The position numbers and the translations under genes are program-made. The notes beneath the pieces are model-generated. The model saw nothing but the letters and a program-made list of their open reading frames with translations. It made no database searches and was not told the origin of the DNA. DNA of 62,293 nt, filler included, from Basidiobolus ranarum (Eukaryota): the NCBI GenBank assembly GCA_040143965.1. It is 7 parts of 7 records of this genome, joined end to end, with 100 filler letters (N's around TTAATTAATTAA, not from the genome) between each part and the next. Parts side by side here need not be neighbours in the genome. Positions count along the whole stretch, not along the records: positions 26,792 to 35,597 come from JASJQH010007792.1; 6 more parts are not named here. One strand, 5' to 3'. Positions within the stretch are counted from its first letter, which is position 1; the number at the start of each line of letters is the position of its first letter. This document shows positions 1 through 62,293 of the stretch, one piece after another.

Positions 1-109
1 TTGACAAAACTATAAATGTCAACTTTCTACTCAATAAATCAATAAGTGAAAACCACCAATTCCTCTAATTCTCCAAACCACTTCCAACAGGCTCCCAAAT
101 ACTTTAACA
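1..109 (+). mobile_element. 3' part of copia family-A LTR (cut by window start)
   Basis: Ends ...CCAACAGGCTCCCAAATACTTTAACA, matching the 3' end of the LTR at 36134-36480. Confidence 0.9.
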
Positions 110-477
110 AAGAAAACAATGCAAAACTATCTGAAGCCAAAGTTCTACTCCTGGTTAAAAAAGAACAAAGCACCTTGAGCACAATTTGTCCTAATGTTAA
201 AGACAAATTGCTAATTCAATGTTGAAAAGCCAAAACTGCCAAGAAGGTATGGAAAGCCTTGGAAGGCATCTACCAAACATGTTCTGCTGCCAACAAGATG
301 TTTCTAAGAAGATAATTCTTTAACTTAAAGATGAAGCTAGGAGAAGTTTTTAAGTCACTAATCCATAGAGTCACTATTTTAGTGGATAAAAGGAATGCAC
401 AGAGTACCTACTAGTGATCAGGATATCATAGTTATAGTCCTAAAAAGCCAGCCACATGAGTTTCTGAGCCTAATAAT
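110..477 (+). pseudogene. Degenerate copia gag (UBN2-type) fragment; PBS and gag start deleted
   Basis: Colinear with the gag at about 19650-20010 on the minus strand (AKKVWKALE...SAANKMFLRR); contains in-frame stops. Confidence 0.8.
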
Positions 478-798
478 TGTTGAAATTTGCATTGCCTAAA
501 TACATATCTAGTCATAGATAGCTGATTATTTAGTTATCTAATATTTCAGCAAGATATTACCTGTTATTCTCTATAGGAGTTTTCTTGGAAATTCTCAAAT
601 ATATGAATTTTTGTGCAAGAAGCCCCAAACCTTGCACACATGTTCCTGGGACCTTTATTAACACATCCTATGCATATCTTGTCTACATCTTGACAGAACT
701 ATAAATGTCAACTTTCAACTCAATAAATCAATAAGTGAAAACCACCAGTTCCTCTAATTCTCCAAACCACTTCCAACAGGCTCCTAAATACTTTAACA
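478..798 (+). mobile_element. Copia family-A LTR
   Basis: TGTTGAAA...TTTAACA termini; matches the other copies throughout. Confidence 0.9.
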
Positions 799-1089
799 GT
801 TTTTATTAATTGATTTATTGAGCAGAAAGTTGATATTTAAAGTCTTTTTGGGATTTAAACAAACTAACATAAAGAATGTGTTAATAAAGGTCTCAGGAAC
901 ATATAGGCAAAGTTTGGGGCTTCTAGCATAAGCTTGAAAAATCCATATATCTAAGAACATCTAAGTTGGTAAGAATATATAAGTAAGTTGCAATATTGAA
1001 TTATGAGTAATATCTTAGTTCAATATAGGGATACTAAGTACTAAGCTATATATGACTACATAGGTATTTAGGCAATGCTAATTTCAACA
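799..1089 (-). mobile_element. Copia family-A LTR, inverted, 3'-truncated
   Basis: Reverse complement of the LTR, ending GGCAATGCTAATTTCAACA on the + strand. Confidence 0.85.
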
Positions 1090-2028
1090 CTTAAAATGTT
1101 TGTGCAAGTTTTGGTAATAATTTGCCAAATGGAATCGGTTATGTATTTTAAGATAATCCAAATTATGTCTACGATTCAACTGATGATGCTAGTTTCCATC
1201 AGACGTGGTTCCTTTGATACCGTATGATGTATGAGTAAGGAATGAATAAAAGAAAAGAAACTTAAGTAAAGAATGGTGTATGAGTTTAAGTGACATCAAA
1301 GCATGTTTTCAATACATCAACATATATATCCAGATAACAAAAAGTTACCAAATTCAAGTGGAAAACCCAACAATGCTCCAGTGAACAATCACTAAGTTAC
1401 AGATTATCCGATACACGAGGATTTTGTATTGAATTTGAAACACTAAGAAATAGCTACTATGCTAATACATACTTAGTATTGATGATTTTTTTATCAAAGT
1501 CCACTACCTAGCGAATATTCCAAACATTAACATACGTCTACACTACTTTGATGCACCACACTCTTTTCCATAATTCGACCAAGTGCCACATCATAAAATC
1601 GAATAGAACTTCTACTTATACTCTCCTTGGTTTTAGGGTTAGATCAATTACTATATGGGTGAGTAAATTATGACTTTGAAGATTACACGATTGGATTTGG
1701 ATTATATACAACTATTACTATGCATCTAGATACGTCATCCATATGTGTATCTAATGAATTGTACCCAGATAGAGAGTGAATATTGTTTCGCGTATTCAGA
1801 GCTTCAACCAAATTCTTAAATCAAGTACAACTACGATACAAATGGTTAAAATGACGGGTTTATTGAGTGGTAACTAAATGCCATGATAAGTATGAGTGAT
1901 TTACATAAGTTTACCAGTCATCATACAGAAGTTGAAATGCTAACGTTGAAGTGAGAGAGTGGGGGGGGGGTAAGTGATGACCTCGAATGAGCGAGGGAAT
2001 TGTGAGATTCTATGCAGATTGGGATGAT

Positions 2029-3613
2029 TTAAGAAGAAGCGGATGCAACTTTAGGTTCCTTCTTGGTATCAAAGAGGGCTTTGATGTTCTCAGTGCTCAA
2101 AGACTTGGGGCGTTCAATGGGCATACCCAAGGCACGATCCCAAATAAGTTGAGAAAGGACACCAAGACCACGGGAGACACCGAAGAGAACAGTGTAGAAG
2201 TCTTGTTCAACCAAACCGTAATGTTGAAGGAGGACACCAGAGTGAGCATCAACGTTGGGCCATGGGTTCTTGGTCTTACCGTGTTCAGTAAGAACTTCAG
2301 GAACAATCTTGTATAATTGACTGACCAACTTGAAGGTAGGATCGTTAGGCAAATGCTTCAAGGCGAACTCACGTTGGCAAGAGTAACGAGGATCAGTCTT
2401 ACGAAGGACGGCATGACCATATCCGGGTACGACACGTCCAGATTTAAGGGTCTTCCAAACGTAATCTCTGATGGTATCATCAGAAACATCGGCAGAACCG
2501 AGTTCCTTGCGCATCTCTAAGATCCAACGTAAGACTTCTTGGTTAGCAAGACCGTGAAGAGGTCCGGCAAGACCGTTGAGACCAGAGGCAAATGAAAGAT
2601 AAGGATCGGAGAGGGCAGAACCAACCAAGTGGGTGGTGTGAGCACTGACGTTACCACCTTCGTGATCAGTGTGAATGGTAAGGTACAAACGCATCAATTC
2701 AACAAATTCTTTGTTGTCACCGAAGCCCAAAACGTTAGCCATGTTGTGGCCATAATCGGTGTTGGGGTTAAGGGCAGGAAGCTTTCCATCCTTGAAGACG
2801 TTTTGGTAGATACGTCCGGCAATGTTGGGAAGCTTGGCAATCAAGTTCATGGAATCCTCATAGGTATATTCCCAGTACTTGGACTTGTGAATACCTTGGT
2901 GATAAGCCTTAGCGAAGGTAGATTCGCTTTGGAGAGCGGTAACAGCCAAAGAGAATTGAGTCATAGGATGGACGTTCTTGGGGAGGTTGTCCAAAAGGTC
3001 CTCGACAAACTTGGGGATGTCGGCACGAGAAGCCCATTCAGTTGAAAGTTCGTTGACTTGCTGTTGAGTGGGGATCTCACCAGTTACCAAAAGCCAGAAG
3101 AGAGCTTCAGGGAGGGGCTCCTCGCCACCAGGGGCAGCTGGAAGGCTCTTTTGGCATTCGGGGATGGTCATACCACGGAAACGGATACCCTCTTCAGGGT
3201 CCAAAACGGAACCCTCCCAGATAAGACCCTTGATGCCTCTCATACCACCATAAACCATATCAACAGTAACATCGCCCAAAACCTTGGAACCATGTTCTTT
3301 CTTGATTCTCTTAACTTCTTCTTGCTTTTCGGGGATAAGCTCGCTAAGACGATCTTTCAAACTCTATTGTTTATAGCAAAGGTTAGTTATCGGAGCATGA
3401 TTAAACCATCGGAATAAAATGGAATTTTACCGAGTTGGCAGGAGTAGAGTAAGCACGAACAACTCCGACAGTAGTAGCGGCCAACTGACGACGAGCAGAA
3501 AGCTAATGAATAAAAGACTCGGGGGTAAGTAATCGTAGACACATTGTTATACAAAAATAGCAAATTGTATCAACCTTAAGGAAAGAAGAAACAGAGGAGC
3601 GGAGGAGAGACAT
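2029..3613 (-). CDS. CIT1: Mitochondrial citrate synthase, about 481 aa; exons 3613-3575, 3502-3431, 3363-2029
   Basis: [33 protein letters not shown] and WPNVDAHSG motifs. Two phase-0 GT-AG introns join an Arg/Ser-rich presequence ([22 protein letters not shown]...). Confidence 0.97.
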
Positions 3614-4010
3614 TATGAATTAAGCAATAAACCCTGAGTAGTGAGAAAATGCGAGCTTCGTGAGTTTTAGCAGTTGGGTTGAGGTGTATTTATACTGAAG
3701 ATCCAACCAGTCAAAGATTTTTCGATCAAAGAGCGAATTAAATAGCAGTGATAAATTTAGTTTATCATTTCAATTTGATTATTACCAAAGCTGGGGTAAC
3801 TCGTCAACCTACCGTGCTCTTTAATAAAACCAGCATTTAGATTAACATTGATTAAATCAACCCGAAAGGAAATGGTCAAGAAAAGCGCTTTACATGTGGA
3901 TAAATGAGTGTAACAGTACAATCACATTATCTCGAGTGCCCCAGAGGTGGGTGGCAGTCCATCCATTGATATGCCGAGTGTTGTCCGAGTACAGTGCGAT
4001 GTAATAGGAT

Positions 4011-4073
4011 TAAACTAACCTATTGCTAGACTAAAATGACCTATTGCTAGACTAAACTGACCTATTGCTAGAT
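4011..4073. repeat. Tandem 21-bp repeat x3 (TAAA(C/A)T(G/A)ACCTATTGCTAGA(C/T))
   Basis: Directly visible upstream of citrate synthase. Confidence 0.85.
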
Positions 4074-4378
4074 TAACCATTACCTGATCACTTAATACTA
4101 GATCAACCATTAGCTGTGGTTAAAGCGTAAAGCGTGATTGAAAATAAAAAACTTATCAAATTTAGCTAAATATGTGCGAGTTAAAAAAAACCCATCAGGT
4201 GAGCATACTTCGGCTAATTTACCACGGTTAAATGAGATGTGTATATATGCGTATATGTGCGTATATAGAATAGCCAATCTGAATATCAATATCTCCGTCT
4301 TCTACAGCGCTACTTGGACATTACTCTTACCGCCTATCCATCCCTCAGACCACTCACTTGTCAACATTATTACCTGCC

Positions 4379-4421
4379 AATTCACACACCAACTAATTCA
4401 CACACCAACTAATTCACACAC
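4379..4421. repeat. Tandem 16-bp repeat, about 2.7 copies (AATTCACACACCAACT)
   Basis: Directly visible. Confidence 0.8.
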
Positions 4422-5849
4422 TAGCCAAACGGAGAGAGCGCTCCTTTGAACTTCTATATGGACTTGTCCAACACCTGTCAAAATTTAACATCTGCCAACG
4501 ATGGAACCTCTGTTGACAGGTCCGATTTAGGTTATGTAATTCCATTCCCAATGTGGGGAAATTCCATTGAAATATAGAATTGGAACCAATCACCATCGCT
4601 TTACATCAATCATTACAACAAGATGACGGTTGACCTCAAGAGGTGAGAGTTGGGGAAGAATAAGTGGAACGGAGGGTGAGTTGGAATTCAGGTTGGTTCG
4701 GGTTCGGGCTCAATCTCGGTTAAATGAAGTTTTCGTGTCAAAGTCACGGCAAGTACATGTGCCTCTTAGGTAATAGATAATGTAAGTGGAATACTCGTGG
4801 AATACTCGTATAATGTAAGGCGATGGAGCCATGTGATATTCATATCATCCGGTCTCGTATGTTTCCCATCCAAATGCCGAATTTCTCACTAAGTCTAAAC
4901 TCTACTTGTATTCCACTTGTGATTTATTTTACAATACACTATATATCCATATATAGCCCCACTCAAGCAAGCCAGTAATTGGGATTGTCGAATTATTCAC
5001 ATCATCCTCCCGCTGTTTATTACTGCTGTTTATTACTGTCATTTATCACTGCTGTTTATTTCTTCGAATCAATGGTTGGTTAATCCTCTAATCAATCCTT
5101 AGTTGATCTTCATACTTTCCTTTCGTTTTATGTAATCTCTGACTCGGGTGTTTGCGTGATAAGTTCGGGTGCTTCCGGACTGGGAGATAGTTACCGTGGT
5201 AAATGAGGTCAAAGATAAGAAATCTATTCTAGATCATAGCGTTTCTTACCTGTCCTGTGGTTGGATATTTCAAGGAAACGTGAGGGCCTATACACCAATC
5301 AGTTGGGAAGATATCGAATGATATAACCGATAGCTGCCTCTTTTGCTTGTATTCCTATTTTATATAATTCTTATCTCCGAATCTCTATTGAGTGATCATC
5401 TCCTCTTTGAGTGGAATCAACTGTTATATGGCTTTCTCAGACCTGTGACTATTGTGTAACCCAAACTTGACATTAATCGGATATAGAACCTCTGCAATTA
5501 GTGTGGCTTTTTACAAAACATGTGTAATGCTACTGTTATTATGTAATCACAACATTGTTAATAACTAATATACTTTCAGAGGCACCTTGCCAATTAATCA
5601 ATTAGTCTATCAACATATAGTTTTACACAAGAGTATACTATGTGCCAGATCATATATGTGAAATTTCATATATTCTATGATGCATATCTGTCTTCTTTAC
5701 CCTGTACTTGGTCTTGTTTCTAGCTATTTCTTCCACAAACACCTTCATTTACTCTATGAATGCCTTGTGACTTCAAAAGTACTGGATACAAGTTATGAAA
5801 GACAAAATGGCTAAATTGTATACCCTCGTGGAGCATAATAATGCGAAGA

Positions 5850-6179
5850 TGTTGAAGTATTTTGGGAGTCTGTTGGCACTGGTTTGATGAAATAGAGAAA
5901 TTGGTGGTTTTCATTTGTTGATTTATTGAGTATTCAGTTGACATTTATAGTTTTGTCAAGATGCAAACAAAATAACGTGTAGAATATGTTAAGGAAGGTC
6001 CCAGAAACATATGTGCAAAGTTTAGGGCTTCTAGCACAAGTTATCAAAATCTATATATCTTCAAATTTCTAAGTAAACTCCTCATGAGAATAATGGGTAA
6101 TATCTTGGTGAAATATAGGATAACTAAACACTAAGCTAGATATGACTATATAGATGTTCACACTATGCTTGTTTCAGCA
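5850..6179 (-). mobile_element. Diverged solo LTR, copia family A
   Basis: About 330 bp colinear with the LTR reverse complement; no internal domain adjacent; no clean TSD. Confidence 0.85.
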
Positions 6180-7255
6180 ATTGCATCCAAGTTATGTGCT
6201 AATGACCAACCTAAATAGATACTTGAATAGAAGGACAGGTGGCAACGATGAGGTGTTTTCTACTAGAGTCAAGAGGGCTTCATATTTAACTGCTGGCAGG
6301 GCAACAATGACTTTTTATATTTTCCAGTTATCAAGCTTTCTCAATGTTTATTTCGGGAATATTTTGATTAGTTATCGTTTAATACTTGAAAATGATGACC
6401 TTGATATATTTGCTTGGGTTATAGATCAAAGTATCATAGCTATGAGGTAGTTAATATATAGAGACAGAGACAACAAATTGATGAAGGTAATAAACTTCAA
6501 CAATTTCAAAACCGTAGCATACTTGTCTTATCATCATATAATTGCTTAAAAGAAGTACTGATATTGTTGCATTAATGTGGAATCAAGTAAAAATATAAAT
6601 AATAAAAAGTGAATATATTGACTAATATCATCACTAGGCTTACATTGCTTTGGACTGCATATGTAGTCATAAGATGAACTGCAAATTGATAAGCCAAGGT
6701 ATTCCTATATTCATACCAACAATTCCAAAAAGTTCGAAGTAACGTTAGAAAATGCATTTTACTAAAAGAATAATACCCAAAAGTCATGATCTCAGAGCTC
6801 ACTTAATTGCCAAGTATATCACCAAAAATATGATCCATGTTATCATACTACATGCATTAGTTACTTAGAAGCAAATAAATTATTGCTAAAATATATGATA
6901 TAAAGTAATACCAGCCTTGTGATTTTAACGATAAAAATGTGCATAAAAAAAGTGAATCAGCGTATTACTTAAAAACGCACCTATTCATAGAGAGAATATA
7001 TACTATACTGGCCACTATAATAAAAATAATTTAGTACGAAGTTCATATGCTTGGATATAGCCTTTAACACAGTTTGGTGCTAAGATTATATAATAGTGCA
7101 ATCGATAAACTAAGTTACGTTCTGAAAGTAGAATTCAAGTCTAACGATTGCCGAAAGCTTTTATCGTCGTTTTTATTACAGAAGAAAAGAAATAAGAAAC
7201 CGAGCAATATATGGCGAAAGCAAATGCATAAAATAAAACTATCACAAGTGTACAT

Positions 7256-7813
7256 TTAGTGGGAACCACGGCCTCTGCTCATTCCACCACGACCACCTCG
7301 TCCCCTGGCTATTAAGTTTCCAAAGAAGGGTGTTAATATATATCCATTATCTTAATAACTTTGAAATATTACCTTGAGCTCGGGCAACGGTTGCTTTACC
7401 ACGTCCTAGTCCTATTCCCCTTCCCTTAAGCGCACCAGGTCCTGCCTTCTTGAACATTGGTGCATTCTTGAGCATGTCTGGAACAATGAAATATCTTACG
7501 TGAGAGCCACGAATATATACTTGCTCTAATTGAGATACACGTCCATCTCTAGCTGTTACAGTAATCTCTCTGAGTTGGCAATTCATGTTATCTTCCACTA
7601 TAATATTGAGAAATTACGATCACATAGATTTAACGAGCCGAGTAAAGTTTGTAAATAAGTTAGATCTAGGAAGATTAGAGAAATGGAGACAAATTGGGGG
7701 AAAAGCGAACCTTCGAAGAGTTTTCCACGATAAACATATCCGGTCTTCAGTTCTATCGTAATGATATGACCTTGTGCTTCGTGGAGTAGTTTGATGGGGA
7801 CGCCAATGGACAT
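7256..7813 (-). CDS. SMD3: snRNP core protein Sm D3; exons 7813-7711, 7597-7373, 7308-7256
   Basis: [16 protein letters not shown]...[37 protein letters not shown] and an RG-rich tail; splice phases are consistent. Confidence 0.97.
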
Positions 7814-8266
7814 GTTGTGCAAAGATTAGTCAAGTAAAAAGAGGTGACAAAGAAACAACCTAAATTATAACTAAATGTCGCGTACAAATTGTTTACCTCT
7901 ATCAGGGATTTTTTTACTAAGATTTCATTGCATACGAGCTCAGGTGAAAACATTTTTTCTTTATATCCGTATAGAAATAGACTTGTTCAATACGTAGCTT
8001 AAAGGTTGGTTAACTTGGCAGTGTGATTAAATATCTTAAATATTTCGATCATTAGTATATTATTCAGATTCTACACTAGTTCAAACATTTTCCAAATATA
8101 CGTGTCATTGAATTGATGATCCTCGAGTTTCTGTGAAGTTTGCATCCAAATACATCAATCAACCTATCAATTTTGACTTGTATCCAAGTAGCGCCTTTTC
8201 TTTTAACCAGTCTTTTGAGTAGTAGTCTTAACTTGGAGATTATAGTTTCTTCTAATTTAGTGTAGC

Positions 8267-8834
8267 ATGAACTCTCAGCAGCAACCATACAGCCAACCTG
8301 GGAGTCCGCACTCTAACAACGGTTATCCCACTCAGCGGCCTCCTAATGGTCCTCCAAACATGACAAGCCCACCCACTTCTGGCATGATGCGTCCTCCCAA
8401 TTCTTTTGTTTCTCGTCCTAACTCGCCTCCGCAACCTGGTATGCGCCCTCATGCTGGTCAATTCCCACCAGGAGCTAGACCACCTGTCTTGGGGAGCCCA
8501 AACCAACTACCATCTGGACAACGCCCTCCTATGGGCATCCCTCGTCCAGGACTTCCCATGCAACGTCCACCTGCCAATCATTCAGGTACATAAATATTTT
8601 TATCGGATAATCTTTAACTTTTATTCACCTGCCAGTATTATTTCCATATAGCTCAGGGTGTTCCTCGTCCTCAGCAACCTATGCAGAATTCTGGCGGCCC
8701 TCATCAACAGAATGCTATGAATCAACCTAATATACCTCCTAGTAATCCAAATACAATGAGTGGACGTCCGCATTTGCCAGTTCAATATCCTGGTATGCCC
8801 ACCTCTCAGCCACAGTATGGCCTCCCTCCTCACC
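8267..8834 (+). CDS. 5' part of a gene with a Pro/Gln/Gly-rich low-complexity N-terminus (possibly COPII Sec24-type); truncated by spacer
   Basis: ATG-initiated ORF divergent from SmD3, with an intron at about 8587-8651 that keeps the frame. Product guessed from composition only. Confidence 0.6.
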
Positions 8835-8934
8835 NNNNNNNNNNNNNNNNNNNNNNNNNNNNNNNNNNNNNNNNNNNNTTAATTAATTAANNNNNNNNNN
8901 NNNNNNNNNNNNNNNNNNNNNNNNNNNNNNNNNN
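8835..8934. other. Artificial contig spacer N44-TTAATTAATTAA-N44
   Basis: The same 100-nt spacer occurs at 17764-17863, 26692-26791, 35598-35697, 44502-44601 and 53405-53504; it has stop codons in all six frames. Confidence 0.98.
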
Positions 8935-10016
8935 AATCTCCAAGAGCTTGGAATAGCAAGATAGATGCTTTTTTGGAAACACTCAAATTCCAAAAGAGTA
9001 ATGCTGACTATAGTATCTACTTCAGGCCAGATAAGACAAACCCAGCTTAATTAGCCTTGTATGTACAAAACCTTATCATAGCAATCAATCACTTGAAGAC
9101 TTTGGAGAAAACCAAATTCAGCTTATATGCCAAATTCAAAATGACTGATTGAGGTGAACTGATATACTATCATGGAATCTAAATTAAGATAGATAGGACT
9201 ACCAAAACAATAACCTTAAACCAGTCCAAGTATATCCTAGATATACTAAAGAAGTTTAAAATAGAAGAATGTAATTTAGTATATGCACATATTCTGGATC
9301 AAAGTTTGACTTGATGGGATGTTCAGATGCAAATTGGGGAAGAGATATTAAAGACAGGAGATCTACAACAGGATACTTATTTCTTTGCTGTATTGGAGCT
9401 AATTCTTTAAATTCAAAGAAACAACCTATCATAGCACTTTCAACAATAGTAGCAATATACATGGCTGCCTGTTAAGCAACAAAAGAAGCAATAAGGCTAA
9501 AAAACTCCTAACAGACCTAGGTTATTCTCAAAATTCACCAACAAAAATACTTTAAGATAATCAAAGTTGCATCAAGTTAGCTAAAAATCCCACAATTCAT
9601 AATAGAAGCATATATATAGGTATTAGATATTACTTCATTAGAGAGGCTATAGAGAAAAAGTTTATTGACTTGACTTACTGTTTAATGGAAGGCATGATTG
9701 CTTATACATTAACCAACCCATTAGCTAGACAGAAATTTGAGAACTTTAGACCTTCCTTTGAATTAACTTATATAACTATTTAGTTGAGGGAGATTGTTGA
9801 CATTAATGGTGCCTATTTTTTCAAACTTGTGCTAGAAGCCCTAAACTTTGCACACATGTTCCTGGGACTTTCCTTAACAAATTCTACATGTTAGTTTGTT
9901 TATATCTGGAAAATACTATAAATGTCAACTTTTGTACTCAATGTATCAACAAGTAAAAACATCCAATTTCACTACTTCTCCAAACCACTTCCAACAGGCT
10001 CCCAAATACTCTAACA
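8935..10016 (+). mobile_element. 3' end of a degenerate copia family-A element: RT/RNase H, PPT and an internally deleted 3' LTR (9795-10016)
   Basis: Remnants of PRAWN, SDANWGRD...RRSTTGY, SKKQP..ALST and LARQKFE; purine tract AGTTGAGGGAGA precedes TGTTGA. Confidence 0.9.
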
Positions 10017-11657
10017 TGCTCTTCTTTGTATTTGGATATTGTTCTTGAGAAAGTTGTCATAATCTGGAATACATAACTTGGCTCTCTTGCATGCTGTTGG
10101 CCAATATTGGGCCCTGGTAAAATTGAATGGTCATTTAGGAATTGGCTTATAGAAATAGGGTTTGTGTCACCCACATCTTGTACTTTTTCTACTGCTGTTC
10201 TTTGATTTTCAGGTGATGGTGATTGAAGGCCTGCAGTAGACTATTCATTTGATGTCTGGGTGGTTGCAGGAGGTGATTATCTAACAGTCAAATTAGTTAG
10301 ATGGCTACTTTTTTCCAACTGTTGTTGGACATAGTTATATATCTATGAGAACTAATATTTGAATTTAAACTTGAAATATATTTCTGCACTTGTCCCAAAG
10401 ATTTTTAGGAATTTTTTCAATTTTTTATATTTATATCATGATACATAACTATTAAATGAGGACTGATGCAAGCCATCAGAGGAATAAAACTCTTACACTC
10501 CATCCATAAGCACACTGACTTGATCAGGTGTTAGATGCTCACTTGCCAGCCCTAATGCCAGCATTCTCTCCCACTCCCAGAGTGCTCCATGTATAACCCA
10601 ATATTGGGGAATGCTTTTATGAAGGAGCAAAAGCTGATGAATTTTGTTAGTTATCTCAACTCTGTTCCTAAATAGAACTATAGAATTGTAGAAATTTTGA
10701 TGCCTATTTGCAGTTAGTCATTCTGCAGTGCCCAGTGCATGAGTGATTTGATTCCTACCAGATGTTTCCAAGTTTTGGGACTGTTAGTTTGTTGTTATCC
10801 CACTTCAAATACTACCTTTGCCCCTTCTAGTAGGGAGATTTGGGAAGTGATTTTGATATTTGCATGGCATGAAACTTACTGATCCTTCTAATTACTCTTT
10901 TTTGCAAATAAATTCCTATAATTACATAGCTGTGGCAGCTATGATGCCCACTTTATCATATCAGCTATCATACTTAGCTATGATCTTAACTCTTGTCTTT
11001 AATCAATAATATGCTTGATAACCATTACTTTGTCAGCAGTTATGATAAGGTATAGCCACTATAGTTCTCTGAAGTAATTGAAATGTGCAATGGCTTGTCT
11101 ATAATCACTATGTTAATCATTGGCAGTCATTAATGCCATCCTATTATAGTGAATATAATAATTATGTAACTTCAAATATTTGCTGGTTTGAGAACATCTA
11201 TACCTTAAAGTGTTTCTTGTATTTGTAGTGTATTATAATATTTTCAATCTTTGTAACTTGGATGAAGGAACAAAAGTTATGGCAAGGACATTTTACTACA
11301 CATACCAAAGTGAGTAAGTTTTTAAAAAGTTATTCATATTTGTAGTGTGCATTGAATGATACACAATCTTCTTAACTCTGGTGAAGTCAGAGATGAAATA
11401 TGTAGACATAGTATGTTTTGTGCAAACACTAAAGGTAAGCTTAGAACCCTTGAATTATTTCTTAACTTAAAAAAGCAAAGTCAATAAATCCCTCACTATT
11501 TTGCTCTTAAATTAGAAACACTTGCATGTTGCAGATTGGCTGTGGGAAAAAAATTCAGAAAAATTATCCAGTAATCATCTAGGAAATATGTATCAAAGTA
11601 GTAGTTTATTCAATGGAGGTTATCTATAGCTGGAAAGCTTTATGCAAGTAAATTGAA

Positions 11658-12002
11658 TTATTGAACAGTAGCAACAACTTTGATGCCATCTTCAAGACAT
11701 ACAATTGCGCGAATGTTCAATCCCAATGCCGTAATGCTGGCATTGATATCAGGGGAACATTGTGTGCTCGGGGTTGGTACCATAGCCGTAGGCAACTGCT
11801 CCTCTCTCCTAAGGCAAATAACCGTAGTGACTTTCACAGTCAAAATATTGATCTGAGCGTTAATATCATCACAAGTACCAGGAGTGGGTGGGGTACTAGT
11901 AGACCCAGCGTTGGCATTTACCACTGCATTCAACGGTAATGGAGCAGCAATGATGGAGAAAATGGCGCATAAAACAACTAATAGAGCAAGTACAAAACGC
12001 AT
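11658..12002 (-). CDS. Small secreted protein (114 aa) with two Cys-bracketed repeats
   Basis: Signal peptide MRFVLALLVVLCAIFSIIA-APL; repeats CDDINAQINILTVKVTTVICL and CSPDINASITALGLNIRAIVCL; TATA-like TATAAATA about 50 nt upstream. Confidence 0.8.
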   Translation of the reverse strand: MRFVLALLVVLCAIFSIIAAPLPLNAVVNANAGSTSTPPTPGTCDDINAQINILTVKVTTVICLRREEQLPTAMVPTPSTQCSPDINASITALGLNIRAIVCLEDGIKVVATVQ

Positions 12003-12584
12003 GATTGGTATTTAGATAATGAATGGCAGAGACCACTTCACTTTGCTATTTATACCAACTTTACTCAACTTCGAGACGTAACATATAGGTGCTCCCTACC
12101 TACGATAGATGAGAAAGGAAATGTATTACACCGATATAATAATTCAACAATGTATGTACCTACTTTAAATGCAGTTCCCGGCAATTGAGGATATGCCTAC
12201 TTTTATCTTTCAGCATGTATTACCTAAGTAGCTCGATAACGATTTAATAGGGATATGCAATTCGGTACATCCCTCTACTCAATGGGTCTTGTACAGATTG
12301 CCAAACTCTTACCCTTATCAGAGATAAGTTGTTAATGTTTACTGCTCATAGCTTCTATGAAAGATCTTGATGATCTTTTTTTTGCGATCATGCAGACTCC
12401 TGCGTTCCGTAGTTTTCACGATGATGATACGCGGCTCTACTATGTGTGAAAATTGGATTAAAGATATTGCTGTTTACTATATGTAGCTATTTCTGTAGGC
12501 TGTGACTTTTATAGTCTATGTTGACTTATTTAATATGAGTAATAAGCTCGTGGTAAAACTAGCAATGATTTATTTTAGCAATCC

Positions 12585-13135
12585 TTAAGGAAGAAACTCT
12601 TCTGGAGAAATATTTCCAGGGGTCTTTCCGTTCATTTTCCTGAAATTGATGGAGTAAGTGTTATCCTTGAAAGTCACAAGCTGGTACCTAAAGCCATCCA
12701 ATTTTTCGGCCTCTCGAAGCTTCTCCCAGTCTACCAAATTGACTCGTATCCATGTACTAGCTCCACAACAGCTATATTTGTAGTCACGGGTAATCACTCC
12801 AGAGGAAAAGGTAATCAAGGCGCATTCTTGCTCATAGATGGCATTTAGAACAGTTGCCGCACCTGCATCTAGTGATACTAATAAGGTAAAAGATAAGCGT
12901 TGCAAGATTTAGTTCGGTCTTCATGACGACAATATTGCGCTTATAGTACCAATAATGACTACTAACCCGCACAACACCGATCTAGCAATTAGGTTGGACT
13001 ACCACAAAATCGATAGTGGTATCATATTTGTTGTATAACGTCATGGATGTGGAGACTGTCAACCTACAGTTTTAACATCGAGAGTCTTGAACAAACTTCC
13101 TTAGTAGTAGCAAAAAAAACTAGCAAATAAAACAT
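12585..13135 (-). pseudogene. Probable disrupted multi-exon gene of unknown function
   Basis: Coding-like last exon (about 12585-12875) and putative upstream exons with a hydrophobic start (MFYLLVFFA), but an in-frame TAG and a phase conflict. Confidence 0.3.
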
Positions 13136-14296
13136 CTCCTGCAATTGTTACTCACTTTTCAGCAAGACAGGTAACGTACTAAATATGGCCCTGTGAATAA
13201 GGGGTAACTTCATATTGTTTGTCATGAAAGCATCAATGGCAACTAATCACATTCAATGATCTATTACTCGTAACACAAGTGGCACTTCATGGAAATAGGA
13301 ATCACCAACATTTTGTTAATAAACACGCAGTCATCGGTGATATTGATGATCAGAAGGGAATGATATAATCTTCACAAGTAAAAGAGGTTGTTTGCGGGTG
13401 TTTCTACTAACGTAGAGAAATGATAAAACTTCGAGCATGCTTAATGACTGAATTTATCCAACTTTATTCCAGATGATCTTACCTTGCTCTGTATATAACC
13501 TATCATATGGACATGACAGTGATGCGCTAGCAGGCATGGTAGAAACAGTTACAATTACTACTCTTGGGATTGTTACTTGTTATTCATGGGAAGTATTGAA
13601 TATAATCAAACTTAAGCTGTCAATAATTTTTTTGAAACGTGTAGTCGTCTAAGATTCTGCTTTTTAGCACTTCAAACTCAGAGTATCCAAAGGTTGAAGT
13701 GATAACAGCGCCTCAACATACATTAAGATTGCTTTAATTGAGTGGCAATCGAAGTGAGCCACTATCTGAAGTAGAAGGTTCTCAACGTTGATAATACTGG
13801 CCAAGTGATTTTTCTGAATGATGCCTTTGACTAGCCCGCACTTACTTTAATAGCGGGAACCCCACAACATATAGATACCATTGCCAGTTCATGCGTCTCA
13901 TATTGACTAGGAATTAGTACTATTATGGGGAAATACTGGTAAATAACAGTGGAATTTTCTACAAACGGATGTTAAACTCTTACACATTGCTATATGTTGT
14001 TTTCATGTTTCAATTGGTACGATTATTATTGGACCTATCATAAGCTACCCAATTGTTAAATCTCTCTGAATATTGGTAGAATAATGGGTATAAATCATTA
14101 GGATTTGTCAACATCAGCTTCATACTTTAATTTGGCTAGCATATGTAGCTTTCACTTCATGTTTGTATATTTCCTGTAACTATTTTGTGAGTGTTTCGCT
14201 TGTACTACTTCTGATAAATATATTATATAATGGTTTATTCATATAAGCTATACCTTATGGTTGGTTCGTGTGAAAACTATGTCTATTGGATGAAGA

Positions 14297-15475
14297 TCAC
14301 TTACGAGGCTTAGAGCAATAACCATACTGTGCTGGCCAATTCACATCAACTTCTAGATCTTGAGCCGCCTGAAGCGCCCAAGTGGGGTTACGTAGGAATT
14401 CCCGTCCTATCAGTACCAAATCAGCTTCGTCGTTCTCAATGATCTTATTGGCTTGGTGTGCTTCAGTAATTAATCCTACTGCTCCAGTTAATAAACCTGG
14501 AACTTGATGTTTGACCTGCTCAGCGTATGTTACTTGGAAGCCAGGCTTAGCTGCGATCTTTTGTGTGGAAACGTTGCCACCTGTAGAACAATCCAACAGA
14601 TCAACACCCAGAGGGTAGATTCTTTTGGCAAACTCGATCGTATCGTCAATTGACCATCCCTTTTCAACCCATTCGAAGGCAGAAATACGGAAGAATAAAG
14701 GCTTTGCGACCGGCCACACTTGACGAATAGCTTGAATTATCTCAACAGCAAGTCGCACTCTATTTTCAAAGCTACCTCCATAATCATCAGTACGCTGGTT
14801 ACTAATTGGAGAAAGGAACTCACTGATCAGGTAACCATGAGCACCATGGATTTCGAGAACATCGTATCCTATCTGATCTGCACGAATGGCTGCATCTACA
14901 AATGCTTGCTTAACGATGACGATATCACTTAGAGATATTTCATGAGGCACTGCCCAACCTTCATCCCAGCTAATGGGAGATGGGGCCCAGATGTCTTCCC
15001 AGCCACCCTGTGCACTTGTGAGAGTTTCTCGGTCAGATTTGTTAACGATGAAAGGTGGAGGAGTGGATGCCTTGCGACCTGCATGGCCGATTTGTATGCC
15101 TACCATGGAACCAGCTCCATGGATATAATCTACAACTCTCTTCATTGGGATCATGTGTTCATCTTTCCATAAACCGACACAATTGGGAGAAATTCTACCA
15201 TTAGGGAGTACTGCAGTAGCTTCTACGATGATTAAACCGGCACCATAATTGGCATATTGACCTAAATGTACAAGATGAAAATCGTTCATAAAGCCATCCT
15301 CAGCAGAATACATACATAAGGGCGGGACTGCGATGCGGTTCTTTAATGTCACATCACGTATAGTTAAAGGCTTGAAGAGACCAGGGATTTGGCCTTGATG
15401 AGTGGGAAGTACTGTGCCGGGGGCTGGTTTGGCTTTCTGAACAAACTGAGAAGAAATATTTTGAAGTATAGTCAT
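14297..15475 (-). CDS. NADH:flavin oxidoreductase / Old Yellow Enzyme, YqjM(NamA)-like class; intronless, 392 aa
   Basis: LFKPLTIRDVTLKNRIAVPPLCMYSA, QIGHAGRKAS, EIHGAHGYLISEFLSP..N.RTDDYGGSFENR, GREFLRNP.W, WPAQY; first ATG at 15475. Confidence 0.95.
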   Translation of the reverse strand: MTILQNISSQFVQKAKPAPGTVLPTHQGQIPGLFKPLTIRDVTLKNRIAVPPLCMYSAEDGFMNDFHLVHLGQYANYGAGLIIVEATAVLPNGRISPNCVGLWKDEHMIPMKRVVDYIHGAGSMVGIQIGHAGRKASTPPPFIVNKSDRETLTSAQGGWEDIWAPSPISWDEGWAVPHEISLSDIVIVKQAFVDAAIRADQIGYDVLEIHGAHGYLISEFLSPISNQRTDDYGGSFENRVRLAVEIIQAIRQVWPVAKPLFFRISAFEWVEKGWSIDDTIEFAKRIYPLGVDLLDCSTGGNVSTQKIAAKPGFQVTYAEQVKHQVPGLLTGAVGLITEAHQANKIIENDEADLVLIGREFLRNPTWALQAAQDLEVDVNWPAQYGYCSKPRK

Positions 15476-15553
15476 GTTAAAAGTCTGGATTTGTAGTGCT
15501 AAATACCTGTGATAAAAAGCACTCACTATATATACTAGTATAGATACTACAGA

Positions 15554-15869
15554 TTAGTAATATATAGAGCGAAAACAACAACAGCCTATTTCATCATCGG
15601 CTTACTAATCATCACTTTGCTGACTAATTTAAAGTGAAATTGATCTTGACTTTCTCCACATAAAAACATATCTCCAAGTAATTAGTTTAAGTATATGAAG
15701 TATCGAAGTTGGCACCATTTGGCAATATAAAATGTAAGCAGTGTTCTTAGTCAGGAATGGTAGGTGATCTTGCTTAAAGCAGTAATCACAGTTCAAAAAC
15801 AAACAGTATGATCTCTCCTCAGCAATTATGTTTACTTTATAATAGTATGAGCTAAATAAGCATTACTAA
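15554..15869. promoter_or_regulatory. Cluster of Yap1/AP-1-type elements (TTACTAA/TGACTAA) upstream of the OYE gene
   Basis: TTAGTAA 15554, TTACTAA 15602, TGACTAA 15621, TTAGTCA 15747, TTACTAA 15863. Confidence 0.55.
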
Positions 15870-17397
15870 CAAAATCCTAACATATCGATTCTGATGTACG
15901 AGCAAAATAGTGAAGTACTCGTTGTCAAATATAGCACTAAGTGCTTAGATTTAGCGTATATTACTAGTTATATCACCATTAAATCACACAATTGAACTCG
16001 ATTAATATACATGTTCAACAGAATAGTGAGTCAGTAAGCAAGGAATGCTACTGACCTAGCTAACAATATTTTGGAACTAACTAGCATCACTAAAGTAAAT
16101 AGTAATAAAGCCACTACAGATTATAGAAGCTCTATCCGGTTTTGAGAGTTTCAATGTTAATATCTAATCTTGCTGTTTACAATACTTTTCAAACCCCTAC
16201 TTCTCTTAAGTTCGATGGACTTTGGAAAATTAGTTCACCTGAAGTGAGTTATAATCCTATATTTATGATCAATACGAGTGTTGTACACGTCGAAGGAATT
16301 CTTAATTGTGGAAGATAAGGCTATGATAGCACTGCTAATACAAGCATCGAAGAGAAGTCCTATTAATATCCAGATTTAGTACAGCTATAACTTGACTTTT
16401 GCGGCTCCAAGGGTCGTGAGTAAAAGAGCATGATTTGCTCAAACAAACTAGGGAAAGAATTGAACGATTCAAGGAATGCATGAAGATTCTGGAAGAGTTT
16501 ACTCTGGCCCCGTCAGCCAGGCAATTCTGTAAAAAAGGGTGGTATTCTCGGCAATGCCATTGATCGCATTATTGCACTCAGGGAAGAATGAGAAAAGGTC
16601 GAGAAGAAACAAGGCCTCCACTGCGGAGTTACCAAGCAATAAGGAAATAAAGATATTCGTAACTGCCGAGGATGATATTCTTGGAGAAGAGTAAGCTTCT
16701 TAAGGAGATATATTTAGTAGTGTTGGATTTGCCTACTTCAATCTAACTCAAGTTCACCGGAGTGGTGCCGGATCAATAATATTAAAAGGCAAGCCGTCCT
16801 CATATATATCATTCAGTCACAATTTAAGTAATGATAAAATAGCGAATCTGATTACCAGACTTGTAACAAGGATTCTGACTGCTTTTTTGATAACACTACC
16901 TGTGCCAAAAACAACTGTTCTCTCTTTTAAGCCTAATTTTGTATTTGGGGAATGTTTCATAAATAAATACTGGATCAATTATTTATTCGACGTGAACAAT
17001 CAAATTAATTTATCACTTAAAAATAAAAAGCGAATTTTTCAAGTTTGTGGACTGGGTCATTATAGTAAGAACCAGAGTCATGGAATATTAAAATGTATTG
17101 AATGAAAACAAACCTCCATACGATCGTATTGCTTCAATTACTCGCTCATAGGAGGGAAAATTCAGATTTCTCAGCAACTGCGATCCCTCTTGTCATACTC
17201 ACACTAGATGTGAGATCAAGCGGGAAAACCACTTTACCCACTACTCATTCTCCACCCCGCTTTCTCCACTAGCTAAATTGATTAATTCCAGTGAAGAAAG
17301 ATCTGAAAGCAAATATAATTACTAATAGGTTCGAATAACCGTATGATAAAAGGCCTATTGAGACTGGACGTTAGTAAAATATTCCAAATATCTCATA

Positions 17398-17763
17398 ATG
17401 AACCAAAGTATTAAGACTGTCGCTGTAGCTGGAGGAAGTGGAGGGCTTGGTATCTTTATCACTAATGCACTTATTCGCAATAATTATCAAGTGACCGTTC
17501 TTACACGTGACACCGAAACTCAAATACCTGGTGCCAAAACTGTGACTGTAGATTATCATAACCACGATGACCTTGTTGAGGCACTCCGAGGTATTGATGC
17601 AATCGTCTCGACCATTTCTGGAGCCGCTCTTCTTGATGGTCAAATCATCCTTATCAATGCCGCTGTTGAGGCTGGTGTTAAGCGGTTCTTACCTTCTGAA
17701 TTTGGAGGCGACCGTCGGGGGCTGAGGTACCTAGAAGTTGACTTGAACCTTATGGTTGGGTGT
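17398..17763 (+). CDS. NmrA-like / isoflavone reductase-family NAD(P)-binding protein, 5' part (truncated by spacer)
   Basis: VAVAGGSGGLG Rossmann motif, VDY...LVEALRGIDAIVS, Q..LI.AA.EAGVKRFLPSEFG. Confidence 0.9.
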
Positions 17764-17863
17764 NNNNNNNNNNNNNNNNNNNNNNNNNNNNNNNNNNNNN
17801 NNNNNNNTTAATTAATTAANNNNNNNNNNNNNNNNNNNNNNNNNNNNNNNNNNNNNNNNNNNN

Positions 17864-20516
17864 AACATTAATACAATGATGGGCTTTGATGGAGATATTG
17901 ACACAAACTTGTGTTGGGTATGAGCAAAACCTTGGGTATGAAGAACTCTATAAAAATATTCAGGAGAATATATCCAAGAGACTAGGGATTTTGAAGGTGA
18001 CAAATTAGCATCCAAGTGGTGATTGTGTAAAATTTGAGTTATGCTTTTTGCACATGTGTTGATCCAGAGTTCTCTGAGATTGTAGCCAATCATGTGTAAT
18101 TATTTTGCAAGATCTTGAAATTTCACTCCTGAAACTGAAAAAATTGATTAAAATCAAATCTAACTTGATGATTTTATGCTGGTTAGTAAACAGTCAATCC
18201 CAAATGGATTAAAATTGTGATGGTTTCCATACAATAACAATCCTCATATTTCTGTTAGGGATGGTGTAGAGTTAGACAGACTTCTAGTAAAACTCCTATG
18301 CTTCAGATATACTGCTGCAGCAACAGATTTTGCCCAAAAGTTGTGAGATAAATTTTGTGCATTTATCATAGATCTTGCCATTTCTACTATAGTCCTGTTA
18401 GCTCTTCAGCAACTCCACTTTGTTGAGGTGTATAGGGGCCTGTAGTTTCTTGCTTAATTCCATGAACTTTGCCAAAGTGCTCAAATAGTGTTGAAGTATA
18501 TTCTCAACCATTATCTGTACATATTTTCTTGATTTTAGTTCCAGCTTCAGTCTCTACAAGTGTTTTAAAATCTCTAAAGATAGAGAGATCTTCTTCTTTT
18601 CTCTCCATAGAGTAGACCCAAGTGTATGTTGTATACTCATCAATAAATGTGATTGAAAATCTTTTTCCACCTAAGGATAAATTTTGCATGGGTCCACACA
18701 AATATCAACGAATTAGATCCAATTTTTTGACAGATTTGATTAAACCAGAGCTCTTCAACAGCTGCCTGACTTGTTTTCAATATATACAACCTTCACAAAT
18801 CTCCATTTTGGTAGGGGTGTTTATTTGATTCCAGAAATTAGGCAATTTTTGATCATTTTGCTCAAAGAATCAAATCCAATATGGCCAAATCTCTTATGCC
18901 ATAATTAAACAGTTTCTTGATTGGAATAACTTATACTTATACATAAACCTCTTTGATTATAAGTCAGTTTGTGTGAGCTCTGATCCTTTTCTCCTGAAGC
19001 TAAATAGTCATCACTTTGATTAGTGATGGTTCATTCTGACTTATTAAAATTGAATATTAGCCCTTCTGGGGTGGCCTTGCTTACAGATATTAAATTCTTA
19101 GCAATATCTGGAATGTGTAGTACATCCTTAAAAGTATACACTTTTGCTTCAGATGCTCCAGTTAAATTGACTTGAATTGTTCCCATTCTAGTAGCACCCA
19201 GTGTGCAGTCATCTCCCATCAAAACTGTTCTAATTGGGATTTCTTCATAATCCACAAACCAATGCTTTTTGTTTATAAAATGTTGGGAGGCTCCAGAATC
19301 AATATACTACATCTGAGAATCCTGTTGGTAGTCATAGATAAGGAAGATATGAACAAGTGATCTTCTGTTGTAACCACATTCCCAGATTCAGTATGTTTTT
19401 CTTCTTTTGCAATTTCTTTAAAGTAATCTTTACTTAAATGGCTAGTTCTTTTACAGTAATCACAGAATGTGTTACTTTTCTTCTTAATGTGCTTTTGACC
19501 TTTATAGGAAAGTTTCCCATAGCCTATTAAAGCATTTTTTTCAATCTTTTGGTTGGATCCTAATTTCTATAAATCTTCATCCAGAAGTCTGCCAAATACA
19601 GAATTTAAGGTCAAATTTTCAGTTCTTGATTCTAGAGCCATTACTAGGCTCCAAACTTGTGTGGCAGGCTGTTCAGGCCTGTAACTATGATATCTAGATC
19701 AGTAGTAGGTACTCCAATGCATCACATTTCATCCACTAAAATGATGACTCTTTTAATCAGTGATTTAATGTCTTCTCCTGGCTTCATCTTGAGGTTAAAT
19801 AATTGTCTTCTTAGAAACATCTTGTTGGCAGCAGAACCTGCTTGGTAGGTGTCTTCCAATGCTTTCCATACCTTCTTGACAGTTTTAGCTCTTGAACATT
19901 GAATTAACAATTTGTCTTTAACATTAAGACAAATGGTGTTAAAGGCACTATGTTCTTTTTTAACCTGGAGTAAAACTTTGGCTTAAGATAGTTTTGTATT
20001 GTATTCTTTGCCTAAAAGAATGTCACAAAGTCCTTTTTCTTGCAGCAGCTTTTTCATTTTAACTTTTGAAACTTGATAATTGGTTCCATCCAATTTTTCA
20101 GAAGAGGGAAAAGTTCCATAAATCTGAGAAGTAGACATTACAGAGAGTGCAAGCTTGGGACTCATAACCTGTTAAAGTATTTGGGAGCCTGTTGGTAGTG
20201 GTTTGGAGAATTTGAGGAACTGGTGGTTTTCTCTTATTGATTTATTGAGTAAAAAGTTGATATTTATAATTTTATCAAGATGTAAACAAGCTAACATGTC
20301 GAATATATTAAGGAGGTTCCAGGAACATGTGTGCAAAGCTTAGGGCTTCTAGCACAAGTTTAAAGAATCTATATATCTTAGAACTGCTAAGTTGGAAAAA
20401 ATATTTCAAGTAAATTCCAATTGAGAATAAGTGGTAATATCTGAGTAAATTATAAGATAACTAAGTACTAAGCTCTATAAGACTATATAGGTGCTTATGC
20501 AATGCTAATTTCAACA
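17864..20516 (-). mobile_element. 5' half of a degenerate copia family-A element: LTR (20170-20516), PBS, gag, protease, integrase
   Basis: EKLDGTNY gag N-terminus, UBN2 region, decayed Zn knuckle (CDYCKRTSH), [47 protein letters not shown]; many stops and frameshifts. Confidence 0.93.
20158..20169 (-). other. Primer-binding site complementary to the tRNAiMet anticodon arm (half-tRNA priming)
   Basis: GGTTATGAGTCC directly after the LTR; the second copy has GGTTATGAGCCC at 21684-21695. Confidence 0.8.
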
Positions 20517-21272
20517 GAAATTCACTAAGGATACAGAACCAAAGACCTCTGAAGATATTGAAATCATGAAACATATTCCTTACAATAGCTATAGTTGGAA
20601 GTCTCTTATATACAACAACTGGTACTAGGCCTGATATTGCTACAGCAGTAAGCATGGTAAGCAAATATATGGAAAATTCTGCAATGAAACATTTGATAGC
20701 TGTGAAACAGATAATATGCTATTTGAAAGGAATAATACATCACAGAATTCTATTTAGTAAGCAGTACAACATGTCCCTTATTTTGGAAGGATATGCTGAT
20801 GCAGGCTGGGCTAGTAATACAGAAGACCATAAGTCCAGAACTGGATATGTGTTCAAGCTAGCTGGTGGCCCAATAAGCTGGATTAGTAAGAAACAACAAA
20901 TTGTTACATTAGCAACTACAGAAGCAGAATATGTGGCAGGCTCTATGGCTGTTCAAGAAGCTATATGGCTAAGGAGTCTTCTCAAGGAACTAGGATATGA
21001 TCAAGCTAATCCTACCCCAATATATCATTAGTTGTATCAGATCACCAAAAACACCTGAGCATCACTTAAGGATGAAACATATTGACATAAGACACCATTT
21101 TGTATGAGAGAAAGTTCAAGACAAAGAAGTGAACTTTATTTATTGTAATACTGAGAACATGCTTGCAGATATACTAACAAAACCACTCAAAACTTCAAGC
21201 TTTGAGATGTTAAGAGCAGGAATAGGCATTAGTGAATATAAGCACAATGCTGAATAAGAATCAAGGGAAGGT
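20517..21272 (+). mobile_element. RT/RNase H 3' end of a second copia family
   Basis: VGSLLY...TRPDIA, GYADAGWAS..DHKSRTGY, SKKQQIVTLATTEAEY, KHIDIRHHF, MLADILTKP; purine tract near 21262-21271. Interrupted at its 5' side by the family-A LTR. Confidence 0.88.
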
Positions 21273-21539
21273 ATTGGATAATTAATCTTTATTCAATATC
21301 TTAGTTAACTTTTGTTATGCTACATATATCAGAAACAGAAAGCAATGTATCTATAGCCCTTATATTTGAAATAGGAATATCTCTATATCTATATAACAAG
21401 TATTTCTTACTATCCCTACTTATCTATTATATCTTATTACTCACACTCCTGAATATCTCAAACAATTGACTTGCTTTTCTATTATATAAGTCACCATATA
21501 CTTTTAAGAATAAAGTAACTAAAACACACTATCATAAGT

Positions 21540-22037
21540 TGCTTCTAGTACACAAAGTCTACCCCCATTTTGTCAAGATCCTCCAACATTTTCCAAACTT
21601 GATAATTATTTCCATCCAATTTTTCAGAAGAGGGAAAAGCCCCATAAGTTTGAGAAGTAGACATTACAGAGAGTGCATGCTTGGGGCTCATAACCTGTTA
21701 AGGTATTTAGGAGCCTGTTGGTAGTGGTTTGGAGAATTAGAGAAATTGGTGGCTTTCACTCATTGATTCATTGAGTTGAAAGTTGACATTTATAGTTTTG
21801 TCAAGATGTAAACAAACTAACTGGTAGATTTGCTAAGGAAGGTGAACATGTGTGTGATGTTTGGGGCTTCTAGCACAAGCTTGAAATATCTATATATTTG
21901 AGAACTTCTAAGTTGGTAAAATTATTGTTAGTAAATTCCAATTGAGAATAATAGGTGATATCTAGGAGAAATATTGGATAATTAAGCACTAAGCTACACA
22001 TGACTATATAGATGTCTAGGCTATGCTCATTTCAATA
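21540..22037 (-). mobile_element. Copia family-A LTR (21696-22037) with PBS and gag start fragment
   Basis: LTR, then GGTTATGAGCCC, then MSPKHALSVMSTSQTYGAFPSSEKLDGNNYQVWKM. Confidence 0.9.
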
Positions 22038-23848
22038 TTTACAACAGCTATGTCCAGCTGCTGTGAAAGCAAAGATCTAGTATTAATATAGAAGTATTAC
22101 CAAATGATGCATGTGGACATTGAAAACTATTAACGATCAATGGAAATGAAAAACTTGTTGTGTGGAAATGTTGAAATATTCAATGTATGCTAAAGGAATA
22201 TCTGAAATGAGCAATTATAACACTTACAATAGGTATTTAACTTCTAGTACTGTGGAATGTGGGAGACGGATTGTTGGTGGTTGATGAGCTAGTAAAATAC
22301 AAGGTAATCGTGAACATCACATGACAAAAATCCAGGTTGGTGATTTTAGCTTAGACAATACGGGTAATGAAACCAATGTCACTGGGTTGGGTGACTAGGT
22401 CGGGTCACTTCATTGCTTCAATGGACACAATGTGCGATTGTGTATGAATTAAGAGTGAGATTGATTGTCCTGAGTGTTTCAGATACCTTGATTCTTTCTA
22501 CTACACAACGAATCCCTAAGACATAGATCGTTCTAATTCGTAGTGTATAAATATCCCGGTCCTGGGATGGCTAGTTCTTTGCTAACTCTTATACATTGAT
22601 CTTCTTAACAACATGCCAAGCACATTACTTAGTAACACTGAGTACATAAAATCTTTACAACTTCGTATGCTCTCGAAAATCTTTGAGCCTGCTTTAGCCA
22701 CGTTACAAAAAACCGGAACGCACCCTGGCTTCCAGAGCAAGTTTCTTTTTAGTAAATCCATGAAAAAGACATCGAAAGGCCTGCTTACCATAACTGAAGA
22801 CCCTCATGAATATTAAAGATAGAAAGTAGCCGTAGGTATAATCCTTCTCTAAGTTTTAGCTTTTAAGACACTTCCTAAATCACCCATGTAAATGACTGCT
22901 TGTCCATAATAAAACACTTTTCAATCAACTTCTAGATTCTGTATCCGTGCCTGTACCTGGACTTCTCCTAATTTGTTGAGCAGGATATTATGATGCTTAA
23001 TATTCCAGAATATGCGAACTCGAACCTGAAATCATCAGCTGCAAACGGATAGGTATTTCTAGATCACCATCATGAGTACATCTCTATTCGAGTCTCTTAA
23101 CCTCGGTTCACCACATTAAGAAAGTATTTGGCTCTAATCCACCATCGCTCGCCATCGCTCTAATAATACACATTGGCTACATTGGTCATCTGCTGCATTG
23201 TCTTGATCTGGGTGAGAAATTTGAGTGTGCATAATGTTCGAGCCCTTGGAAATTCCAATTCTTAAACGAATTAACATGTAGTTGATCTTTCCGGCTCATC
23301 AGTCTAACCAGATTCAACATGGATAAAGAAAGATTCTGGAGTGGTCAGCGATAAGATGAACTTTATCCATCCGCTGTATGCAAGTACAGTCATTGGAGAA
23401 TTTTCTAGATTTCTTTAGAGTTGGGATGAATCCTATCTTAATGTAGATAAATGAATGACTAATTTATTAATAACCAATTTACTCTAGAGTAGCAACTGAT
23501 TTATTTATGAAGGAGTAACAACTTATTCAAGAGTAGCAGTCGCCAAACGTCAACCGCCACTAGCATGGCTGGAGATTAGATATGGTGGCAAACTGATTTC
23601 TTCTGGTTCGATTAATTGGTCAATGTATCCTGAATAGGTTAATACTTACTACATTGTGGATCTAATTTAGGAGAGGAGAGGAGAGAATCAACACACTTGG
23701 AGAATAATGACACCTTCGACGTTCCTGGCTCATTCCCTGATTAGTACAAGTCTGGGTTCATGGAAAGATGGCATTTTCTACAAGGTTGATCGATCACTTA
23801 GGCATATATAAATGAGATGGATGAGGAGGAGTCAGTATTTTAATTTCA

Positions 23849-25235
23849 ATGACTACAACACATCACAACTTCATCAACATTGATGAGTACTACGGAGATA
23901 CTTCTCACAAGTACGTCTATTTACACTTCTTAGCTTTGATTACATAAGTACTGATCTAATCCTCAATAGTAATTACACGCTGATAGTGCGACAGCAACCC
24001 AAAAGAGCAAAGCGTAGCAGTATCAAGGATAAAATCGGTGAGAAGCCGATGGATCCACCACCTATTGTTCAAGTGAAGATTGGCAATGATAATCCAGAGG
24101 ATAACGAGTAAGTATGAGGTACATCCCGTACCTTTTTCTGAGCATGCTGACCAGTAATAACATCTTCACAAGTAATAACATCTTCACTGTAGTTACCTGC
24201 TTCAACATCCAGGGTTATTCATGCTTGCAGAACTAGTCGGACCTGAGGATGTTATGGAAGAACCCATCCCAGCCACAGCCATCGTTGGGACTCTCTGTTC
24301 TTCTCTATACAAACTCAAGGATATCAACAACACATATGGGGGATTTTTCATTTTCCCCGAAATCTCAGTAAGAGTCGAGGGGGATTTCCGATTGAAATTC
24401 AAACTGTACGAGATAATATCGTATGTAACTTAATATTCAATGACCTGCCTATCTACCGTTACTAACGATCCAATTAGTGGTCAATCTATCTTGATGAAAT
24501 GCACCTATTCAGATATCTTCACAGTATATTCGTCCAAACATTTTCCGGGAATGGAAGAGTCCACCTTTTTGTCCCGCTCATTCTCGGACCAAGGTGCCCG
24601 TATCCGAATTCGTAGGGGTAGCAAGATGCTAAACAGATCGTAAGTGGTGACATATCACTTTTGTAGGCTTCACTTGGAACTAACTTTTTGCGTGTACTAG
24701 CTCCCTACCTGGTAACACATCCAGATACCTCGAGAACAAACGTAAATCCATCGATAGCCAATGTTCCGAGCCACTATACACATCACCGAATAAGAGTCGT
24801 CGACGGTCCATCTTTCGTGAAGGAAATGATCTAGCTTCGGACGAAGAAGGCATACCGTTTCAAATGACACTTCAAGAGATTTCACCAAAACTGAACCCCA
24901 ACTTTTCATTTACGGAATTAAACTCGGCACTGGACAACTCGAACAGAAAGGAGCATCTGGATTCGATAAGTTCCTACATCCACACCCATTCAGCACCCAC
25001 GAGTGCTGGCTTAAATAATTCAGACGATATCTCATGGAGGTTGAGAGCAAATTCCGATAGCCATTGCAGATCTAAATATTTACCGAATACTGATCCGAGA
25101 AGAAATATCGAGGAAATCTTGCGTAAAAGCGAGTATCAGATATTCAACACTTTGTTTGAATCTTATTTACACAAAAATCGGATACCTGTATCAATACGGC
25201 AAGATGACGCTACTTTGAACTTATCGTCTGTGTAG
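23849..25235 (+). CDS. Velvet-domain regulator (VosA/VelB/VelC family); exons 23849-23910, 23970-24107, 24193-24420, 24478-24639, 24701-25235
   Basis: [33 protein letters not shown]...[62 protein letters not shown]; four consistent phase-2 introns. Confidence 0.95.
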
Positions 25236-25922
25236 TACGTCATGTCTCCTCCCCTTGCTTTCAATTAGTCTGTTCCTTCACCTTCTAATCCTCAGTCCAT
25301 ATTTAGTATTATGTACAATAGTATTGTGATCTAGACCACCAAGGATAACTAGATCGATAAATAGGCTTAATTAATTGATCGAATCGTAGTTGTGTTTCGT
25401 CAAAAATAAATCTGTAGATTTCGGCTAATCATTGGAGACTCTTTAATCCTGGAAATTTAGCTAATTTAGGATGGGGCTTTCAATACCAAGGATGGCCTCA
25501 TTTCTATATATCCCTACATATCACCAACCCTTTCTTGTTACATAAGCTCTACGGCGAAGCCCTAGACGCAACTATTTCAGATTATCCTACACATGCTCCT
25601 TTAGCAAGCAGAGTTGAAACAAATGGAATCAAGGTCTAGAAAGAAATATTTCTAATCCATACTTTTCCATACCAATGTGCTTATATTTATCTCATTTGTG
25701 TTCTAAAATCTGTAGATCATTTAGAATAACATAAGCCACCCTACGTATTTATATATATAACTTAATCAACACTACAAATCAATCATCCATATTTGGCATT
25801 TCGATGTTTTCATGAGCGTAACAAAAGTGTTCTTTACTAAGGATGAACTAAGTATCTATTGCTCTTAACACACTAAAGAAACTCCTTCGCGTTCCAATTT
25901 TATAGCCCGTTTTAAAAAAGAA

Positions 25923-26581
25923 ATGGATCCCTTGAGCCCTTTGAATTTAACTCGGGAAGAATATTCCGATTTGGGTCAGCAATTAAATAACGCGTTAATT
26001 TCACCCATGTCCCCGACTCACGAACAACTCGACACCACATCTAACAATAATCCAGCCGAAAAAACAAGTCTATCGCTATTTACAAACTTACCTTCAGAAA
26101 ACTCTTCAGTGAACCTAAATTCCCCCACTATTTTTTCAAATCCCAACTTAACTTCACAAACATCTATAAGAAGTACTAATTCAACCACCATACTCAGTCC
26201 GAATCTCGAAAATCCCAGGTTAATTGTTTCCATAAACCGCTCGATTAGTGAGTGTTTTAGAGGAATGTCGTTGACGTGAATTAACCCTATTAATATATCA
26301 CTAGTGGCGAGCATAAACTTTCTTCACCCAAATATTTGGAGGTTCCAAATCTGACTTCAAGTACACTTTTCTACGATATCCCCAACGTAACGCATATCTA
26401 TAGTAGAAACAATGTTTTGTCATGAGTGTTAATTCCTTTGTAAAAATCGTTTTCTCGTCAGAATGACCCTCTTACCGATATGCTTACTCGACATGCTACT
26501 ACGGACCACCGAAGACGTTCATTATCGGTTAAAAAACCGTTTGATAACCGAGAAGATCTAGAAGCTGTGTATGAGATGATG
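25923..26581 (+). CDS. 5' exons of an unknown gene (weak guess: TRAPPC12-like); truncated by spacer
   Basis: Ser/Pro-rich first exon, GT-AG introns at about 26219-26304 and in the 26420-26461 area, exon DPLTDMLTRH...EAVYEMM followed by GTAAG. Confidence 0.45.
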
Positions 26582-26804
26582 GTAAGAGATGGAGCTGCGC
26601 CACTTCATATTTAATCTACAGTAGAGCTGAGGGGGGGGAGCGGGGGGGGGGGGTGGGGGGGCCGTTGGGGGGGGGCGCGGGGCGGGGCGCGNNNNNNNNN
26701 NNNNNNNNNNNNNNNNNNNNNNNNNNNNNNNNNNNTTAATTAATTAANNNNNNNNNNNNNNNNNNNNNNNNNNNNNNNNNNNNNNNNNNNNTATCGAGCA
26801 GATC

Positions 26805-29135
26805 AGTAGATCTCAATCGACCCCTGCCATATGAAATACAGCTGTACATCCATCACATTCAGGAGAAACATTCGATATCGGCTACATTAGGCAGCTACGT
26901 TTCATGACTTATGAAAAATAATAAAAGTGATATCGCTTGAAACACTCACCATGAAGGTTCACCACCTGCTTACTCTATATATAGCGTGAACTGAATAGTT
27001 ATTCGATAGCATAGCCCCGGCAGTCTGAGGCAAGCTGGGTTCCCATTACCATTCCCATTCCCATCCATATTCTTCTATCTCTAATACTCTAAATTCGAAT
27101 CCAGCTCCGCCTACCTGTCTGCGATTGACATCAAATATGGTGTTTGAAATACGGGGTACGAATCTAACTGCTAGTTTCATGATACGCAGTCAAGCACGTG
27201 AGCACATGTACTTTCTGAGAGCAATGAGAAGGCATGAGCACGAAGTAGAGGACCCGTACTTCGTCACGTAGCATGGGATGATTGTTGGCACCTCAACCCT
27301 GGGTGCTTCCAGCAGGATGTTTTTGTAAGCCGAAGCTTGGCGTACAGGGAACTTGTTAAACCCACCCATTCATCAATTCTGGATTGAGATCACGGGCCAT
27401 CATGGTCCCTCGAACCAGTTACATGATTGGTTGTTGAAATTCAATCTAGCTACTGTTAGAAACATTGAGTTCATCCACAACACCCTATGGAAGCTAACTG
27501 AGCTGCACTATAGTTTGAGACCATTTTAATTTTACTTGTTGAGTCAGTCGGAAAGAACCGGATTCTTATCTACGCACAATGCCTCCACGTTGAGATGAGG
27601 CTTCATCAAGTAGGCATGGAATTAGGATCTCGATTGATTTCTGGTATATTAACGAAGATGGGGTTTTTAAACTGGTATGAATTTGATTCATCATGGATGC
27701 TATAGATTAAGCGATCACCCAATCTCGATCAAGTCATGTTTCCTGGACAGTATTCTCTAGAGTTGGTGCGGAACGACGATCTCGCTTGTTGTGCCTCAAC
27801 AAATAGGTTTCCATACGGAACACTCACGACCATCAGTCCCACAGATGTGAGATGCCTGGGCACATTCTCATCACCACTCTACAAATAGAAAGCTGTGTTG
27901 AGTTTAGCTAGGGAAGGTGATGCCGTTTAAGATGAAAGAGAAGACCTACATATCTTATCTCGTCAGTAGGCCAACGTGTGGACTTGCTTGATGTGGATTG
28001 ATGTGTTCTCTCTTGATGACGGTAAGGTGCTCAGATCGAGTTTTGTCGATGTTCCAATGGAGGCCAACAATTATCGACTCTAGGAGTGTGTTGAAAGTTG
28101 AAGTTTCGCTTGACATTAACCTTTATCCATTGGGGTTTGCTTTGAGCCCCACTGGGCTCGATTAAGCCAATAACCAGTATTGAATCCAGCTGAGAGCCAG
28201 TCAGCTCTATTCGGTAACAAGACACACAGCAGGGATGTCAATCCACTCCAAAGAATATCGAGAGGTTGGCAGTACTTTGTTCAGCCCTCCATTACATATA
28301 TTGAGGTATTGTTTATGAATGTTGCCAAAATAGGGGCAATCATGTAAGATTGCACCAGCAATTGATTTAAGCAACACATAATTGAGCATAAATTTCTTTG
28401 GAGGCAAGTCACTTGATATGTAAATAAGCCACGGGACTAGTTTTCATTTAAGCAGGCTTGGTGTGAAGGATTGTCGAGAATATGGATGTAGGGGATTTGT
28501 TTCGGATGAAATGAAATCTGGTTTGACTAACATGTAATCTTAACTGATTTGGCCTTTATCAAAGACATCCTTCATTTACCCCTAGCACCTGATGCTTTGA
28601 GAGGATTGAGGGTCCACCTCAGATATTGAAAGTAGCAGACGGTCGGAGAAGTGCCACTTGATGGCCTTTCCTCTTCAGTGCTGAGTACTCACACTACTTT
28701 GACTGAATCACGCCGTCAGGGCTCATGGTTACTTGCAAACAGAATCGGTAGCTTGGCCTTGATTTGGTCTGGGCTTATATCCATCGCCTCTTTAAAAGTA
28801 AATCACTTAAAGAAGAGCATGATACCACAGTTGAAAGTCTCCTTTAATATTCAACAAACTCCTCGATTAATAAACTTACACGCACGATCTCCGTTAATAT
28901 TCTTATTTTTCTGTAAAACCTTTGCCGGGATCGTGATCAGAATCCATTGGATATCTTCACTATTACTTGGAGAAAGGATTGTTACTTGCATTCAACTCAA
29001 GTAAGGAACTAAGAATGAACTGATCCGTATGTCCAAGACCTGAAGCATTGATCTTGTCTGGCGTGGGTATCTGAGGTTGTGAGATGTTCAGATATGACCT
29101 ACTATGGCAGGCGGTGTGAGGTTATGTAAGCATGT
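26805..29135 (-). pseudogene. Probable multi-exon pseudogene of unknown family
   Basis: Coding-like frames flanked by GT/AG sites but interrupted by TAA, TAG and TGA stops (e.g. ...EIEEYGWEWEW*WEPSLP..., ...PAVCLVTE*S*LALSWIQYW...). Confidence 0.35.
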
Positions 29136-30512
29136 CTAATGTAGACATAGCTGGCTTGACTATTGTTGTATATATTAGGAGACAGTGGGGGTCGATATTT
29201 TTGTTATTACTCACTAAAGAATCCATGCATTGTTCGCCAATTGCACGGGTTCCACTTTAGCACTTTTCGGGTGTATCATTTTGTCATATCTCAAAATGTC
29301 TAGGAATACAAGCATGTACATGACTTTAACAACAGTGGAAGGCCTTCTAATGGAGATTGGAAGCGGCTAAAAACTGAATCGGAGCTTGCGGGGATTGTGT
29401 GAGCCAAGTGGAAATATAGCGGCAACAATACAACATAATGCAGCAGATGGCTGACGATATGCGCCTGAGAGAAAGCCTTCCTTTGTAGCAAGCTGCTTTA
29501 CATTTCCTACTTCTACTTGCCGTCTTGAGGATATATCTATTCAGAGTATAATAATACTACTCAGTCATATCGAGAGATTAATCCAAGCACTTCAGACAAT
29601 AAATATGAGACAGGAATTCCAACCAAGCTTATGTATTACTTAGATCTCTCATATCTTCCGCCCTTTGACTTGGCTTATTATACAAATGAGATATCTCAGC
29701 CTACCTATAACTAATTGGAGCTCACACAAAATTGGCATATCAAACAGAAAACAGCCTGTGCTTTAATTGAATAATTGATCAACGCCCGCATGCATCCACC
29801 AGGGGAAAGTTTTGCTTGACATCAGCAGTTGGGATTTGGCCTAAAGACAACGGAGTCAATTTCGCTCAGTCTTTCTTTCATCACTGTGCCTACCGCTAGA
29901 TCTTTGATATCTTTATTGATCTGAGCTTTGTGTCTCAAAGAAAGGAATCCCATTTTAGCAGTGATGGCCTGTATCCAAGAATAAGCATTTGAGCTCAAAG
30001 TGGGAACATACCAAAGAGCATTTATGCATGACCTATGATATACACGATAGTCTTAGTTACATCCTCTCTAATCGATAAAACAAGTAATAGAGTCGATAAT
30101 ACCAGTAGCATTCATTAGCATAACCATTCATTCTTTGTACCTTGTAGGAATGGTGATGTCAGAAATTCTTTGGTTTAGACGATCTAGAAAAGGCGTATAA
30201 TACAAGGTAAAATCAGATTAGGGAATAACACATCATACCTTACCAGTTGCATGAAAGTAGTTAAATTTAAGTAATGGATTCTTCGAACTCTATGACAGAT
30301 CTAAAATGCTTGTTAATATAAATAGTAAACTCTATTTACAGCCTCGCCAGTACAAATAAAAAACATTGACTTCTATGTATGTTTATTTCATCCGACTCAA
30401 GTAATTACTCATCGATTTTCTGATCACTCTAAATCGCTACTCTTCCTTCTTACAGTTCAACAAATCACATCGTCTCTTTACCAGTAAATTAGCAGAACAA
30501 TCGTCGTGGATT

Positions 30513-31131
30513 ATGAAACGCACGCGGGAAAAAGCACCTAATGCTAAAAGCAATAGCATTCCTTCCAAACGTGTGAAGGAAGAAGATAGCTCCACTGGGT
30601 TGGATATTGTACAACAAGGTATATTTCCTCTAAAGATCTTTCTTTTGTTAAATCAATTTATGGACATAATGAATTAAACCTATTTTGGTGGTAGGTAAAA
30701 TTTGTAAAACGACTTGTGCTGATGTTAAACCGATTACCCCATTGTCGGTCTCACCACCATTGTTAAAAAGAGCAGTGATCTTAATTGACCTTGACCAAGC
30801 CGCGCATTTGATCAAAATTATAGATAAGCCCATACCAAACGTGGAGGTACACTTGTTTGCCGGACCTACTTTTCCTGATCACAAACTTGGGTATGCTGAG
30901 CTTCATCGTACAGAGAGACGTATTAATGATGCTTCTGATTATGAGCTAGCCTTTTTCGCTTTTAAGAAGCTATTTGAAAAATACTTAGACAACAAAATTG
31001 TATATGTGTACAGCTGTGATCGCGCCCTTGATAATGTATGTCAACTCTTAACAGAGAATGGGGTTGAGAGTACAATGTTGTCTCGCACTTCTTTACTTCA
31101 TGAAGTACTGCAAAAATATTTCACCTCATAG
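30513..31131 (+). CDS. Small PIN/NYN-like domain protein with a basic N-terminus; exons 30513-30618, 30695-31131
   Basis: VILIDLDQ ... DASDYELAF ... VYVYSCDRAL pattern typical of NYN/ZNF451-type PIN folds; phase-1 intron. Confidence 0.65.
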
Positions 31132-31876
31132 GTCCTATACTAGATGTTGATTTCCTATAATTGTGCTCTCAAAACTGCACCAAGCAACAACCAATTTATT
31201 CATCAACGATTGTTAGTTGCTTCATAACTGGTGTTCTCAATTAGTATTTTTCCTGTGAGATGAGATTTTATCAGCCTACCTTTCATACCTTTTTTCTGCA
31301 ATCTTCAATAGAAAATACAACATTTTGACTAGTCGTCAGTTTTTGTTTCTCAACAAAATAGATTTTTCTTGAGTATAAATCTCTGCCTGAAACAGACCTT
31401 AATAACTAATACTTCCTCGATAAAGACTTTGACCAGTAAACGAAAATTCTTGTTTATATAAAGTGGTTATGACTGTTGTGTATTTACACGACTTTACACT
31501 TACATGACAGGAACCATTGCCATTATTGTTAAAAGTATACTGAATAGATAAAAGTCACATGTTGCCTTGGTAACTAGAATGGCACTGTAGTTAAACGTAC
31601 GTATTTTGAAATGGTTCCCTCGCTACAAAGTCGTAACTAGTTGCTTTTACTTCCCCTCCCCTCCTTTTCTAGGCCCAAATCTAGCTACCTTGATTTCACT
31701 AACTAGATGCATAATAAATATGGTTCATAACTGTATTTTAACCTCTGTTTACAACGTATTTTCAGTATATGCTATCTATATATGCTAATCGCCCGAAACA
31801 GACGTAAACAATGCCCGGTACTACTTATAACATAAATTCAATAAAACAATTTAGAAGCACTTCTTACTCTTCTATT

Positions 31877-34800
31877 ATGGATACTAAAAGTAGTTATTGT
31901 AGTTGCGAGTGTGACAAGGCCATGGATGGAATCTGCTGTCTTTTGTGCTTGCTGAGTTTCATTAATCCTGAAAGTTCTTCTACCACACAACCTGTATGGT
32001 ATTAGCATTTTCAATTCAGCTATTCAAACAGGTGCCTAACATTGTAATACAGTTTTTTTCCCCCAGGTATCAAGATGATGATGTGTTTTCATATGAAGAG
32101 CAGGATCAGACGAGTGGAATCAAACTTCCCAGCAACATCAATGAAATTTGGTCTAGACAGGCTCGAAATCTAATATGTACCTCCCACGGACGCACACATA
32201 TTCAACAGTCTCTAAAGTACCTATGCGACGAGATCGTAGGTAAATCCCTTCATTTTCTCTGAAATAAGTGAATATATTTTTGACAATCCTCGCTTAGATG
32301 TTTTAACCTACACCTACGGAGGGCGTAGAAGAGGAGTACTAGTTTATAGAGAACATCTTAAAATATCAGACGCTCTATTTGTAATTCAAGTACTTCCAGC
32401 CCTCCTAGCTCACATTATGAAAGCCATTCAGCTACTAGAGATATCTTTGAAAGCTCCTACCAAAGCCATGCTGAAGGAAATAATTTCAACTATATGTGGT
32501 GTTTTTATGACTGGAATATATAGTTCACAGATCGAGTGGAAGGAACAAGGAGAGACATCTCCTACACGGAATGTTCAATTGGGTAATAGTCTCTTTAGCG
32601 AAAATCAATATCTGTTAATAGAATCTAACTTACATCAACATTCTAGTCATTGTATTACTTGAGCTTCTTGTTCAATTCATACCAAGTAATCCTAAGGTTA
32701 AAGGGATTTTGGAGCTAAACAATGGAGACCAAATCAAGCATTTTGATGTGAAACTTCCCACTAATTTAGTCGATCAAATGGAGAATTTAATAGCTTTGTT
32801 GTTAGACAAAATATGTATCCCGGCGATCCTTGTAACTATGTTTTATTATTTGTATTCTTGGGTCGACTTTAATCGTTGCAACACATCAGGTATCGTTTGA
32901 AAACTCTATGGATATTTTGAAGGAGAAATCTTTCTTGAAATTGCTCACATTATTGGAGAAATATCTACTTCTAATATCAACAAATCCCAAGTCTCTCTAT
33001 AGATATTCATCAAACCCTAGAGAGGCTCTAGTATTGAAGCTGGGTATTTATATGAATTAACTGCTCTTCAATTCGTATAGCTTAACTTTTTTGAAGTTTC
33101 CTCAGGGTTCTTTGAGCTGTGTTTAAATTTGAAGAAACAGTTTCTGGGAGATCAGAATACTTTGCAATCTGCACCACAACAGCATAACGCCTATACACTT
33201 TTTGATGCTGTATCTATAGGAATAATTTACAATATGAATATCCACTGCCTGAGCAAATATCATTATGCATTACCAGAATTTCAACACCCTTACATATATG
33301 CGTGGATTCTGGGTATTGGTACTATTCGTGAAGAATCATACAAAATTGGTACTAAATGAATGTTTTCAAGGGCCCGTGAAAGATATGATTTGGAAACTAA
33401 GAGAAATGAAGCAAACAGATGCACTGGATATAAACTTTCAACAGGCCATTATCACTCCTTTGTTCATTCTTTCAACACAAGATTGCCTTCGGTAAGTGCT
33501 TTAAATTAAAATCTGATGGAATTGTACAATAACCATATATATGTATAGCTCCAAAGCTCCAGAGACGGACTTGATTGAAAACCTATCTCACTACACTGTT
33601 AATCATTCGAAATTAGAAGCCATCGGAATGAAAAGTTTTCTGCAACTTCTGTATATTCTTCTTGTAACATCAACTTTAAACTACCAATATTACTAGAAAT
33701 ATAATATTGACCTCTAAGTATGTAGGACTGTGATAACTGTTGTGATGGCTCAGAAGGTATCTGATCAAGTCATCATTCCTGAGTGTGAACAATCATTGAT
33801 TTCTCAGCAGCTTTACATATTTCCAAGCCACTGACATATGCCAAGATCGTGCAAGCATTTATCGTGATGTTAAAGAACCATAACCACTCCACTAACGAAG
33901 GTTCACTTTGTGATCCTTCATCTTGCCCAATGAATCTACTGGTTCATAATGGACATACGTATTACCCTTGGATATGGCAAGCTCTAGTGGAGAAGGGAAC
34001 CTTTAGTCCTCTGGCTGGGAAGTTGGTCTGTACCCAATAACTCTTCTTTCGATATGTTTGCGTACTTACTTTACTTTAGATCTTACATTGTATTGAAATC
34101 AAGTCGATGATGCCAACTAAAGATAAAGATAAATTTGGCATCGAAATCAAATATCTCCTCTCCAATCCTAACGTTGATACATTACTTGTAAGTAGTGAAA
34201 CTATTGGCATGACAACTATATTACTCTTTGACCATTCTATCATCTAGGATACGGTTAAAGCTTTAAATTTGTCGGATGAAAATAGAAAATGTTTCATGCT
34301 GGTGTGTCAAATAATCTCAGATGTTATACGCAACAGAGAACTTGCAAATGCGGATGCAAGAGTCAATACCGCATCACCAGATCTGGTGAAGCTATGGGAA
34401 ATGATTATTAGCCAATGGGTGCCAAACGCATCCTTCCCTATACCATGTAAAACCTCAACAATCCACCCTATAGTCAATTCCGAAACTAAAAAGAAAATTG
34501 ATACAGGGCGTGACAAATTAAATAAGCTCATCATAGATATCTGTAAGCACGTATCAAATTGCGAGTGTTTGAGAGCGATCAACATAAATATCCAACCAAG
34601 TAAGTCATTTTACTATTACACAAAAGTCAACTAAACTGACAAGATTCACATTGTAGCAATTGATCTTACTTTAAGGTGGGACACCACTATAATATATTTC
34701 ACATTTTGTTGGTTCAAGCACAAATATGTATAACTTATATTAGGTGGATACAAGAAGTGAATGTACTTCTAACTAAAGTTGCGCAACAAAACTTCTCTAA

Positions 34801-35516
34801 TGAAGAGTTTATGGACTGCTCCAGTAACGAGCAATTGTACATCTCTCTGACCAAATATTTGAAAGGGCTGTGTGGTATATTGAATTTTTTTAATATTTTA
34901 ATCAACTTCCAATCTACTTTACCCTTGGAGGAAGAGTATAAAGGTAAGGTTGGGATATGTCTGATATATTAGCTCTCTTCATTAATACCTTCTTAGTAAT
35001 ACATCAGGCCTTGCAACATCCAAATTTTCTCGGTTCACTAAAGCATTGGTGTTACGATATGATTTCCAAATCCAATCATGAAATGTTTGCCACAGTAGCA
35101 TCTACTGGGCTTCAGTTAATACATTCAATTCAAACAAGCGATATATTTCAAGTTTAGTTTGGGTTCTGATTTTGATAAACCCTCTTTATACTGATCCATT
35201 ACGATTTGTTAACAACGTAGATGAACTGGGCATTACGAAACTTCATTGATTTGACTAACGTCACGCGTTTGATATTGGAAAAAGACCTACGTTGGCCTGT
35301 ATTCAGTGAGTGCTATTTCATTCATCTGTGTAAGTTCAAACGCATCAACTGGTTTAGTTTCATTGGTTCGTATACTTTCGTCAGAGATCAGATATGAAGC
35401 CAACTACAATCAATTGGGATCAAGTAACCTTGGAGGTTTTCGCCTTGAACCAATGGATAATCAAGCTGTTGCAGCCGATAATGGTGTAGAACTGAAGGAG
35501 AATACCTTTGTTATGG
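31877..35516 (+). CDS. Large multi-exon (more than 12 exons) helical/ARM-like protein, MEI1/PRD1-like; ends approximate and 3' end possibly cut by spacer
   Basis: Chain of short ORFs joined by 50-80 nt GT-AG introns (e.g. 33044-33096); several segments are colinear with my recollection of vertebrate MEI1. Confidence 0.6.
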
Positions 35517-35697
35517 TTTGGATTCGTATCATCAACGTGTGTAGTAGTCAGGTAGAGTATACGAATTGATTTGTAATATTCTTTGAGATAAATATTTNNN
35601 NNNNNNNNNNNNNNNNNNNNNNNNNNNNNNNNNNNNNNNNNTTAATTAATTAANNNNNNNNNNNNNNNNNNNNNNNNNNNNNNNNNNNNNNNNNNNN

Positions 35698-36480
35698 GAT
35701 CTATAACAGGATACTTATTTTGTTGCTGTAATGGAGCTTTTTCTGGGAATTCAAAGAAACAACCTACTGTAGCACTTTCAAAAACAGAAGCAGAATACAT
35801 GGCAGCCTGTCAAGCAGCAAAAGAAGCAATATGGTTAAGAAAACTCTTAACTGATTTAGGTTATTCTCAAAATTCATCAACTACAATATTTCAAGATAAT
35901 CAAAGTTGTATCAAATTTGCTAAAAATCCCACATTTCATAATAGAAGCAAACATATAGATATCAAGCATCACTTCATCAGAGAGACTATAGAGAATAAGT
36001 TTATTGACTTAACTTATTGTTATACAGAAGACATGATTGCTAATATATTAACCAAACCATTAGCTAGACAAAAGTTTGAGAAATTTAGACCTTTATTAGA
36101 ATTAGTTAATATGACTATTTAGTTGAGGGAGAGTGTTGAAATTAGCATTGCCTAAACATCTGTATAGTCATATATAGCTTATACTTAGTTATCTCATATT
36201 TCACTAAGATATTATCCATTATTCTCAATCGGAATTTACTTAGAATATTTTTACCAACTTAGAAGTTCTCAGATATATGGATTTTTCAAACTTGTGCTAG
36301 AAGCCCCAAACTTTGCACACATGTTCCTAGGACCTTCCTTAACACATTCTACACATTTGTTTGCTTACATCTTGACAAAACTATAAATGTCAACTTTCTA
36401 CTCAATAAATCAATAAGTGAAAACTACCAATTCCTCTAATCCTCCAAACCACTTCCAACAGGCTCCCAAATACTTTAACA
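35698..36480 (+). mobile_element. 3' end of a copia family-A element: RNase H, PPT and a full 3' LTR (36134-36480)
   Basis: SKKQPTVALSKTEAEYMAA...QDNQS...HNRSKHIDIKHHFIRE...LTKPL; AGTTGAGGGAGAG then a 347-bp TG...CA LTR. Confidence 0.95.
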
Positions 36481-37049
36481 AGGCATGTCATAAGTTGACC
36501 ATTGATATATTTATGTATGTAAGAGGGACAATAACAGGAGTGTACAATATTGGTGTTTCTGCTTCACAGTGATGCATATTGATACTAACCTTTAGAGAGA
36601 TGAAGTTTTCTATAGTACTAGCAAAGATGGAGGAAACATATGATGAGACTTGGCCTGGCTTTAAAGTCTAAGGTCTTCTTGACTTATCAGTAATATGGTC
36701 AAATACTAGTGTAGTAATGAAGATAAAGTCAGATGCTAATATGAGAATACTCAAGACTGTTATTGCATTTTGATAAAATGAACAATTAACTGGCTTCAAG
36801 GTTCATATTTTTATGTTGAAAATTTTTGTCTCTTATCATTACCTTAGGTGAAACTTGATCCACAATGATTACTTGGGATATTACCCTTTACGACTCATGC
36901 TAGGAGGACTTCTTTGCCTGGTACCCCTCCCCAAATGATATATTTGATATCCAGTCTCTACATTTGATCATCAGATTCAAGAATCCCATTTACACCTTGA
37001 CCAATAGAACTCGTCTCCTAAATATTGTTTTCGACGTAGGAGGGATCAG

Positions 37050-37475
37050 CAGTACCAGTATGCTCTGAATTAGTATATATGTAAATAGTCGGTAGTCTAG
37101 AGTACCTGATACTGCTTTCAAATTAAACCGGTTCTTTCTATTGGAGATATGATGCTCGAGTGCTTCCGATAAACCACTACTATTACTACTTTGACAAATA
37201 TCAGAAGCAGGGACAGGGATTGATGTTTTTCCTATATTTCCACTCACTCCAATCAATATTCTTTATACAACCTCGAAGTCCTCTAACGGATATGATTTCT
37301 GCGAAGGGAAGGTGTGCAAACTCTAGCTATGTGAAGATTCAGAAGAATAAGCATGTTGAACTAGTACCTTCCCATCTCATGAGAAGTGTTTCGTGATTTA
37401 CACTCTATCGGAGAAGTGAATTCGAACAGGATCAACTAATAACGGTTGGGTTGGATGAGAATATCCAGCAGGCAT
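37050..37475 (-). pseudogene. Possible disrupted gene
   Basis: One frame from ATG 37475 (MPAGYSHP...) to a GT donor near 37104, containing four in-frame stops. Confidence 0.25.
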
Positions 37476-38692
37476 TTTAGGACATTGCTTTGAGGTGTAA
37501 TAAATTGGGCATAACGTAGTTAACGTGTACGTAAAAATCAGATTTGATGAAGGTCAAGCAAGAGAAACATAGAAATTGTCGGTGTACGCGCGTTAGAATT
37601 CTAAGCATTCAATCTTGTTACTCAGGATTTGTTGGTGGATGACAACCCAACCCAACGTTCATTTCGAAATTCCTTTAAGCACGAATAAATAGCAGTGAGT
37701 GGGGAGGGCCGTTGAAAACCAGTTTGTTATTTGTTTTGTAATATATTGAGTGAGGGAACGATTAATAGTTTTATAGCCTCACAGTCTAGGATTTCTCTAA
37801 TATATCGTATTGTATCAATCTTTAACGATAATAGTCGTGGTTCAAAGACCAGACTTGGAATATTACGCTTCTTGTTCAAAGAGAGAATAGCGTGAGTTAT
37901 CTGCGCCTAGGATTGGTCCACTGCTACATGAAAAAGTCTAAACTATTATGCCTAAAGAGTCAATGTAACGTCAATCTCCTATCAACGCTATGTATACGCC
38001 ACCGCCATTACAAAGTCTGACATTGGCACGAGAAGACATTTATCTAGAATCTTGATCGAGTATATGCGCATAGACATTGACTGTCCACCATGATAAATCG
38101 ATTTTAGATAGGTTAATCATCCGCTTGGCATCCACTCAAGACTTGGAGAGTCCACGCGCCATGAGCTCAGCTTGTGGACAGTAGGTACACCTAGATTTGC
38201 ATTGAATCTCCTTAATAGACCGGGGCCAGCCATAATCCATGAGCGAAGGCCAAAGAACGTGTCTTTTTCTTCAATCGTTCGTGTTCTCTACATTATATGA
38301 CCCGTCCTGTTTCTGGGAACATCGTCGATTTTTCTAATTTCCGAGTCCAGCCAAGGGTGGTATGACGTCAGAAGTTCCATCTGGTGAACCTCAGTCGTTT
38401 ACATTTAACACATGATGGTGCGACAAGATAGGCGCTTACCTTTAAGTCAGTCTGACTAGTTTAAATTGTTTCATTACCAAGTGGATGAGTGAATTTAATA
38501 AACGATCGGCCCACCTCCTCGGCTCCGGCCCTGCCCCACCGAATGTCCACAGCCAATCAAGTAAGTGATTGGCCTGCCCCCCTTTTCTCCCTGCTCAACC
38601 CCAGGAGAGTATCCACAATACAGACGGTGCTTAAGTGTACACTCGAGGGAGCGTCACTTGCACAATTTCTTGTATTCTATACGGTCATAGAA

Positions 38693-39833
38693 ATGTCTTG
38701 GATTAGTCAAACTCCCACCAAACGTGTATTCAACACAGGAAGCACTGCTGCAGGCAGCAGTAATCCAAATTTAACTGAATTCCTTCGTAGTTGCAAACTT
38801 TCGCAATACTATAATGATTTTCTTACTTCTGGTGCCAGCGAAGACGATGTTCCCATGCTTTTGGATTTTGCCGATAATGAAATTTCCGAATTATGTTCAG
38901 CCATTCCTTTGAAACCATTTCACACTGTGAGTTTCAAAAGAGGTCTTAGAATATTGAAAGAACAACTGGGTATCACACCGCCACAAGTATGTGTTGATTT
39001 TAGTTGAAGGTTATAGGCTATACACTAACGTATGGATTTTGTAGATGAGTCTTAAGAGCACTCCGTCAGACGCTCACTCAACACCTATTGCTCCATTTCA
39101 CTCTGTCACTTCCCCTACTTGCACAAACACGGTAGCTCAACCTATTCATAAGATCCCAACCCCCATTTCAATTTCTCCCGAAGTAGTTGAGAGATTTCAA
39201 CCAGAGGCGGCCACCACGATCATCGATACTAAGAGTCCTGTGTATCCATCGGCAACCTCCATATCTACCGTTGGCTCCGAGAAAACCGGAAACCCGAACG
39301 AAGATTTGATAATAGAAAGAGCGACTATATACGGGCGTAAAAGTGGACGTTCTTTGACCAATTATGAAAAAAGCATGAACGACGCGGCTATTGCTATTGC
39401 TTTGGCCGAACCAACGCTTATTTTAAACCGAGGTCAACTTATAGAAAAATCAAAGGCCAAACTGTTGCAAGATGGTTATGTTTATAGTCGTGGTAGATCT
39501 CGCTCCAAGTTGGTTCGAGCAATCAGTAATTCGGACAGTATACAAGAACCGCAGGCTATCAACGGCACCCTTACACCTGTTTCAAGCGATTTGGGAGGTC
39601 GAGAGGAAGACTCCAGTTCAACTTCTGATAAGGAACACCAAGCAATAATGTCAGGGAAAGCACGTAGACGTACCAGTCGCGAACAAGACGATGGTGAAAG
39701 CGATACAAAGATGAAAAACAAGAAGCACAAGTTCGACAAGGAAAAAGATTGGGATAAAGAGAGAGATGGAGAAAGAGAAAAAGAGCGAGATCTCAGTCTT
39801 CGAGGTATTCTTCAACATGATGATGATAATTGA
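38693..39833 (+). CDS. NAB (NGFI-A/EGR-binding corepressor)-like protein with NCD1 (SAM-like) and NCD2 domains; exons 38693-38986, 39045-39833
   Basis: LTEFLRSCKLSQYYNDF..SG..EDDVPMLL.....EI.EL....PLKPFH...FKRGLR (NCD1-like); IIERATIYGR...RSLT.YEKSMNDAA..IAL.EP.L..NR.QL......GY.YSRGRSRSK (NCD2-like); basic NLS-like tail. Confidence 0.8.
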
Positions 39834-41037
39834 AGGAATTTTAATAGAACTTCTCAGATTCTGTACTCTACGTTCAATTTGACATACCAAAGATGTCGCA
39901 AATCTAACATATATTTAGCTACCTTTGCGGTTCTTTTTCACTAGCATCTTATCGTCGTTTTCATTGTTATGTCTTTATCTGATTTCCCGTACATATTTTC
40001 TATTTTTTTAGCATCGGGCATTTGCCTAGTTTACATTGTTGCGATGAACTTTCGTTCTTTTACTATGAATCTCTTAACTGTATTTGAGTTGAAGATTTTG
40101 CGTTTATTTTTATCCGAATATATGTATTCCACGAATAAAGTCGGGCTGCGTATATATAGTATTACTAAGAAACCTTCAGTAGTGAACAAGTTTTAGCTGT
40201 TTGGCTCCCAACAAAGTGACAGAGCAGTGGTAATACCTTATTAACCAACACCTTTGCTGGCATTTATTTCCATAAGGTTTATAATCTACTTATGGTGTCG
40301 TGTCAACTATGTAAAGTTAGCCCACTTCTCCTGAACCCCAGACCGGATGACTTTGAACCAGCTGTCTTGACACATGAAATATGCAAGCATTTGGATGATA
40401 AATCATACGCACATGGAAAGTGAACATATTGTAGCTAGCTTGGTGGCGCATTTAGCATGCTCAAAATACATGAAATCTAAATACTATTCATAGATAATAA
40501 AATACAGCTTTACCACAGTAAGAACTAGTTCAGCTATAGTATACAGATATATAAGATGACCATTTACTCACCAGCTTTAATAATTATCTAAACCCACAAC
40601 ACAGCTGTTATTTGTGTTGACAGATACAAATGTATATAATTATCAAGTACTGCAGTGATAGTTTCTCCTTTGAGAAGGTGACATACTCAAGATCATTTAT
40701 AACACATGGAATCAGAAGGCCGTTGCAATGTTTACAATAACTGATTCTACTCACTTTTCAGTGTACGTATGAGAGCTGGTTACTAGCTTGAGCTATCACA
40801 AAAAGTCTCACAACTATTCAGGATGGCATTGGTATCTGCTTTCTTATTCCAAGCACTTGGCATAGTAAACACTGACCTTCAACTACTCTAAGATATAGAT
40901 GTTTCACTTGCTACCAGGGTGAAATTCTGCACTTACCGCAGAGAGGCAAACTACTATGGCTAAGGATTTGTCAGAGGAACACTGATCACCATCAATATTT
41001 GACAAGAGAGTGATGCCGGTTTATGAGATAGCAAAAG

Positions 41038-41358
41038 TGTTGAAATTAGCATTGCCTAAATACCTATATAGTCATATATAGCTTAGTATTTAGATATCCT
41101 ATATTCCACTATGATATCACCCAATATGCTCAATTGGAATTTACTTAGAAGTTCTCAGATATATAGATTTTTCAAAAAAGCCCCAAACTTTGCACACATG
41201 TTCCTGGGACCTTCCTTAACACATTCTATGTGTTAGTTTATTTCCATCTTGACAAAAGTATAAATGATGACATTCTACTCAATAAATCAATAAGTAAAAA
41301 CCATCAATTTCTCAGATTCTTCAAACCACTTCCAACAGGCTCCCAAAATACTTCAACA
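41038..41358 (+). mobile_element. Solo LTR, copia family A (small internal deletions)
   Basis: TGTTGAAATTAGCATTGCC...ACTTCAACA. Confidence 0.9.
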
Positions 41359-41538
41359 ATTAGCACCATGGTTAGGGTGAGCAGTAGGAGTACTACCACC
41401 CAACCTTCAAGACCAGTAACTCTAGGATATTTCCAATCTATGTCCTACTCCATCTAAGTTATATTGTTCAGCCATAGCTACTAGATTAGGTGCAAATCTA
41501 TCCACAAGAACAGAATCTCCAAAAATAGGTCTAGTCTA

Positions 41539-41882
41539 TGTTGAAATTAGCATTGCCTAAGCACCTATATAGTCAAATATAGCCTGGTACTTGGTTATCT
41601 TATATTTCACTAAGATATTACCCATTATTCTCATAAGGAATTTAGAATATTGATGCCAACTTAGAAGTTCTTGAATATATAGATTTTGATAACTTGTGCT
41701 AGAAGCCCCAAACTTGGCACACATGTTCCTGGGATCTTCCTTAACACATTCTTCATGTTAGTCTGTTTGCATCTTGACAAAACTATAAATGTCAACTTTC
41801 TACTCATTAAATCCATAAGTGAAAACCATCAATTTCTCTAATTCTCCAAACCACCTCCAACAGGCTCCCAAATACTTTAACA
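41539..41882 (+). mobile_element. Solo LTR, copia family A, with a near-perfect 5-bp TSD
   Basis: Flanks are GTCTA (left) and GTCTT (right). Confidence 0.92.
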
Positions 41883-43139
41883 GTCTTATCTTCTGTACTA
41901 AAAGCCCATCCTCTCAAACTGATAATTGTTTTGACATTTTTGAATTGGAGGAATTGATTCCACATCTCCATATCTTGAGGAAAATAGATTTCAAGAAGAA
42001 GCCTAATATGTCATTTAAATGGCATATACTATCATATTATACTTCAACCAAGCAGTTACCTCTATTATATATGCAGTACTTACTCGAAACACTTCGATCT
42101 TCTGGTTGGGTTTCAATATGACTCTCACTGCATCCCTTGCTCACTAATGGAAGCATACGCCTCAATACCTCCCATGGTGGTTGATGTGCATTACCTGAAA
42201 TATTACAATTGAGAACTAATTGTGTGGTTGGCACTAGTAGAAGAATAGTAAAGATTGCTTAACTTGCTACCAGTAAATCTATTAAACTGACAAGATTGAA
42301 GTCAGTGATGATGGATTATTATACTGCAAACCTATATTCTTACAAGATAGTTTTTCTGAAGTTAACTGACAACTTGGGCTGAGTTGAGAGCGGGATGGTG
42401 AAACTAGATTAACTAGATATTAGTGATGAGTGCCAGACAAGTATTTATTCAGTTGGCCAAGAAATCCAAGAATGGAGTAGTAAAGCTATTATGCTATTGT
42501 GGTTTGAAATCTATAGAGAGGCCAATAGAAACACAACTGATTTCAGAATAGATGAGCCATTGCCACCTCGCAATGCTCAAAAGCCGAGTTGAAGGATAAC
42601 AATGATGCATAATTGAGGAAATCGATTTATATCAACAGTTGATAGGATGCTTTATTTTATTATATGAACTACCGAAGTCATTGAACCAGCTAATGGAAGT
42701 GAAAGTATATTATAGATGTATGAGCTGCAATTGGTTTCCTGGGTATTTTAGTACTGTTTGAGCTATCTGAAAGCTATCACTGCATAGCTGCCCAGAAATG
42801 TAGGGGAAGTGGATAGGAAGCTTTGACAAGCCTCAAAGATTTCGATGAAATAACAAAGATGGAAACTATATATTCACTTGATATTGGCAGACATTACTAA
42901 CACATATCACTAATTATAGAATGCCATGACTATTCTCAAACATGGTCCCGTTGCAACTCTGACTTGTTGTAAGGGCGTAAGTTAGGTTCTAACTCTTCAA
43001 TATGGAGCTGAAATGCTGTATTGTACATGTTTAGCAAGTATTTGAAATAAATGACTCGAACTTCATTTCAATATGTAAAGCGCAGCCGTTACTTTTAAGG
43101 CTAGAACAAGAGATATCTCACTGCATAGCAATCCCAGTT

Positions 43140-44501
43140 TGAGGAGTTCTGAGGATTTTGTAAACAATATAACTACCCACCGCCGTATCTCGAAGTTCTA
43201 TCATATATCTAAGATCCTCATGCTCCACAGATCTTTGGAATACATGATCCCCAAAGCTTACCCATCTAGGATGCATATCCAGCAACAAGATCCAGCGATT
43301 AATGGTGGATCAAGGTTTGGAAGCCATGGCCTGGAAGGTGTTTCTGCATGTGGCTCTAAGAGAGTCACATGGAATACATTGTCAACCTTGAAATAGGCTG
43401 GGAGTTCAAGGTGGAAGGCTACTGAATTGATTTGCTTAATAATCATAAAAGGCCCTAGTCTGTTATGATCAAGTTTAACACAAGATCTGGTGGTTTTGAT
43501 ATTTTTTTGGAGTAGCCAAACATAATCTCCTGGCCTGAGATCTGGACTTGTCTTTCTTTTCTTATCAGCAAAGTTCTTGTATAGGGATTGAGCATGCTCC
43601 TACTCAGATATTAATTGTTTATGGATGTCTTAAGGAAAGTGGCATGGCCTGAGGCAGCAGGGCCAGGTAAATTAGCTGGTGGGCAAATTGTGAAACAAGG
43701 ATGGAATCCATAATTTGCAAAGAAAGGAGTTTGTTTTGTTGAGATATGATAAGAGTTGTTGTAAGCAAATTCAGCAAGAGGCAAGAGTTGTGTCCAATTA
43801 TCCTGATTACAGTTGATAGTGCATTGCAAATATTATTCCAAAACTTGATTGACTCTTTCTGTTTGGCCATTGGATTGGGTATGGAAGGCAGTGGAGAGAT
43901 TGGCAGAGGTACCCAAGGTAGGGAGGAGACCTTTCCAGAATCTGGAAGCAAACTGAGGTCCTTGGCCAGAGATGATAGTTTCAGGGAGTCCGTGTAGGCA
44001 GAAGATGTTTTGAGTTACCAACTCTGCTGTTTGTTTTGCATCAATTGACTTGTTGCAGGGCACAAAGTGGGCAATCTTTGTTAGACAGTCGACAATTACC
44101 AGAATTGAAGTATATTTGGCAGACAAGGGTAGTTCAGTTATGAAATCCAGGAATATGAAATTTCACTGCTGATCAGGAATTGGAAGTGGCTGTAGGAGGC
44201 CATAGGGCTGATGTCTTGGAGTCTTCAGTTGAGCACAAGTAGCACAGGTGGAAATATAAGTCTTGACAAATGCAAACATTGTGGGCCACCAACAATCCGT
44301 TGATGTCAACATATATGATATGGCAACACCAAAGTGTCCTGCCAGTGGTGAGTCATGTCTTTCCTGCATGATTTTGAGTCAGGAAGTGTGGTCTGGAATG
44401 TAAAGGCACTTCTTATAAAACAAAAGATCATTGATGATAGAGAAATGGTGGTACAGGTTCAAGCTTGAGAGGTCTTTGGGTGTTTCCTGGGCTTTCTTGA
44501 T
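43140..44501 (-). mobile_element. Degenerate Ty3/gypsy integrase region (HHCC, catalytic core, GPY/F, possible decayed chromodomain)
   Basis: HDSPLAGHFG..WWP..CATC, YGLLQPLPIP, ILVIVDCLTKIAHFVP, GLPETIIS.QGPQF.S.FW, NGQTERVNQ.LE, LPLAEFAYNN, VFHVTLL. Confidence 0.92.
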
Positions 44502-46273
44502 NNNNNNNNNNNNNNNNNNNNNNNNNNNNNNNNNNNNNNNNNNNNTTAATTAATTAANNNNNNNNNNNNNNNNNNNNNNNNNNNNNNNNNNNNNNNNNNN
44601 NATTGTCACAATATCTTAAAAGATTGATGTCTTGATTGTCACTTTGTTTAGATTAGTATTTAAGCTAAATAAAGTCCACACCATCTGGTGCTTTTCATCC
44701 CCCCTAACCCTCCCTTACCCTTACCAGAACATCTATACCCTAACCCTAAGTATTCTGACAGTATTTGGTATGTTTAAGTATTGAACCTAAATATACAGCA
44801 TTCATTATTCAATATCATACAAGTTAATTCAAAATTCCTTTTTTGGCTAGTATTTTTACTGGTTTATCACTGAGTCACTACTTTAGTTTGGCACTCCCTT
44901 CATGTTTTCTACTATTGTCTGTACCAGTTTTGACCTGGCTTATTGTTCTTGCATCAAATTTGTTTGACAATTCTAACGCAGCTATTTTAAACCATATTCT
45001 TCCATATATCTTAATCTTGACTTGCAAAATAGGTATATTGTCACTTGACTAGCTTACTCATTTTGTTGAAAAAGGAGTATATTTCTTGTTAATTCTCCAT
45101 TCCCTTGGTAACACCTTCTGTGATACCGTTGGAGGATTGCCTATGTTAAATTTGGTCTTTCTCAAAGTGCACCTGGAGCAGACTCCGCTAATGAAGTTTG
45201 TATATTTTTTGTCTAGTATTGCATAACATTGACGAACACTTCATGCCATTCTTCCGATTTTAGCCCACAAGCATTGAACCTTTCGGGAGAGTTCCTTCCA
45301 ATAAACTCTTTGCACATGTAACAATGATTCAAGCCGCGTAGCTTTTATCTAGTACACCTCATGGAGTAGCTTTTCACATCTTATTTCCGGCTATATGTCT
45401 TACTCCGGCTCATACGGATGTGTTCTTCCATAACTTTCGAAGCAATACTTTCCGTAAAATATCAAATTCTCTACAAACAAAGGAATTAGTGCATGTCTCG
45501 AAATTCTGTTTCACGACTAACTTACAGTTATCAAGCTTTCTAATGGGCAAGTTTTAAATCGGCAACCAATGATGATATCTCGTGGCTCGAATAACTCCTT
45601 AGATTTTCGAATTTAAGCTTACATACTTCATGCATAAACTGGTCCCAGATCCCTAAGCTGCCTAATCATTTTTTTACTGTGTTGACATGGCATAAAACTG
45701 GCCAATAATAATAATAAAGCAAAACTAATAGGTCAATCTCGCTGATTCTTACGCATGCCAATAATGGAAACAACCAGCAGTAGGTGAGATAGAAACAGAG
45801 CGTTTCGTACAAGACGGCACTCATACCTTCATTAAGATATCGGTGTTCCCTCTAGGGCTGTGCACTTGAGATAGCAGTTGCGAATGGATAAACCAGGCCT
45901 GGCTGAAAACATAGTATAAGCAACGCACATGCGATTACTAATTGATTACTAAATCTAATCAGAAATGTTTAAATTTAATTTCCATTCGTTCTGCGGATAA
46001 CCAGGTTTGGCTCTTCTCGTTCGATCTGTTTCAACTTACCTAGCCCTCTCGCCAAGAAAGCTTTGAGACATTTTCGCTACCAATGTTGTGGCTCCCCACT
46101 CAATTATTAGCCAATGTCAAGTCGGGATCTGAAAATGAAGTAGAGTCAACAACCGAAAAGAAAATTGCTCGCTATTAGTTTGATTTTCCTTTCCACCATT
46201 GCCAAGAACCTCAGTTACTACAAATAGGAACATTGGTAGCAACTTCTCTAAGAATTCATTAGCTTCGTTCAAA

Positions 46274-48243
46274 ATGACTTTGAAACTAAACAACATCTTC
46301 AAGGCATGGTGTGTCTTCTTTGTCTTCCTCTCGTTTGCATACGCAGATACTCCACCCATTGCTTATACACCTGTCTCTTCAGCAAATGTGGAGTTATCTA
46401 AGTATACAAGCTCAGTAGTTTTAATGCCAGATAAGTATACGATCCATTGGCGGGTGGATCAACAAAGCCAGCCACCTTCAATCACAATCCTATTGCAAGT
46501 TAAAACCACAGGATGGTAAGTTCCTTTTCACCATGGTTCACAATTCGAGACTGCACTAACATGACTCAGGGTCGGATTTGGATTTTCTGATCCAGCAACA
46601 GGAGGAATGCCCGGATCGGACATAGTCACTGCCTCTACCACAAAGAATGACACTTATTTTACAACCGTGTTGACTGATCGTTACGCAGTGAAAAAAGATG
46701 ACCCTCCTCCCGACAATTGTCAGAGCTACACACCGAACTTTGGATACCAAACTACCGATGGCCAGACTATGGTTGAATTTACGCGCCCACTAAATACTAG
46801 CGATCCTCAGGATCGGGTGGTGACGAGTGGGTCCGTATCTATAGTTTATGCATTTGGTGATGATGGTATGACCGACGTTTCCTACCATGGTAACAACCGC
46901 GGGTATACCGAAGTTACTTTCTATAGTGGCAATAGCACAGATGCTAGCAATCTAGTACCTGATGCACAAACGTTTAATTATACTACTGCCCCCTTTAAAC
47001 TTTCTGCAGAGCCCACACTGTACTCTTGCACAGGATTTGTTTTCGATCCTTTGGCTAACTCTACGAATACCACTGGACATATTACAGCTGTCTCACCGAT
47101 AATCGGGTCGGAATACGTTCATCATCTGCTTGTCTTCGTATGCCCAAATGATGACTTCTTCAAAAAGGTTCAAAATAACCCTACTGTCTGCGCTTCATCT
47201 AATCCCAATGACACCACTGAGGGGATGACGGGTTGCTATGGTCTGGTTTATGGGTAATTCCAGAATATTCAATTTCTTATGAAGAATCACTTGAATCTAA
47301 CATACTATTTAGCTGGGCTATAGGAGGTGGTAAACTCGAGTATCCAGCCGAGGCTGGACTGCCTTTTGGTGATGTTAATGACCCCTTTACTACTAAATAT
47401 GTGATAATACAAATCCACTACAACAATCCAACTGGAAGCGATCCCAATATAACTGACCAAACAGGAGTATCAATTCAATACACTCCGACAAAACGACAGT
47501 ATGATGCAGCCTGGATGGTTTTGGGAGATCCCGTTGTGGCTTCTCCTCCTTTGACCTTAGGCAAAACTGATCCAACCGAGCTTCAGTTTACTTGCCCAGG
47601 TGAATGTACTAAGGTTTGGCCTCACGAAGCACGCATATTTGCCTCAATGCCCCACATGCATAGCTATGGAACTCAGATCTGGAGCACTGTGACTAGCACT
47701 GATCCTACATACAAAGGAAACAATCCAAGAATCATTGGTAGTGCAGATGGAAATACCAGTATAGTTATGGATCGTTCGGAGTTCTGGGAATTCGATTTTC
47801 AAAGAATACATAAAATGAACGATTTTTGGATTCGTCCAGGTGACCGCATTAACACGCACTGTGTGTAAGTAGATACTGCTTTAAATATTAATGAATACTG
47901 GAGATCTTACTACTTACTCTATTGAAGGTACGATACTTCTGTGAACAAATTTCCGAACCTGACCCCCAACGCTACTACAGTGAATTTTGGCATTGCTTCG
48001 TATGATGAAATGTGCATGCACTTTGTGGCTTACTATCCACGTATCGAAGCAACCTATTCAAGCCTAAACATGCCTTTCATGTATTGTGGCGTGGCGGATA
48101 GAAATCAAACCATGACTTTATGTGGAGTTACCGCTAATGATACTATGCCTATCGCCAATCCCCCTACCCTATCTTACCTTCAAGATCCAAAAGGAGTGGA
48201 GATACTTCAATTCGGACAGCCATCTGCTACATGCCCTGCTTAA
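46274..48243 (+). CDS. Secreted DOMON + copper type II ascorbate-dependent monooxygenase (DBH/MOXD1/tyramine beta-hydroxylase-like); exons 46274-46515, 46570-47253, 47313-47864, 47928-48243
   Basis: Signal peptide; DOMON motifs GWVGFGFS...GMPGSDIV, VEFTRPLNTSDPQD, YHG..RG; CuH ligands VHHLL and IQIHYNNP; WAIGG; CuM ligands PHMH and DEMC; three consistent phase-2 introns. Confidence 0.93.
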
Positions 48244-48589
48244 ACCTCCATTCAAGATATGGGTACATACCTACCTCATCATATCTGTTGCATTGCAGTT
48301 TCAGTAAATAGTTTCTCTCACTTCTCTACTCATTGTTGGCTCAGCAGTGTATATTTCAACAAATGTAAATCCAAATAACTTTTACTAAATAAAAGAACTC
48401 TTTGATGTTCATATCGCATGATGTACCTCGATCTCTTTCCACTACTACAAAGTCGTCTCGTTTAACATGCATGTTCAGATCCACTTTGTGCCTCACTCTC
48501 TCTACTAGAAGATGTTCCACAATTTGACTAATTTAGATTTACTAGTAATCTTAATATTTATTCAATAGCTAAGAGCAATAAAGAACCAA

Positions 48590-49600
48590 TGAAATACCTG
48601 GAGATTTCCCTGATACGTCGCTTGATTTGTAACAGGTATCTGAATATATTCTCAGTTGAAATTGGAGTTCCGTGATTAGGCTTAATTCTAAATCTAGAAT
48701 TACCAACTCAGCCTTAAGACAGAAATACAGTATAAAAGCAGATCTTGGAACGCTGCTGCATTATACGTCATTAGCATAAATCCCAGCAAGTATGGAGCAT
48801 TATTACCGTGTTTCTTCTGATTCCAGTGAACTTTCACAGGAGTACCACATGTCGGAGTCCAGTACAGAAAGCCTGATGTCAATTATGTTCACTAGAAACT
48901 ATCAGCCATTTCTCCAAAATGTTGGCTACATCATTTTAGGAATAGAGTTGGTAAGTTTCTCACTTGATAGAATGTCGAAGCAAACGTTACAAACATTTTA
49001 TGACTGAATAGATATCAAGTTCCATAACAATTGGTTTATTACTACGCCACCTATTACCACTGGAATCAATCACTGAGAGAGTTGGACTTGTGATGATTCA
49101 AAGTACATGGTTACCTTTGTTTATTGCTGGATTAAGAATCCTTTATTCAACGATTGGCATGCTCGGTTTATACATGTCCAGCTACAAGTTGACCGGTATA
49201 CTACTTGTACTTATGGTCTTCGAGATTGCAGGAACGCTTGGGCTTCTAATCTTGTCAGCAATAACTTCGCATTTCTTACTAATATGGATGACCGCCATTA
49301 CGGTAATTTACAATACTCTCTATGCGATACTTCAAGAACTAACCCTAAATATCGTTATCAGGTTCTTCTGGATGTATATTTCTTAGCAATGTTCTATCGT
49401 TATTTCCGAATCTACCGTAAGGAGAAATATGTCCTTCTGTCTTGAGCTATTACATATCAATATCCTTGCACAACACATGTACATTAACCTCCAATCGTAG
49501 ATACATTCACCTTGTTTTCTGCCTATGCACTAATAAAGTTTGCATATGATTTACAAAAGACCATGTATAGTTGAGGGAAGCACAGGCACCACTTGCGTCG
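48590..49600 (+). CDS. Putative small multi-pass membrane protein; exon structure uncertain
   Basis: Hydrophobic ORF segments at 48792-48951 and 49011-49386 separated by a GT-AG intron (48952-49011). Confidence 0.4.
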
Positions 49601-52265
49601 CAATAACGGTATATATATGAGCCGAGATGTATCAGGTGTGGGCAAATGCCTATGAATAACATTTGATATCTCTTTGATATGCACCTAAGCTATGTGCATT
49701 ATAAGCATACGGTTTCGATGGAAATGCATGACAGCTGCTTAATTAATGAAATCATTAGGATATCTAATAGCATCATACAAATCAGAGTGATGAAATGATT
49801 GAAGGATTCCTGTTCGTCATTTACGCCGTAGCAACCTGATACTTGTGGCTACTCTCCCTGATATGAAAACAACCATATTTGTCCTGTTCGCAAGTAATGT
49901 GTATTTCATTTCAGTACCAAATGTGCTACTGATCACATGAGCGCCTGGTGATCGTAGTTACTGAGACAAGCAGCCCGACATAACCAGAAATTCATTCAAC
50001 ATTGGCAAAGTCAATGTGAGATGGAATGACTAGAGAGCCTCTGTAGCAGCACAAAGGAATCTCATTATTCATGGTATTGCAAACAACTCCAACCTATCGA
50101 GTCGCACTTCTAACAGCACCTTCACCAACTCCTGACTGGCTGGTGTGAATCGAATGGAATTCCCCTATCCCACACCGTTTGGAAATTAATAGTCATATGA
50201 CACCTCAATACCCTCGCTTGAAGATCCGAGTTTATCTCAGTAGAGGATTGTTGGCAGTGGATTTGCTCTGAAACAGCAGTTTTCATCACTCAAACAACTC
50301 GCCTGCACCCGGAACTTCCATATTAATTACAAGGGATGTATTACCCGATCGTGATGAATAGACTGGTATTACTGGGCCAATCACACAAGTATCCTGTGGC
50401 ACCATCAGAAATGAATTCCGCTGAAGTGACTGCTGAGCCAAGACATGTGTGTTTGTTTATCATCGCTGCGGATTCTAAATGAGCCTATTTGTCTAACAGG
50501 GCTTCCAATGATTTTTCGGGAATCAGCGGACTACTGTCTAACAAGCTGAAAATCACATATCTGACCTTCCCAATTTGGAGAGATTGAAAGCAAGTATAAG
50601 CAAGACCCCATTATCTCACATAGATACGCTGCATTTTAAATCGATTTAAAATACTTTCAGTGATGGTTAGACATTCATCCTAACATGGTCCGGTAGCCTT
50701 CCACCGTATCTTCATGTTTGTTCGGACTGCTCAAAAGAAGGTGTATGCCCGTGAATCTAGACTCGCGTGGCCCGCCTGCATTGGCGAATCATAATTGGCC
50801 CTGAGAACGGAAGTGTTAAGGTTTGGCGCGTTAGACGATATCTACCTCTAGATGTTTAGGGCTTGAGTGCTGCATCTCACTAGGACTCATTGCCTTCTCT
50901 AAAGCTAAAATTAGACCATCTTCAGATCTGTATTAGGGATGCAACTAAGTATGTAAAAGCTACCTGGGCATTCTAATGGGCATCAAGACTCTAGTGTTTG
51001 ATCTCGCAGTTTTTCTTATATGCATGTATTACCTTATATTCGACTAGAAGACCACAAACTCCTTCAGGTTTGATAGAAGCAATGAAATGATACGAGATTT
51101 ACCTTGGCTGTTTTCAGGTACTACAGCAACACTAAGCGAGTATGAACTCTCTTGAAAGAAAAGTCATTATATTGACGAGTTCCCAAACTACATACAGGCT
51201 TTGACTTGATTTGACATAGTAACACCGATTGCGATTAAGAGACGCACAACTGTTCTTTTATACGACTATCCTGACTTTACCCAGTTTTAAAGCGGTTATA
51301 AAAAGCACAAACGAACGTAGCGGAACAGTAATTTTAGAAGCCAATGTTAGTCTGAATCTTCAATGGATGCTGTCACAAACTGCTCTAGCAGCAGGAAATA
51401 CAAGAGAATTGGTGAAGGCGTCAGTGAGCTCGTGCCCATTACGTACTCGTCTCAACAGAAACAGATCTCAGTGCTCTTCGTAGAACAGATTGTGTTGGAT
51501 AGTTTTCGTTACCATTACTTGTAGCAGAATGTTTCTCTGTTTGGACATGACCGTTTGTACACTTCTTGGTTAATATATGCATTCATTGTCCACACGCAAT
51601 AAATTAAATCCCCCTCTTCAAACCACATCGGGCATATAGTAGCGAATACATTGATTGCGTCTTGTATGCTGAATGGGGAAACCTTTTTCACCCTGATCTA
51701 TTTATTTCCGCTCCATCTGTCATCCTCACACAATGCAATGCTTTGATCCAGAAATTAAACACCAAGTCATTTGACCTGACTTTCAAAAGCATAGTAGCAA
51801 CAGGAAACGCAAGAGAAATTAAGGAGGCACCAATAAATTTTCCGTGATGATTATCGCCGTCTCATTTGCTATCGTATGTACTTTGATCATTCGTTGATTG
51901 CCAAATATGCAAATTAATGGAATAAAAAGCAGCCATCCGTGACTTTGTCCGTCACCCAACATTGCTCAGTGAAGCACTTGATCGAACCTGGCTTTGGTCT
52001 CTATTATATTTTTATTGTTCGTCTTGTTCTCCTGTTGTAATAAATTCTCTTGCAGTGCTCAAATACTGTAGGATACTGTTTCTCTCACTTTAGCATATTG
52101 TACTTAGTTAGTTGCTTTACTGTATTCGTGTTATTTAACACTCATATTCATAAATAGCGACTTCTCAAACAAGTTTTATTCCAGATAAGCATTCTACCAG
52201 AGTTCCGTTCACTGCGTTCTATTACAATTGTCCTTTTTTCTTAAAACCCCTTTACCTCTAAGGAT

Positions 52266-53404
52266 ATGACCACCCTTCACTTTCCCTTTCCAGATCCTGT
52301 ACATCATTTACCTTTTAATAGTAATTCACTCCCTCATTCAGTAGAGACTGTTAATTCTTCTACCATAGCCTCAGCTGAAGTCTGTAAAAGTCTCAGTACT
52401 TCATATACTGTTCCAAGCCCAGAATATCGTTCAGTTCCATTTCCAACTATTACTACCGCACCGGTTCAACCGTCAAAAAACGTAGAGCATGTATTATATC
52501 ATCCATTAAACCCTAGACGACCAGCAACATTTTCTCGGATAACGGGGAAAGTCCAGCAGGATCCGCTTACCTCACCTACCAAAGAAGAATTTGGTGCAGA
52601 TTCACAGTCTCTGGTACGGGCCGAGATCCATGAAGCTATAACTAGTCCTATTACTAGGCCTAGGTCTATGTCAGTCCCAACGTTCACCATCAAATCAAAG
52701 CAATTTATTGTACATAAAGTGACCCAAATGGACACCATTCATGGAGTGGCTCTCAGATATGGAATTGAGGTTGGATCCAATATACAACTAACAATGACAG
52801 CTCCAGTAAATTAATCGCCATCTCTTTTGTTATAGGTTGAACGTCTGCGAAGAATCAATAAGCTATGGCCAACCGACCCGATTCAAATACGAGAATACAT
52901 TTATTTACCAAGCTTTCTCTGTAGCAATAGTCAAAAAGAAATTGAAACGAGTGGAGTGAAGCTGCTTATGGGAGAGGAAATTGAGCAACAAAATTGCTTG
53001 GAACAAAAAGCCATTTTCTTTTCGCCGCTGGCCAGCGAAACCTCCACACGAAGCCAGTTGGTGCGCCCTCGGCTTGTTTCTTCAGTCTCCACTAGGTCGT
53101 ATAGCTCTGCTACGGAGTATTGGTAAGCAACTGAACAATACACAGACCTGTGTTATCATACCGAACCCTCCGCTAAGATTGAATCATTTTCTAGGTTATC
53201 GACTAGTGTATTTCCATGGTCAACGATCGTGAGAGTAGTGGGAACTGTTAGCGAGAAGTTGAAGAGAAGTAAAACATGGGCACCAAGCGAGCTTCGTCAC
53301 AGTGCTACCCGAAGACCGTCATTACCGGATCATTTTACCAGGATTGAGCCGAGGCCCCAAAACTCGAAAACTGATCCTGAGCGCATCGCCATACCACTAG
53401 GAGC
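52266..53404 (+). CDS. LysM-domain protein with no signal peptide; truncated by spacer
   Basis: FIVHKVTQMDTIHGVALRYGIE|VERLRRINKLWPTDPIQIREYIYLP across intron 52770-52835; second intron at about 53123-53194. Confidence 0.88.
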
Positions 53405-53584
53405 NNNNNNNNNNNNNNNNNNNNNNNNNNNNNNNNNNNNNNNNNNNNTTAATTAATTAANNNNNNNNNNNNNNNNNNNNNNNNNNNNNNNNNNNNNNNN
53501 NNNNAATATGTCCTATTTATAGTTTACTATGAAATAGGACTATTGGACGTGCTTAGATCATAACAAACATGCCTGTTAAGCATG

Positions 53585-53772
53585 GGTGAAAATTTGAGGT
53601 GATTTGGAGAAGTTTGAGAAAATAGTGAAAATTGGTAAAAGTGATCTAATTGATATTTCTATCAATTAGAGCAATAAACATACGTATTTGAATGACAGAA
53701 TTGAGTACTAAATAATCAGAATATGAATAAACTAACTACTAAATAATGAGTTGCTATTTACCTAATTTCAAC
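53585..53772 (-). mobile_element. Highly diverged LTR remnant related to family A
   Basis: Contains TTTGGAGAA and ends CTAATTTCAACA on the + strand, like family-A LTRs. Confidence 0.4.
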
Positions 53773-55852
53773 AACTATATACAGAAGTTCTATTCTTTGG
53801 AACAATCCATGAAATCTAACCAATCATATCATCCCACAGTTGGTATATTTCTACCAAGACCTTGCCTAGGAGTCAAGGCAAGCTTTGATCCTAGCTTATA
53901 TGGCTTGTTTAGATCGAACTTTGCACTACATTGTCAAGTAGATAGCAATGGAATGTTGCTGGATAGTAAGTGTGTAGTGGCTAATGGAAAGCTTTGAATC
54001 CAGCTTATCCACTTTTACAACATAACCTTTGGCAAATGGCTAATCATAAGTCTGTTATAAGACTGCCTATTTTGTGAACTGACATCAGTGAGCATGTTGA
54101 AATGTGACCAGGCTCCTGATGCTAAAATTGTGGAGTTTAGTGTTTTATTTGGATGACAGTAATGCATATGCCTAGGAGAGTAAACTCCTTTAATTTAACA
54201 AAATCAACAGCTAGATAGTGCATTATGCTACCAAAACCTTCAATTATACTAATGGCAGGTGTGTGACCAGTATATACAATGATATTAGCATTAAAAACTA
54301 TTCACTCATCTAAACCCCATTACATAACTGTTCTAATTCCACAAATAGTGGCTCCTAGAAGCTAACTTTAAACACTATTTACTTAGATCAAGTTAAAATG
54401 GATATTGTGCCAATATCAAGACTATTATACCATTCATATGTGGCAAGATTATAGTCAATTAAATTTATAGAACTGCAAGCCTATACCATAGCACATTTAT
54501 TTGGTGAGAAACCATCTGGAGCCAATGCAACTACATAATGAGATGTGTTTTCAAAGAAACCTTGACATTTCAGATTCTTGTTGTGATAGCTCTCAGGCAT
54601 ATTGGCAATACCATTGTTTAATGGCAAGAACTTTGGTGCTAGATCAGCAAACAACACTTCAATGTTTTCATCAAAGCTTTAAGACAAGGAATTAATGGAG
54701 CATCTGCCAAATATGAACAATATGAGCCTGAATCAGTGATTGCCAATTGATTGCACACAGTATGTGATCTTGGGTTATTCAGATCACAGGTAATGGCTAA
54801 AAAACCAATTGGACATAAAGTTTCCAATTGACTATGGTCAAAGAGTAAGAACACCAGTAAGCACCTGCTAGCTAAGATTGGATAGAACTCTCCACTCCTT
54901 TATAATCAAAGCTGCTTCCATTACTGTAAGTGCTATGAATGGACTAACACTTGCCAAAAATACAGAGTTTGTAACAAAACCATCATCTTCTTTTTCATCT
55001 TCTTCTGATATGCTGCCAGTAGTACTGTAGTACCCAAGGTCAAGATCTAGAAGCTTGTTCTCAAAGTTTTCTGGACTTGTGGGTTTGCCCAAGCTTGAAC
55101 CTCTATCAACTTAATTCAAGTATAACTATGGTAACTCAATGGTATTGTGACTATCAGCAGTCCTACCAAATCTCTGAGGTAAATTTGGCCAATAAACCCA
55201 GTGGGCAAAACTAATATTAATTTGTGTACTTTTTACAATAGATACTCACCAGGCCATGTGGAGCTGGTGTTGTTGGGCAGTTACTGCGCTAGTGCGTATG
55301 TTTTCTAAGAAGCCCCTGGGGTTCATGGAATCACAATTTGTGACAATAATAGCAGGGTTTCTTCAAGCATTTGTGTGATGGCATGAAAAGAATATTGTGG
55401 AAAAAGAACACCAATTGTGTAAGGGTGGCATTTCAGCTGTGTCACATCAATATCATTGGCTGATTCTAAGATTGTGTCACCAGTGAGTCATCAAGGGATC
55501 TACAACATATATCTGGTAATGATGCTAATATTGGCTTATTATCTGTCGTTTGTAAACAAATTCATTACATCAAGGTCACCATCTGTATATTTCAATGCAA
55601 TTGAAAAAACATTCAAAAGCAAAATCAAAATTGGCTTCCAAGCACAAGCCCACTGTGAGGCAAGGAAAAACCAGCAAGAGCAGATGACTGCATTGATGAG
55701 CTGTGCAGCTACCCACTTTCCAAATTTGAAAGCATTAACATGCCTGGAACTAACTCAAGTAGCAATGGAGCATCAAGTACTTTACCAAAGGTAATCCTTT
55801 CTTGCAATCATGCAAGGGAAGAGATTACAACCCCTGAATTATGTAGTAGACC

Positions 55853-56812
55853 TATAGTAGAGCAAAGCTCATCAGAACCACAGTCAAAACCATCAACTTC
55901 CAAAAGGCTTACCTTAACTAGTCTTAAACACTCTTGGGAGACAGTTTTGATACAATTAACATGACAACAGAATCACAAGTAAAACACCATAATAATCTGA
56001 ATACCATCATAAGTAAAAACCTCAAAGCTGCTATTCAGGTCATGAGAAGCAATAATGCAGTAGTATTGTAATAAATGCAGTGCTCTGAAGCAACTGGTCA
56101 ACAGTCAGACAGTCACTCCACATTGATGAAAGACCTTTGGAATGCTGTACCTGAGCTACAGCATCATACTGCTCCCTCCATCCACTCTCATATGTGATTT
56201 CAAGCAACCTAACACCATATATAAGAATGTGCCCATGATAATCTAGCAGAGTGGAATATCTATTGAACCAGAAATCCAGCACAATGGCCCAAAATTGCTC
56301 AAACACATAATATTAGATATCTCTCAGGTACACCAGAAAACCAAGATACTCAAAATGTCAATAGTTGAGCAAAGTTCAACCAAAACACCATCAAGACCAT
56401 CAACTTCCAAAATGGCTACTTTGCCCACTATTGAACAACCTTCCATAGAAAACTTTGGATAGAATTATTACAACAAGCAAATTGCAGACAGAACACCATA
56501 ATAATTTGTATGCAATCATAAGTAAAAACTACAAAGTTGCTATACAGGCCATGACAAGCAATAATGCCACAATATTGCAATTAATGCAGCATTTGGAAGC
56601 AACCAGTCAACAGTCAAAGAGTCAATCAACAATGATACAAGACCTTCAGAATGCTGTACTTAAGCAATAATAACATGCTGGTCCATCCATCCATTCTCAT
56701 ATGGGATTTTAATCAGTCCCACATCATACATATGAGCATCACCATGTCAATCTAGCACAGAAGAATATGTGATGGACCATGAAGCCAACATAACAACCCA
56801 AAATTGCTTGAG
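55853..56812 (+). repeat. Degenerate tandem duplication of an approximately 505-bp unit
   Basis: ATAGTAGAGCAAAG...CCATCAACTTCCAAAA at 55854 and 56361; AACACCATAATAAT at about 55983 and 56492; CCCAAAATTGCT at about 56288 and 56797. Confidence 0.75.
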
Positions 56813-57399
56813 CAGGCAAAAGTAGAAATCTCATAGAAAACTGGCAAATCAAAAGACTCTGAATGTCAGAGCTGCCATCACTTGTTCTGATGATGAGTGG
56901 TTTAACATTTTTGAAACTGTGAGAAATCTTGCCCAAAATCACCTTGTTTTGAGCTAATTGCTGAAAATCTAAAGATCAGACATTACTCCAAAGGTTCTTG
57001 ACTTAATTCATTTGGTTTATGTTGGGTTCTGTAAGTACATGGCAATTGGGCTTGTATAGGCCTAATCATGAGATATCCCAAAAATGTATGGTATTATTAA
57101 CTTGGAAAAGAAGAAAAAGTGGCCAAAGATGTACACAAGGAGTACAAACTAGGTAGTCCAAGGAAAAAGCAAGAAATACAGTGTTTTTAGGCTCAACTGA
57201 TCTACTTACCAAATTCATCACATCACCACAAGAATCTGTATAACTAGCATGAGATAGACTGGCAAAAAGGCTTGATTTACCCATGCAATAGAGTACACTA
57301 GTTTGAAGAGTGCAAATGTTAAGAGTTTATCCAGCACCTGGCACCTCTAAACAAGCCTAAAAACCTTCAAATAAAACTCCTGGCTCTCCAACCTTATGA

Positions 57400-57600
57400 G
57401 ATAATTTTCAAAGTATTGATTGAAAGTTTTCTGAGATTGTAGCCAATCATGTAAAATCTATTTTACAAGATTGTGAAGTGTTGCTCCTGAAACCAAAGAA
57501 ATTGATTAAAATCATATCCAACTTGAAAATTTTATAATATGAAGTATATGGTCAATCTGAATCAAATTAATGTCTTAATGGTTCTGTTATATTAAAAATC
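57400..57600 (-). mobile_element. Copia family-A internal fragment
   Basis: Matches 18060-18250 (CTGAGATTGTAGCCAATCATG...CTCCTGAAAC...ATTGATTAAAATC). Confidence 0.7.
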
Positions 57601-57899
57601 ATCAAATTTCTACTATGCTTCAAGAAATTCAAAGTCACTGTACAATAGCTGGCACCTATTGGAAACACTGTTTCTATTATTACTTTAATACTATATTGTT
57701 CAATTCTCTATAGCAAGCAACTCTTCTATTACCAAAACTATAGAGAATCTTGATGAAGTACTGCTTATTGGGTCCTATGTTACCTCTATGTAATTTTTTG
57801 AAGAGAAAAAACTATTGGAAGGTCAGACTGAATATAGGAAAGAGAGTGCCTTCTGAATAAACAAACACTCTGTGGGTGCAAAGAACTGAATTTTAATGT

Positions 57900-60470
57900 C
57901 ACTATTATCACAAATTTGGGCACTATGCCAATAACTTCTATAAGAACAAAGCTTGTATGCAACATGTGACAGTGCAAGCAAACCATGTTAGAACTAAGCA
58001 GAATGTTGTGTTTGTTTCTGCTTTGGTTGCAGCTACTGACTTGGATTTTTGAGTAATTGACACTGGTGCGTCAGTACATATTAATCACCACAGATATTGG
58101 TAAAGCAGCTAGAAACCTTTAACAGTTAAGAAAGTCTAAATAGATGATTATTGTATTGTCAATGCAGTGGGAGTTGGAAATATTAATTTGTCTGTTAAAA
58201 TAAATGGAAAACAGTTGCATGCAATCTTAACTGATGTAGTTCATGTTCCTAGTATTGCAAAGAACCTGCTTTATGCTAGCAGAGTAAGGAGTTCAGAATA
58301 TGTGAACTTAGCTTAACACAAGCTGAACAAGCTATCATTGCAGCATCAACATTATGGTCATTGGAGGCTTCAAAGCCTGAGAGTACTTCAAGAGAAGGAA
58401 GTGATCTTAGGATCAAAATTATTATTTTTCACTACTAAAGTATTTTGTGTACAGCGCTTGCATGGGAAACAACATTGGAAATTCTTTTCATAAAGATGGA
58501 GCTACCAGAGCTAAAGAATTCCTTGGATTCATTCATTCTGATGAACAATGATCTATGAACAACACCTTGCAGGGTAGTGCAAGGAACTTCATTAAGTTAA
58601 CCAATGACTTGTCAAGTAAGACCTTTGTATACTTCTTAAGCACAAGAGTCAAAGTCTAGAAACAATCATGGAATTTGTAGCTGTGGTAGAGAATGAAAGA
58701 GGCAAGAAAGTTGAGAGACTTAGAACAGAGAATAGTAGAGAATGCATATCAATGAAGTTTGATAAAATTTGCAAGTCCTGGAGAATTAAGCAAGACACCA
58801 CTATCCCATACATTCTTCAACAAAATTGAGTCTTTGAAAGGAACAGGCAGAGCATAGTAAATACTGCCACAGCTTGTGGATTATCAAAAATGTGGCTATG
58901 AGTTTGAGGTGGAAGCAGTCTCCACAGCTGTCTCACTTGAGAGTGTTTGTGTGCAAAGCTTATGAACACATACCCAAGGAGAAAAGAAGTAGGCTGGGCT
59001 CTAAGATTAGACAATGCCTACATATGGCATATTTCCCTGGAAGACAAACCTACATCATCTACAATGTTTAAGCTAGGACTGTTCACAAATGCAGGGATGT
59101 GCTGTTTAATCTAACATGGTGTTATACTCATGATCAGCACTCCATCACTTTTAAGGATGGCCATGAGATTGCTTCAGCTGCTGAAGAGTATACAGCAAGT
59201 AAACTCGCCACCTGAAGAAACCTCCTACTGAGTGATGGAAGACTACCAGCATCTTAGTGAATGGGGCTACCAGTGAACCTGAAGCAATGCTTCAAGCACT
59301 TGAAAGTGCAGATGAAGAACTCTAGATTAAGGCTGCCAGTGAAGAATTTAATTCCATAATATCAGATTGGACATGGACCTTGGCAAAATGCCTGCTGGGT
59401 AAAAAGCTGCTTGATGCTAAAGGGTTTTCAAGATCAATAGAAATGCCAAGGGAACCCTCAACCAATACAAAGTACGACTAGTTGCTAAAGGATATTCAAA
59501 AACTGAGAGTGCTGATTTTGATGAGACCTATTCTCCTGTTGCCAAATACACTTCCTTTAGATATATACTGGCATTAGCAGCTTAACAAGACATACAGATG
59601 CATCAAATGGATGTAAAGACAGCATTTCTAAATGGTGACTTAGAAGAAGAGAAATTTATGGCTCAGCCCCCTGTAAATAGGTAGCAACCTGAATTAGTCT
59701 GCCAATTGAATATTCTTAATATTGACTAAAGCAAACACCAGGAGCTGCAATAAGAAGAGAGACTCACTCTTAGTAACACAAGATATTCACTGATAGCCAA
59801 TCTGATCAAAGTTACTATACTTTGCTCACACAACAGTATAGCCCAATCATTGCCCTATATGTTGTTGATATGATCTTGGTATCAAGTAACCTGTAGAAGC
59901 TGGATAAAGAAAAACTCTCTGGGTGATTTGGGATCACAGATCAAGAAGCTTAATGTGTCAAATAGTAGTAACCAAACTAGTTATTGCATGTGCTGTAGTT
60001 GCTGTGAGTTATTACTTGACTAATCCTGGAACAACACACTGGACTACTATTAAAGGAAATTTATACCATTTGAAAGGAACAAAGACTATTCTCTCCAGCA
60101 TGGACCTTTAACTTAAGAATACCTTCTGTTGGCATATAGTGACCAAGACTAGACCGGAGACTCTGATAAAAGAAGATATATTCCTGGGTATATTATTTTC
60201 AATGGGGAAGGATCTGTATCCTAAAACAGCAAGAAACTACCTACTGTAGCTTGATCAACTACCAAAGCAGATTATATGACAGTGACTCAGGCAACCAAAA
60301 AGGTCATATAGTCACCTTGAAGACTTGAGCTTGAAGCAATCTGGATCTACTATTATGTATGAATAAAACCAAGGAAGTTTGGTCTCAACCAAGATTCCTA
60401 CTCTCTATGTTGGACAAAACACATTGATATTTAATATCATTTTGTGAGGGAGAAGCTTGAAAAGATATAA
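57900..60470 (+). mobile_element. Heavily degenerate copia internal region (protease, integrase, RT, RNase H) of another family
   Basis: IDTGAS.H, DVVHVPSIAKNLL, IHSD, LRVFVCKAY.HIPKEKR, YKVRLVAKGYS, HQMDVKTAFLNGDLEEE, TKHIDI.YHFVRE. Confidence 0.88.
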
Positions 60471-60473
60471 CTC

Positions 60474-62293
60474 TGTCAAGGTATTTGGGGGCTGATTGGA
60501 AATGGTTTAGAGCATTAGCAAATTAGAGGTTTTCACTTTTTGATTCATTGGGCAGAAAGTTGACATTTTTAGTTTTGTACAATTTAAACAAATTAGCATG
60601 TAGAATGTGTTAAGAAAGGTTCCAGGAACATGTGTTCATAGTTTGGGGCTTCTTTAACAATCCTTATGTTGGAGAACTTCTAGGTTTGTGAGAATATTTC
60701 AAGTAAATTCAATTTCACAATAATGGGTAATATCTTAGTGAGATATAACATAACTAAGTACTTTGTTATATGGGACTATATAGGTGTATAGGCAATGCTA
60801 ATTTCAACACCCTCCCTCAAGTAAATAGACATATAAAGTATTCCTAAGGAAGGTCTAAATTTCTCCAATTTCTGTATGTCTTCAAAATCTCTGCCCCAAT
60901 TTGCATCAGAATATCTCAACATATTAAAGTTTGTTCCAGAATGCCGGTCTTTTAAGCACCGGTATATGGTACCATTCAAATATCTGAAGATGCACTTAAC
61001 TGCCATGTATTGATCTGATCCACAATTTTGAACATATTAGCATATAACTCCCATAGAATATGCAATATCTAGTCATGCTTCTACTAGTATATATGTCAAG
61101 CCATCAATCACAGACTCACAGGAAAATTTCTGGCTTTCTTGCATATCAAAGAATGTCTGACTTGAGCCACTTTATGTCAATATAAGATATGCATCTATTG
61201 GAGTAGATATTGGATCACTTTCTTCCATTTTATAATTTTTTAGTATATATATGATATACTTAGATTGATTTGAATTTATTGCTTCAGTGGTTCAGTGTAT
61301 ATTACTTTGGACTCTAAGATAGTACATCTGTTCACCAAGAACAGTCACTTTGAATTTGGCAGATTATATGGATTAGGTATATTCCAATGTCTTCAAGTCA
61401 TATGTTGCTATGAAAAATCTGTTGACATATAGGCTGATAAAGCTAGACTTTTCTTATCTGATCTAAAGATGATACTACAGTCAGCATTGCTCTTTTAGGA
61501 TTTGAGTATTTCCAAAAAAGTGTCCAACTTGCTTTTCCAAGCTCTTGGAGTTTGTTTTAAGCCATAGAGTGCTTTTCAGAGGCTGCAACTTTTCTGAGGT
61601 TTTTTTGGACCCACAAATCCATTTGGCTGATCTATGTAGATCTCCTCAGCAAGCTCATCTCTCAAAAAAGCAGTTTAACATCCATCTGACATACAATAAA
61701 CTGATATTTAGCTAAAATTGCTTAAATCCTTCTAATTGAACCAAACTTTGCTACAGGAGCAAGACTTTCCATGTAATTTATTCCTGGTATTTGGGAATAG
61801 TCTTTGCAACTACTCTGGCCTTATACCCTTCTATATTGCCTTCAAAGTTGTATTTTACATTAAAGACCAACCTATTGACTTTTATTTTTAAGTGAGTTGG
61901 GAAGAACTTAAGTTCAATAGTCAATCTAAGGCTTGAACTCATCAGCTATTGAAGATCTCCCAAATTTTGTGTCTGAGTCAATCAGGGTCTCTTTATAGCC
62001 TGGGGTTCACATATTTGAGCTGGGCATTCATAGGACCAATTTTGAGACTTCTAATCAGCCCCTAACAGAAATTTGAGGATTGTTATTGTAGGATAACCAT
62101 CACAATTTTAATCCATTTGGGATTGACCATTTACTTACCATCATAAAACCGTCAAGTTAGATTTGATTTTAATCAATTTTTTCAGTTTCAGGAGTGAAAT
62201 TTCAAGATCTTGCAAAATAGTTTCAAATGATTGGCTAAAAGCTCAGAGAACTATGGATCAACACATGTGCAAAAAACGTAACTCAAATTTTAC
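60474..62293 (-). mobile_element. 3' part of a copia family-A-related element: RT, RNase H with internal deletion, PPT and 3' LTR (60474-60809)
   Basis: YKARVVAK.YSQIPGINY, SALYGLKQTPRAW, YSDANWGRD fused directly to QKLEKFRP; TTGAGGGAGGG before the LTR. Confidence 0.9.

Follow-up and report, generated by a model that had tools for sequence, protein, structure and literature searches.

A candidate fungal relative of the meiotic break factor MEI1/PRD1 in Basidiobolus ranarum, encoded by a gene completed across two contigs

Does an early-diverging, zygospore-forming fungus such as Basidiobolus encode a relative of MEI1/PRD1, a factor of meiotic DNA breakage in animals and plants? The question is raised by a spliced gene of Basidiobolus ranarum in a stretch of 62,293 nucleotides (hereafter the window, at its full length) from assembly GCA_040143965.1, which a preliminary description had proposed as a homologue of this family. 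Orthologues of MEI1 are known in vertebrates and plants, according to the available text of PMC10997794 (2024). The premise of the preliminary description that model yeasts have no recognised orthologue agrees with two sources, as far as their available text goes: PMC3966222 reports no apparent homologue in yeast, flies or worms, and a table in PMC8577252 leaves both yeasts blank for MEI1. The second premise, that MEI1/PRD1 is needed for meiotic breaks in mammals and plants, is likewise in line with the available parts of PMC12642689 and PMC8577252, in which MEI1 is described as indispensable for meiotic break formation in both mice and plants, as mutated in human infertility and as a protein of unclear biochemical function.

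The gene lies at the end of contig C7792, on the plus strand of the window. It starts with an ATG at position 31877, and 16 GT-AG introns of 51-79 nt divide it there into 17 exons (31877-35551) with a single open frame; together with six exons on contig C10320 these form an intact 23-exon model of 1,119 amino acids (aa). Exon 1 (31877-31993, aa 1-39) carries the protein's only CLxC (aa 21-24) and has no cross-species support, as ORX78594.1, the protein of Basidiobolus meristosporus discussed below, begins later. Exon 2 (32053-32239, aa 40-102) encodes an acidic linker and then a His-containing helix, and exon 3 (32298-32582, aa 102-197) a helical hairpin predicted at low confidence, with ICGVF at aa 167; exons 4 (32647-32831) and 5 (32890-33043) cover aa 197-258 and aa 259-310. 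Exon 6 (33097-33312, aa 310-382) matches the start of ORX78594.1 weakly (12/24 identical, E 1.3). Exons 7 (33371-33491) and 8 (33549-33663) were placed by the splice model, and exon 9 (33726-33756) is a small, Cys-rich exon of 31 nt without ORX78594.1 support. The 10 residues of exon 9 include three cysteines and the protein's only other CxxC (aa 462), and they are absent from the B. meristosporus prediction. Exon 10 (33808-34025) is 73% identical to ORX78594.1, and from there the splice model and ORX78594.1 both support exon 11 (34080-34187), exon 12 (34248-34599, the longest, with 117 aa), exon 14 (34744-34943), exon 15 (34997-35151) and exon 16 (35221-35305), as well as exon 13 (34657-34675), which at 19 nt is among the least certain and is covered by the ORX78594.1 alignment. 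For exon 17 (35358-35551), which ends at aa 914, the acceptor at 35357 and the preceding 52-nt intron were placed by the ORX78594.1 alignment. Intron 17, of 57 nt in all, is cut by the contig end, and its first part occupies 35552-35597. A span of 31877-35516 had been proposed for the gene, of which the start coincides with the ATG but the end is wrong, since the last exon of the window runs to 35551 and six more follow on C10320.

The continuation was found by searching the genome with ORX78594.1, which extends past the end of the window contig. Positions 35555-35597 overlap the end of C10320 with 40/43 nt identical, and three mismatches are what one would see if the assembly broke where two alleles or recent copies diverge; taken together with MND1, which has two loci in this genome, the overlap hints at heterozygosity or partial genome duplication. 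Exons 18-23 lie on the minus strand of C10320 (2294-2213, 2161-2074, 1993-1957, 1892-1752, 1686-1559, and 1504 to a stop near 1361) and add 205 aa; the 37-nt exon among them is, with exon 13, the least sure of the model. A previously unnamed gene is thereby completed across two contigs. It is single copy in the assembly (65 Mb, 13,754 contigs) as far as the searches see, with one match for each of three exons searched and one locus for ORX78594.1, the 3′ continuation on C10320 aside.

That such a model is a hand-splicing artefact of AT-rich DNA, or a pseudogene, is a reading which we consider highly improbable. It could draw on the fact that no annotated protein of this genome with exons 3, 6, 10 or 12 came back from the searches, and on the codon-usage score of the whole gene, which is slightly negative (-0.125 bits per codon, under a model for which six other frames of the window served as the training set). 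However, the missing annotation is explained by the contig end that splits the gene. The longest stop-free spliced chain obtained by dynamic programming under the same splice rules is 930 aa on the real strand; the opposite strand reaches 334 aa, and 30 of 30 dinucleotide shuffles stay within 144-440 aa. Moreover, the joined exons match the independently predicted B. meristosporus protein with an E of 6e-154 (53% identity over 460 columns for the window model, and 48% over 646 columns for the full 1,119-aa model). The gene is real and intact, and for exons 10-23 the artefact reading is largely refuted. GC content is 38% in the exons and 31% in the introns.

ORX78594.1 (667 aa; K493DRAFT_308674) was the sole homologue among three candidates in a protein search with exon 10 (E 1.7e-28), and is a clear orthologue. 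Its exon content agrees with that of the model from exon 10 up to the C-terminal region, and it confirms the frame of exons 10-17 and of the 3′ continuation. It is a hypothetical protein, apparently a partial and partly mis-spliced prediction, which begins inside exon 6 and then skips ahead, which leaves exons 1-5 and 7-9 unsupported by a second species. In all sources it is unnamed; it forms a singleton cluster, with no Pfam family and no solved relative. Outside Basidiobolus, no database search linked the protein to anything, with single exons as queries and, for Pfam and solved structures, ORX78594.1 as well.

The proposal of a MEI1 homologue had been built on six peptide segments said to follow one another in the spliced product. 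Five of them do lie in the spliced frame and follow one another as described (aa 19, 147, 247, 304 and 404), but the sixth, GEIFLEIAH (32922), falls in another frame of exon 5, bounded by stops at 32898 and 33000, and is outside the model. Reading exon 5 in that frame would require two frameshifts or two atypical introns of about 31-45 nt with poor sites, as against 58 and 53 nt and normal splice signals for introns 4 and 5 of the model, and was rejected by inspection on splice grounds. Codon usage over 33 codons of exon 5 favours the GEIFLEIAH frame (-0.6, versus -7.9 for the model frame), and the reading of this exon therefore retains a small doubt.

Turning to the protein itself, its first 1,037 aa are rich in leucine (13%) and isoleucine (9%), and the hydrophobic moment exceeds that of shuffles at the helical angle of 100 degrees (z 3.1), compared with a z of 1.0 at 170 degrees. 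Folded as single sequences, exons 3 and 12 yielded low-confidence helices (pLDDT 58 and 42) in models too poor for use, and self-BLAST gave no internal repeats. In Pfam, no family exceeded the cut-off in 16 window segments (three weak, unrelated matches, E 0.009-0.16) or in four further segments, and none matched the 667-aa ORX78594.1 at E up to 10; specifically, no ARM/HEAT model passed its curated cut-off in any segment or in ORX78594.1. Word-indexed protein searches returned no homologue among 86 candidates for exon 3 and 95 for exon 12, solved structures searched by sequence gave nothing for exon 3, exon 6 or ORX78594.1, and metagenome scans confirmed 0/149 stretches with exon 3 and 0/271 with exon 6. 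A Foldseek search with the model of exon 3, a poor fold, returned no matches.

Several leads from these searches were rejected. The three phmmer matches of exon 6 among 1.84 billion representatives were all to unrelated repeat proteins (a TPR protein and two tandem-repeat sequences). The best scores of exons 6 and 12 in the ESM Atlas, 0.83 and 0.84, represent low recognition, and a DUF4218 lead from the same source had just 84 of 256 features in common. Neither MEI1 nor PRD1 was ever returned, with protein-database queries that were single exons of 71-117 aa. Two outcomes had been named in advance as fatal to the proposal: the better match to another ARM/HEAT family did not appear in Pfam, but a match to MEI1 or PRD1 did not come from the single-exon queries either. 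MEI1 is described as fast-evolving, and blank searches are consequently weak evidence against kinship, yet they are no evidence for it.

Evidence for kinship was sought by comparing the model by eye with Arabidopsis PRD1 (O23277), whose sequence was taken from a table in the available part of PMC9957857, both the position counts and the block scores being manual; by this count PRD1 has 1,330 aa. About a dozen short parallels, recognised by eye, keep the same order in both proteins along their whole length (model/PRD1): at the N-terminus CLLC 21/CLIC 50 and His 88/67; in the middle ICGVF 167/ICSVF 460, Pro 255/547, LVS 309/587, LP 368/639, Tyr 437/694 and Trp 525/765; and towards the C-terminus Trp 704/912, Gly 747/941, Trp 824/1023, Glu 925/1067, HLKS 954/YLKS 1089 and Trp 991/1137. 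The offset to PRD1 is near zero before aa 167, and from there on falls gradually from 293 to about 140, reversing only slightly on the way. By the same alignment, about 265-315 PRD1 residues have no counterpart between aa 88 and 167 of the model, where the gene has merely the 58-nt intron between exons 2 and 3; this gap of some 300 residues in the N-terminal half, implied by the alignment, had been overlooked in the preliminary description. The segments chosen there from human MEI1 parallel PRD1 too, at a near-constant offset (293, 292, 278 and about 257). Both the possible kinship with MEI1/PRD1 and the N-terminal gap are readings made by eye.

Scored by hand, the individual PRD1 blocks reach raw BLOSUM62 values of 9-30, which is within chance: each of eight random partners of the same composition gave 48-70 blocks of at least 18 and 2-8 blocks of at least 26 in a band of ±40, with best blocks of 29-37. 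The N-terminal CLxC block alone stands above chance, with a score of 30 and an expectation of 0.03 in the first 60 by 60 residues; CLxC occurs once in the model, and its chance within the first 60 aa is 0.006 for a motif chosen post hoc. Residues identical to PRD1 are kept in B. meristosporus in 11/15 cases by hand count, which adds nothing over a background of about 59%. Against the putative human MEI1 fragments given in the preliminary description, the best hand scores of fragment pairs are 45 and 30, the former equal to an E of about 0.12 per protein pair. The fragments would lie at a similar offset in human MEI1, a placement that is not independent of that description.

Among known proteins, PRD1 resembles the model in being long and leucine-rich, with an N-terminal CLxC followed by a His and, by eye, parallels in the same order; it differs in its greater length and in the roughly 300 N-terminal-half residues without a model counterpart, and its meiotic role is genetically shown (PMC8464057, available text). 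Mammalian MEI1 is of similar size (1,268 aa in mouse, according to the available text of PMC3966222), and the putative fragments of it given in the preliminary description pair with five in-frame segments of the model; the accessible part of PMC12642689 presents MEI1 as structured over nearly its whole length, with Armadillo-like helical folds, and as one of the fastest-evolving meiotic proteins. Such rapid evolution accords with a fungal protein whose single homologue, from its own genus, is 48-53% identical. Importins and generic ARM/HEAT proteins share the amphipathic helical pattern, and helical hairpins appear in the low-confidence exon folds, but the fungal protein differs from them in having no Pfam family, no solved-structure match and no self-BLAST repeats.

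With respect to the meiotic setting, the genome contains SPO11, as a multi-exon gene on the minus strand of contig C3 (about 22900-25970), as well as MND1. The gene is single copy in a genome with the SPO11 pathway, which is a weak feature of membership, common to many genes. It had been suggested that REC114, MEI4, IHO1 and TOP6BL be sought, and none was detected: four Pfam models (two for REC114, one each for TOP6BL and IHO1) gave no matches, and the same models matched none of 14 control genomes, making these searches uninformative on partner absence. A Mei4 candidate on contig C7776 (E 0.28) was rejected, since its sequence looks like that of a bZIP coiled-coil protein. The broader idea that early-diverging fungi kept this arm of the break machinery is partly supported, in that the host is such a fungus with SPO11 and MND1, but the MEI1/PRD1 identity lacks a search match and the partners were undetected.

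On balance, the gene is probably the Basidiobolus orthologue of MEI1/PRD1, a working scaffold of about 1,120 aa, non-catalytic and alpha-helical for the most part. The proposal of homology is strengthened by an intact, single-copy and conserved gene, but is left without a search match and with blocks at chance level. The balance is tipped by three things together: segments chosen from human MEI1 also parallel PRD1 in register, the protein has a suitable length and composition, and the searches brought up no rival family. The main competitor, which we regard as unlikely though deserving of serious weight, is a fast-evolving helical scaffold of another or undescribed family, whose resemblance to MEI1 would amount to chance matches between long leucine-rich helical proteins. 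Chance does yield short blocks in numbers equal to those of the PRD1 comparison, the PRD1 identities fall on residues kept in B. meristosporus about as often as the background, no database link reaches beyond Basidiobolus, and a wrong frame was the source of one quoted match in six, an illustration of the ease with which such matches arise. Against an unrelated scaffold, however, speak the CLxC placed where PRD1 has its own, the near-constant PRD1 offset of segments picked from human MEI1, and the fit of size and composition with no competing family, and the failed queries were 71-117 aa long.

A different possibility, improbable in our judgement, is that the protein does descend from MEI1/PRD1 but, having lost the region of N-terminal interactions, is no longer a break platform, its role being reduced, rewired or non-meiotic. 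The by-eye offset jump across a short intron would fit such a descendant, most PRD1 interactions being carried by the N-terminal domain, and the expected partners were undetected. Yet all 23 exons form an unbroken frame that two species conserve, SPO11 and MND1 are present, the partner searches show nothing as they matched no control genome, and the gap depends on the same by-eye alignment.

Should the protein be a working orthologue of MEI1/PRD1, its role can be sketched from what is known of the family. It would be made in meiotic prophase, presumably in the zygospore here, and would couple the SPO11 cutting complex to axis-bound factors of the REC114-MEI4-IHO1/Mer2 type, leading to double-strand breaks. 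It could serve as a platform of the kind proposed for PRD1, touching SPO11, a TOP6B-like subunit and other break proteins and connecting to Mer2/IHO1, and could join axis-bound clusters with REC114, MEI4 and IHO1 in the manner of mouse MEI1. PRD1 is described as a platform linking SPO11/MTOPVIB to other break proteins, with an N-terminal domain needed for most interactions (PMC8464057, available text), and mouse MEI1 is placed in axis-bound clusters with REC114, MEI4 and IHO1 in the available text of PMC10997794 and PMC8577252. The fungal protein would have kept a short N-terminal Cys/His motif and the helical body of the middle and C-terminal parts, and would seemingly lack about 300 residues of the PRD1 N-terminal repeats. 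By eye, the apparent gap falls inside the PRD1 interaction domain, and the CLxC and His of the extreme N-terminus have parallels; either the retained short motif is where the contacts are made, or the fungal protein is rewired. A natural 'mini-MEI1', in which an N-terminal Cys/His motif is almost directly joined to the helical body without some 300 residues that plants use for most partner contacts, is conceivable, with our judgement leaning slightly against it.

The gene is a probable new fungal member of MEI1/PRD1, and would be the first in the literature searched, in which no paper on a fungal MEI1 was found (subscription journals were mostly outside this literature, and supplementary ortholog lists may hold fungal entries). 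Certain proteins of zygomycetes and chytrids may already carry the name MEI1 through automatic annotation; if so, databases implicitly contain the wider range. A fungal member is expected if the family descends from the shared ancestor of plants and animals, and its existence would therefore be a filled gap more than a shock. If the assignment is true, (i) the loss in yeasts dates to after the split of the zygomycetes, (ii) a third, distant branch becomes available for locating conserved residues, (iii) the shortened version points to the essential core, and (iv) a bridge is provided to hidden descendants in yeasts and other Dikarya. In the case of a true mini-MEI1, a minimal core would be marked out for a protein of unclear biochemical function.

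The window is a string of contigs, each some 8.8 kb long, between which lie N runs that contain a short fixed linker (filler at 8835-8934, 17764-17863, 26692-26791, 35598-35697, 44502-44601 and 53405-53504), and neighbours across a linker are not genomic neighbours. Upstream of the gene, on the same strand, there is an exon of a small gene without Pfam match (30673-31131, +). At 38489-39833 (+), a SAM-like N-terminal part and an NCD2-like part resemble animal NAB transcriptional co-repressors, with Pfam matches that are both under the cut-off (SAM_NCD1 E 0.003, NCD2 E 1.6e-4), and a gene at 46184-47868 (+) combines DOMON with a copper type II monooxygenase of the dopamine beta-hydroxylase/MOXD1 type. 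Fragments at 35718-36122 and 20570-21031 (+) read like what we take to be RNase H and reverse transcriptase of a Ty1/copia retrotransposon. Ordinary genes are also found, namely a citrate synthase (2029-3363, -) and an NADH:flavin oxidoreductase (14297-15553, -), the latter of which is in NCBI/UniRef and falls in a 90% cluster with two Basidiobolus ranarum proteins among the three members examined.

Follow-up and report, generated by a model that had tools for sequence, protein, structure and literature searches.

A fungal host gene homologous to animal NAB in Basidiobolus ranarum, and related NCD2 cores on DNA transposons

By its sequence, a two-exon gene of the fungus Basidiobolus ranarum encodes a homologue of the animal NAB corepressors. 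The protein is a variant and not a canonical NAB: its SAM domain is of the NCD1 type, and NCD2 is present only as the C-terminal core. We analysed the gene in a window of 62,293 nucleotides (assembly GCA_040143965.1); positions count along that whole stretch. Related cores, without a SAM domain, occur on DNA transposons. The explanation to which we lean, at slightly better than even chances, is that an old nuclear regulator, made of SAM, NCD2 core and helical hairpin, persisted in zygomycete fungi, was remodelled into NAB in animals, and had part of it taken up by a transposon.

The window consists of separate contigs of about 8.8 kb chained by runs of N, so gene order across the joints is meaningless. 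The gene lies on one of these contigs, C7793 (8,804 bp), and runs on the (+) strand from a start ATG at 38693 to 39833. Its spliced product of 360 amino acids is identical in sequence to P0003, the database entry for B. ranarum K7432_011621 (360 aa), which NCBI names a hypothetical protein. The features are as follows.

38693..38986, + strand: exon 1, residues 1-98, containing the SAM domain
38762..38968, + strand: NCD1-type SAM domain, residues 24-92 (best Pfam match, AlphaFold helices, fold searches, conservation)
38987..39044, + strand: intron of 58 nt, phase 0, GT-AG, with GTATGT donor, branch point ACTAAC at 39024 and TAG acceptor
39045..39833, + strand: exon 2, residues 99-360 and stop
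39045..39299, + strand: disordered P/S/T-rich linker, residues 99-183 (composition, pLDDT, paralog identity)
39300..39512, + strand: NCD2 core, residues 184-254, a four-helix unit and then a basic tail, net charge +6
39483..39509, + strand: basic motif Y245-K253 at the end of the NCD2 core (conservation; low confidence in the isolated model)
39513..39830, + strand: charged tail of low complexity, residues 255-360, in which 303-307 and 320-327 are basic patches
8835-8934, 17764-17863, 26692-26791, 35598-35697, 44502-44601 and 53405-53504: N-run joints between the contigs of about 8.8 kb

Elsewhere in the window, a gene at 46565-47868 combines DOMON and copper type II monooxygenase domains, an architecture like that of dopamine beta-hydroxylase/MOXD1 and an animal-like gene type. 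A repeat of about 350 bp is found in many copies of 73-87% identity (36134-36480, 41036-41359, 41539-41882 and other window contigs). Some copies adjoin copia-like RNase H remnants (35646-36122), and a Tf2-like SH3 remnant lies at 43258-43599.

Within SAM residues 24-92, AlphaFold predicts five helices, and F30, L31, Y39, G47, F76 and H77 are invariant in the family. An earlier note on this DNA had described a SAM-like block at the N-terminus, a Pro/Ser/Thr linker and, downstream, a block of the form IYGR...GY.YS. Each of these is present: SAM_NCD1 is the best Pfam match of exon 1 (E 0.0026), the IYGR...GY.YS block lies in exon 2, whose best Pfam match is NCD2 (E 0.00016), and proline, serine and threonine make up 46% of linker residues 94-183. 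Note that the Pfam check bears out NCD1 and NCD2 by rank and not by score, since both matches fall below their cut-offs (18.2 bits against 24.3, and 22.2 against 25). Similarly, the claim of a NAB architecture with both domains stands for the domains, their order and their homology, but NCD2 is matched over profile positions 54-125 of 125 only, its C-terminal 70 positions or so. Complete NCD2, with profile positions 1-53, is absent. The linker sits where that N-terminal half would be, and the residues preceding the core are P/S/T-rich, predicted to be disordered (pLDDT <50 across residues 99-179) and weakly conserved (28% linker identity with a paralog). In the tail, residues 255-360, both the helical hairpin described below and the Nab1 C-terminal domain are absent; basic patches 303-307 and 320-327 are a possible nuclear localisation signal.

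On the sequence evidence we take both domains, and the order in which they come, to be truly homologous to those of animal NAB. A profile of 22 fungal members, searched against the PDB, has human NAB1 NCD2 (2YUF) as its top match (E 1.8e-7, 34 bits); the single sequence, searched with phmmer, reaches 2YUF at E 0.95 only. The core pairs with 2YUF residues of about 59-142, and 2YUF residues before 59 are left unaligned. In an ESM Atlas feature search, animal clusters carrying SAM_NCD1 and NCD2 rank first (score 0.90), and 10 out of 10 best family matches are concordant. The isolated core compares with NCD2 clusters of the Atlas at TM 0.66-0.69. A core model built from 125 sequences (pLDDT 87) places 2YUF first among 48,161 chains in a VIA fold search, with Z 6.4, below the guide level of Z 8 (rmsd 7.7, 78 aligned; runner-up 4.5). 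Foldseek also ranks 2YUF first, with TM by query 0.60 and a non-significant E of 0.92. Such modest fold scores would support NAB homology only in conjunction with the sequence evidence. With the full-length model, SAM folds lead both fold searches; this model is of low confidence, and Foldseek returned SAM domains only, none at E <0.001.

A generic SAM domain was rejected. SAM_NCD1 matches 18 of the 22 fungal members, compared with 10 for SAM_1 and six for SAM_2. It also matches both NAB-like copies in the genome and 0 of 8 other SAM stretches, taken from the 13 found there. These eight are a weak control: SAM_1 was used to select them, and six have a length of just 39-51 aa. Genome searches with PF04904 and PF11928 gave 0 matches, as did their controls, and are hence uninformative. 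Family members P0015, P0027, P0034 and P0170 exceed both Pfam cut-offs, and an NCD1-type SAM together with an NCD2 core was recognised by local profiles in 57 of the 195 proteins collected.

The window gene is, to judge from its relatives, a genuine fungal host gene. Two intact NAB-like copies are carried by the genome. The second, on a 33-kb contig, has an intron of 72 nt at the same codon position as the 58-nt intron of the window gene, and its neighbours are SWIRM/ZZ/Myb, Bap31, Rpr2, enoyl-CoA hydratase and TPR/HAT genes. Between the paralogs dS is saturated (2.3 and 3.8), and dN rises from 0.12 in the NCD2 core to 0.23 in the SAM domain and 0.85 in the linker. These values indicate that SAM and NCD2 core are under purifying selection. 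An ortholog is present in B. meristosporus. A stretch of 29 nt 5' of the start codon (window 38646-38674; paralog L050:6931-6958) is 83% identical at a non-significant E of 0.58, and is possibly a 5' element common to both paralogs.

The earlier note had argued against contamination. The intron common to both paralogs, the fungal clade described below and the composition of the coding sequence (GC3 0.35, within the 0.30-0.48 of five further ORFs of the window) agree with it. Animal contamination is ruled out by the paralog with its common intron, the B. meristosporus ortholog, the fungal clade, purifying selection and the housekeeping neighbours. Neither result named by the note as telling against its reading arose: NCD2 was matched, and the tree has no signal of animal contamination, though canonical NAB rows are lacking from it. 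The explanation that a generic SAM and a weak NCD2-like match came together by chance, or that the assembly contains animal DNA, could draw on the sub-threshold Pfam scores of the window protein and on a repeat-rich 8.8-kb contig without conserved neighbours. It has against it the profile, fold and SAM-type evidence for homology, the members above both Pfam cut-offs, the B. meristosporus ortholog, and a paralog that shares the intron and sits among housekeeping genes. We give this explanation almost no credence.

A HMMER search with the NCD2 core gave 429 proteins at E <=0.001, and classification was done on the best 150 of the 429. By local profiles, 42 of these 150 are of fungal type and 108 lack a SAM domain. 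A SAM domain is present in 29 of the 42; of the remaining 13, most begin a short way ahead of the core and are possibly fragments. Named fungal-type members cover at least 26 genera of Mucoromycota and Basidiobolus: Basidiobolus itself, seven Glomeromycotina, Endogone, Jimgerdemannia, Umbelopsis, Mortierella, Actinomortierella, and 13 Mucorales including Mucor and Rhizopus. Among the best 150 of 429, with 30 looked up by name, there was no named chytrid, member of the Dikarya, other Zoopagomycota or unicellular holozoan. The survey proposed in the note extends the family widely on the fungal side and, within those 150, to no named unicellular holozoan. The pattern also means that vertical descent needs several losses. 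A pattern search for viral homologs gave 176 matches, of which 0 were confirmed.

Several fungal records already carry the UniRef label 'NAB co-repressor domain-containing protein'. The Mucoromycota proteins so labelled resemble the window protein in having a SAM domain and an NCD2 core (median core identity 51%), fall with it in one clade, and are likely its orthologs. The note had considered the family unknown in moulds; this is contradicted by the Mucor and Rhizopus members, by the labels, and by a 2014 listing. In the supplement of Barrera et al. 2014 (PMC4102429), NCD2 is listed, out of 137 fungal proteomes, for Rhizopus delemar alone; the supplement does not comment on NAB and has no entry for NCD1. 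The term NCD is absent from the text and one supplement file each of PMC10079182 and PMC8778642, and from the main text of 10.1101/2022.11.15.516418, whose supplements may list the family. A literature search that excluded most subscription journals found no study on fungal NAB. The fungal family has thus been recorded by automatic annotation but is apparently unstudied.

A tree of 77 NCD2 cores over 79 columns comprises 39 fungal rows, 37 SAM-less rows and P0142, with no canonical NAB rows and an unsettled bootstrap. Support is 96/85 for the split that sets the fungal rows and P0142 apart from the SAM-less ones, and Basidiobolus branches among the fungi. P0142 (481 aa) has an NCD2 core and a fungal-like hairpin, no SAM, and a long branch; it could represent a further fungal or protist lineage. 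Canonical animal NAB was not recognisable in the best 150 of 429, where a SAM domain was found in 0 of the 108 SAM-less matches. Hence, it is the transposon type, and not NAB, to which the fungal core is nearer.

The confinement of named homologs to Mucoromycota and Basidiobolus, among the best 150 of 429, would also fit an ancient horizontal transfer, in which a NAB-like gene of an early animal or holozoan passed to the ancestor of those fungi. Such a transfer needs a donor combining SAM, truncated core and hairpin, and none was found in animals. In addition, Dikarya have often lost genes that early fungi and animals have in common. The R. delemar listing in the PMC4102429 supplement is in keeping with a transfer, and according to PMC10079182 Basidiobolus is rich in transferred genes, though these are bacterial. 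We consider this explanation improbable, the more so than either of the two further alternatives weighed below.

Mucoromycota members add a helical hairpin after the core, ending RKH[QR]WY in 32 of the 42 top fungal-type matches. This sets them apart from the three Basidiobolus proteins, which lack the hairpin (profile scores <4 bits). Fungal and SAM-less proteins align with an HHalign probability of 99.9 across 174 columns, which take in the truncated core and, after it, a related hairpin. The fungal hairpin profile reaches 10 bits or more with 33 of 48 SAM-less proteins, compared with one of 48 reversed and one of 48 shuffled sequences. In the reciprocal test at the same level, 25 of 34 fungal-type proteins other than Basidiobolus were matched, against 0 of 34 reversed. 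These reversed and shuffled controls rule out generic coiled-coil likeness as the cause. In Mucorales proteins P0022, P0024, P0026, P0027, P0040 and P0043 a motif at the C-terminus, ES[DE][VI]R..., short and conserved, follows a long low-complexity tail. The motif is common to many Mucorales members and is a possible docking motif.

Six loci of the SAM-less group (L003-L008) were examined, and one, L003, holds a complete element. Further copies are frameshifted or decayed. The elements are these.

L003:3924-9545: complete element of 5,622 bp, with 27-bp terminal inverted repeats matching at 25 of 27 positions
L005:205-2451; L006-L008 around 7835-11340; L004:554-1656: further copies, frameshifted or decayed

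The L003 element sits in a TRIM-NHL gene, which it splits within the NHL repeats, and the target duplication is TAA (3 bp) or ATAAT (5 bp), either reading being equally possible. It encodes, in order, an N-terminal exon without Pfam match, the core with hairpin, and two large overlapping ORFs with a PHD-finger end. The downstream ORF family is common to five of the six loci; these amount to three independent settings, since L006-L008 have common flanks (about 95% identical). L004 has the N-terminal domain and core in one exon, and is too short to judge the downstream ORF. All six loci lack a recognisable SAM domain (lowest E 0.65), and full-length transposon ORFs start with a domain unrelated to SAM. 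The transposase-like ORF of L003 has no transposase match in Pfam (including PF07592), NCBIfam or the PDB. Its motifs may be Zator-like. By its termini and these motifs, L003 would be a Zator-like two-gene DNA transposon. The hosts of the SAM-less group are presumably sponges or other animals, going by the TRIM-NHL flank and an Atlas label of Porifera (five members with a phylum). The Zator superfamily is defined by an ISAzo13/TP36-type DDE transposase, short terminal inverted repeats and a 3-bp TWA duplication. For Zator-1, a section of PMC12905397 gives short inverted repeats and TAA duplications, which the 27-bp repeats and the TAA reading of L003 fit, the 5-bp reading being equally possible.

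That fungal NCD2 is a truncated core, apparently nearer to this transposon-borne form than to canonical NAB, was missed by the earlier note and opens a rival origin. NCD2 core and hairpin may be native to the transposon as an accessory ORF, from which host genes were domesticated, either in a single event that predates the split of animals and fungi or in two, one giving NAB in animals and the other the gene of zygomycete fungi. NCD2 would then be a transposon-encoded module for binding DNA or chromatin, inherited from the element by the fungal protein as a chromatin- or DNA-binding factor. Animal NAB and the zygomycete regulator would both be domesticated, with the fungal SAM-core-hairpin protein a surviving intermediate. 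In the complete L003 element, core and hairpin are encoded upstream of a large ORF with a PHD-finger end, and the downstream ORF family recurs in 5/6 loci. Fungal and transposon proteins have the truncated core and hairpin in common (HHalign 99.9), along with a basic tail. The fungal core is near the transposon type (median identity 40%), and the transposon-type profile scores 50.6 bits against 2YUF, above the 34 bits of the fungal profile.

Set against this are the different N-terminal ends. SAM is found in 0 of the 108 SAM-less matches (best 150 of 429) and in 0 of 6 loci, the transposon ORFs open with an unrelated domain, and two separate domestications would each have had to join the core to the same NCD1-type SAM. 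The fungal cores form their own clade. Neither the L003 transposase ORF nor PF07592 matches anything in the B. ranarum genome, an incomplete assembly. The accessory ORF lies inside terminal inverted repeats, beside a transposase-like ORF and in many decayed copies; the window gene, in contrast, has no transposase or terminal repeats nearby and exists as two intact copies under purifying selection. A location of the window gene inside a transposon also has no support: there is no transposase match in the window, and on the contig the sequences on either side of the gene share no inverted repeat. Overall, we consider an origin of NCD2 in the transposon unlikely, and the domestication of both NAB and the fungal regulator, with the fungal protein as intermediate, equally so.

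The explanation we favour, an old regulator inherited by fungi and animals, starts from an ancestor with an NCD1-type SAM, an NCD2 core and a helical hairpin. Mucoromycota would retain all three, and Basidiobolus would have lost the hairpin. Canonical animal NAB would retain SAM and NCD2, the latter having an N-terminal half in addition to the core, and an animal DNA transposon family would have captured core and hairpin. Such an ancestor is the simplest given the mosaic that is observed, where an NCD1-type SAM is common to fungi and NAB, and truncated core and hairpin are common to fungi and transposon. If SAM and NCD2 are ancestral, one fusion suffices.

How the fungal protein might work can be approached from animal NAB (NAB1, NAB2, Drosophila Nab and C. 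elegans MAB-10; PF04904 and PF04905). Like the fungal protein, these have an NCD1-type SAM, low-complexity sequence and NCD2. They differ in that fungal NCD2 comprises positions 54-125 of 125 only, in lacking the hairpin that Mucoromycota members add, and in the Nab1 C-terminal domain PF04902, found in 0 of 148 homologs; arthropod NAB clusters are also without PF04902. Passages of PMC2132876 describe binding of animal NCD1 to the R1 domain adjoining the EGR zinc fingers, and repression by tethered NAB. The NAB2 C-terminal region interacts with CHD4 (part of PMC11554739), and MAB-10 interacts with itself and forms nuclear foci (part of PMC10584935).

We propose that the fungal protein may be a nuclear transcriptional or chromatin regulator, a reading adopted on account of the animal NAB precedents and the basic, conserved core. 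Across 27 fungal rows and 97 without a SAM, the net charge of the core has a median of +7. The basic tail, Y245-K253, is conserved more than any other stretch over 125 fungal and transposon-type sequences, but the isolated model leaves it poorly ordered, which suggests that it may fold on DNA or chromatin. The fold search with the core brought no DNA-binding fold to the fore; its matches to sigma factors and HMG proteins, at Z <=4.4, are background. The SAM domain would self-associate and dock a short helical motif of a partner, and the basic NCD2 core would contact DNA or chromatin and mediate regulatory output. On this reading the partner could be something other than an EGR-like zinc-finger protein.

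The earlier note had held that the NAB-zinc-finger system predates the animal-fungal split. In such a conserved corepressor system, the fungal SAM would bind an R1-like motif of a C2H2 factor and repress its targets, as NAB does with EGR/LIN-29. This is compatible with the explanation that we favour, to which it adds a conserved partner, and the NCD1-type SAM under purifying selection speaks for it. The searches did not bear it out. A strict R1 pattern (presumed consensus) has 0 matches in the fragmented genome assembly, compared with five in a reversed control. An R1-like regex (presumed pattern) has 0 matches in 24 C2H2 loci, and no EGR-order finger pair is found among 21 distinct C2H2 ORFs derived from 24 pattern matches. 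These searches yielded no EGR-type partner in B. ranarum. Truncation of fungal NCD2 is a further point against the idea. At least 13 of the 21 ORFs (own-genome loci L009-L029) are of a CreA/Mig1-type with two fingers, an expanded family of likely repressors. In nine of the 13, one end of the protein or both, beyond the fingers, bears an L-[SAQ]-x-I-[LM] motif. We take this motif, loosely, to resemble the R1 core. It is also close to the [VI]xx[IL][LM] class, and for motifs of that class, in fungal factors such as scr1, part of PMC4943189 makes a link to Tup1-type corepressors, an alternative reader. Tup1-Cyc8 and Groucho/TLE, as treated in that part of PMC4943189, are cofactors without sequence-specific binding that are recruited by short motifs. 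Their likeness to the window protein is a functional analogy only; they are WD40 and TPR proteins, unrelated to it in sequence and fold. We regard a conserved corepressor system as doubtful, on a par with a transposon origin.

NAB is usually treated as an animal cofactor, and the portions of the literature consulted ascribe to NCD2 no activity at the molecular level. A conserved homolog in Mucoromycota and Basidiobolus moves the pairing of SAM and NCD2 far back. This significance is tempered by the automatic labels already on fungal records and by the absence of a partner from our searches. Tractable moulds, Mucor and Mortierella, allow the role of NAB to be asked about without EGR. The transposon-borne core, with its near-invariant basic tail, leads to a testable proposal, namely that NCD2 binds DNA or chromatin. 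The link to transposons bears on where NAB arose, and raises domestication as a possible origin. Animal NAB proteins act in myelination and in the larval-to-adult switch, and feature in NAB2-STAT6 tumours. If the domestication reading were true, the NAB corepressors of all these settings would derive from an accessory gene of a transposon.
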